Positions 1-64,000 of a stretch of DNA of 64,000 nucleotides are shown here, piece after piece; the stretch's first letter is position 1, and each line of letters starts with the position of its first letter. Location of the stretch: contig CDMY01000330.1 of assembly GCA_001179505.1 (NCBI GenBank), positions 54,125 through 118,124 on the forward strand, given 5' to 3'. Origin of the DNA: Vitrella brassicaformis CCMP3155. Lineage: Eukaryota > Protista > Chromerida. The translations under genes and the position numbers were made by a program. A model generated the notes under the pieces. It was not told the DNA's origin. It saw only the letters and a program-made list of their open reading frames with translations, and did not search any database.

Positions 1-357
1 ACAGGAGTCACGCCCGCGTGTGTTTTGTGGGGGTGTATCGATCATACGATAAGCCCATCCCTCCGTGAGCACATCCATGCATTATCAAGAGTCGAGGTCC
101 GTATACGGTGAGTGGTGTGTTGTTTGGCCAACTACTTACAGCAGACAAATGAAAGACCAGAGGCACAACTGAATGAACACCTTCCTGGCTGCCTAGACGA
201 CGCCAGCAGACGATGACAAAAGGACGCAGCGATGTGTGCATGCAGTTGTGAATGTATGTCACATGTGTGTATGGCCTGTCTTTCCTTCCCCCCACACGGA
301 CCAAAGGCTTATATCTAAAACCTCTCTTGGTCATCCATCCACACCGTGATCGATCGG

Positions 358-1149
358 TTATCTCTTGTTCTGCATCGCGTCGACGTTGAATGTGCGGATG
401 GCCGCCGATGGCTCATATGTCATGATGTCTGGCTCGGCCCTCTGCCGTGCTGCGATGATGGCACTGACGGCTTTTCGCTGCGCAACGCTGAAGTACGCCA
501 GATTGCGGAGGAGGCGCTGCATTTCGTGTTGCCACAGCTCTTGTAGCTGCCGGCACTTGTCGGCTCGAATGGCCTCAAGCCTGCATGCATAAGGGGCGAG
601 AGAGAGAGAGAGAGGGAGAGGTGTCTCTGAATTCTCTCATTGGCCAACGTACTCTTGTGTGAGTTGTTTTCGCGCCTCCTCTTCATGTGCCTGGAGCTTC
701 TCCTGGAGCGCCTCTCGCTGGCGACTCTCCCATTCAGCGATTGCCTTGGCAGTCTCCTCCCTCAGCCTCCGCCGCTCATCGTCTGCCTCCTTCATAAGTC
801 GCCGCTTGAGCGCCTCGACGGCTCGCCTTAGCTCCTTGTCAACGCCCCTCATCTTGCGAGTGAGTGTCTTGACACTCTCATCAATCACCCGCAGCTGCAA
901 CAGTGATCTTGTGGCAGCGTCATTGATGCGCTGGATGCAGTCCTCACTCAGCATACTTAGCCGCTCCATGGCATCGACTTTAAGTGCCCGAGACAGCCGG
1001 TTGACTTCCTCTTCCACTGCTGTCTCCTTGACTCTCGCCAAGGTCTTGGCCCACTCGTTTAGCTCCTTGTCGATTTCCTGCCGCCTCTCTTCCCTCCACG
1101 TGTCGAGGTCCTCCTGGACGCGGTGCTCTCTAGCCCTCCGCCGACACAT
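358..1149 (-). CDS. Coiled-coil protein of unknown function (at least 2 exons; 5' end uncertain)
   Basis: ORF 637..1149 is E/R/K/L-rich. A GT(ACGT)...CATGCAG intron joins it in frame to RLEAIRADKCRQLQELWQ...NVDAMQNKR, with the stop at 358-360. Confidence 0.6.
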
Positions 1150-1260
1150 GTGCGCAGGCCGGTGGAGCCTTCACAAGCAGACGCGCAGACGGCACCGCAC
1201 AGCAAGAAAGCCCCTCAGTACATCCATAACATCCATACATAGAGAGTAATAAGGCCGCCT

Positions 1261-2235
1261 CCGGCTGTGTATCGAAGCGCCAGTGCTCGACAGCCACCGG
1301 AAGCAAGACGGGGCCGCAACCATGCAGGAAAGAGGCCGCTCAGAGTCTACCCACGGGGTCTCGGCATTTGAACTCCTGCCCCGGAATGGCATTTCAGGGG
1401 CTGAAAGGCACCATACAGCCAGACTCCCTCCCGTTCGCTGACATCAATTTGGACGACATTATCACCTTGAAGCTTGAGCAGCCAAATCCCGTTAGCCAGG
1501 ATGCGACGCCGAGGATGAGAGCCCCAGTGCAGTGTGCAGACCGAATGACGCACAAACTGCTGTATGTCGAGCCTCAAAGTTAAGGCCTCAGAACACTCTG
1601 TTGAGACGCAAGACCCCCCAGGATTGCCAGCTCACATCGGCAAGACCTCTCGAGGGGGTGGGTAACTCAGTGAGTCGCCCGCCTCGAGAGGTCCGACCCT
1701 TCCTCCTTCCTCCTAGGGCCTCGCCCCGCGGTGGTTCTTATACCGGACGTCTCCGCGAACCGAACCCGCGCCCTTCACGGTTGTGACAGGGAAGCACACC
1801 GACTGGGCTGTGCCTGAACTGACCAAATCGCGAGACCACTTCGGCTACACTCCGGCACTCGGCATCTTCCATCCATCAAATGGCCACGTGGCGCCGCCAA
1901 AAGCTCACAGGTGTCTCACAGAACACACACCACTAAGCTGGAGGCTCCAGTTATGCGGAAAAAGCTAAATCGGCTGGGGCCCCACCGCTGGGCCCCATTG
2001 CAGAGGAAGAGGCCGCACATCGCCAAGGAGGCCACTTCGATTGCAATTCAGTGTCAGAAGGCTCATCAGCGTCGAACTTGTGCAGTTACCTGCTTCTCGA
2101 GCAAGAACGAGCCGAGCTGCGACGGTTTTGGAGACCAGATTGGTGTGAGGCATCGGAGCCCCATTGCAGTGCGCACGCACATGGGAGAGCTGTGTGAGGA
2201 GCTCAGGCGAGATGGCGATGCACACGGCTCATCTT
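1261..2235 (+). repeat. Dispersed ~1 kb repeat, copy 1 (5'-truncated relative to copy 3)
   Basis: Colinear with 62935-63802 (+) and with the reverse complement of 18527-19250. Shared blocks include GACCTCTCGAG...CTCGAGAGGTC and GAGCCGAGCTGCGACGGTTTTGGA. Confidence 0.9.
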
Positions 2236-2869
2236 GGGGCGTGTCTGGCTTTGTATGCCTATCGAGAGAGGGACGGCCTGCAGGCCGAGAGCCTGGTCGA
2301 TGGCAGCCTGTATGTTGGGAGGTTTAAATCATCGATGGGACGATTCGATGCTCAAGGAAACGTGATGAGGGATGATCCAGTTGACATGCTTTCATTCCAC
2401 TTCAACAGTCCGCTCGAAAAGATCTCTGTCTTATCCTACGATCAATGCAGTTTGTAAAACGATTACGACTCGTCGACGGATACAAGTACTTTTTCGTATT
2501 CACAGACAACGGCGTCCTGCATTCGCAGGACCGGCCGATCAATACCGTCCATGAGGCAGATGAGGCAGACAGTTAATCAACCTACGGATCCCCCTCTCTC
2601 TCCTCCCCCCAGCCAACCACTTCTTTGAAGGGAGCCAATTGGCTAGCTATCACACCCACTCGCACACGCACCAAATCACCAAATCCCCATGGCACCCACA
2701 CATCGGTGCACCGCCCGTAATATGGATGGCATGGCCATGACGCGTGCTAGGCAGACAGACTGCCACAGAGAGACAGATAGAGAGAGAGAGAGAGAGATGG
2801 GGGAGGGAGGGGTCAGGCACAGCTCGCTCATTACACAACGCACGCCAAAAAGATCCACAGATACCACAC

Positions 2870-8296
<5,427 letters not shown>

Positions 8297-8573
8297 GGTG
8301 CTGTCCTCAGTTACTTCGATGCGATAGACACGCCCTTTTTCGGATTTGCGAGCTTTGTAGCTCGCAGAAGGGAAGTGAATGGGAAGGAAGGAGTACTGCT
8401 GCAGCAATCATGAGATGAGAGTCTCATTCGACGCATCTTCATCCTCCTGTACATTGATCTAGTCTAGCCGTGTGGATGGATGGCCTGCGTACGTGGTGTC
8501 CATGTCGTCTGCTGCCATCATGCAGGCTGTGATCCTGCTCCATGCATCTGCCGCCTTGACAGTGGATAGATAG

Positions 8574-10281
8574 ATGGCAGCCCTTCTGCCGGCGTTCGGG
8601 CTCGTGCACAAGGCATGCACCGGCCTGGGGACTCTGAAGAGGCTCCACACCAAGAAGACACAGGTCGATCACAGAGGCGAAGATGTGTCCATGCCATGCA
8701 CTGAGTCCTTCTTCCATCTCTCTCTGTGTGACGTGACGTGACTCAATCAGGTGTCTGAGCGGCTGACCCCCCTCCTGACGGCACTCGAGGGGCTCAAGAT
8801 CCCGTACGCCATCGCAACACGATACAGGAAGCGCCATGCCACGTCAGCCATCGTCGAGAGCCCCATGTACCTGTTCGAGTGCCTCATGAGGCAAGTGGAG
8901 GTTTTGCTGGGCACCTTCCCCACCTCTGACGATGGCGATATCGTCCTCACTGAAGACTACCTCACCTCGTTCATCAAGTAGGCGGCATCTCACAGCCACC
9001 CGGCCACACGCGGCTACCGATTGGTGGATGGACGCACTCTCTGTGTCTGTCTTCCAGGGCGCCTGGTCGTGAGGAGGCCTTGGATCTCCTCATCAAGCAG
9101 CTGGAGCTGACACAACAAGCCCTCCAGCTGGCCTTCACCACTATCACTGTGTCTGGCCTCCCGCCATGGCAGGCCATCCCATACGCGTGGAGCGATATGG
9201 GTGTGTAAGAGAAGAAGGCACGTGGGCAGACACACACACCCAGGAGCGACAAGCTACCATGTTTGCTGCGCTGTGTGTCACATGTATGTGCTTTATTCAG
9301 CGTATCACTGGGCTGACCGCCTCGTCAGTGACTATGAGATGGGACGTGTTCAGTCCATGGCCATCGCCGAGGGACGGCTCTTCACATGTGTCAACCAAAG
9401 CAAAAAAGACATCTGGTCAGTTCGTCAGAACACACACGCAAGGATGCACTGACGGATGGACGGACGCACGGACGGACGCATGCCGGTATCCGCCCATCCA
9501 TCCACCCAATGCACATTTGTTGTGCTGTTTGGCTGCAGGGTGGAGAGCACTCGGCGGTGTCAGTTCATCCTGTCCGTCGACGGCTCAGTGACCGAGCCGA
9601 CGCGAGAGGTGCCCTATCTGCTGGAGATCATCGCCGTCACCGACCACACTACAGACGCACCACAAGAGGAGGACTCGAACGGCGAGGAGGACGCCCCGCA
9701 GCCGCCCTCATCGTCAGCCGACGCCAAGAATAAGGCGCAGAGCCCCCCATTAGCCGAACGAGACGCCACTCATGTGCCCAACCTCTCTTCCAAGCTCCTT
9801 CATGCGGTCCCCTTGCACCTCCCCGACAGCCTGTCCATAACACGAGCGGCCGCTCGGAGCGTCAAACCCGCGCTGGACGAGCTGCCGTCGGGTGTGTGTG
9901 AGGATGGGGATGAGGTGATGAAGGGGCTGCCGACGACGGACCTGCACCCCCTAGATGTGTGCTACGACATGACTGTGAGCGCGACGGCGGCCCGAGGCCA
10001 GTCGAGGCTGCCGAGGCGGCTGCTGCTCATCTACGAAGGCACCTTTGTGCCACTGGAGGTGTTCGAGCTCCTGGTACTCATGGCCGCAGGTGAGTGGAGT
10101 GAAGACGCACACAGGGATGGGCAATGGACACACGAACTCTCGTGGATGGATGGATGGAGGCGTTTGCGGCTTTGTGTGTGCGTCCGTCAGATTGCCAGGT
10201 GCGTGACTCGCAGAAGGTGCTGGTGGATGCGTGGCGGCGTGTGGGGCAGCCTGACGATGTGTCCGCCCTGGCGAGTGCCGT
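8574..10281 (+). CDS. Hypothetical multi-exon protein (3' end unresolved)
   Basis: ATG at 8574 (MAALLPAFGLVHKACTGLGTLKRLHTKKTQ) splices to VSERLTPLLTALEGLKIPY...; further GT-AG-bounded exons include a long one at about 9540-10090. Confidence 0.55.
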
Positions 10282-11293
10282 GAGTACGTCCCTCACCATT
10301 GGGGGTGCATAGCCAAAGACGAGGGCTGTGTCGTTCTTGTCGTGACTCGTCGCATTCATGAGTGCATTCACTGATAGCTAACAGACAGATCGGCACGTCA
10401 GGGCGTTTTTGCGTAGGTTTGTCAGTACGTAGCCTATCTCCCACTGATGTGTTGTTCACACTTGTGGTGCGTGTCAACCGTTGGTTGAGGCGAGACGCTC
10501 ATTGCCGATCGAAAGAGAGGACCATGTGATTTAGGCAGACACACAGACATGCATACAGACAGGCCCTTGCTTCCGAAACTTGCCCGAAGGACTGATGCGG
10601 GTATCGTTGGCGCGCCGAGAGCACATCACATCACATCACATCACAGGGGCGTGCACTGCATGCGTCCACAAATACTGACTGATCATGAAACAAACGGATC
10701 CCTCAACACAGTCGAAAAATCTCAAAGACACATCCATCCATCCAGCACTCAGCACTCGACCCTCAGGCCCTCTCTCTCGCGTATGTTTGCAAACAGGCAC
10801 GCAGGCTGGCAGGCAGGCAGTAAGGCAGTCAGGGGGGAAAGGAAAAATGTCAAAAGGCGAGACTGATCGGAGAACTAGGCAGGTCCTAGCCATAGCTAGA
10901 CAGACAGACAGACAGACAGTAGCAACCAAGGGGTACGTCGGTTGGCGGATATCCATCCCCCCTCTCCCCCTCTCTCTCTGCGATGCTGCGATGTGGCCCG
11001 TGTGTCCGTCCTCTCCTCTCATCCGATCTCGTCCAACCTCCTCCCCCTCCCTACAGCAGTCAGTAAGTGAAAGAGCCAGGCAAAACTGTGAGCATCCTCA
11101 GCAGCAGCAGCACCAGAGAGTTGGTGGGGTGGGGTGGGGTGGGCGGGCCACTCAGGAAGGGGCTATCTATGCTATGTACAAGGCTAGATGGATGGATGAA
11201 TGGATGGATGGACGGAAGGCAGGCAGGCAGGCAGGCAGGCAGAGAGCCTGGCCTGGCCGAAGAGGGGAAAAACAAGCGGCCAGGCCGGCCGGG

Positions 11294-14200
11294 CTATGCT
11301 ATGCTATTCCATGCTGCCCTTGACGATTGCACCACAGCCGGCTCAGCAACCACATTCCCAGCCTCAGCCTCGCTCTGGTCATCAGCAGTATCAGCGGTGT
11401 GGTGGTGTGTGTCGTGTGTGGCCGCGGTGTGGTGTCGGTCGATGCTGGCTGAGGGCAGCAAGAGGTGGTCGGTGCCCGTGGTGCTGTACATCTCGTCTAA
11501 CAAACTGGCGTACTGCTCGCTTATCACGTGACGCTTCGTCTTGAATGTCGGCGTGAGCTGCAGGTTGTCGACGGTGAAGGGCTCGAGCACTACACGGAAC
11601 GACTTGACGCGCTCGTGGTCAGGCCGTGCATCGTCAGCGTTGAGGTGTTGCATCATCACCTGCAGTCAGGGAGGGGAAATGGATGGATCCAACCGGTCCG
11701 ATGTGTGTCTGCCGATTGTGTGTGGCCCACCTTCCTACCTCATTGAATGCTGGCCGTGACTGCAGGTCCATGGCCATCTGCCTGAGGCCCTCAGCGTCCC
11801 TCTGCTCGCGCATCAAGCGGATGCGGTCGCCCTCGTCCTGCACACACATACACACACACGCGGCACACGCAGGAACCTCACCTCCGTGTGTATGTCGTCT
11901 TGCTTACGGGCGTGATGAGGTCGTCGGCCTCCAGGCCCTCAACATTGGGCACGACTAAGGCACCGAGGAACTTCTCGTCCTGTCCCGAGAGCAGGATCTG
12001 TTCGACGAGTGGCGAAGTGAGGCACTGCTTCTCGATGTCCTCGGCATAGACATTCTTGCCGTTGCTCAGAACGATCGTGTCCTTGGCTCGACCAACAAAC
12101 AGCAAACTGCCTGAGCAATCCATCACAATGGACAGACACCCAATGAATGCAATCATACCGACATACCGCTTTCCGCTCTCTCTGAGGCTGCTGACCGTCG
12201 GGCAGTATTCTGCCGAGATCGCCTGTGTCAAGGAAGCCACCATCGTCGATCGCCTGGCACACACACACGTGTCAGGATGTGCCGATGCGGGTGTGTGCGT
12301 CCGTGTGTGTGAGCGATATGATAGGTTACCCTCTTGGTGGCCGGTTCGTCTTGATAGTAGCCGTGCATGACTTGCGGCCCCCGGAATTGCACCCTGCCGA
12401 TCTCGCCCGTCGGCACTTCCACGCCCCTCTCGTCTACAGCACGCATCTCTGTGCATGCCACAATCGGCCCGATCGCCCCACGCCGTCGAGTTTTAAGTGA
12501 TCCAACCACCACCACGGGTGAGGTCTCCGTCAGCCCATAGCCCTGCACTAGTGGGAAGCCCAGCAGACGCGCCGTGTCCTGGCAGACCACATAAACGAAT
12601 CAGTAGAGACAGTTAAGCACGGGTACGGTGGGTAACAGTGTGAGTGTGTGTGGCTACCTACCTCTGTCTGCAGGCTGAGTGCCGCCCCGCCCGACGTGAC
12701 GATCCGCAGCCGAGGGGCGAGTCGCCTCCGGAGCTTGTTCCAGAGGAGAGGGTAGGCCAGCAGCCGAAGAAAGGCTTTCCACACCAGCACCACACTCCTA
12801 GCCGACCCTGTGGGCTCTTCGTCGGCCTCAGATCCGCCTGAAACAAAGGAATATCGGTGCAGCAGCGAGGGACTCCTGTGGGGTCGGTCTTACTGCGGAG
12901 GTATGTTGGTGGTGGCTCGGTGGAGGCCCACCGAAGGGCTTTGATGAGCCTGAGAAGACCGAAGGAATGCGCGAAGGCATCTGCTGCCACACATGATCCA
13001 AACTTCTTCCTCTGTGGTTGCCCATCACACCTTCTCTTGATGCCCTTGGACTCGTTGAGCTTCCTCTCCACACTCTGATCGGTCAATGCACACGTGCGTC
13101 AGGCCAGGCAGTGCTCGTGATGTCGCCTCACTCTGCTGTGCTCGCCTGTTGGATGGCCTGAATCAGCCGTGGCACAAGAGCCATATGGTGCGGGCGCACC
13201 CGCACAAGATCCTCAACGAAGTGCCGCCGATCAGTATAGTGCATCTCCACACCACGAGCCAACCTGAACCAACCCCCCCCACCCCACCCACACACACACA
13301 CGCACATCGATGCACCTGAATGTGTTCTCCCGCAGCTTTTTCCCCTACATCCACAGCTGCAGACTGACAGAACAACGAGACCAGACAACACACACTCATG
13401 GCAATCTCTCGACCAGCAATGCGGTCCCCCCTTTTGCCATCCCACGCACGCTTTCGAGTAGATGTGCCACGGCGGCAGGATCGAGAGCAGGATCTCCCCC
13501 GACCGGGGATTGTCGCTCCTGGGCCCCCTCCTGAACAGAGCACGCCAGCCACGCCTCTTGGTGAGGTACGGTGGTGTGCGGTTGTGGTCGTCGACGGTGA
13601 TGGCGTAGATCTGGTGCAGCAGGTTGCCGTGTGTGAGCATGACGCCCTTGGGAATGCCCGCCGTGCCCGACGTGTACATGATGGTCGCGATGTCCTCAGG
13701 CGAGACCGAGGGAGGGTCGAAGGAGGGGGACCCTGGCAGCACATCGATGACATACAAACATGTATTGTCACACATAGTCGCCATGCGTCAGTCAGTCGGT
13801 CAGTCAGAGTGTTGGTGCATCTGTCTCACGTGTGTTGGCGAGCTTGTCGAATTGATAGGCAGGCGTCATTCCAGCCATGAGATACCCACTCCCCTCCAGC
13901 ACCACAATGAACTTGAGCCTTTCCAGAGCGCCCCCCGCCCCCAGCCTCCCCAGCAGCGCCTTGGCGTCCTCCGCGGTCTCCGCCACCAGACCCACGCTGT
14001 CCGAATGCTCAAACACGTACTTTTGCTCATCGGGCGGCGACGTCAGGCCGCGTGGGACCGAGGCTCCCCCAGCCTTCATGATGGCCTGGCTGGCGACCAG
14101 CCATCGATGGGAGTCCTCGGCCAGCAGCATGACTTTATCGCCTTTATCGAGCCCCAGCTGCTGCAACGCGCCGGCGAGGTTGTTGACCATGTCACGCGTC

Positions 14201-14674
14201 TGTGTGAACGTGAGGTTGGTGGGCGGCTCATGGTAGGGGTCGACGAGCAGCGTCCTCTCGCCGTATTGGGAGGCCAACACCTCCCACAACTCTGGCACGG
14301 AAGAGAGAAAGGGCTGCAGAACATACCGACAGACAGGCACACCAGAAAGGTGTGCGCGGCCGTGATGGACGTGACAGGTTCACTCACATCCTCACCAGTG
14401 TGGGGTGCTCCGGCAGCTCATTCGGGTCATACTGTGGCCGTTTTCGATTCAGCACATGATACAGCACCGCCTGACTCGCAAGTGCCGTGGCATGGTCAGA
14501 TCTACGCACACGCGTAGGGCCGAACAGACGCTCCAATGCAGCTCTCCTCTGCAGCTGATCAGATCGCCACGCGGAAGAAGAAGTGGGAGGGGCGATGGGG
14601 GAGGGGCTGAAGGCGGCCGCTGACGAGCAGCAGATCAGGAGGGCCAGCAGGCGCCATGCTATGTGTAGATGCAT
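11294..14674 (-). CDS. Plastid-targeted long-chain acyl-CoA/acyl-ACP synthetase (AMP-binding; cyanobacterial Aas / plant AAE15-16-like)
   Basis: Signal peptide [21 protein letters not shown]|F followed by a Ser/Pro/Arg-rich transit peptide. Motifs [62 protein letters not shown]. Confidence 0.92.
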
Positions 14675-14932
14675 GGTGGCCCGGCTGACAAAGCCTTCAA
14701 ATAAAGTGGCCGCCTCACGCCGCCTTCAGTGGCCTGCAGGCCCTCGACATCCACATGACGCACAAAACGCCGCAGCAGGAGGCCTGCCAGACCAACACAC
14801 ATACACACCTGCCTCAAGTGGACACCACAGGATGGAGTGCATCGAATGTCTTTTTGCATACCTTTTGGCCTCTGTCAGGTCCCTCCAACGAAGCAAGATA
14901 GAAGGGAATGCTATAAGGGAGATCTCCGCGTC

Positions 14933-15000
14933 TGCGAGCTTAGCTGCGAGCTCAGAATTAAGGCGGGTCGACCCGTGAAACCCATGGAATGTGCGAGCTT
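14933..15000. promoter_or_regulatory. Three TGCGAGCT motifs in the divergent spacer between the acyl-CoA synthetase and GGT genes
   Basis: Copies at 14933, 14945 and 14992; the same word recurs upstream of several other genes. Confidence 0.55.
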
Positions 15001-15183
15001 TGACAAGCGCTGGAAACGAAGGACGCAGGTCTGATACATGACGTGTGTTGCATCATGTTTCATGTGCCATTGTGGCTTAATGTTGTTTGACCCGGGACTC
15101 ACCGCCTTGCCGATCCTAAATCTCCGTTCTCACGAGCAGTGTACCTCAAATTTTGTCAATTGGAACATCCTGCTGGTGTAAGC

Positions 15184-18065
15184 ATGGCGGATCTTGAAGA
15201 AAACCTGGAGTTCAACTCGGTAAGACAGAGTTGCATCATAGAAACTGGTCAGATCTGGCCAGTGTGCTGTGATTGATTCATCTTCTGCAGCGGCGTTCGG
15301 CCGTCTACTCCCTGCACGGCATGGTGGCATCGTCTCAGCCGACGGCCTCCAACATCGGCCTGGACCTCCTCAAGAAGGGAGGCAACGCAGTGGACGCAGC
15401 CATCGCCGTATCCGCCGCACTCGCGTAAGGCTGGCACACCACACAGGGAGGGCGGCGGTGCTCACTGCATTCACTGTTTGACTTGCAGAGTGACTGAGCC
15501 CTGCTCGACGGGTATCGGTGGTGATTGTTTCATGCTTTACTTCAGCAACAGCGACAAGAAGGTCTACGGGCTCAATGGCAGCGGACGCAGCAGCTCACAG
15601 TACACACAGATGCTCACAGAGAGGCGGCTGCATGTCTGTCTATGTGCACCGGGCGTGTGCTGTAACTAACGTCAGGTTGACGTGTGAGTACGTGCAGCAG
15701 ACGATAGGCGCGTTTGAGGGCGACGACAGGTTCCACGCCCTCTCCGTGACGGTGCCGGGGGCCATTGCCGGCTGGATGGACGCACTTGGTAACAAGCTGG
15801 TAGCTGCCTGCCTTACACACCACTCCACCCATTGCTGCTGTGCTGTGTGCCTGATCTGGTGTGCAGATCGGTGGGGCAGCATGCCGCCATCCGACGTGTT
15901 GGCCCCTGCCGTCAAACTGGCCAGAGAGGGATTTGCTGTAGGTAAGCGAACGCAATGATCGATGGATCCGATCCACGCATCCATCGCTCTCTGCGGCGTG
16001 TGTGTCAGCCCCCCTGACGGCCTACCACTGGAAGAGGGGAGAGGCATTCATCAAACGAAACGACGAAAGGTATGACATACAGACATGCAACGACACATAC
16101 GATAGAGGCCTGTGGCACCCTATGGCACCAATCAATCAGGAGTCGCGGCGCCCTGCTGATCGACGGCAGGGCGCCGAGGGCAGGCGAGCTGTTCAGAAAC
16201 CCCAAACTGGCCGACAGTAAGCTGACACAGCCATGCAAAAGAGGAAGAAAGGCGGTATCTATCGTGTCTGTCTGTCTGTCTGTCTGTCGCGTCGTCAGCG
16301 TTGGAGCGTGTGGGTGCGGAGGGCGCCAAGGCCTTCTACACGGGGCTTACAGCCGAAGCCATTGTCAAATGCGTCAACAAACACGTATGCAGCCGGGGCG
16401 GGGCAGGGCGGGGCATGCACTGTATCCATTCACCCACCTGTCTGTCTGTCTGTCTTGTTGTTGGCCAGGGTGGCGTCATGGCCCTGGATGATTTGTCGAG
16501 CCACACGACCACCTTCCCTGAGCCAATCAGTGTCAACTACAAAGGTGAGGGTGACCACGGCTTTCATTCAGTGATCGCTCTCATGCTGCATGAATCTCTG
16601 TGTGCCTGTGTGCTCTATGTGTGTGTTTGTGCAGGGTATGAGGTGCATCAGATCCCTCCGAACGGCCAGGGGCTGGTGGCCCTCCTAGCCATGAACATCG
16701 TCAAAGGTAAACGACTGACTGACTGGTGGAGGGATACGTACCGTATGTCAGTCCACCCACTCATCCACTCGCAGGCCTGGACATTGGCTCATTTCGCCAC
16801 AACTCCGCCCCCTACTTGCACCGCTGCATCGAGGCGCTCAGACTCGCATTCGCAGACGGAAAGAGGTAACAATAACAGACCAACCTCACCCAGTGCATGA
16901 CATGAGTGTGTGTGTGTGTGTGGTTGTGTGTGTGATTGTGCAGGTACATCGGTGACCCTGAAGTCGGCCCGGCGTCTCCTGTGGAAGGTCTGCTGTCCGA
17001 CGCTTACACGCAGGACCGCATCAGGTGCGTCCTGCCTGACCGTGCCAACCCCGCCATCAAATACGGCACACCCGTGGCATCATCAAGTGAGTCGGCAGCA
17101 TCAGCCAGCCAATCTGCAACACACCTACCAGCATGTGTCTGTGTGTGTGGGTGTGTGGGTGGACAGACACGGTGTCGTTCCAAGTCGTTGACGACGACGG
17201 GAACGCAGTGTCAATGGTCAACAGCAACTACTGTGGGTTTGGCACAGGTACGCAAACGAATAGCAAACGAATAGAATACACACACAGGTGTGGTGTGTGG
17301 AAAGGTCGCTGGGTGGTGGGGTGTGTTGTGTCTGTCTGCATCTGATTTTGGCCTGCAGGTCTGATCCCTGACGGCGAGGGGTTCCCATTGCAGAACAGGG
17401 GCGCCAATTTCTGTGTGGACCGGACGTCTCCCAACTGTGCCGGGCCGAGAAAGCGGCCGTACCACACCATAATTCCAGCCATGGTGACCAAGGACGGCGA
17501 GCTGTGGAGCACCTACACCAACATGGGCGGCTTTATGCAGCCACAGGGACACCTCCAGGTGAGGTGGGCACTCACGCAATCAATGGTCTGCTCTGCATGT
17601 CTGTCTCATTCCCCTTCCCTCTGTGTGTGGATGGATGGATGGATGGATGTGTGCGATGGATGGATGGATGTGTGCAGCTGTTGCTGGATCAGGTGGAATA
17701 CGGCATGGACCCCCAGGCGGCCCTCGACCAGCCGCGCATCTGCCTCACACCTGAGAGGGACCCACCCACAGTCAGCCTCGAGGACGGCATCACCCCGCAC
17801 GTGGCCAACGAACTCAGGCAGATGGGCCACCGCATCAACGATGGTGCGGCTGTCCGCCCCGCACGACCCAGCACAAACGATGCGTAAAGGCTCGGTGCGT
17901 GTGTGTGTCCGGTTTGGCTGTGTGATGGTGCGTGCAGGTGTGAGGGGCCAGGACAGGGCCTTGTTCGGTCGTGGCCAGATAATCAACCGGACGGTGTCTC
18001 ACCGGCAGCGTGTGTGGGTGGGCGGCAGCGACGGACGGGCCGACGGCTGCTGCATGGGCTACTGA
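15184..18065 (+). CDS. ggt: Gamma-glutamyltranspeptidase, YwrD/HpxW-like Ntn hydrolase without an N-terminal TM anchor, multi-exon
   Basis: [61 protein letters not shown], nucleophile in [43 protein letters not shown]. Confidence 0.93.
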
Positions 18066-18526
18066 GTGAGTGACTGACTGAGGGAGGGACGGGGGCAATC
18101 AATGCATTCCATTGGAGCTGTGGTGGGTGCGCAGCGCAGCAGTCATGGTTGGTGCGCTTTGTGGATAAGACAAAGATGGCAGGTCCTACGGTGTGAGTGC
18201 GTGGTTGGCGACGCACATTTCAGTGGATGACTTCGTTTTGAATTGATGAGTGCACAAATGTGTACGCATATTCGAATACGCAGACCTCATGCGCACCCCA
18301 TGCATGTCGCATACCATGTTGTTCACAAACACGCCCGACCTTGAATACGTGCACAAACGCATCTGTGTCTTCAAAAAGACACTCTCAGCTCGATCAAGAA
18401 AGCCCTAAATCACGCTGGATTGACAGAGAGACGTAGATCAACGAATGCTGCTGGTCGGTGGCTGCTCCGACGATTTTGCCTGGAAGATCTCCCCTCTCGT
18501 CCCCATTTAAAGTCACATGAGTCGCA

Positions 18527-19530
18527 GGATGCGCCTTGTGCATTGCAGCCCCGTCTGAGCTCCACACAAGCCCTCCGGCGCGCTGCATGAGTGCACTGCA
18601 ATGGGGCTCCGATGCCACACACCAATCTGGTCTCCAAAACCGTCGCAGCTCGGCTCGTTCTCGCTCAGGAAGCAGATTGCTGCACAAGTTCGACGCTGAT
18701 GAGCCTTCTGTCACTGAATTGCAGTCGAAGTGGCCTCCTTGGCGATGTGCGGCCTCTCCTCTGCAATGGGGCCCAGCGGTGGGGCCCCAGCTGATTTAGC
18801 TTTTTTCCGCATAACTGGAGCCTCCAGCTTAGTGGTGTGTGTTCTGTGAGGCACCTGTGAGCTTTTGGCGGCGCCACGTGGCCATTTGATGGATGGAAGA
18901 TGCCGAGTGGCGGAGTGTAGCCGAAGTGGCCTCGCCATTTAGTCAGTTCAGGCACAGCCCAGTCGGTGTGCTTCCCTGTCACAACCGTGAAGGGCGCAGG
19001 TTCGGTTCGCGGAGACGTCCGGTATAAGAACCACCGCGGGGCGGGGCCCTAGGAGGAAGGAGGAAGGATCGGACCTCTCGAGGCGGGCGACTCACTGAGT
19101 TACCCACCCCCTCGAGAGGTCTTGCCATTGTGAGCTGGCAATCCTGGGGGCTCTTGCGTCTCAACAGAGTGTTATGAGGCGTGACATGCTGCAGTTTGTG
19201 GGTCATTTTGGCTGTGCACACTGCACTGGGGCTCTCATCCTGGGCAGTTGACATGCATCCCTGGCTGCCTTTCAAAGTCATTGTGAAAGAGATTGTTACG
19301 CATCTCACCCGCACACAGCGGCTCGTTGGTTGTTGACAGCCGGCCTGTCATGAACCGAAATCGTAACTCATTGACTGCCGCCAGTCACTCAGCGACGAAC
19401 ATCATGCCTTGCAGGGCGCTGCTCAAGACGTACATCTACCGTTTCCACTACGGCGTGTTGCACTGTCACTGACATTCAGTCACTCACACATGTATATGTT
19501 TCTGATGCAGAACCATTTCTGCCTGGCTGG
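18527..19530 (-). repeat. Dispersed ~1 kb repeat, copy 2 (internal deletion relative to copy 3)
   Basis: The reverse complement matches copy 1 and copy 3. It also shares the upstream block CAGTGCAAC...GATGTACGTCTTGAGCAGCGCC with copy 3. Confidence 0.9.
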
Positions 19531-19644
19531 TCACTCAGAAACGCAACGACACTGCATGCACGGCTCATGTCCAACTTCGCGCGTCACTCTCAGATGGACT
19601 GCGAGAGTGCATCTTCATGTGTGTGCTGACTGGTCGTTGATCAG

Positions 19645-21220
19645 TCAGCCGACTCGTGTGGTCTTCCAGCCCTGGAGCAAAAACACACAGGCCGACCAAA
19701 GGGGCGTTGCTCTGCTCTGTACATGTGCGCTGTGGTCTCCCCCGTGTGCATACACTCACCCCCAGCTCATCGAGCTTCGTTGCAATGTAGTTGAGACGCT
19801 TCGCGTTGACCTGCACAAGAAGAGGCAGTGTCAATCGACGGCAGTACATGTAAGCGGGCAGGCCGTTGGGCGTGTGTGTGTCAGCTGTGTGTGCTGTTTG
19901 CGACGTACGCCGAGGTCAGAGTCGCCTGAAGACGCACAGACACACACACACACACAGAACAATATCGGTACGTGAAATGAATTGGCCAAGTGAGAGAGCG
20001 TGTTTGTGTGGTTGGTGACCTTGTCTCGACGCAGACCGGACCAACACCTTGCCGCCATCCTGGCCAGATGCAATCGATGTCACATACACGACATGCACAT
20101 CCATCATGTGGGTGTAAGGTGTATCTGTCGGTCGGCGGCCGGCGGGTGCCCACCTTGACAGCGAACTCGAGGTCGTCAATAAAACCTGCGTGAAGACCGA
20201 CACACCCACACGCAGCAAAGGCCATTTCCACTCCCCAATCAATGAATGCTATCATCGTTGACTGCCGACCGAAGAGGCTGGATTCTGCCTGTGCGTAGAT
20301 GTAGTCGCCCTTGGTGCTGACGACCTTCAGCCCGCCGCCATCAATGCCGTTCTGGCCAGCGGGATAGCTCTCCAGCACCTGGTTACAAGAAGGAAAACCA
20401 TTCATGATTCCTCAGACCTCGTCAGGATACGCTTCACATCGGGAGTGAGTGAGCACCTTTTTGATGTCGGCCATGGCTGCCTCCTTGCTCTTGGAGAACT
20501 CCAAAGGAGGGTAGCTGCAGTGCACAACAAGGGCGAAGCAAAGGTGGGTGAGCCAGCAGCAGACCTCTCTAGTGTGCGTGAGTATGTGTCTTTCTGCCCC
20601 ATACTTACTAGTGGGTCGAGTCGGATGGCGACACCGAACTGCACACAGACTCACGCAGATCCATGCACAGAGCCTCCTCTCTGGTGTGTTCAGGTGTGTG
20701 TGTCTTCGTGAGTCGCCATACCTGGAAAGGCAGTTGGGGTTGGTGGGGCAGATCTTAAGAGAGCCGTCAGAGCGCACGCCGAGACTGCACGCACGGGCAG
20801 TGGTATTCATCCCTCGCGCACCTGTGTGCCTGTCTGTCTTCGTGTGAGTGTCTTGCCGCCTCACTCACTCTGTCGGCTGGGTGCCAGGGGACTGCAGAAA
20901 CGGCACCGCCGCATCCGCCGACTTAACAAAACCTGCACACATCACAGATGGACACAAATACACAGACAAACAGGCAGATATGGACCGAACTCACACAACC
21001 CCATCTGGTGCAGCCTACCTGCCACAAAAGGCGTCAATGATGCTGCCACGGACAGGGCGCGGGAAAATGCCACTCGACGGGACGTTGCGTCGTCCTGCGA
21101 TGCCATGTGGAGAGGGGAGAAACGTTGACGAACATTCGCATGAGTCAGGCGGGATGTCGGCACGTGAAAGGCCAACGTTGCAGTGACTGCCACCAGGGAG
21201 AGGACAGTGAATAGCTTCAT
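19645..21220 (-). CDS. DUF1499-family protein, predicted thylakoid lumen (signal peptide + transit peptide + twin-Arg)
   Basis: MKLFTVLSLVAVTATLA|F, SRRVAFSRALSVAASL, LKICPTNPNCLS, GDYIYAQAESSLFGFIDDLEF, VLVRSASRQGDSDLGVNAKRLNYI...LGGW. Confidence 0.85.
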
Positions 21221-21441
21221 TGAGCCAGCCAAACACGAAAAAAAGAACCCCTTGCTGGGGCGAGCTTGTAAGTCAATCCCTCATCCCCTTCCGAAGCTTC
21301 CGAGGTTCCCAGGTACACAAGCACCGCACAGAGAGGCAGCTGCGGAATCAATCAGATCTATCAAATGCTCTTCATGTCTGCTCAGGTGGCAGTCCTCGCC
21401 ATGGCTATCAGGGAACGGAGCGTTACAAATTCTTCAGCAGG

Positions 21442-21921
21442 ATGGACTCAAGTTACCAAGCCGCTCTTCTTAGTTTTTTCGTTGCCGTGCTTTCGCTTTG
21501 CTTCGTCCTGGGGACGTTGACTTTCGTCGCGCAGCCAAACCGCGATGATATCATCGGCATCAAGCAGACGCTGCGGCTGATGGTGGATGTGGATTCTGCC
21601 ACATGGCAGAGAACGCGAGACGAGATACTCAGCGACAACAGCACGTCGGTCCGTGAGAAGGTCATAATGATAGAGGCCATGGACGACGTCGTCAAGGAGG
21701 TCAGACAGCGAGTGGGCAGCAAGGACAGGAAGCATCTCAAGGGCTCTACTTCGCCCAAGCAGGAGAAGAAGCCAGCGGCTATGATGAATGAGCGAACCAC
21801 CGGGCACCGTCGGGACACGGGCAGCGAGAGTGTGGTTCACGTAGATGGACAGGCGCAGAACGGAGTGCATGGCACCGAAGCCGCTGACGGTGCCAGTCAG
21901 GCTACTCGTGTGAGTGGGTGA
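21442..21921 (+). CDS. Hypothetical single-exon protein with an N-terminal TM/signal segment
   Basis: ATG at 21442 (MDSSYQAALLSFFVAVLSLCFVLGTLTFVAQ); uninterrupted and free of microsatellites to the stop at 21921. Confidence 0.5.
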   Translation: MDSSYQAALLSFFVAVLSLCFVLGTLTFVAQPNRDDIIGIKQTLRLMVDVDSATWQRTRDEILSDNSTSVREKVIMIEAMDDVVKEVRQRVGSKDRKHLKGSTSPKQEKKPAAMMNERTTGHRRDTGSESVVHVDGQAQNGVHGTEAADGASQATRVSG

Positions 21922-22315
21922 GACTGCGGCAGTTTGTGTCAGTGTCTCGAGGTTTTTGCACAGGTGGCTGGTGGGTCACTGCTGTGACTGTAGTGTAGCT
22001 GTTTGTACGTTTGTGGTGGTACGGTACCTGAAGTGTAGCCGTCATTTTAGCTATCGTAGGTCTGTGCGTGGACGTGTGTGCACCGTCACAATCAACTCTT
22101 TATGGATCCGACCATCAATTGTGAGAGAGTGAATGGTAGGCAGACAGATAAGTCTCAAAATCCCGCCCCCGTGAATGTAGTGTACCATCCCTCGCTTGTG
22201 GCTGCATTTTCAAACCATGAGGAGGTCGCATTTGCCACCCGTCAGTCAAATCTTGGCAAAATGGACTCAACTCACTCGCTCCAGCATAGACAGCCGTCTA
22301 TCTGTCGGACACGGT

Positions 22316-25040
22316 CTATCTCTTGGCCACCATGTGTGGCGTCATCATCCACATGACCTGCGCCATGACGTCCTCCACAGACGGCACAGTCGCCTCCCTG
22401 TCAACACACACACATGCACACAATTCAGTTGTGTTGTGTTGTGTCTCTCTGTGAGTGTGGCGTGGTGTGCGTCTCACTCACTCTAGTTTGGCGTTATATG
22501 GTGTGGGAATGTCCTTGGCGCCCACCCGTGTGGGCACGTCGGCAAGCGTGTCGGAGCAGTTCTCTATCACACACGACAGGATGTCGGCCCCCTGCAGACA
22601 CAATGGGGGGAGAACACCATGCACACACACACACAGATCCATCGATGTGGGTCGGGTCGACGGGGTGGGTGGGGTGCGAGTGGCTGTGTTGCAGGTTTGC
22701 TTACCACCCCGCCGGCCTTGCTGCTCTCCTCGAGTATGATACACCTGTGTGTTTTGGATATCGACTTTTTGATGGCCTCCACGTCGAGCGGCTTAAGCGA
22801 TATGAGATCGATTATCTCAAGGGACAGGCCCGTCTGAGGGACACACAGACGGACACATCCAGTCGATTGATTCGTCTCTCTCTGTGGGTATGTATCGCAC
22901 CTACCTTCTCCAGCCTCTTGGCTGCCTCGACGGCCACGTGCCGCTGTCGGCTGTAGCACAACACAGTCAGGTCCTTGCCTGCATTGCATACATGCATCGA
23001 TCCACACGCACAGGCAGGGGCGTCATCATACTGATGGATGGATGGATGGATGGATGGGGGGCCTGTGTATGTCTGTCTGTCTGTCTGTGCGTACCTTCCT
23101 TGACCAGCTCAGCCTTGTCGATGGCCTGTGTGTAGGGCAGGTAGGGAATCTCCTCCTTGAGGTTATACAACAACACTAAATGGACAACGCATACACACAC
23201 ACAACACACGAAGGCAGGAACATGGATAGATGCTATGCGTGTGTGTGACGTGCGGACGTGTGGATGCACTGGTCACGTAGTGTATGTAGTAAGTAGGTCC
23301 ATCACCCCCCACCCACCCACCCCCCTCCCCACCGTGTTCGAAGAAGACCACTGGGTTGTTGTCGCGGATCGCAGCTTTCAACAGACCTGTATGTATGTAA
23401 GTCAATACGTATGGATGGATGGTGTGTGCGTCAAGTCAGTCACAGAACACACAGGGAGAGAGAGAAGGAAATGTGTACAGTACACAGGTGTACGCATATG
23501 TACGCACGTACGTATGTGCCCATCGACGCATGCGTGTCGTGTGCACCTCACTCACCTCGTGCGTTTCTGGGTGTGCTGCATGCGACCAGCTTGAGCCCAG
23601 GCACCGCATTCAAATACGCCTCTAGACGCTGACAGACATCCGTGTGAGATTGCGTACAGGAGGCGCATCGCATACATACCTGTGAGTGCTCCGGTCCCAG
23701 CTGCTTGCCAATACCGCCGGGGCCGCGGATCACTGATGGATACAGCCAGACAGACACACCATATTTGTGTGTGTGTCTCTGTACTGAATGTACCCATCCA
23801 TGTGTGTGTGCGTGGCTGCCGCCCTGCACTCACCGACAGGGATGTCATACTGCCCGCCAGACGTGTACCGCATCATCCCTGCTCAGGCAACACACACAAC
23901 ACAACAGACCTGCATGCTTGGTGGCCAATACACCTGTTGGTTGATCTCGATCCATATGTACCGACCGGCATTGTTGGCAATCTGGTTGTAGGCGAGGAGG
24001 AGAAAGCCCATGTTCATGCCCTCCACAATCGGCCGCAGACCAGTCGCTGCCGCACCGATCGCCATGCCTGCACACACACGACCAACAGTCAGTCATACAC
24101 ACAGATCTGGTCTGGTCTGGTACATGCGCATACATACAGCTGTGATTGATGTGATCGACTGGCTGACTGACTGACCGGTGAAAGTGTTTTCGACGATGGG
24201 CGTGTCCATCACTTGGAAGTTGCCGAAGCGGTAGTGGAGATCCTTCGACACCTGCAGCACTTACAGCACCCACACCACACACGATATGTGTTATGAGGCC
24301 ACTGCTTGTGTGGTGGGAGCGTCCGTGTCTTGCCTTGTATGATCCTCCGTAATGGCCCACATCCTCGCCTATCAGACACACCGTCGGATCCCTGCGCGCG
24401 CGCGCGCACACACACACACACACACATGGACAGACAGAGACTCCTTGCCGTGTACTGTATGCGTCTGTGTCAGGTCAGCACGCCGCCTGCCCTGCGCACC
24501 TACCTCTCCATCTCCTCTGCCGTGGCCATATGCAGCGCCTGGCCACACATTCGCACACACAAGTGTGCAGTGCACAAGACACAGCGCTTTGCGTACAGGG
24601 AATGCAGTGTGTGCGTTTGGCTGAACAGACAGACCTACCTGGAACATTGTGCGTTCGACAGTCCAGTCCTTGACGCTCTTGCCGTTGACCTTGTCGCCAT
24701 CTAGCACGGCGCTACCCTGCACACACACACACTCACCATTACTTCCCCGAGCCATGCATGGGTCTGTCAAATGTGCATACCATGTAGAGGGGCGATGCGC
24801 GCCCAGCAGATGGCCTTCGTGCGTCCGCCACTGCTGGCCGGCCATCCCTGGCAGCACACCACACCAGCAACCACCACGCACACACACCCAGTGCAGTGCA
24901 TAAGATACGCACAGATACATAGATCAAGGCATCCTCCCCGCTCACCGCCTCAGCACGTTCCTGGCGACGAAGCCCTCAGCGGACCAGGGCCACACTGCAA
25001 CCGCATTCACAACCAGCAGTAGCAGCAACAAATCTGTCAT
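22316..25040 (-). CDS. pdhB: Plastid pyruvate dehydrogenase E1 beta subunit, multi-exon
   Basis: Leader [23 protein letters not shown]|F; [103 protein letters not shown]. Confidence 0.95.
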
Positions 25041-25736
25041 GGTTGCTGCACGTGACGGACGTGCACCAATGGATCTGATCTGTGCGCACGAGAGAGGGGC
25101 AGATCCGACCCGGCAGCCCCCTCTGCTATGCAATGCACAGACTGATTGGCGGCTTCTAGAAACGCGCGACCCTTTTCTTCTTGCGAGCTGTCCAGATCTG
25201 CGAGCTTAGCCGAAAGTCGTTCTCGTTTTGGGCATGAAGCTTCTGCTGTCGTCCACATCAAGCTGTTGGTGTCAGTGACCACTGCCGAGGCATTCATCTC
25301 GCCTGCCACCCCCATATCTTCACCATAGGTAAGGCTTCACGTCTGTGAGGGATACACGCAGCGCGGTGGTAGCTAGATGTGTGTGGATGGGATGCCTCAC
25401 CTGTCTGTGTGTCTGTGTGTGGTTGCCGTGATGCCAGGTGCGAATCAGTCGAGATCGACGAGGTGAGATGCGAGCGGATCTGTGCCAGACACGCGCTGCC
25501 GTCGCCAAATGCATGTGCTGTGATGTGTGTTGTGTGACAGGCCTCGCGGGCCGTCCTCGTCGACGAGAAAGAGCGCCAAGACGCACGTCAACAACATTAA
25601 CCCACACGCGCCGCAGGTAGGTACCTGGGGTGGGTAGTCACACACACACGTGCACTGACAGGTGTGTGTGTATGGATGGTCTGGGTATCTCTGTGTGGGT
25701 GTGGCTGTGTATGGTCAGCACCAGTACGCCCCTTCT

Positions 25737-29566
<3,830 letters not shown>

Positions 29567-29891
29567 TGGAGTGAGTGAGTCATCGAGGGATCGATAGCGG
29601 GATTGGGTGGGTGGGTGTGTTGGCCGGACCAGCCGCAAGCCACATGATTTCTTTATCTATCTGGATGAATGCTCCACCCCACCCGCCTCGACGCAGTGTG
29701 CGTGTGCATGTGTATGTGTGTGTGTGTAAACATACATACACACATATATATACATACATCTCCCTGTGTCTCTTTATCCACCCACCCCAGCACACCTGCC
29801 TGCCTGTCTGCCTGTCTGTCTGTGTTGCTTTTTTTATCCACTCTCGTCAGTCTGTGTGTCTGTCTGTCTGTCTGACTGACTAACTGACTGA

Positions 29892-30826
29892 CTAGACGGA
29901 CGAGTAGCCAGCCGCACGAGTGACTAACGCGCCACCCGGCCCACCACCTGTCTGTCTGTCTGTCTGTCCGTGTCTGCGAATGTACGTGTATGTATTTGTG
30001 CGCTTCTCTATCGGTCCCTGGGTGGGTGGGTGGGTGGGTGGCTGTCTGATGGGAGTTTTGTTGGCGCTGTGTGTGTCTCTGTGTCTGTGTGTTGTCTGCC
30101 TTGTGAGTGTGTGTTGCGCATGACGTGCATCCCCGGGGGGCTTTGGTCTGTTCGTCGTCTGTTGACCTCCTCAACGGAAAGATTGTGCTCACGCCTTTGT
30201 GCGAGTGCGGTCACGATCCTTCGGCGGCTGGGTGGCTCAGACAGACGACGGCCAGCGAGGGAGGAAGCAGCCTCTGCCTGTCCCGATGGCTGGCTGGATG
30301 CATGGATGGATGGATGAGTATGCAATCCAGAGTGTGTGTGGGTGCAGAGGTGTGTAGGTCCTTCCGTACGCACGATTGGACGCAGGCAAGTGCGCCTTGT
30401 GCCGTGCTGTGCTGTGTTGTGTTGTGTGTGTGCGCCCCTTTTTGGCGACGCACACGACACAACAGACCATCCTATCTCATCCCATCTCATCTCATCTCAT
30501 CCAGCTCGCATATACTGCAGTACTGCAGACGTTCACGTTGTCAGAGGAGGATTTTCTTTGTCTGTCTGTCTACGGCCTGTCTGAGTGTCTGTGTGTGTGT
30601 GAGTGTGTGTCGCTTTCTTCCTTTTTGCCGCGTGTAGCTAGATGTAATGTACATCAATCACGCCTGTGTGTGTGTGCGCGTCCCACTATTGCCTCTCCGT
30701 TTTTGTCGCATTCGTGCTTATACATACCCACGCACAACACCGCACCCGTCAGTCGGTCTCCGTCCCGTTCTGTGTCGTCTCTGCGTACCTGCCTAGACAC
30801 GACACGCCTATCAAACGATACTTATG

Positions 30827-30858
<32 letters not shown>

Positions 30859-31704
30859 CATGTGGCGTGTCGTGTGTGTCTCTCTCTCTCTCTCTCGCCC
30901 TGCCTGGGACATATATTTTTGTGTCACACCGGCCGGTAGGCAAAGAATGAGTGGCGCGTGGCGTCGAGTCGATCTGGCGCGTGTGTGTGGGCAATGCACT
31001 GCATTGACGTGTGTGTCTCTCTGTCTGCTGTGTGCGAGGTGAGTGAGGAAGTGGACTGACTGGTTTGATGTGACTGATGTCATGAGAGTCGAGTGGCCGC
31101 CCTTTTTTCAGGCCACCCACCGAGAGAGACACGGAGAGAGGGACTGACTTGACCGAATCGATGCTGACCCAATCATCGGCTCATGGTGGTTGAAAGCCTT
31201 ACACACAAATCGCACACGCCATTGTGTATGAATGTCCATCGTACCTACCGTACCCACACAGGACACAGCACCCACAGGGCTACACGCCATGATGCACTGC
31301 GCACGCCTCAATGGGCACGGCTGACGATTTCTCCATCTGGTCGACCAGCGCACCAATGTCAACGCTCACACCTGCGCCTCAACAAACACACTCCATCCAT
31401 CCAGCCATGTCTCTCCCTCTCCCTCTCCCTCTCTGTTGTGTCTCTTGCCAACCCGTGATCCACTTCTCCAGTGTCTTGTCTGCGGTCCTCCTTGGCACGC
31501 CTCAACGAATCAACCAATCCAATCAAATCAACCAAGAATGGAAAAGCATACACACACGTGCAGTCCCTGCCGTGTTTGTTGCACGATAAGTGCGTATACC
31601 TTACCTGAGTGTCTGCAGCAGTTCCTGTCTGTGGGCGAGATACGCACGCAGAGGGGCGTTGCGGTCGCCACACGGCTGCGGCTGGAGCTGTGGCTATGCC
31701 CACT

Positions 31705-31738
<34 letters not shown>

Positions 31739-33407
31739 CGAGCTTGGATACACGCATAGGGAGGGGTGTGTGTCCACTGACCTGTGTGTGGGTCGCTGCC
31801 GGCTCCTCACGCGTCTCCTCTGTCTCTGTCTGCACCTCCTTGTTCACAGCTGCATGGACGGTGTACACACACACACGCAGCGACATATGTCTCGCCCCCC
31901 CACACCCCCCGCAATCCATCCCACCTATGGGCTCGTTCTCGTCGTTGTCCTGCACGCACACAGCACACAGCAGAACACAGCACAAGACACAGTAAGCGTC
32001 TGTGAGCATGGAATGGCATTCTTACCTCTGCTGCGGTTGGCATAACGGCAACAGTGAAGGGCCCGGGCTCCATCTGAGACAGAGGACATGCATACCCAGG
32101 CACAGACATGACACACTCACCAGCTGGGAGTGTGTGTGCTCTGGTTTCTCCACCCACCCCAGCCAGCCCGCCCGCCTTTCTCTCACTCACGTGTGCTTTC
32201 ATGAGGAGCTCGTCCATCCTGTCCTTAACGGCGGCGGAGAAACGACGCGTGCCGCTCCTCTGGGCTGCAGGCAGGTGAGGTGCAGGTGTATGGGAAAATG
32301 CGGCTCGTTCGTCGATCCCATCCATGCATCCATCCATCCATCGCCTTATGCGTACGTACGTATTTGGAGCAGCATGTTGCTTGGGTGATCTCGGTCGTCC
32401 TCGTGATCTGCACGGATGCATTTGTATGTGTGTATGTGTGTGTGCTGCATACCCCACGCACCCACCCACGCACCTTCAGATTCGCTGTGTTGATCTTCTT
32501 CACTCTCGGTGTCCTGCCTCTTGATGTCCTCCAACAGAGCTGCCAGCTGCACCGCACCGTACCGTGCGCATGCCAGCCAGCCACACGAATGCACCATGCG
32601 TCCACACGACCCCACTTGTGTGCCTTTCTTGCCTTCTTGACGCGTGTTGATTCGGGGTTGCCCCAGCTGAGCCTTTCCGCAGACTCATCAGACAGCGGCG
32701 ACTCCAACAAGGGCCCTGCACTGCACGAGCAGCCAGCCGCACATCATCTTAGTGTGTTCGCCCTTACGCTTGTGCGTCGGGGCTCTCAAGTGGGGGTGCT
32801 AGAATTGACCATTCCTCTCCGTGTCTGCACACACACGCACGCACGCGCGCGTACACACACATGATGCATACGCTATGCGACGTACTGCCCGTCTTGAGGG
32901 TGTGAGTGGTGTGCCGACAGCTCAGGCAGCCGCGCACGCAAGGCGGCGACCTCCAGGTCCTTGGCGACCTTTTCCTTGACGAGTCGCTCATTCATCTCCT
33001 CCATCAGGCGCAGACCCTCAGCCACATCCTCAAACACATCCTCAAGCTCCGCCTGCATAACCATGGTGGAAGCCAACCACACCACACACGTACTCTACTC
33101 TATGCGCGTCCGTGTCCGTGTGCACCCCTCCCTCCCTGTGTTCGCACCTTACCTTGCTGCCGGCTTTGCCGAAGCTCTCTCTCAGCTTGCTGAGGAGGCT
33201 CTTTCGCTCCTGTGTGCCCCCCTCACCCTCCCCCTCCCCGTCCCCGTGGATGGTGATCTGGGGGATCTGGAGCAGCTCGAGGGAAGGACGGCTGCTGGTG
33301 GGGGGCCCATCCTCGTCAGCTTCTTCTCGTTCGAAGAAGATACACCTACTTAGACCATGGGTGTCCGTTCCCTCTGCCTCTATCTCTCCATCTCCTCCTT
33401 CGTCCAT
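29892..33407 (-). CDS. Hypothetical acidic/coiled-coil protein, multi-exon (boundaries uncertain)
   Basis: GT-AG-bounded coding-like segments (ELEDVFEDVAEGLRLMEEMNERLVKEKVAKDLEVAALRAR; VQLAALLEDIKRQ; RRLSEPPSRRR). No family was recognised. Confidence 0.5.
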
Positions 33408-33541
33408 CACTCCCTGTGCCTTCGTGGCTGTGGGGCCTTCCACACGCCTACAGAACGATCAAACGTCGCGAGGGGCGCTTCGGTTCAGCACGGGTAGAGC
33501 TTCACAAGCGGTGGGGCCTTGGTCTGCAATGAATTCGACCC

Positions 33542-33572
33542 TGCGAGCTTCGAGCTCTTTTCTTGCGAGCTT
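33542..33572. promoter_or_regulatory. Two TGCGAGCTT motifs in a divergent spacer
   Basis: Copies at 33542 and 33564, between the ATGs at 33407 (-) and 33735 (+). Confidence 0.5.
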
Positions 33573-33734
33573 AGAGAGGGCAGATCTTCCTCAGATCTTC
33601 CCCGGTGGGATGCGCACTCTGAGGCGTAGACATAGACAAAAAAGAAAGGCTCGGTGTGCGTCGGGCTGTGTTCATACCTGCCTGTGGTTGTGTATCTGTC
33701 AGTCAGTCAGCGACGGGTGAGTAGGGAGGGAGGG

Positions 33735-36700
33735 ATGCGGGGCGTCAGCGTGGCTCTGCTGCTGTGTCTGCCATCGCTGGCCCTATCGCAGGTGGGTGGC
33801 TTGATTCACGCAGACACACTCATGTCGGGCGTTTCTATGACTCACTCACTGCATTCACTCGTGTGTGCGTGGATGCGATGCGTGTGTGTGCAGATCCGTG
33901 GTCAGTGCCTGCCGCCCTCTCAGCTGCACCTCTCCCCCTCCCCTCTCACCATCGGACGCAACAACACCACGCCCATTCTCGCGGGCGTCTATGAGGCACG
34001 CACACACGCATCCATAGCCATGGCGCGGATCGTCCGTTAATCTCTCTCTCGTGTGTGTGTGTGTGTGTTAGGTGGATGATCCGGGCACCGGCAGGGTGGC
34101 CGACACGATAGTCAAGATCCTTCTCACCGAAGCTGGTAGGGTGCAGCGTTCACCCATCGACTTTGTGTGTGTGCTTGGTGGGCGTGCACATCTCTCTGTG
34201 TGTGTGGTGTGTGCTTCCTGATTGGTGAATGCAGTGGGCGTCCTGACGGAATGGAGCCCTGTGGAGGTCACATACGACAGGGAATTCATGCAGGTACGCA
34301 CACGTGGCTGTACACACACACACACACACACACAGCACAACACAACACAAACAGGGAGGTAACGTAACAAGAGTCTGTGTGTGTGTGGTTGGTCAGGTCA
34401 TGTCTGGCTGCACAGCGACTGTCGAAGAGTCAGACGACGGCAGGTGCGTGAGTGATTCAGTCAGTAGTCGCACACAAATATTCCTCTCTGCACACCGCAC
34501 TGCGCAGCGCCGCCCCCGCCGTCAGCTGTGAGGAGAGGTCCATTCGGGCGGAGGGCTACCCCCAGGCTATGTACTTCTCGGAGGTCTGGCCGAGTGCTAG
34601 CGACGGTAGGTACCACAACTCGCACATATATGATGCACATTCGCACACGTGCACATTTGTTTGTTGGTGCGCACCGCACAGGGTGGCAGGAGGCGCTCAA
34701 CGGCCGGAGACCGCTGTTTGAGGTCACACAGACACACACACACACACACACACACAGAGAGAGAGAGATACACGCGCTGATGCGTATCTATCGTGGTTGT
34801 GTGTGTCAATGATATGACCCAGGTGTCACGGATGGGCCCCACTGGCTACGCGGGCATCAGCAAGTTCTTCGTCAAAGGCACGCTGACTGACAAACACACA
34901 CCTCTCTCTGCATTTGGCAGCGGCATGGACACACAACCATTAATGTGTCTGTCAATGTCAATGTGTGTCCAACGTGCACACACAACACAGGTGGTGGATT
35001 GGAGGCGTCCCGTGCCCACAATGAGAGTTTCCCTTTGCCGATTGAGCACTGGCGTACGTGGCGAGACCCCTCCCTGGCCCAGTACTTCGTCAACGTACAG
35101 GACATCGCACTGCAGGGGTATGTATACTCTCATCACATCTCTCTGTCTGTGGCACACAAGTGCAGGCAGACAGACAGACAGACACGTGTGTGTGTGTGTG
35201 TGCGTAGGTATTTGCCGCTGGCCACGTGTTCCAATGCGTCCTCCCCGTTCCCCGAGGAGAGGGACATGCTCATCAGGTCAGTCGGGTGGCTGGGTGGCTG
35301 GCGGGGTGCGCAGCACACGATTGTGACAGAGAGAGGAGGGAGAGTGTGTATGCGATTGTGAGCGTGTTTGCATTTGTAGAGCCAACATGACGTGCATCGA
35401 CGACAGATGGTACGTGCCATGCCCACTCACAGCCACTCACACACACACACACACACACACACATGCCTGTAGGTCAGTCCTGTCCTCCTCTGTGTATGTG
35501 TATGTGATGTGTAGGTGGGTGAGCCGTGCGTGTGCTTCCCGGCTGCCTCCCTCCAACGCCACCACAGCCGACCTCAGCAGATGCCTACCATTCTTCTCCT
35601 ACGACACATGTACCTACACACACACAGAGAGAGAGAGAGAGAGCACAGAGAGAGAGAGAGGGATATGAAGACAAGCGACATCCCCCGCTGCACGTAGTAT
35701 TGGCGTGTGTGTCACTCTCTTAGGGTTCGATTGGTTCGCCTCGTCGGTGATGCTGCCGCTGCACGCGGCCGACGGCGTGCCGGTGGTGTTTGGCGTGTGG
35801 GAGTACACCTTGCTGCTGGACACGCTGATTCCTGAGGGGTCTAACACCTTTCTCTTCGACTGGTGGTGGCCCGACGCATCNNNNNNNNNNNNNNNNNNNN
35901 NNNNNNNNNNNNNNNNNNNNNNNNNNNNNNNNNNNNNNNNNNNNNNNNNNNNNNNNNNNNNNNNNNNNNNNNNNNNNNNNNNNNNNNNNNNNNNNNNNNN
36001 NNNNNNNNNNNNNNNNNNNNNNNNNNNNNNNNNNNNNNNNNNNNNNNNNNNNNNNNNNNNNNNNNNNNNNNNNNNNNNNNNNNNNNNNNNNNNNNNNNNN
36101 NNNNNNNNNNNNNNNNNNNNNNNNNNNNNNNNNNNNNNNNNNNNNNNNNNNNNNNNNNNNNNNNNNNNNNNNNNNNNNNNGGGGTCCTGCAGCTCAGCTG
36201 TCTGCGCGTCTGTCTGTCTGTTAGGGTCAATGCGGTTGAGCTGCAGCTGCCCGAGGTAGCATGGCCACACCCACACCCACACCCACACCCGCACACGCAC
36301 AGACACAGACACCCCGGTGCACTGCACTCACATCCTTCCAGCCCACACGTGAGTGTATGCGTCCCTGTGTGTTTGTTTGTCTGCCCACACAGACGTCGCC
36401 GGTGTATCCTGAGGTGCTGTTCAAGGCCGCCTGGCGGGGAATCAAAGACTACGCACCCGCTGGTGGGTCCCTGGGCGGGCGGGGGATATGATTGACGGGT
36501 GTGTGGTGGATTTCTGTGTGTACCTGTCTCCCTGTCTGTCTGCCCTTTTGTCTGTCTGTCTAGCGTATCGGTTCCTGGAGCGAGTCGAGTTCAGCGGCCC
36601 TGACGCAGAGACATGGATGGAGAGGCACGCACTTGCACGCAACACCCACACACACACACACACACACTGTTGACACCTCCCCACACGTTGGGTGTGTGTC

Positions 36701-39700
36701 TATCGGTGGGTCGATGGATGGATGCAGCCTGGCCAACAACACGCCCGTCGAAGAGATCGCGTGTGAGTGGGTGCGCTCCAACCGGCCCCGATGGGACAAC
36801 TGGGTCAACGTCGTCTGTCGGCCAGGTGCGTACCCATACACTGTCACCCACACACGCAAAAGGCTGCATGTAAATTGCCCGCCCGTGTCAGGCTACGAGC
36901 CGACGCCCGAGCAGAACTGCAAGCCGTGCGATTCGGGCCTTCACAGCCCACGGGAGGGCAACGAAAAGTGCACGCCTTGCCCGGCAGGTAGGTCGGCACA
37001 CGCTAAGCTGGCTGCTCATGTCTGTGTGTGTGTGTCTGTGTGTGTGCGTATGTATGTGTTCGCTCGAGTAAGCGTCTATGTGTGTGTGTGTGGTAGGCAC
37101 CTACACGCCTCTCCCCTTTGGCAACGCCGAATGCAGACGATGTGTCAAAGGGTGCGTGTGGCATGTTGATTGATTGATTGCTTGTCCTTGTGACGTGACG
37201 GTTGAATGAATGCCTGTGTGTGTGCCTGTGGTCAGGATGTACCGCAGCGCGTCGATGCCGGCCGACGTGTGTGAGAGGTGTGAGTACGGACACTATGCCC
37301 CACTGACGGTACGGTACGGTATGTGTGTGTGCAGAGGAGGGAGGACGGCAGGTGCGGTGCATGTGGGTGACATGTTGTGTGTGTGTGTGTGTTGTGTTGT
37401 GTTGTGTGGCTGGTTCAGGGCATGTCTGAGTGCATCCCATGTCCAGTAGAGGAGAGGAGAAACACCAGCAGCAGGGGCGCCGACTCCCTGTCTGAGTGCA
37501 CCTGTCTGCCGGGCACCTACTGGAGCCAACGCCAAACCAAGTGCATGACCTGCAGACAGGTACTGTACGTCTGTCTCCAATGCATTTGATCCATCTCTGT
37601 GTCCACTGCATTGATTGATGTGTCAAATAAATCAGGGCACTGTGTGTGGTGGGGGTGAGGGCCGCCCCCTGCTGCAGGAGGGCTACTGGAGTGCGGAACC
37701 TGACACGGCAACACACACACAGGTGTGTGGTGTGTCTACACTTCACGACGCTCATCCGTATCAATGCATTGTGTTGTGAATCCAATTCGTCCTCTTCTCC
37801 AGAACGGCACGGCGGCCCTGTTCGATGCCCTGTCTGTGTACAAGTGCCTGCCGCCCACCAGCTGCCCAGGCGGGCCGCCTGAGTCGTGCGATGGTCAGTG
37901 AATCAAATGAAATGAACATACCACAGACAGACACACGTGTGCTGTGCAGACGCCTGGGTGTGGTGTGGTGTGATATGTGTGTGCAGGTGCTCGTGTAGGC
38001 CTTGCGTGTGCCCGGTGTGCGCCCAACCACTACTTCTCCCGCAGAAGGGGCGTCGAGAGCTGCGTACCGTGTGCTAAGGAGGTACAACGTGCATCTATGT
38101 GTGTATGTGTGTTGAATATGGTCAGACAGTAGCAGCTGAGCTAGCCTAGCCTAGCCACACATAACGAAACGACGGCTGTGTCTTGTGTGGTGTGAGTGCA
38201 TGTGTGTGTCCCCTTTGTGTGTGTGCAGGACAGCAACCGTCTGAATGCCCTCTGGATGCTGCTCATCGCCCTTATCGGTGCGGGGGCCCTCCACATCGTG
38301 GTAGGTACTCGGGGTGCTGTGGTGTGGTGTGCACCCAAACAACCGCGTGTGTGTGTGTGTGCGTGTGCAGTTGAATCTGCCCCGCCACGCGCACACACAT
38401 GGTGCGTGTGGCGCGTGTGGCGTGTGTGTTGTGTGACTTGCGTCAGCATCAACCATTTGGACCTCTCCTGGCCGCCCATCTTCACCGCAATCGCACAGTT
38501 CTTCGAAATATTCAAAGTGAGCGGCCGCAGAAAGATCAGATCACACAACACAACACAAAGACGGTATGGATGGATGGATGGATGAATGTACTCACACGCG
38601 CCGCATGTGTGTAATGTGTCAGTTTTCGCTGCCCCTGCTGCGGCCGTCGTGTCTATCTGTGGGGATCTCGCCCTTTGCCGAGTATGCCATCGCTATGAGC
38701 ATGCCCATTGTGGTCCTCCTGGTCTGTCAGGGAGGGAGTGAAATGCTGAGCTACTGCACCTCCATCCACCACACCACACCCGGCCGGCATGGATGGATGG
38801 ATGGATGTGTGTAGGTGTTTGCCTTGTTGTATGGGCTGTCGTGGGTGTGGAGGGCGATCCTCACTGCCACAGTGGGGAGTGGCAAGAGCAACGGGTCGGC
38901 ATACACCGGTGGGTATGTATGTATGTGTCTGTGCATCTGTGGCTGGGCTGCACACGCCCAGTCCGTGTGTGTGTGTGTGTGTGTGTCTGTGGGAATGTCA
39001 CACAGACATCGTCAACCACCACCACCACTGTCACAGCCCCCCGGCCATCACTGTCCACTGTGTCGCTGAACACGAAGACGACGACCAAGGCAATCATGTC
39101 AGAGGAGGTAGATACCTGTACCCAGAACCCCAACACATAGTCAGTGACACGTGGTGTGCATCAAACCATGTGTGTGTGTGTGTGTGTTGGCTGGTTACTT
39201 AGGCGCAAAGTCGCCTCCTCTGAGCCCGAACCTCAGCGACACCGAGACGCTCGAGTCACACCTCCACCAACACCACCATGGCCACAGCAGCAGCAACGGT
39301 ACACACACTGTCTGATGACAACAGAATCACAGGAGTCTATGTGGTGTGTGTGTGTGTGTGATCAGCCAACGGTCAGCTGGAGAGCCCCTACCTCACTGTC
39401 GACGATGACAACAGCCTCCAGCATCACCACCACACCAACGGCAGTAAGCGTGTGTCTGTGTGGACTGACTGAGTGGACGCTTGTCCGCCTGCAGTCAGTC
39501 AGCAGGTGCACTTATGTGTGTGTCCCTCCCCAGGCACCACCGTCATGGCCCCTCCCTGGCTGCTGGCCAGACGAGGATCGACCATTGTCGACCACACACT
39601 CACACAAGACAACCCTGATGAGAACAACAACGACTCTTACACCTACACCGGTAACATACACACACAATAAATATACATACCAGAGGATGGCATGGTGTGT

Positions 39701-42530
39701 CCTCTCCTCTCTCCCCAGATCATGTCAAGCACACTCCCAATTTCGGCCCCTCACAGCAGCAGCAACAGCAGCAGCAACACAAGGCAGCAGAGCTTCCGGC
39801 CGCTTCGACGGCCAACAAGGGCATCCACTGCAGATGGGCGATCGGCAAACGCATTGGTGAGGGAGGGAGGGAGGGAGGGAGGGACTGCCCACACACCTTG
39901 TGAACGTATATGTCATGCGATGGATGTGTGTGTCACCTGCATGCCATGCAGGTGAGCTGTTGTTGTCCCCGCCTCTGTGCATGAACCGGATGGTCAACAG
40001 CGTGGGGGCCATCTGGCAGACGCTCTACATCAGCCTCGCCGCCAACTCGTACCCATACACACACACTCACACACACACACACACCTATCTCTGTCTTTGC
40101 TCCATCTGTGTGTCGTGCTGTTTGTTTGCTGTGTCAGGTTCCTGGTGTTTCAGTGCTACAGCCATCCCGTGGGGTCCTCGTCGCTCACGGCCTTCCCCTC
40201 TGTCATATGCGGGTCGAAACAATGGTATGCTTGGACAACCTGTGGGTCCGTGAGCGCATGTGTGTCTCCTTCTCTCTCTGTGTGTGTGTAGGTATAGGAT
40301 GATGCCTGTGGGCCTGTTTGGCATTGTGGTATACGTCCTGGGCTTCTTCGCTCTCATGACCTACCTCGTCAGGAGGGAGTGCACATCAGAAACCTGCTGG
40401 CGTGTGGATGTGCACACAATTGTGTGTGTGTGTGTGTGTGTGTGCAGATTCTCCTGTCGTATACGCCGCACAGGCACGGCACCACAGAGGGCTTCGAGAC
40501 CCGATGGAGATTCCTCTTCGGAAACTGGTACACACAAACACACAAACACACGCACACACACACTCCGGGGGATACATGCGTGTGTGCGGTTGCTGTCTCT
40601 GTGTGTGTCCAGGAAGCCCTCACGCAGATGGTGGTACGCAAAATTAGGGGGTGCACCCATGCGGACGAAGTATATGTGTGTGAGTATGGTCGTCCATAGG
40701 GCCCTAGTGTTTCTGCTGCGTGAGATGGTGGTCGCCCTGGTGCCTGTCCTGCTGCCCAATGGTACGGTGCGCACACACACATAGACTGGCCATGTGTGGT
40801 CTGACATGTGATGTGGTATCTGTCTGTCTGTCTGTCTGTGTGATTGGATTGTGCAGACGCGTATCTGCAGCTGTCTGTGGTGGTGATGCTGATGCTGTGT
40901 GTGCTGACCTTCCAGCTGCTCATGCAGCCCTGGCAAAACATATTCAACAACGTATGGACACACGTTAATCATTTGGTGACGCACACGTCCGTGTAGGTAT
41001 GTGATGTGCCTGTCAATCGGTCGGTCTATAGGTTCTGGACGCATCCATCATGGCGGCCTTCATCCTCATCGGTGCGCCACCACGCCACGCCCATTGCTGC
41101 GCCTATCATGTGTGTGTGTGTGTGTGTGTGTGTGCAGGTATGCACGCGACGTTTTTCTCTCCCCGAGAGGACAAGGACGCCAAATACTTCGCCACGGTGC
41201 TGGTGGTGAGCTGCGGCGTGGCCTTCTCCATCTGGGCGTCCGTCATGACTCTCAATGTCACCGGTCAGCCGGCCGGCCGGCCACTGCATGTCACCATCCC
41301 CGCATCTGCACTCATCGGTGTGTCTTGATTGGGTGTACGTACAGGTTTTTTCAACTCGACGGACTGCGGCCGTTCACAGCACCGTAAAATCCGCCGCAGC
41401 AAAGTGGTCGCCGCGCTCAGGAGAATACTCGAACGCATCGCTGGTCGGTCAATGAGGCAGGGAGGGAGGGAGGGACGCCTGAAAATGGTGCGTGCGTGTG
41501 TGTGCGTGCGTGTGTGTGCGTGCGTGTGTGTGCGTGTGTGTGTCTGCGTGTGTGTGTGTGTATCAGGTCCTCCCTCGCTGCAGTCGTCATCGTTTCTGCC
41601 CCCCCTGGATGGAAAGGACCGTGACAATGACACCAACACCAACGGGCAATCTATGTACCTGCTCAGCGATGACGTACGTGAGGAAGGAAAAACAAAAAGC
41701 CTCACACGTGTACCTACCTACCCATGGGTGTCTGTCGGTGAGGAGTGTTGTGTGTACACGACTGACTGACGTGTGTTGTGTGTTGTGTGTGTATAGGTGT
41801 GGCTGCCCTTTGAGCGTCGTCTGTCGCCTGATGACGTGGCCATCCTCCGGGTGGCCATACACCTGCTCCACAAGAAACTCATCAGGTCGGTCAGCGGGCA
41901 GGCAAGGCAACACAACACCAAGCCCTCCCACCCAACACGCATGACATGACACGTCCTGCCTGCCTGTCTGTCTGTGCACTCACTGTTTGCATGTCATGTA
42001 GGCAATCGAGCTCTTTGTCGCTGTCCCTCAATCACAACCGCTCCTCCACCACAGTGCTGCCGTCCTTCCACTCGTCGGGCTTCCTCGACACGCGCAACTC
42101 GTCCATGTCCTTCTCGTGGGCCGTCAAGCGAATGCAGCCACACATACGCAGGGCACGCTCACGGGTCGACTTGACCATTGAAGACGGAGACACCACCACG
42201 TGCGCAACTCACGAGCAGCAGCGGCATCATGGTGGGGAGAAGAAACACCACCACCACCAGCAGCAGCAGCAGCGGGAGGTTCCAGCGGGGTTTCGGCGAG
42301 CGTCATCGACTCTGCCAGTGTCATTGGCGAGAGAGCCCGAAGACACGGATGAGTCTGGGTGCGGTTCGGATGATGTGGCGAGCGAAGGGCTGGCTGTGTC
42401 GAATGCGCCGGCGGCACATCGACCACCACCACCACGGCCGCACCCACGCGGAGAGGATTGTTTGAGCGACACGGGTGAGTATGAGAGGGAGTGGCGGGAG
42501 GCCGTGTCGTGTGTGCTGGGAGTCAGGTGA
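33735..42530 (+). CDS. Large membrane receptor-like protein: signal peptide, putative periplasmic-binding-protein-like domain, Cys-rich (GCC2/3, TNFR-like) repeats and multi-TM domain
   Basis: MRGVSVALLLCLPSLALSQ; YFSEVWPS, MGPTGYAG, FDWWWPD; repeats such as CKPCDSG, CTPCPAG, CERCEYGHY, CIPCP, CTCLPGTY, CMTC; several hydrophobic exons at 38.2-41.3 kb; final exon ends at 42530. Confidence 0.75.
35881..36180. other. Assembly gap (300 N) inside the receptor gene
   Basis: Run of N. Confidence 1.
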
Positions 42531-42951
42531 ATATCAATGCGGCGAGTGTCGTGGGCGGACATACGTGTACATACGTACGTGTAGGTGTGCGTCGTTGTTT
42601 TGTACGTAAGACAGGTGTGGATAGATCTAGAGTGAGTGAGTAGGTCACTTTGATCACAAAGTGACTATCACTCTCTCTCAACGTGACAGCTGATTGACAT
42701 GGCTCCGTGTCGTCACTCGTGAAGCGACAAGCTTTAAGTAGATACAAGTGGAGTGGATGTCTGTACTGTACTGTACCATCTAGCTAGCTATTTATATACA
42801 AACAAGAGAAAGAGCACTGAGCCGACAGAAACAAAACCCGCGTACCGACCGTACCACGCGGTACGCATCATGATGTGTGGATGCATTCAATGCACACAAC
42901 ACCCACCCCCATCCCCACCTACTTGGACATTCACGCACGGGCACCGGCTAG

Positions 42952-44061
42952 CTACACCGAGTAAGTCTTCACGCGGCTCTGAATCCCACCCCTACAAATC
43001 GCGCACACCATCAGCTGGTCCGCACACCGCCCGCACACCATATGGCCGCACGGAACCAAACACACATCAGGCCGACGCATCAAGCATATTGGGCAACCCG
43101 GCGCGCCTTCCGGCAGCCTATCGCGGGAGCCAATCGAGTCGCTTGATGTTGCTGGCTGTGGGAGCGGGCCGACGTCCAAAACAACAGGTGCTGGCGGGGC
43201 AGAGGGAAGGGGGGTAGGGGCTTCCTGATCGGCTGAAAGAAAGAAAAACGGAAATATGGACAAATGAGGGAGGCGGTGGTTGAATCGTCGCTCACTCGTT
43301 CGGTCTTCTTGCTGAGCAGGCTCCTGTGGAGGAGTCTCGCGCCTGCAATGCACAGTGAGGCATTCCACGACTGTACTGAGCCCATGTCAAACTCCTTACT
43401 CCTTGGCCATGTGAAGGAAGCACAGGAAGACCACGATTGCAATGGCCACGTCAGTCACGATGGGCGAGTGGACGGCAAAGATCAGCCAGTCGCCAGACAT
43501 GAATGCCTGCATGCATTGAGAGAGGAGGGCACCCAGGCATCCATGGCCACCTAGGTCAGGTCATACTCTAGGTGCTGTGCTGCCGTACCCAGAGAAGTGC
43601 GTATCCGAAGAAGACCACCAACAGTCCCCACACAGACGCCGTATAGAATGCAATCACCCAGAAGAGCCATTTGATGAACCCCACGAGTCCAACAGAGCTT
43701 ACAATAATGAACAGAACGTTGACAATCAAGACAGTCACCAAACGACGCCACTGTGGAGACAAACGTACGGACAGATGGCGCACACACAGAGATCGTCCGT
43801 ATGTATGAGAGTGCGTGTTTGTGTGTTGATTCGTCACCCCATAGAGAAACAGAGCCAGCGCACACGAGCCGATCTGAAACAGCGCCGCCAGGATGCCAGC
43901 ATTGCGCCTGCCACGCAGACAGGACAGACACAACAGCCACCAGCACTCATCCGCGTGTGCGTGTACATGCGTCATGCAATTGTCTGCCTGGCTCACCATC
44001 TCTTGGACTCATTGGTGAGCTGGCGGGCGAGGGGGGGTGGTAGGCAGCGGGAGAAGAGCAT
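42952..44061 (-). CDS. Transmembrane RING-HC E3 ubiquitin ligase
   Basis: Hydrophobic exons (LVTVLIVNVLFIIVSSVGLVGFIKWLFWVIAFY...) and C-terminal CPICLMRRPDVCLVPCGHMVCGRCADQLMVCAIC. Confidence 0.85.
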
Positions 44062-44989
44062 ACTCGGGCTTCGCGAGGCAAACAGCCCTTCTCTCCGTGT
44101 CCTCTCATTGTTGTCTCTCGCCGGTGCGCCAACGTGTCTAGACGCTCTCGTCAACATTCCACGACGTCGTGCGCTCAACTGTGCTCCTTTTTAGATTGCG
44201 AGCTGCTGCAGGGCATCCCCGGATGGATCGTCGGCGAGCAAACAACAGCGCTTTCTCGAAGTGGCTGCTTCACCCGGTCCTTCGTGACGTTGCTGATATA
44301 TTTCTGCAGAAAAATCTGTCGTTCATTCATCCTCTCGATGCAGCCGGGGACTCTTGGTCTGAGTGTGCGTTTCGTTATACAGTGGTCTGCCAAGGGAGCT
44401 TCGTTTAATGTTGTACTGATACGCTGGTGTGCAGTTTAAATTTGCCGGTGAGCGCACAGCTGTGTCAATGCACTGTAGAGGAATGCACGGAAAAGATGTG
44501 CTCAAGGGGCCATGAAGGGAATCAGGAACAGAGAATAATGGTTTCACACGGAGACGTGTCAATCAGTGTGTGGGAATGCGATCTGGCACGGGCGCACAAC
44601 AGCAACTTCACGTCACAACCCCTGCTTCTCGACTGTGGCCGCCGACGTCGCATGATCGATCATTGATTGTCACATTCCATCCAATATAAAATGTAGACAG
44701 CGTGTGTGTCAAGAAACACCTATGGTAGTGGACTTTGTGTGGACGCCCTGCCGCCAAGTAAAACGACCCTTCCCTGGCTGCTTGTGCAGATGCAGGGCTC
44801 GTGTGGCGTCGATGAGCTTGACACCATGTTGCTCGGCTTCAGGTCAGTGTAGGCTATCCTGCATCCTCGACCTGCATGCATGGGTGCAAAGACACGTACG
44901 TATATATCCCTTTCCGTGCACGGATGCGTACCATATGATCGCCCTCATCAGTGTCCAGCAGGGCGGCAGACTGAGATCACCCACTCCCC

Positions 44990-45375
44990 ACCCTATGTGC
45001 AGCGCCTCGGCACTGATCATTTCGATCAGCTTCTGCCCCACCTTCTCGATTGCCTTCTTCAGACGACGGTCATTTGCTGACAGAAAAATAGATTTGCCGT
45101 CTTTGGCGAGGTTGCCGTCCTTTGTCAGCCGATAGAAGGTCCAAGTATACCCGTTCGTCAGGAGGCCCCGAGATACGCCGGTCATTTTCATAGTCCAGCA
45201 GCTGCACCTCCTCAGCCTCACCGAAGCAGCCGACCCTCTTCTTCTCTATGATAAATCGAATGACTCCATCCGCCAACAGGACGGCGTCCATGCGTCCAAA
45301 CAGCGACCGCTCGCTCTCGATGCCGTTTACGTCCTCTTCCCAGGCAGCACTCAAACGCGTTGAAGAATGGTACAT
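44990..45375 (-). pseudogene. Degenerate PD-(D/E)xK nuclease cassette D
   Basis: RMDAVLL...FIIEKK...VQLLDY, then a 2-nt loss near 45190 shifts the frame to MTGVSRGLLTNGYTWTFYRL. Confidence 0.75.
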
Positions 45376-45394
45376 GGCGTACAGAGGCCGACTT

Positions 45395-45603
45395 CCTCAA
45401 TGGCTTCCTTCAGGCTGGGGTCGTTCGCTGAAAAAAAAGAAAAAAAGATTCGACGTCTCTGACCAGGTCGCCGGTCCGACCGTGGCCGCGTTGTGTCAGC
45501 TGATAAGAAGTCCAAGTATACCCGTTCATCAGCACGCCTCGAGATACGCCGGTCATTTTCATACACTCCAATAGCTGCGCCTCTTGCTTGTCTCCAAAGC
45601 GGC
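45395..45603 (-). pseudogene. 5'-truncated nuclease cassette C
   Basis: RFGDKQEAQLLECMKMTGVSRGVLMNGYTWTSYQL...ANDPSLKEAIEEVG, split by a frameshift in a T run. Confidence 0.7.
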
Positions 45604-45904
45604 TAATACCTGGGTAGGTGACAGCACCGCACGCAGCTCCTGTAGCAACGAACAGAGCCGAGACACGAAAATGCAAACAGATTTGCATCAGCTCGCCCAC
45701 CTTGTCGACAGATTTTGATCTCGACCAACCCACATCAGCCGGGCGAAGCCGCAGTATCGCCGGGCTATCGCAGGGGCTATGCCGCAGTGCCGGGCAGCCT
45801 CAAGATTGAGATGCTCGTTGACCCCGATATACAGCTGCAGCACGCGGTCGTAGCGCCGACGCCAGCCAAGCTGCTTCGCCCAGCCAAGCGACTGCATAGA
45901 CATT

Positions 45905-46245
45905 TATCAGCTCTGCCCACTTTCGCAATGTCCTCCGCCAGATTTGGGTCGTCCGATGAGAGGACGGTGGGCCATCTTTGGCTTCCGCCAGACCTGGGTC
46001 GTTTGGCATGACCAGGCGATAAAACGTCCAAGTATAGCCATTCGTCAGCACTCCTCGAGAGCGCCCCCCTGACACCCCCGCCTCTTCCTATCTTGAAAGC
46101 GGCCGTCAGCCTTCGCCTCGATGATGAGGTGAATCATTACGTAATCATTTCGTCGACCAAGAATGCGTGGTCTATCTCCCCGAGCTGCTTCCGGTCTTGC
46201 ACGTGGTTCACATTTCTCGTTAAGGCACCGTCAAGTCGTGCAGAA
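45905..46245 (-). pseudogene. Degenerate nuclease cassette B
   Basis: SSARLDGALTRNVNHVQDRKQLGEIDHAFLVDEMIT* / LIIEAKADGRF / SRGVLTNGYTWTFYRL, with a stop and frameshifts. Confidence 0.75.
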
Positions 46246-46256
46246 GACTCACAGGA

Positions 46257-46338
46257 GCACGACAGAGGCAGCGCGACAGAGGCAGCACGACAAAGGCAGC
46301 CCGAGAACGGCAGCGCACTGGCAGCGCGACAGAGGCAG
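46257..46338. repeat. 14-bp minisatellite, about 6 units (GCVCGACAGAGGCA)
   Basis: gcacgacagaggca gcgcgacagaggca gcacgacaaaggca gcccgagaacggca gcgcactggca gcgcgacagaggca. Confidence 0.85.
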
Positions 46339-46345
46339 GTTCGCA

Positions 46346-47165
46346 TCAACAGCCCATCTCAGACTGCTCCATGATCATCTTCATCAGCTGTCTCCCCACT
46401 CGAGTTATGTTCTCTTCCAGATTCGGATCGTAGGGGTAGAGCACAATAGATGGGCCATCTTCTTCCAGATCTCCGTTCGTCAATCGATAGAATGTCCAAA
46501 CATATCCCTTGGTCAGGACTCCTCTAGACACCCCAGCCGTCATCAGATATTCTAGCAGCTGTACCTCCTCCTTGTCCCCAAAGCGGCCGCTCGCCTTGGC
46601 CTCGATAATCACGTGAATCACCTTGTCGACCAGCAGAACGTAGTCCATCTGTCCGAGCTGCGTCCGGTTCTGCATATTGCTCACGTTTCTCTGAAAGGCA
46701 TCTTCAAGTCGTGAAGAAGACCTATAGATACTCCGCAAGCATGCCTTCTGCAGCGGTCTAGTGAAGTGTGTGACCAGTGTGCGATAGGTCTGCCGCATCC
46801 ACTTGGCGATGTGATTGGATGGCTGCAAAGTCCCGTTCTTGAACGCCGTGTGTAGCTTAATCTTCTTATCCCACGTCAGAAGAAGCTCGTCATGACGCCA
46901 CACCAGGTTCTCGAGGGGGATGGCCGACAGGTATAGCAGAGGAAGCAAAAAGAGATGCTCTTTCGGTGGACGCCTACTTTCAAGCCACGGCATCTCCCTC
47001 CAGTATGAATGCAGCCGGGTTGTCGATGTCTGTTGCCGCATAAACCTCTCCCTCGAGCCCGGCGGCCATGAACATCGGCCCTCTCTCATCGACCAAGACC
47101 ACCTTAAACGCCCTCGACCTTGAGAGCCGCTCTCCTTCAAGTTGGCCCGGCGGTTCGTCTGACAT
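46346..47165 (-). CDS. HsdR-N/RecB-type PD-(D/E)xK nuclease-domain protein (cassette A; N-terminus needs a short intron or a frameshift)
   Basis: Open frame with GQMDYVLL, VIIEAK, VQLLEY (QxxxY), GVLTKGYVWTFYRL. The track's start at 47278 is TTG; the nearest likely ATG (47165) is in another frame. Confidence 0.65.
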
Positions 47166-47810
47166 ACTCGCGTCTCATCTCCAGGGCGATGACAATCGAT
47201 GACAATGGATGCTGGTGTAGTCAGCGCCGCAAATGATTGCTGCGCTGCCCCTCGTCGTCTTTGCTCTTTTTTCCGCAACCCCCGTCTCAGAAATTCAGAA
47301 TTCTCGACACGCTCACACCGACACGCTCACACCGAGTTGGTTGATATATTTGCGTGACTTTTCAAAACCACCAGGAAACGGCCAGCGAATGTGTACATAT
47401 GGATCCAAATATGTCAGTCACGGCAGTGACAATGGAGAGATGAAACGTGTGAACATTCGCTCTTTGTACCTCCCTCCGCCCTGATGCTCCCTCTTGTCGA
47501 CGACGCCCTCACGTGCACTGAAACGCTGACTGAAGAGCATCTCAGTGACCGTCAAAGCACCGTCTACGAGGAAGGATCAGACGTAGAGGATCAACGATCA
47601 CGGGATCAACGTCAACGCACACATCATCAACACAACGACCACACGGAAAAAGTTCACTCTCATATTAGCCAGCCACTGCCAACAGACACGACAAGGTGGA
47701 CATGCCGGCAGACGAGTCGACTGAAGGCCCTCCCGTACTGTACAAAACCTCCCGCCTCCCATGTGCACTATCAAAACTCAGTCATGCAGTCCCCCGTTGC
47801 CCATGGAGCG

Positions 47811-48237
47811 TCACTTGCTCCTGACGGTGCAGCGACCGGCAAGCACCGACCCAACCATGCCTCCTGCAGCCAATGCGCCACCTGCCTCAGCGCCAAGCAC
47901 AACCGAACCTGCGCAAAAGGCCACACAGACACACATTCACTCAGACAAACACACTCGCCACAATGCAGAGGCCCCTTCTCCCTTGCTCCTCACCTCCAGC
48001 AGAGAACGGCGCCATGGCGATTCCCAGCCCAACAGCCGTGATGCCCAGGAAGCCGACCATTGCTGCTTGCAGCCTTTCCACAGTGGTGCACTGGCGGAAA
48101 CTGTGCGGGCAGGACGGGTCGTCTGCTCTGCATTCGTCGTGCATGTCGCGCTTCAGCACCAGCTCACTGCACCAAGAGGGAAGGGGGCCAAACAGGAGAG
48201 GAAGCAGGCCGAGCGCCACGAGAACGGAAACCCGCAT
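47811..48237 (-). CDS. Small (113 aa) secreted or membrane protein with an ApoL-like / glycine-zipper hydrophobic segment
   Basis: Exon 1 is 48237-47994, intron GTGAGG...GCGCAG, exon 2 is 47908-47811. Protein: signal peptide, 3 Cys, then VGFLGITAVGLGIAMAPFSAGGSVVLGAEAGGALAAGGMVGSVLAG. Confidence 0.6.
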
Positions 48238-48733
48238 GCTCGCCCGCGGAAACTGCTGCGTCGGCCGGCGTTCTCCTTGGCGTCCTCCTCACGGCGTCGA
48301 GCTACCTTGACGGCGAGCGGGCTTCACGTTCACCTCAGCTGGCAGCGACTTGGAGGAGAGCCGCCGAGAGGTTTCAATGCGCCTCGAGGGGATAGAAATG
48401 CGCTCGGTTCAGCTCCTTCGCACGCCCTTTCCTCCCTTCTCGCTCTCCGATCCGCCGCATCTTGCGAGCTTGAAAAGGACCTGGCGGTTGGCGCGCGGAA
48501 AGGGGAAGGAGGCACGCGAGGAGGAAAGAAGTCGACGGACGAACAGGAACACTCTCCCCGAAGATCTTCGCCTCCTCGCTGCTAGGTCTTCCTACTGCTC
48601 TGCGACATCTCCTACTGCTGTTGTCGCCGGTCCGTCAAGAGCGCAGAAGTGTCTTGGTGACGTGTAAGTCAGCTCAATCAGCGTACCGACCCGCACATCT
48701 GTTCGTGGGCGGAGGAGAGGTCTCTGTGGTGTC

Positions 48734-50402
48734 ATGCCGCCCAGCGACTGTGCGGTTGTGCCGAAGGAGGCCTTCAACAAGTGCAATGCCCTCATCACCG
48801 AGTGAGCCACACACGCACCGCAAACTGACACGACGAGAGAGGCGTCAAAACGCTCGGCGTGTTCTACTGTGTTAACAATACAGGGCGATGCAGTGTTCGG
48901 GTAAGCTGCTGGACGTGATAGGCCAAGTGAGCCGTGAGTTCACCCCGCTGCTGGGCCACTTCACCGACATAACCAACGAGTATGCGGCGCAGCAAGCCAA
49001 GCTGCGGCAGATACAGGGGGTCTTCATGGACGACTGCCGCTCACCGAGGGTGGGCGACAAACGGCGGCGTGTGACGGGGCCGGACAGGGACGACCACACA
49101 TCTCGTGACGGCGCCGACAAGACTCAGGTGAGAGGAAGAGCTTAAGGCCTGAGCACCAGTGCCTTCCTTGCCTTGCATCTCGTGGCATTCGCTTCTGTCC
49201 TCTGTGTTAGGGCACTGGTCACTCGTCGGTGTTCGGACCGTCGGTGGCCACCGCGCCATCCGTGACGGCACCCGCCATCCACCCCGCCCCCATGGCCATG
49301 GACACCCAGCCCGGTGGACCCACACCGGCTACCACAAGCACCAGCAGCAGCACGAGCAGCGCCCCGCCCAGGTCGGCTGGCAAGGTCAAAAGCGAGGACA
49401 AGTCGCCCCAGAGTGCGTCGAGCGGCCAGCCCATCAAGCAGGACGACCCCCAGCCCCCCTCATCGCCCCACGCGCCGCGACAGGCCAAGGCCAAGGCCGA
49501 CCACACAGCTGGCGTCAAGAAAGAGGACGCCAAGAAGAAAAAGAAGCGCGTCAAAGGCGACAAGGACAAGGACAGAGCGGCCGCTGGTGGGACACGCACC
49601 AGCAGCGGCAATGGCAATGGTGGGACAGCCAAGCCTGGGACGCAACAGCAGCAGGACAGTGACGATGATGTCCTCCCGCGGTCGACCAAGAGGGGTGGCT
49701 CAGGAAGGCGGGGAGCGCGGGCTGCCAGCAAGAGGGACAAGGACGTGACAGACGAGGAGGGAGAGGGCGACGACACATGCGTCAAGGGCGAGAATGGCGC
49801 CGACGCATCATGTGTCAAGAGGGACAAGGCGGAGGGTGGTGAGGCGCCTGCCGTCAAGGAGGAGCCCACAGCGGCAGACATCGGCAACGAGGGCAAGGGC
49901 AGCCCATCTGTGGCCGTGACGGTGACACCTCCCCCCGCCCCATGGAGCGAGGCAGCCGTCTTGGAGCAGATGGGCACATACAGGGAGCGACTCACCCAAC
50001 TGCATGGCGCTGAGGTAGGGACCTACACCAGCCATACACACGAACACACACATCCATCCATACGCTCGCCGTTGTTTGTCAGTCGTACAACGAGTGTCTG
50101 TCGGTGTTGGGCGAGGTGGAATCTCTGTGTGGCCGCACCGACACGAACCTGCTCATCAGTCCCCTGCAGACGTCCAACCTGGGACCCACGCTCGGCAAAC
50201 ACCTCAAGAAATCGCCAAACCCACAGGTGCGTACGCATGGCAACAGGACATTCTCGCGCCCGCAGCCATATGTCGTGTGATGCCGTGGTCTGTCTGTCTG
50301 TCAGGTTGCGAGTCGTGCAGCGTCGATCGTCAAGGCCCTGAAGGAGCGCATCACAGCTATCCAGACCATCCAGACGGCACCGGCACCCCCCGCGCCATCT
50401 AA
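48734..50402 (+). CDS. TFIIS N-terminal (LW/Med26-like) helical-domain protein with a long low-complexity linker
   Basis: The last exons splice to ...LISPLQTSNLGPTLGKHLKKSPNPQVASRAASIVKALKERI, matching the TFIIS-N pattern (T.LG..V..L.K...P.VA..A..IV). Confidence 0.65.
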
Positions 50403-52735
50403 GCCGCCGCCCACCCCGTCGACGCCGGCCATGTCGACCCCGTCCACACACGCATTCACACCCTCCCCGCCCTACCCACTGCCCCCACCCACACCCATGC
50501 AGACACGCGGCAATGCATGACATGACATGACATGAATGATCCATCCATTGATGAGTGACACTAACCAAGACAGATATGTATGTACACATACACACACGGA
50601 TGGATGCATGGGTGGGTTTTTCTTTGGTGATGGCTGGCATGGCATGTGTATGGGGGTGCGGTGCAGTGCATCTGTGGTGCGTGTGTGTGATGTGTCTAGC
50701 AGGGAGGGAACGGCCACCAGTTCTGTACCTTCTCTCTGTCTGTGTGTCTTGTTTGTTTGTTTGTTTCTTTGTTTGATGGGGTTGATTTCGGTTTTTTACG
50801 CCCGTGCTGCTGTGTCGTGGATGGTGGATGGATGGATGGCCTGATTGACAGGACAAAGAGGGAAAGGGCCGACTGCTTGGCTTCCATGCGTGAGAGGGGC
50901 GACCCGATCCGACATGCACGGCCACCCCATTTTTGCCCCTCCCTCGCCCTTCTTTTCCTTCGTCCCTTCCCCTGTGTGCGTGTGTGTTGCGTTGCATTTG
51001 AATGCCACTTGGTGTTCGCTTGCGTGCGCGGCGGCACGCACTCGCCGATACACCGACTTACTCAATGGCTCCCTCCCTCCCTCCCTTTATCAGTGGCAAA
51101 GCTGCTGGGGGCTGACATGACACCGTATGTATGTATATACACAACACAGACACACACATACATTACATGCAAGCCACACGTACAGACATACGGAAACGAT
51201 ACTTACACACACATGCCATGCAATGCATACCATGCAAAGCCCCCGGATCGAGCCATATGAGTCGGTCTCTCTGTCTGTCTGTCTGTCTGTTGCATGGATG
51301 CATCGTGGGCACAGCTAGTGGTTTTTGCATTCATGGATGGATGGATGGATGCCCCTTTCTCTCCTCGTGTCGGCAGTGCGTGTGGAGCAGTGAGGCTTTC
51401 TTGACTCGTTGGGTGCGTACGACAGCAGCGGTCATCTCAACACGTGGCCGCTGCTTGCGTGCGCGGCAAAGGAGGCAAGAGTCTGTCACTGGCCACTGGT
51501 TTGCCTGGCCACGTGTGTTTGTGGCTGTTTGTGTTTTGATGCTGTGAAATCCTTTTCCCGGAATTGTTGTGTATCGATCGCACGCAGCCCAGGCCAAACA
51601 GGGGCAAACAGTTTTCCTTCTAGCGCGCCTATCATTGTGTATAATCTTGCTTTCTCTGGCCACATGGCCGCCGCACACCATCACACACACGTCCATCCCC
51701 ACATGGTCTTTGTTGATCGAGCCAATCTATGTGTGTGTGTGTGTGTGTGGATGCCTCTTGCTTGCTGCTGCTGCTGCTGCTGCCATGCGTGTACTGTACA
51801 GGTGGGCAGAGAAAGGAAGAAGGACGGGCACACAGACAGACAGACACTACGAGAGAGGCGTACGGTAGGTGCTGCTTCGACTCCTCAGGCACCCACATGT
51901 GTGCAAGAGGGAGAAGTCTTGCGGACACACACACATGACGTGGCGGCCTTTTCTGCCCGGCTCCTGTACAGTCAGCGGCCTTCATGGGCGACACAGCATG
52001 ACTGACTGACTGACTGACAGACAGACAGGTGCCATACCATCACAGACACACACACTCACACACACACACACGCGCGACAGACAGAAGGCCAGCCATATAC
52101 ATGAGGGCCACAGACAGAATTAGTCGGCCCACTTGATTCACTGACTGACTCTCTCTCTCTCTCTCTGTGGACGGGTGCATGTCGACGGCAAGTGTCGATT
52201 TTGGCCTGCTCGTTTGTGCCTGCCTGCCTGCCTGTGTCTGTGTGCCTTCCTTGGTCCCTCCCCCTCCCCTCCCCTCCCCCTGTTTCTCGCTCTTGAGGAG
52301 TGGGTGCGTGGCTGCACCCTGTCACCATCGACCGACTGTGTGGATAAAGGGCTGGTTTGGTGAAGCGGGAGGCGTGCGAGCGCCTGTCTGTCTGGCTGTC
52401 TGTCTGTCGATACCATGCCCTGGCTCCTGCACGTAATCCTCTGAGTGTGTGTGTGTGTGTGTGTGAGCCTGCCTGCCTGCCTGCCTGGTCGTGAGTGGGC
52501 GAATGAGTCAGTGAATTCGGTGTGTGCGCCTGCGTCCGTATGTGTGTATGTATGTGCCGCACTTGAAGGATAGCTACTAGCAGCTGCCTCCTCTCCTTCT
52601 TTCTGCACACGAACCGGTCGGGCCACACAGAGAAGGCCGCCATGCCATGCCATGCACACGTACGACATACGGACATACAGACAGACAAGAGATGAGCGTT
52701 TTATTCGTGGGAGGAGCGAGATGCGGGGGTGGTTC

Positions 52736-52836
52736 CGCCGTCTGGTGAGTGTGCTCACGCGGGCTCAGGGCTTTGCTGCTACGCCCCTGTATGCAGCAAA
52801 GCACTGAGAAAGCGCCAGTACACTCACCAGACGGCG
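52736..52836. repeat. 101-nt fold-back inverted repeat
   Basis: CGCCGTCTGGTGAGTGTGCT pairs with AGTACACTCACCAGACGGCG; CTCAGGGCTTTGCTGC pairs with GCAGCAAAGCACTGAG. Confidence 0.85.
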
Positions 52837-54287
52837 AGGACACAAGCGCCTTCAATCACTGGAGGCATTGCGGCGGCTAAAGAGTACAGCGAGTGGGTTA
52901 CATTTTTTGACGTACGTCACCAGCGTGACCGTGATTTGCCACACACACACACACGACTGGCCCAACACTGACTGACATGGCCACCAATCCGCCCTCCTGT
53001 TGCCTACACCTCTCTCTCTCTCTCTCTCTCTGCCTCTCGGCAATGGCTGCCGTCATTTTTACTCCTCTCTCTCTCCCTGGCTCCTCTCCACACACAGGTG
53101 TATGTATGCGTGTGTGTGGCTGTCTGTCTGTCTGTCTGTGTATGTGTCTGTAAGTATTAATGCAATGCATGTCTATCTAAGCCAACTCACTCCATCTATA
53201 ATTCTCTGACTGACTGAGGCATTATTGCATTTTTGGGGTGATCGATCTTTCTAGTTGTGTGTATGCATGTACATGTCTGTCATGATGGCTGCCTGTCTCT
53301 CTGGCCATCCGCCATCCTTTGTGCCTGCCTGACTGTATGTGTGTGTGTGTACGTGTGTGTGTATACTCTCATACCTTGTATATACTAGTTCAGTCATGTT
53401 TGCTGCAGACAGACAGAGAGGGGGGAAGGGAGGGAGGGAGGGAGGGAAGGAGGGTCTGTCTGCATGCCTACATCCCAAACATGTGAGTGGCTTTCTGCAA
53501 GCAGCCTGTCACTCACTCACTCATGTGCCCACTTCACACACGACGGTCGGGCGACCGACCCACTGACCCCTAGATGACAGTGCATATATGGCCGGCCTTT
53601 TACGTCCGTATTGACTGACTGACTGACGGATTGATCGATCGCACGGGAGCGATGCACGATAGACAGACGGTCTGTACGCCATTTATTGGAGAGAGATGCA
53701 TATATGCATGACACACACCTGCATTTGTCCATGCATTCCGAAAGCAACGACAGGGTGGTGGGTTTGTTGACGCGGCGGATGCGTCCGTCCGTCCGTCCGT
53801 CCAAGCAATGACATTCATTCATTCATTACTCATGCCGCTCGCTCGTGCCTTTAGCTATCGCTGGTTTTTTGTACCGCAATGCATTAATGCCATTCCATGA
53901 CTCCTATCTCGGCGGCCAGATCGACTGGCCGCTCGTGGGTGTGCCCACGAGTCGATCAGTCAGAGACCTGCAATGCCATGCATGAGTGTGTGTATCTACC
54001 GATGCGGCCACGACTGGATATTATCCGTGTGCTGTGCATGTGTTATCTCATGTGACGTGCAATGCAATCGTGTGTGTTTTATCAGTGATGGATGGATGGA
54101 TGGATCTGGGTGAGTGGACATCCGCCATACACCAGCTGACCACTGTCTGTCTAAGGCTTTGCCGGACCGACCTGTCAGAGGCACAGTGCCAACAGAGCTG
54201 CGGAGCCGCGCCCCCACAACACCCCCATACTGAGCTCGCGTCACTGTGTTCCCCTCCCCCTCCCTGTGTGTGTTCTCCCCCGCCACC

Positions 54288-57200
54288 ATGTCCACGTTTC
54301 GGTCCACGGTCGCCAACAACCTCATCAACAGCGATTTCCCCATCGAGGAGCTCATGAAGAGCACAGACACCGACACCACTGGCAATATGCAAGGCTCCTC
54401 CCCGCGCCACAGGGGCGCCGCTGCCTCCCCCGGGGCGGACCACTCCGGGACGCCCTCTGTGCACGTGACCACCCCCACTGGCACCAGCCAGTCCCAGTCC
54501 ACCAGCCCCACAACAAAAACACTCACGCTGGACCTGCCGGAGGATGCCGAAGCAGCGGGCAAGAGCATCAAGACGGTGAATGAGGAGACAGTGCGGCGCC
54601 CAACGCTCTTCCAGTCACTGGCTGCGTCGCTGTCGCGCAAGTCGCTGCGTCCGAAGGACAAGGAGGAGACTCCCAGCGCCGCCATGGACCTGAGGACGCT
54701 GCAGACCAAGTGGCTGGCCATCGATGACGGCGGGAGTGTGGTCATGATCAACCCCAAGGCCGCCTGGAAGATCTGCTGGGACATCCTCATCTTGGCGCTC
54801 GACTTCTTCTGCTACTTCGTGACGCCCATTGCGCTGATCTACGAAGGCGACGCCGGCACGGTCTTCCGCCCGCTGCCCAGGCACTTCGACCCCGTCGGGC
54901 TGCTCATCGACGTCGTCTTCCTGGCAGACATCGCTCTGACCTTCTTTACGATAAGTCTGGACTCGTCGGTGTCTCTGGCAGCCCACCGATACAACTACTG
55001 CCGGTTCTGGCTGTGGCTCCACCTGACCTCAGTGCTGCCATCGGCCTTCCTCCCGGCCTTCAGGCTGCTGCGGGTGTTCGACCTGTTTCGCCTGTGGCAG
55101 CACTTCCGGTGGCTGCTGAAGAGCAGCGGGAACGTGTTCTTGTACCTGTTGGTACGGCTGGCGGCCTCGCTGCTGCTGATGGGGCTGATGCTGCACTTGT
55201 TCGGGTCATTCTGGATGGTCCTGGGGCTGAATGAGCGGGGCAGCTGGATCGACGGGTTCGACACAATGGTGAGACAGAGAGTGAGAGTGAGAGAGAGACA
55301 GAGACACGAGCGGGTGGGGTGGCGTGTGCAGATCCGCAAGGACGAGATTGTCAACCAGATGACGTACGCCTACTACTTCATGATGACGCTCTTCACGACC
55401 GGTACATGCCATGCACAGATGTAGCACAGCACCTGCAATTACTCCACGGTCCGTCCCTTCCTGCATACCATTCCTGCCTTTAGTTGGCTACGGCGAGATC
55501 TTCCCCAAGACGATCGTCGAGTACTGGTTCGCCTTGTTCAGCCAGATATGCGGGCTGCTGCTGGTGGGGTACCTGGTGGCGGTGTGCACGTCCATCGTGC
55601 TGGCCATGGGACAAGACTCATTCAACCCACCTGAGTTTAAACTCAAACAGGTATGGATGTATCTATCGATGAATGAATGAATGAACGAGTTAGTCAATGA
55701 CAAAAACACACAAAGTCAACCACACGTGTGTGTGTGCCGTTTGTGCAGGAGCTGATCTACTGGCTGTCACAGTTTGGCACCAACATCACTCAGGCACACA
55801 ACGACACACACACACGCACACATATAGGCACTGTCACATCCATCCATCCATCCATGTCTGTCTCCATTGGCCAACCAGGAAGAGAGCCAGGAGGTGTTGT
55901 GGTACTTCAAGCGGCCAGGCGAGGGATACAAGTACCTCAGGGACCAGAAGTCATCGCCCCTCCTGCACTCATTCTTCTCCCACCTGCCGCCATCCGTCCG
56001 CATGAAGTTGGCAGTGGCCGTCTACGGCGACTTTGTCGACAAATTTGAAGCCTTTCTCGAGGTGGGTGGGTGACCAAACGAAGAGACACCACAAGTCGGC
56101 TGGCTGCATCCATCCATCCATCCATGTATGGGCGGCATTGCGTGTGTGTAGGCGATAGATGCGACTGATGGATTTGTGGAGGACCTGCTTCTCAACCTCC
56201 ACCAACGATACTACCGCATGAAAAAAGGTACACACGCAAGCCAATTCATCGTCGGAATCTCCCTCTCAAGCAATGGGTGGATGTGTGTGTGTGGTCGGTG
56301 CAGATGGCGATGCAGTGGTGGTCGTGCCGCTGGGCGAGCAGCTGCGGGAGGTGATATTCCTCACCGAAGGAATCGCACTCGTCACCGGTAAGAGGGAGAC
56401 AGTGAGACACAGATGGACTCTGTCTGCTCCGTCCCCCACTCACTTATTTCTTACCCCCTTTTGTTTTCAGCTGAGAATGCTGAGGAGACACAGAAGGGTC
56501 TGCAGGTGGAGGGCGGCTTCTGGTTCGGGGGACACCAGTGCACAGAGGAGTACCACCCGTCACCCATACAAGTGGAGGCACTCGACCCCAACCAATCCAT
56601 CGTCGCGCACTGTGAGTGATACATGTGATAGAGGGGAATCGCATCGCCCACGTCCATGGCGTGTGTGTGTACGGGTTTCTGTCTGATTCTGTCTATTTAT
56701 TGTGTGTGGTCAGATATCGACATGTGGAAGTGGCGTGCGGTGCTCGAGCGCCACCCCACCGTGGCCAGAAACATAATCGAGCTCTCAAAGAAACAAACGA
56801 TAGTATATGAATCACTCCACTGAGAAACCTCCATCCACACCAACTCAATGACCCTTCATCTTTCTCATCTCTCTCAGGCGATTTTGCAGAATTTGAAGGT
56901 GCCCGAGCCGACCCGCTACACATGCGGGGTTTGCCTGCTGCAGTGCTTCCGTGATGGCTTGGGAATGGCCGGTATGGGCGTGTCGCTGCCCTTCCCAGTC
57001 ACCATCCCGGTGCAGAAGGTCGTCAAGGAAGAGACACAGAAACCAGGAGAAGAACCAGGTCAGCCGGATGAGAGAGAGACATGGCGGGAAGGGAAGGCCC
57101 ATGTCCCTTTCTTCTCTCTGAAGGCACGAAGGTCGAAGCTGCCATTGGTGCTGGAGAAACTGATCAGGCTGCTGTGGCACAAGCCCTCACCGCCACCGGC

Positions 57201-58769
57201 GTGCAGATCAACGGCCTCCTGCTGCCCTATCACGTCGGCTTCCAGGCCCCCCAGCAGCACCCGCCCCTCCGCGGCACCTTCAACTCATCGATCATGTCGC
57301 CCCCCGCCTCATCCATGTGGGGCCACCTCACACTCGACACGACCCTCCAGGGCACGAAAGAGGCCGAGATGCCCACACGGCCGCGCACACCGGGGCAGGT
57401 GCGCTTCCTCGAGAGCTCCCAGAGGTTCGCGCAGGACCTCGCCGGCACCAATCCGCTCAGCACAATGGGGGCGAGACGTGGCCTCGAAGCGCTGCCTGAG
57501 GACCGGCCCATCACGCCTATGTCGGTGGTGAGCACCACCCGGGTGATTGCACAAGATCCGTTTGAGGACATACCGTTGTTTGAGGGCTACCTGCCCCGGG
57601 TGCTGCCCGCGAGCACCAGTGGCTCATGGTCATCGGCCAACCGGCTCAGAAGGTGAGATGCTTGGGGGACTGATGTGTGTGTGTGTGTGTGTGTGGAGAT
57701 AGATGCTGTGCCTATCTCTTGTGTGTACAGGGTACAGCAGGCGTACACTGTGGCGGCCCACCGAGGTTTCGGCGACGCCGCGTCCAACAAGAAGGTCAAG
57801 GCCGAGATCGAGAAGCTCACCGTCATCAATCCCTTCGCGCACCCCTCAGTGCCGCCCCTGCCCATCACCGCCCGAGCGCCGCCCAAGACACCCACTGGCG
57901 ACCGTTCATCCACCGGTTTCACACCCTACACGCCACATACCTACAACACCACCTTCCACATCTCTCCTCGAGGCCCTCCCGAGACCAAGCCGTCAGAGAA
58001 GCCTGCTGGGGAGCAGGAGCAGCGTCGTGGGACCACTTGGCTCGGCAGGGTGGTGGGTGGGCTGTTCGGGGGCGGCGCAGCCAAGACACCAAAGGTGGAC
58101 AAGAAGGCCTCTGCAAGATATATGGGGAAGGCGGTCATGCGCGTACCCACTGTGCAGAGGTAGCCAGGGAGAAAGGGAAGCGCAGAAGGGGATAGATAAA
58201 TCGAACGGTGTCTCCCGTTTGTGTCTTGTATGTATTTTGTGTTGTGTCTGTACAGAGGCTCGATTCGGCCAAGTTTCAGTGTGCAGGCGACAGCACGGCC
58301 CTCAGTGGCGCACATCCAGTAAGCCCCTGCCTCCACGAGTGAGCCCACCCGCAAGTCTCTCTCTGCATTCATTCATTCATTCATTCATTCAGGGGTTTCA
58401 ACCAACAGAACGTCTACCAGCACCACGTCAGTCAGCTACTTACTGCCAGCACGCATCAAGAACCAACACACACAATACATACACCCTCACTCTCCCCTGT
58501 TCTCTCCTCCTCTGTTTTGTCAGCTGGCCACCACTACAGTCGATCAGCGCCGCATGTCCGCCAGCGCGCCATCCCTCATCGCCGCCAGCCGACGCACCGA
58601 GCGCCTCTCCACTGCAGCCAGACACCTGGTGCCGCCCAGCGCCATGGCGGCATCGGGGCAGCGGCAGTCTCCTCGCCCATCGGTGCACTTCGAGCCCGGC
58701 ACCAGCCCCAGCGCCAGCGACAGCTCACCGACCACAGTCTCCAGCAAAGTGGCCAATGTGCCTGAGTGA
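54288..58769 (+). CDS. 6-TM K+ channel of the CNBD (EAG/HCN/AKT-like) superfamily
   Basis: GCCACCATG start; INPKAAWKICWD, YCRFWLWLHLTSVLP, pore YFMMTLFTTVGYGEIFP, C-linker LPPSVRMKLA, degenerate cNMP-binding exons, long S/P-rich tail. Confidence 0.9.
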
Positions 58770-59175
58770 ACCATACAAGTATACGGAGAGAGGGTGTGTG
58801 TGTGTGTGTGTCGTGTCCCATCTGAATGAATGGCCTTGAGTGCTGTGCAATTTGGGCTTGTGTCACTTGCCTTGTGCTTTGGGTCTGGTGAGAGGAGACT
58901 GTGTGCTGCTGGTTCTTGTGCCGTTGTTTCTCAATTACCTTTGAAGACTGATATTGGCTGGACACCCCTCGTGGCAGCTTGATGTAAATTCTACGCCCTC
59001 TTTCTGTTTGGATGCGTCAAAAATTGACCCCTGAGCTGCTGGTGCCACTCAGCAACGGAATAGCCAGAACAGTCATTCTCGATCTCCCCGGCCGAAGAGG
59101 AGACCTTCCAGACTTCACAGGGGCCTAAGAAGGACGCAGGCACGACGCAGGACGTCACAAGGACGGCTCAGGACC

Positions 59176-61818
59176 ATGGCTTTGAGCCAAATAGTCAGCG
59201 GCTTCGACGAGGAGGCCCGCCAGACCCGGCACGGCCGCCAACGGCTCAAGGAGCTCCTCTGCCGCCTCGTGAAGGACCGCATCCCCAGCTGTGAGATTCT
59301 GCAAGTGGGATCTGCGTCTTATGGGCTGGACACGGACAAGTCCGACCTCGACTTAGTGATGGTGACTAGCACAGCCACGGCAAGGCAAGATAAGGTGGCC
59401 TCTCTCTACTCTTTGCAAGAGGTCAGCAGTGTACTGTACTGGGATGAGGGGAGGGAGGCAACATCACCGAGATAATGTGTGTTTTGCTGTGCTGTGGTGT
59501 TGGTTCAGGTGATCAGGCAAGGTCTGCCCGACGCAGAGGTGCGCGTGATAGGGTCAGCCAAGGTGCCGGTGGTGCAGATACGGACAGCATGGGGAGAGGA
59601 GTGTGACGTGTCCGTCAACACTCACAATGCCGTCCACCACACGCAGCTCTTCAAGGTACGCACACACACGCACACACTTGCACGGGAGGCGACGCCTGGA
59701 CACACCATCTGAATGTTGTCGTGTGTGTCTGCACTGGTTTCCATTAACCAGGCTGCCATGATGGTATGTCCCACATTCCTGCCCCTGGCCAGGCTGGTCA
59801 AGGCATGGACCAGGTCGCGCGGCATACCCATCGGCGCTGAGGGAGGTTTGGCGTCGGTCGGCTGGACTTTGATGGCTCTTCACTCCCTCAAATCGCTCCC
59901 GGCCACTGAGCGGGAGCTGCGTGACGTCTTGCGTCACTTCTTCACCAGTTTTGGAGACCGCGAGTCTCTGTTGCTCACATTGAGCCTTCCCGAGACCACT
60001 GGTGTCGTGACCACGACAGCGGCGCAGAAGTCTGGCAACGACGTCGACGAGAAGACCATGTCGGCAGCGGGGCACGGCGGCGGTGAGAAAAACGCACGCA
60101 CGACATGCCACACACCCGACGCAACGAACCATTCGTCATTCCTTCCATCCCTTTCTTGTCATGTGCATGAGTCAGATTGGGAGGAATTGCTGACCATCAG
60201 TGACATCCCGCAGGACGGCAAGCGGCCCGACATGGTGGGCAAGCTCTCCGCATCCACATGGCTAGTCATCATGTAGGAGCTGAAGCGAGCCCGTGACCTG
60301 CTGACCCTGGTACGCACCAGCCGCAACAACAACCTGTTCATCCATTCATCCTATGTCTGTCACTACTTCTTCTTTGCGTGTTTGCTCAGCCGTTTGTCGA
60401 CCCTGCAGTGGTGTTTGAGCAGCCCACCTGCCCCCTGGTGTACTCGCTGCCCAGCAACCGATGCGGCCCCGATGGCGAGCCCCTTTTCGTGGCCTTTCTG
60501 GCTGAGGGGGAGGTGATGATGGCACGGCTGACGAAGGTGTGTGTGGACCCCTGGATGGCCAACAGGCAGGGTGGCCATCTCTCCCGCAAGGACTTCAGGT
60601 CTGCGCATGTGCATGGATGCACCCACCGCACTCACTAGAGACAATCCAAGCGTCTATCCATCTTGTGTGTCTGTCAGGTCGTCGTTTCACGGCGTCTTGT
60701 ACCGCGTGCGAGAGATGCAGAGCCCCCTGCTGACCGTCCTCAAGCCAAAGACGCCCACTCCACGCCTGCAGCTGACACAGCACCCTCCAAACGGTCTGCA
60801 GTGGAAGGCAACTGAATGGGCAGACATATCTATGTTATATATGTGTATGTCGTCAGCCCTCATGTCTGTGGAGCCGGCCACCTTCACCGACGGGACGCCT
60901 GTGGAAGTGGTGTTCACACCCGTCCAGGCCATCTGTCGCGTGGACGTGTCGTCGCACCCCACCCACAGCCCGCAAGCCATGTGCGACGAAAACACCTGCA
61001 GCTGAAGTGTCTCTCTCTGCTTTGTGTGCGGTGTGTGTGCAGCGGGTCCTCGCAATACGCCATCACAGGGGGGGAGGTGGACCGCCTCAAGGAGCTGCGA
61101 GAGCTCGCCGCGCAGGGGCCATACTGGCACAAGAAGACGGCCGCCGCCCAGCTCCACTACCCGACGCAGCCCCTCACCCCCACCTGCCCCCTTTGCACGG
61201 TGAGCACAGGCACACACAAGACTCATGACACGCTGTTGTTATACGTGTCTGCGTCTGCTGCTTCAGGCGAGCGGGTCGACCAATGTCTTGTCGACTGCTG
61301 GGGATGTCAGTGCGGTGGGAGAGCGGCTGTGCTTCCACCGCAGCCCCAGCAGCTCGACAACAGACGAGGCGACCCCGAGGACCGACCTGTCCTCGTGGGA
61401 CTCGCCAAGATCTGTGGCGAGGTGGGTCTGCCGTACGAGACAGGGAGGGAATACTTCATTCATCTGCTCACATTCATTCATTTTCTTCTTCAGCATCCCC
61501 GGCAGCCCGTCGTCCCTCCCCCTGACGCTCCACCACACCGCCGTCACCCATTATCAGCCGACTTACCTCATCACTGCCGAGAGCCCCCCAACCTCCGCCG
61601 CAGCATCGCTCTTGAAGCATCTGGCGGAGGATGACGAGAGCGATGCTGCGGCGGAGGATGACGAGTGGCAGCTGCCACTGGTGACGGCGGATATGTTTGG
61701 CATGAGCATCGGCTGTTCGCGGGGGGACTACGTTGGCGGCCACGACGTCTGCAGTCAAGTCTACAGTAGCACCCAGTGGTCAGAGGGGGATTTCCAGCAG
61801 CAGCCACAGCAGCACTGA
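59176..61818 (+). CDS. Cid1/TUTase/non-canonical poly(A) polymerase-family nucleotidyltransferase, multi-exon
   Basis: VGSASYGLDTDKSDLDLV (GS + DxD), IGSAKVPVVQI, ECDVSVN (third Asp), LARLVKAWTRSRGI, GGLASVGWTLMALH. Confidence 0.88.
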
Positions 61819-61899
61819 GGCGACGGCCACCACGGCTATCGACACCGGCATGTGAGCCAGCAGCGATGGGAGTCATTGGGATGTGGGATGCGGGGAAGA

Positions 61900-62600
61900 G
61901 TGGACAGGTGCTGTAGCTATCGGGGACACCATTGAGGTGATTTGCTTCGCTCATTGGTGGGTGTGCGGATGCGTGTGTGCGTGTGTGTGGTTTTGGACCA
62001 CTCAATCATGTACTGTATGTGCTGCTGATATAAAGCCCATGCCGAGCATTCGGTGTTTTGCTGCATGTGTGGTGCCTCCAGGGCTTATTTGTGATGATGT
62101 CTGTCTGTGTGTGTGTGTATGCTGGTCTGGTATAGCAACCGTACTTGGCTTGCTCGTCGTGTCCTCGGTGCCTCCAGTGGCGCGAGAGGGCCGCAAGAGA
62201 CAGAGAGACGCGCTGAGCGTACGAAACGAAATCGCTGCTTTCCTCGTGTGTATCAAACACGTCTGCATGGGGATACACAAGCTTGTATACATATTGATGT
62301 TGGCGGAGTGGGTCTGTGTGCTCGGGTCGTGGTTCTGTTGTTCTTCCGCACATGATGCATGAACCGTGACATGCCTGACTCGTGTGCCAGCGATGTGATA
62401 GAGGGGGGCAGGGAGGGGAGAAGGGGAGGGGAGGGGAGGGTGTGTGTGTTGTGGGATGGACACACGGAAGAGAACAGGTTCGACAGTCACTGTTTTCCAT
62501 GATCGTGTCCCTCCGGACGGACATGCCGACATGTCCAGGGCACAATCAAGTTGTACGCAAATACATGCTTGGGCCATGGTGCAGTGCATGCTCGTGTCCC
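61900..62600 (-). other. Possible degenerate coding remnant
   Basis: Coding-like stretches (LDCALDMSACPSGGTRSWKTVTVEP; HQYVYKLVYPHADVFDTHEESSDF) but no coherent gene model. Confidence 0.25.
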
Positions 62601-62704
62601 TTCATCTGACATCTGTGGAGACACTCATGCATCGTCTGGGTCAGGGCACCACCAGATCATGCAGCCACAGCAGACATCACTGCATACACACACACACACA
62701 GCGA

Positions 62705-63802
62705 CAGGCAGGAATGGGTCCGAGCATGAGTGACTGAGCGAGCGGACCTGTCAGTGCAACCCGCCGTAATGGAACGGCAGATGTACGTCTTGAGCAGCGC
62801 CGCGCCCTGTTAAAGGCATGACCTGAGTGATTGATTGGCTGAGTTACGATTTTAGTGAGAGGCCGGCCGTCAATGTTCAATGAGCCACTGTGCGCGCGGC
62901 TGAAATGCCTCGCAATCCCTGGCAGCCGGATGACACCGGCTGTGTATCGAAGCGCCAGTGCTCGACAGACACCGGAAGCAAGAAGGGGCCGCAACCATCC
63001 AGGAAAGAGGCCGCTCAGAGTCTACCGGGGTCTTGGCATTTGAACTCCTGCCCCGGAATGGCCTCTCAGGGGCTGAAAAGCACCTTACAGCCAGACTGCC
63101 TTCCGTCCGACCATATCAATTTGGACGACACCATCACCTTGAAGCTTGAGCAGCCAAATCCCGTTTGCCAGGATGCGATGCCGAGGATGACAGCCCTAGT
63201 GCAGTGTGCAGACAGAGTGTTCCACAAACTGCAGCGTGTCACGCCTCAAAGTTAAGGCCTCAGAACACTCTGTTGAGACGCAAGACCCCCCGGGCTTGCC
63301 AGCTCACATGGCAAGACCTCTCGAGATGGGTAACTCAGTGAGTCGCCCACCTCGAGAGGTCCGACCCTTCCTCATTCCTCCTTAGGGCCTCGCCCCGCGG
63401 TGGTTCTTATACCGGACGTCTCCGCGAACCGAACTCGCGCCCTTCACGGTTGTGACAGGGAAGCATACCCACTGAGGCATGCCTGAACTGACCAAATGGC
63501 GAGGCCACTTCGGCTACACTCCGCCACTCGGCATCTTCCATCCATCAAATCGCCACGTGGCGCCGCCAAACGCTCACAGGTGCCTCACAGGGCACACACC
63601 ACTAAGCTGGAGGCTCCAGTTATGCGGAAAAAGCTAAACTAGCTGGGGCCCCAGCGCTGGGCCCCATTGCAGAGGAGAGAGGCCGCAGATCGCCGAGGAG
63701 GCCACTTCGGCTGCAATCCAGTGACAGAAGGCTCATCAGCATCTAAGTCGTACAGCAATCTGCTTCCTGAGCGAGAACGAGCCGAGCTGCGACGGTTTTG
63801 GA
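62705..63802 (+). repeat. Dispersed ~1 kb repeat, copy 3 (longest; ends abruptly at 63802)
   Basis: Colinear with copies 1 and 2 up to GACGGTTTTGGA, then switches to unrelated sequence. Confidence 0.9.
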
Positions 63803-64000
63803 TGTTGGGATTTGCCATGTGTTTTACGAGTCATAGCGCTCTACCTACTGTTTTGGCACACTTTGTTGAGTTGGCGAGCTTTGTGTGCGTTGTTTTGTGT
63901 GACCGTTGCCCAACGCTCTGCGATGCTGCCTGGCTTTTCTTTGCTGTTCTTCCTCTCGTCCCTCGCTGCCTCTGCTTGCGCAGTTCTTTGCTGATGAGCC
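63803..64000. mobile_element. Candidate LTR start inserted into repeat copy 3
   Basis: Homology breaks exactly at TGTTGGGA..., a typical LTR 5'-TG terminus. The other end lies outside the window. Confidence 0.35.

Follow-up and report, generated by a model that had tools for sequence, protein, structure and literature searches.

Stand-alone and fused HsdR-N domains are found in bacteria and archaea (HSDR_N, PF04313; HSDR_N_2, PF13588), in proteins with annotations such as 'restriction endonuclease subunit R' and 'predicted type IV restriction endonuclease'. The type I R subunit combines the nuclease with an SF2 helicase motor in one protein and has HsdM/HsdS as partners, helicase, SeqA-C, DUF4357 or EVE partner domains occur in prokaryotic HsdR-N proteins, and short bacterial proteins of this kind, for example P0007 with 143 aa, exist as well. 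With regard to gene arrangement, the CdiA-CT/CdiI and Rhs loci consist of a full gene followed by same-strand, 5'-truncated orphan modules that share its junction, and they possess a delivery or repeat region, immunity genes and alternative toxin folds. The silent cassette systems pilE/pilS, vlsE and msp2 combine one expression copy with promoterless partial copies, which are open and have long identical flanks. In Crinkler-type REase effectors, a eukaryotic PD-(D/E)xK domain is located behind a non-catalytic N-terminal part. Finally, birth-and-death tandem families are characterized by head-to-tail duplicates of differing age, mosaics due to unequal crossover, junction minisatellites and progressive pseudogenisation.

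Here we describe an intact nuclear gene for a prokaryote-type HsdR-N nuclease domain in Vitrella brassicaformis, a photosynthetic relative of the apicomplexans. We consider it probable that this is one lineage-specific, stand-alone HsdR-N-type nuclease gene which was acquired horizontally and which now stands in a birth-and-death tandem family together with decayed copies. A preliminary description of the array, made from the DNA alone, had correctly assigned the host to the alveolates and had compared the layout to bacterial polymorphic-toxin loci or to an array of alternative terminal exons.

The analysed window comprises 64,000 nt of a Vitrella contig (CDMY01000330.1). On its minus strand, between 44990 and 47165, a unit of ~115 codons is present in four head-to-tail copies, A, B, C and D, in agreement with the four same-strand domain copies reported before. 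With copy A as protein query, only this locus was matched in the whole 72.7-Mb genome, copy A itself with an E-value of 4.8e-145 and other pieces of the array with E-values of 1.9e-11, 6.2e-10, 1.5e-8 and 8.7e-6; similar arrays are not present elsewhere in these 72.7 Mb. A repeat search detected a 48-nt core four times within the array, at spacings of 371, 516 and 468 nt, and a word-index protein search with copy A matched only A itself. Re-assemblies of three independent read sets (SRR505714, ERR558200 and ERR558149) show 100% colinearity with the window over the whole array, so that the lesions in the copies cannot be put down to mistakes in the reference assembly.

The units of A, B and D begin at equivalent residues (RSSSRL, ESSARL and HSSTRL, respectively), and only in A is the unit preceded by a further ~85 codons; both features had already been recognized. 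Units C and D are separated by 2 nt. The A/B junction is occupied by ~78 nt of minisatellite (46256 to 46338), which consists of about six copies of the 14-nt motif AGCGCGACAGAGGC. Between B and C, a unique spacer of 310 nt (45602 to 45904) stands where the 5' half of C is absent, and it contains a 71-codon ORF with neither a Pfam match nor a second copy in the genome. The flanks of the array have no further copies in the Vitrella genome, an Rfam search of positions 42000 to 50000 found nothing, and the sequence towards the contig end contains neither telomeric nor other large tandem repeats.

Copy A (P0001, 46346 to 46993, minus strand) is an annotated Vitrella brassicaformis gene with an intact, open frame of 215 codons (215 aa). 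Its HsdR-N-type PD-(D/E)xK domain covers residues ~86-212 and displays the motifs MDYV (D117), IEAK (E131, K133), QLLEY (Q145, Y149) and GVLTKGYVWTFY, and GVLTKGxxWTFY is likewise retained, as had been noticed for the D, ExK, QxxxY and G.LT.G..W.FY motifs. The same string, vDY.L ... IEAK ... QLL.Y ... VLTnG..W.FY, is found in the stand-alone and fused HsdR-N domains of bacteria and archaea, and the alignment columns that hold D117, E131, K133, Q145 and Y149 are invariant or almost so. Because the metal-binding and catalytic set is complete (D117, E131, K133 and the helix with Q145xxxY149), copy A is predicted to be a Mg2+-binding DNA nuclease. Judging from the conserved residues, Mg2+ binding and DNA cleavage as in other members of the fold are most likely.

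The assignment of the domain to the PD-(D/E)xK fold rests on several profile and structure comparisons. All Pfam matches of copy A (HSDR_N, PDDEXK_3, Cas4 and HSDR_N_2) belong to the PD-(D/E)xK clan, with scores below the respective gathering cut-offs (HSDR_N, E 2.1e-4, 21.6 versus 25.1 bits; PDDEXK_3, E 3.1e-4, 21.5 versus 22 bits; HSDR_N_2, 13.8 versus 25 bits). Other profile sets gave GxxExxY (NCBIfam), Cas4/PD_DExK (PADLOC) and an endonuclease with an E-value of 1.2e-6 (PHROGs). In an exhaustive phmmer search against 1.84 billion protein representatives 12 matches were obtained, and the genuine ones, P0003 and P0006 to P0012, are all prokaryotic; each of them except P0007 scores above the HSDR_N or HSDR_N_2 cut-off in its own right. 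The best match, P0007, shares 38% identity with copy A over only 88 residues. When the Vitrella copies were aligned with 30 bacterial and archaeal HSDR_N proteins using hhalign, a probability of 97.4% and an E-value of 9.8e-12 resulted. Two other phmmer matches, to a 4092-aa beetle chitin-binding protein (P0004, in 7 stretches) and to a 1415-aa TPR/NTPase repeat protein (P0005), were rejected as spurious repeat matches.

An AF2 model of copy A reached pLDDT values of 76-94 over residues 111-212, with low confidence for the first 110 residues; a single-sequence prediction with a mean pLDDT of 37 was set aside. In VIA-align the model matched BpuSI (residues 19-170) with a Z-score of 10.5 over 130 residues, followed by a Vibrio HsdR fragment (residues 25-158; Z 8.2), DrdV (Z 7.9) and EcoR124I HsdR (Z 6.0). 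The top rows of a Foldseek search with the model were all REase-fold proteins, and in the ESM Atlas the neighbours of copy A are HSDR_N clusters. The domain of copy A thus has the PD-(D/E)xK nuclease fold in its HsdR-N form (HSDR_N / HSDR_N_2), the same fold as in the nuclease domains of HsdR, BpuSI and DrdV, and the HsdR-type nuclease family proposed in the preliminary description is borne out. A PDB sequence search with copy A found nothing. The family profile matched SeqA-C alone among PDB sequences, i.e. a bacterial C-terminal domain that is absent from A, and this match was discarded. Mid-rank fold matches to copy A (Z 6-7) include RAP-containing and other mitochondrial-ribosome chains; the RAP domain itself, an REase-like RNA-binding domain expanded in alveolates, was not among the Pfam matches with E-values up to 1.

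Copy A is similar in size to the short bacterial HsdR-N members. In contrast to the type I R subunit, it has no other domain within its 215 aa, and the helicase, SeqA-C, DUF4357 and EVE partners are absent. It also differs from the prokaryotic proteins in its location on a eukaryotic nuclear contig, its sub-cut-off Pfam scores and a novel 85-residue leader, and their usual first helix (E..TK...L..LGW) is not recognisable. The leader (residues 1-85) is lineage-specific, contiguous with the domain in a single open frame without intron, and gave no family match; on the 310-codon frame, nothing outside the nuclease core reached a Pfam E-value of 0.1. A hydrophobic segment of 14 residues (14-27) is followed by an acidic patch (28-42) and by an acid-free basic stretch (43-96) with 12 K+R, 3 H and 0 D+E. 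As to the extent of the gene, one correction is needed: the start at 47165 is that of a distinct ORF of 61 codons, which is read in another frame (46980 to 47165, minus strand), whereas P0001 starts at 46993. The 61-codon ORF overlaps the ATG of A (46993) by 14 nt and may be an upstream ORF, a lost exon or a chance occurrence. Enumeration of the GT-AG joins from this ORF to the frame of A yielded no convincing acceptor; the ORF and the A frame were searched as separate pieces.

The relatives of the domain that could be detected come without exception from bacteria or archaea. No genuine homologue from another eukaryote was found among the 1.84 billion protein representatives, and in Pfam-family searches of the Vitrella genome the array is the only HSDR_N-like locus. 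Since the relatives are all prokaryotic and none was found in other eukaryotes or elsewhere in the Vitrella genome, the gene most likely entered the Vitrella lineage by horizontal transfer; old vertical descent with loss in other lineages is a conceivable alternative. Scans of GTDB genomes and IMG/VR with degenerate patterns detected no relatives, and they yielded neither a named donor nor a viral link. A tandem array of the domain was looked for around P0007, the best bacterial match, and none was found. The long ORFs neighbouring the array in Vitrella gave Ion_trans (54246 to 55421) as the sole Pfam match, so that nothing points to a larger bacterial insert.

A variant of the vertical scenario takes the leader into account. 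Copy A would then go back to an old nuclease of eukaryotic or plastid-endosymbiont origin that has survived in Vitrella alone, its leader would be a putative bipartite plastid- or organelle-targeting signal, and the enzyme would act on organelle DNA. The succession of a hydrophobic segment and a basic, acid-free stretch in the leader is consistent with this, and cyanobacterial HSDR_N clusters of comparable length predominate among the feature neighbours in the Atlas, although this is a lead only, as the taxon labels there are no evidence of origin. However, the acidic patch at residues 28-42 splits the two parts of the leader, and the absence of a homologue from other plastid-bearing eukaryotes among the 1.84 billion representatives argues against an origin of this kind, which we regard as quite improbable. 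Copy A may be viewed as a candidate for a role in organelle DNA handling or in defence in chromerids.

The other three copies had been described as diverged and interrupted by stops or frameshifts, and this holds for each of them. Copy B (about 45905 to 46270, minus strand) is a pseudogene with an A-like 5' half (~74% nt identity). It contains an 11-nt tandem duplication at 46132-46153, a 16-nt deletion that takes out QLLEY and with it the QxxxY segment, additional indels (1, 2 and 8 nt) that also break the frame, and two in-frame stops (one TAA and one TGA). Copy C (45387 to 45601, minus strand) represents only the 3' half of the unit (RFGDKQEAQLLEC...WTSYQL...DPSLKEAIEEVG), with QLLEC and WTSY, an in-frame insertion and a frame that is interrupted at 45432-45448, within an A/T run. 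Both B and C are dead fragments. Copy D (45003 to 45384, minus strand) is a complete unit from HSSTRL to the C-terminal helix, has its own ATG (45375) and retains MDAV, IEKK and QLLD. Its sole break is a 2-nt deletion at ~45191, in the codon equivalent to Y149. The 3' half of D is annotated as a spliced 93-aa product (CEM02592.1, P0002).

Comparison of A and D gave a dN of 0.40 and a dS of 1.7, i.e. a dN/dS of ~0.23 (bootstrap 95% interval 0.12-0.45), a rough ratio as dS is saturated. For C versus D the dN/dS is 0.54, and for the 5' half of B versus A it is 0.66, with a dS of 0.45. The pairing of A with B and of C with D was derived from windowed identities, C being the sister of D with 65-88% nt identity in 40-column windows. 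From the A versus D ratio it follows that D spent most of its existence under selection and lost its function only recently, and the substitution pattern shows that both paralogues were of use over a long period. The ratios among the copies (0.23-0.66) lie below 1, which argues against diversification. Copy D was inactivated recently by the 2-nt deletion.

One could also imagine that D is still functional, with the deletion bypassed or the two halves made as separate products, so that the locus would hold two active nuclease genes. The long constraint reflected in the ratio of 0.23, the retention of D, ExK and the whole C-terminal half, and the gene annotation on part of D would fit such a situation. 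The deletion, however, divides the fold after the QxxxY helix and ahead of the fourth strand, both re-assemblies that span D reproduce it, and no shift-prone signal was seen, which makes two active genes very improbable.

According to the history we favour, in which D has been lost, the domain-coding unit (A residues ~86-200) would have been duplicated in tandem after its acquisition. An old duplication would have given rise to an A-type gene with the 85-residue leader and a leaderless D-type gene, both long maintained under purifying selection. Later duplications or unequal crossovers may then have generated B, with its A-like 5' half, and C, with its D-like 3' half. A more far-reaching possibility is that a prokaryotic HsdR-N nuclease was domesticated in Vitrella, one paralogue gaining the bipartite-looking leader and the leaderless one being long selected, as parts of a putative organelle-directed or antiviral nuclease system, but we consider this rather unlikely.

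We read the array as a tandem gene family of the birth-and-death type and not as a cassette or diversification device. It shares the features of such families listed above and shows no essential difference from them, apart from the unit of duplication, which is sub-genic and of the size of a domain and not a whole gene. In a toxin-like or silent-cassette reading, which extends the comparison made in the preliminary description, the stored modules B, C and D would replace the C-terminal nuclease of A by recombination or gene conversion and thereby diversify an effector or defence nuclease. This reading is suggested by the layout that the locus has in common with CdiA-CT/CdiI and Rhs arrays, a full gene followed by 5'-truncated, same-strand modules with a shared start residue, and the mosaic structure of B with its A-like 5' half does speak for some exchange or unequal crossover within the array. 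However, all modules are paralogues of one conserved catalytic core rather than alternative tips, and B and C have stops, frameshifts and lost catalytic motifs. The main gene, with its 215 aa, has no delivery or repeat domains according to Pfam, and the stretches between the units contain no ORF of immunity-gene size and are too short for immunity genes. The longest exact matches to copy A are 11 nt in B, 12 nt in C and 10 nt in D, at an overall identity of 54-65%, far below what present-day homologous exchange needs, so that the modules are too diverged to recombine. Taken together with dN/dS values below 1 and the lack of a second array in the genome, these observations largely refute the toxin or cassette reading, and modules of this kind acting in Vitrella are hardly credible. 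The likeness to pilE/pilS, vlsE and msp2 is likewise limited to a single expression copy beside promoterless partial ones, whereas the cassettes of those systems are open and have long identical flanks, in contrast to tracts of at most 12 nt, stops and frameshifts in Vitrella. With the Crinkler REases copy A has in common that it is a eukaryotic protein whose PD-(D/E)xK domain is preceded by a non-catalytic part; its sequence relatives are prokaryotic HSDR_N proteins and not CR-REase families, and no Crinkler header was matched by Pfam on the 310-codon frame at E-values up to 1. The structure list of the Atlas includes an unnamed Mucoromycota cluster with a TM-score of 0.63.

That the leader of A, as a common transcript start, might be spliced to the domain exons of A, B, C or D to produce isoforms is suggested by an AG directly before the shared unit start TCTTC...CGACTTGA in A and B and by the spliced 93-aa gene annotated on the 3' half of D, but it is extremely improbable, as neither B nor C can encode the whole domain, D has no AG at the equivalent position and possesses its own ATG, and the domain of A is joined to the leader in one open frame.

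The locus opens no new kind of diversification or effector system. It is a small and clean example of a transferred gene, as we take it to be, spreading locally by sub-genic tandem duplication and then decaying, and its main value lies in annotation, with three pseudogenes, one of which is partly annotated as a protein. The 14-nt motif AGCGCGACAGAGGC of the A/B junction also forms a long array on contig C761.

The array at 44990-47000 (minus strand) adds a eukaryotic member to a known kind of nuclease, within an ordinary decaying tandem family; both the array itself and the nuclease fold are confirmed. One unit is present four times, head-to-tail, in nuclear DNA of the Vitrella brassicaformis CCMP3155 genome (72.7 Mb, 1064 contigs; window at C330:54125-118124). 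In a repeat search, four occurrences of a 48-nt core were recovered, spaced by 371, 516 and 468 nt, and pairs of copies shared larger blocks. When copy A was searched at the protein level against the whole 72.7-Mb genome, it matched itself (E 4.8e-145) and five other pieces (E 1.9e-11 to 6e-3), all at the array locus, and no match was obtained outside of it. Thus, the repeat is real, far beyond chance and unique to one place, and copy A forms a separate family in this genome. Contigs re-assembled from three read sets follow the window with 100% colinearity (46310-47812, 42070-48375 and 44016-48375), so the lesions in the copies are not errors of the reference assembly.

Copy A (46346-46993, minus strand) stays open over 215 codons; its translation is identical to the public predicted protein P0001 and contains MDYV (D117), IEAK (E131, K133), QLLEY (Q145, Y149) and GVLTKGYVWTFY. 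The other three units, all on the same strand, are damaged. Copy B (about 45905-46270) contains an 11-nt tandem duplication and has lost the QxxxY segment in a 16-nt deletion; smaller indels also break its frame, which is further interrupted by one TAA and one TGA. Copy C (45387-45601) consists of the 3' half only and reads QLLEC and WTSY, with an in-frame insertion and a frame break in an A/T run. Copy D (45003-45384) spans A residues 86-211 with 52% amino-acid identity, carries a separate ATG (45375) and retains MDAV, IEKK and QLLD; 2 nt are deleted at about 45191, within the codon equivalent to Y149, so that the frame changes between the QxxxY helix and GVSRG. Its 93-aa product corresponds to the V. 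brassicaformis GenBank entry CEM02592.1 (P0002), most likely an annotated pseudogene fragment. This annotation was built from the post-frameshift half of copy D via a GT-AG intron of about 60 nt in the non-homologous tail (44872-44931, minus strand). The preliminary description of four same-strand copies, with B to D damaged and a common start residue for A, B and D (RSSSRL, ESSARL and HSSTRL), was correct apart from its boundary at 47165, which belongs to a separate ORF of 61 codons (46980-47165, minus strand) in another frame, overlapping the copy A ATG by 14 nt.

The assignment of copy A to the PD-(D/E)xK fold, likewise proposed from the sequence, stands, as matches to this fold were found by several approaches. 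Pfam returned solely families of the PD-(D/E)xK clan, every one slightly below its cut-off (HSDR_N 2.1e-4, PDDEXK_3 3.1e-4, also Cas4 and HSDR_N_2), in concordance with NCBIfam GxxExxY, PADLOC Cas4 and PD_DExK, and a PHROGs endonuclease (1.2e-6). In a profile-profile comparison with 30 bacterial and archaeal HSDR_N proteins, the Vitrella copies matched over A residues 110-209 with 97.4% probability (E 9.8e-12). An AlphaFold model of copy A, based on a 49-sequence alignment, reached a pLDDT of 76-94 for residues 111-212. Restriction-fold proteins filled the top rows of a Foldseek search with this model, at weak E-values, and structure comparison by VIA-align gave the BpuSI nuclease domain (Z 10.5, 130 residues aligned), a Vibrio HsdR fragment (Z 8.2), DrdV (Z 7.9) and EcoR124I HsdR (Z 6.0). 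Independently, the ESM Atlas returned HSDR_N clusters by features and by structure. Given the full D..ExK..QxxxY set, copy A most likely encodes a metal-dependent DNA nuclease. A type I R subunit was rejected; copy A is without a motor domain, and the genome holds no other HSDR_N-like locus.

Since a word-index search of the protein collections yielded copy A alone, an exhaustive phmmer search was run against 1.84 billion representatives (E <= 1e-3). Among its 12 hits, one is the annotated piece of copy D and two, both long repeat proteins, are spurious. The remaining hits are prokaryotic, and each except P0007 passes the HSDR_N or HSDR_N_2 cut-offs. P0007, a protein of 143 aa, is the best hit, with 38% identity over 88 residues; Pfam gives no match to it at E <= 0.01, and its gene occurs once on its bacterial contig, adjoining recA and rmuC. 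No other eukaryote occurs among the hits of this search, every detectable relative being prokaryotic. Together with the 118-kb host contig, which has ordinary Vitrella composition and carries a eukaryote-type ion-channel ORF, this makes it the simplest account that a prokaryote-type nuclease gene would have been acquired horizontally by Vitrella and then duplicated locally. Degenerate-pattern scans of GTDB genomes and IMG/VR found no closer relative. The ion-channel ORF (54246-55421, plus strand; Pfam Ion_trans 9.7e-10) is an exon about 7 kb from the array, with a GC3 of 0.86 as compared to about 0.65 for copy A.

The copies show the pattern expected of a tandem family that evolves by birth and death, with unequal crossover. 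When the DNA alignment is read in 40-column windows, the 5' half of copy B is nearest copy A (69-76%) and copy C is nearest copy D in the 3' half (65-88%); A and D are 47-77% identical. For A versus D (122 codons), dN is 0.40, dS 1.7 and dN/dS 0.23 (bootstrap 95% 0.12-0.45), rough figures as dS is saturated; the two copies agree at 68% of sites in codon positions 1+2 and at 44% of those in position 3. If D had been neutral since duplication while A was constrained, a ratio of about 0.5-0.6 would be expected, and only 0.4% of the bootstrap replicates reach 0.55. Thus, on these rough ratios, copy D or the C/D ancestor was under selection as a coding gene over most of its history, and its break is recent. 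Copies B and C are younger, decaying by-products (C versus D, 47 codons: dN 0.26, dS 0.49, dN/dS 0.54; A versus B, 5' half, 35 codons: dN 0.30, dS 0.45, dN/dS 0.66, bootstrap 95% 0.25-1.99).

A diversifying cassette or effector system, as suggested in the preliminary description, is not supported. Polymorphic-toxin loci combine a large protein for delivery, an immunity gene behind every module, orphan modules that differ in their toxin tips, and a conserved recombination junction. In contrast, the copy A product has only 215 aa with the nuclease as its sole domain, the gaps between units are too small for immunity genes, and all modules are copies of one conserved catalytic core; of the three that follow A, two are badly broken. 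Conversion from silent cassettes requires long tracts of identity, whereas A shares no exact match longer than 11 nt with B, 12 nt with C and 10 nt with D, the overall identity being 54-65%. Neither a Crinkler header nor a RAP profile was seen in the Pfam search of copy A. That the units are alternative 3' exons, with the copy A leader spliced to different downstream modules, is very improbable, as a single frame runs from the leader of A straight into its domain, neither B nor C can encode a complete domain, and the AG ahead of the unit in A and B is absent from D.

The copy A leader comprises 85 residues, with a 14-residue hydrophobic segment at residues 14-27; residues 43-96 form a basic, S/T-rich stretch of 54 residues with 12 K+R, 3 H and zero acidic residues. 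Judged by this composition, it resembles a bipartite targeting signal of complex-plastid algae or an organelle-type signal. An ESM Atlas search with the leader returned nothing usable. Residues 1-96 correspond to 46706-46993 (minus strand). The 61-codon upstream ORF is coding-like in its GC by codon position (0.69/0.44/0.66), and the copy A frame upstream of the ATG is not (0.53/0.62/0.57). Searched by itself, this ORF matches no Pfam family, and none of its GT-AG joins to copy A is convincing; it may represent an upstream ORF, an exon that was lost, or a chance frame.

The junctions differ in kind. C and D are separated by 2 nt. A unique spacer of about 310 nt (45602-45904) divides B from C and stands in place of the copy C 5' half; the 71-codon ORF within it (45688-45903, minus strand) matches no Pfam family and occurs only once in the genome. 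The A/B junction is a minisatellite (46256-46338) of about 6 copies of the 14-nt motif AGCGCGACAGAGGC, which also forms an array of about 800 nt elsewhere in the same genome (contig C761:15791-16597). Apart from this minisatellite and one 86-nt match, the array flanks have no repeats elsewhere in the genome; the 86 nt lie immediately downstream of copy D (44740-44826) and are 78% identical to contig C560:24078-24162. Some of the prokaryotic relatives (the metagenomic P0003, P0006 and P0008) have two tandem HSDR_N-type domains on a single chain, so that duplication of this domain recurs independently; in P0006, the tandem domains lie after a sub-threshold EVE-domain match (19.9 bits, cut-off 23).
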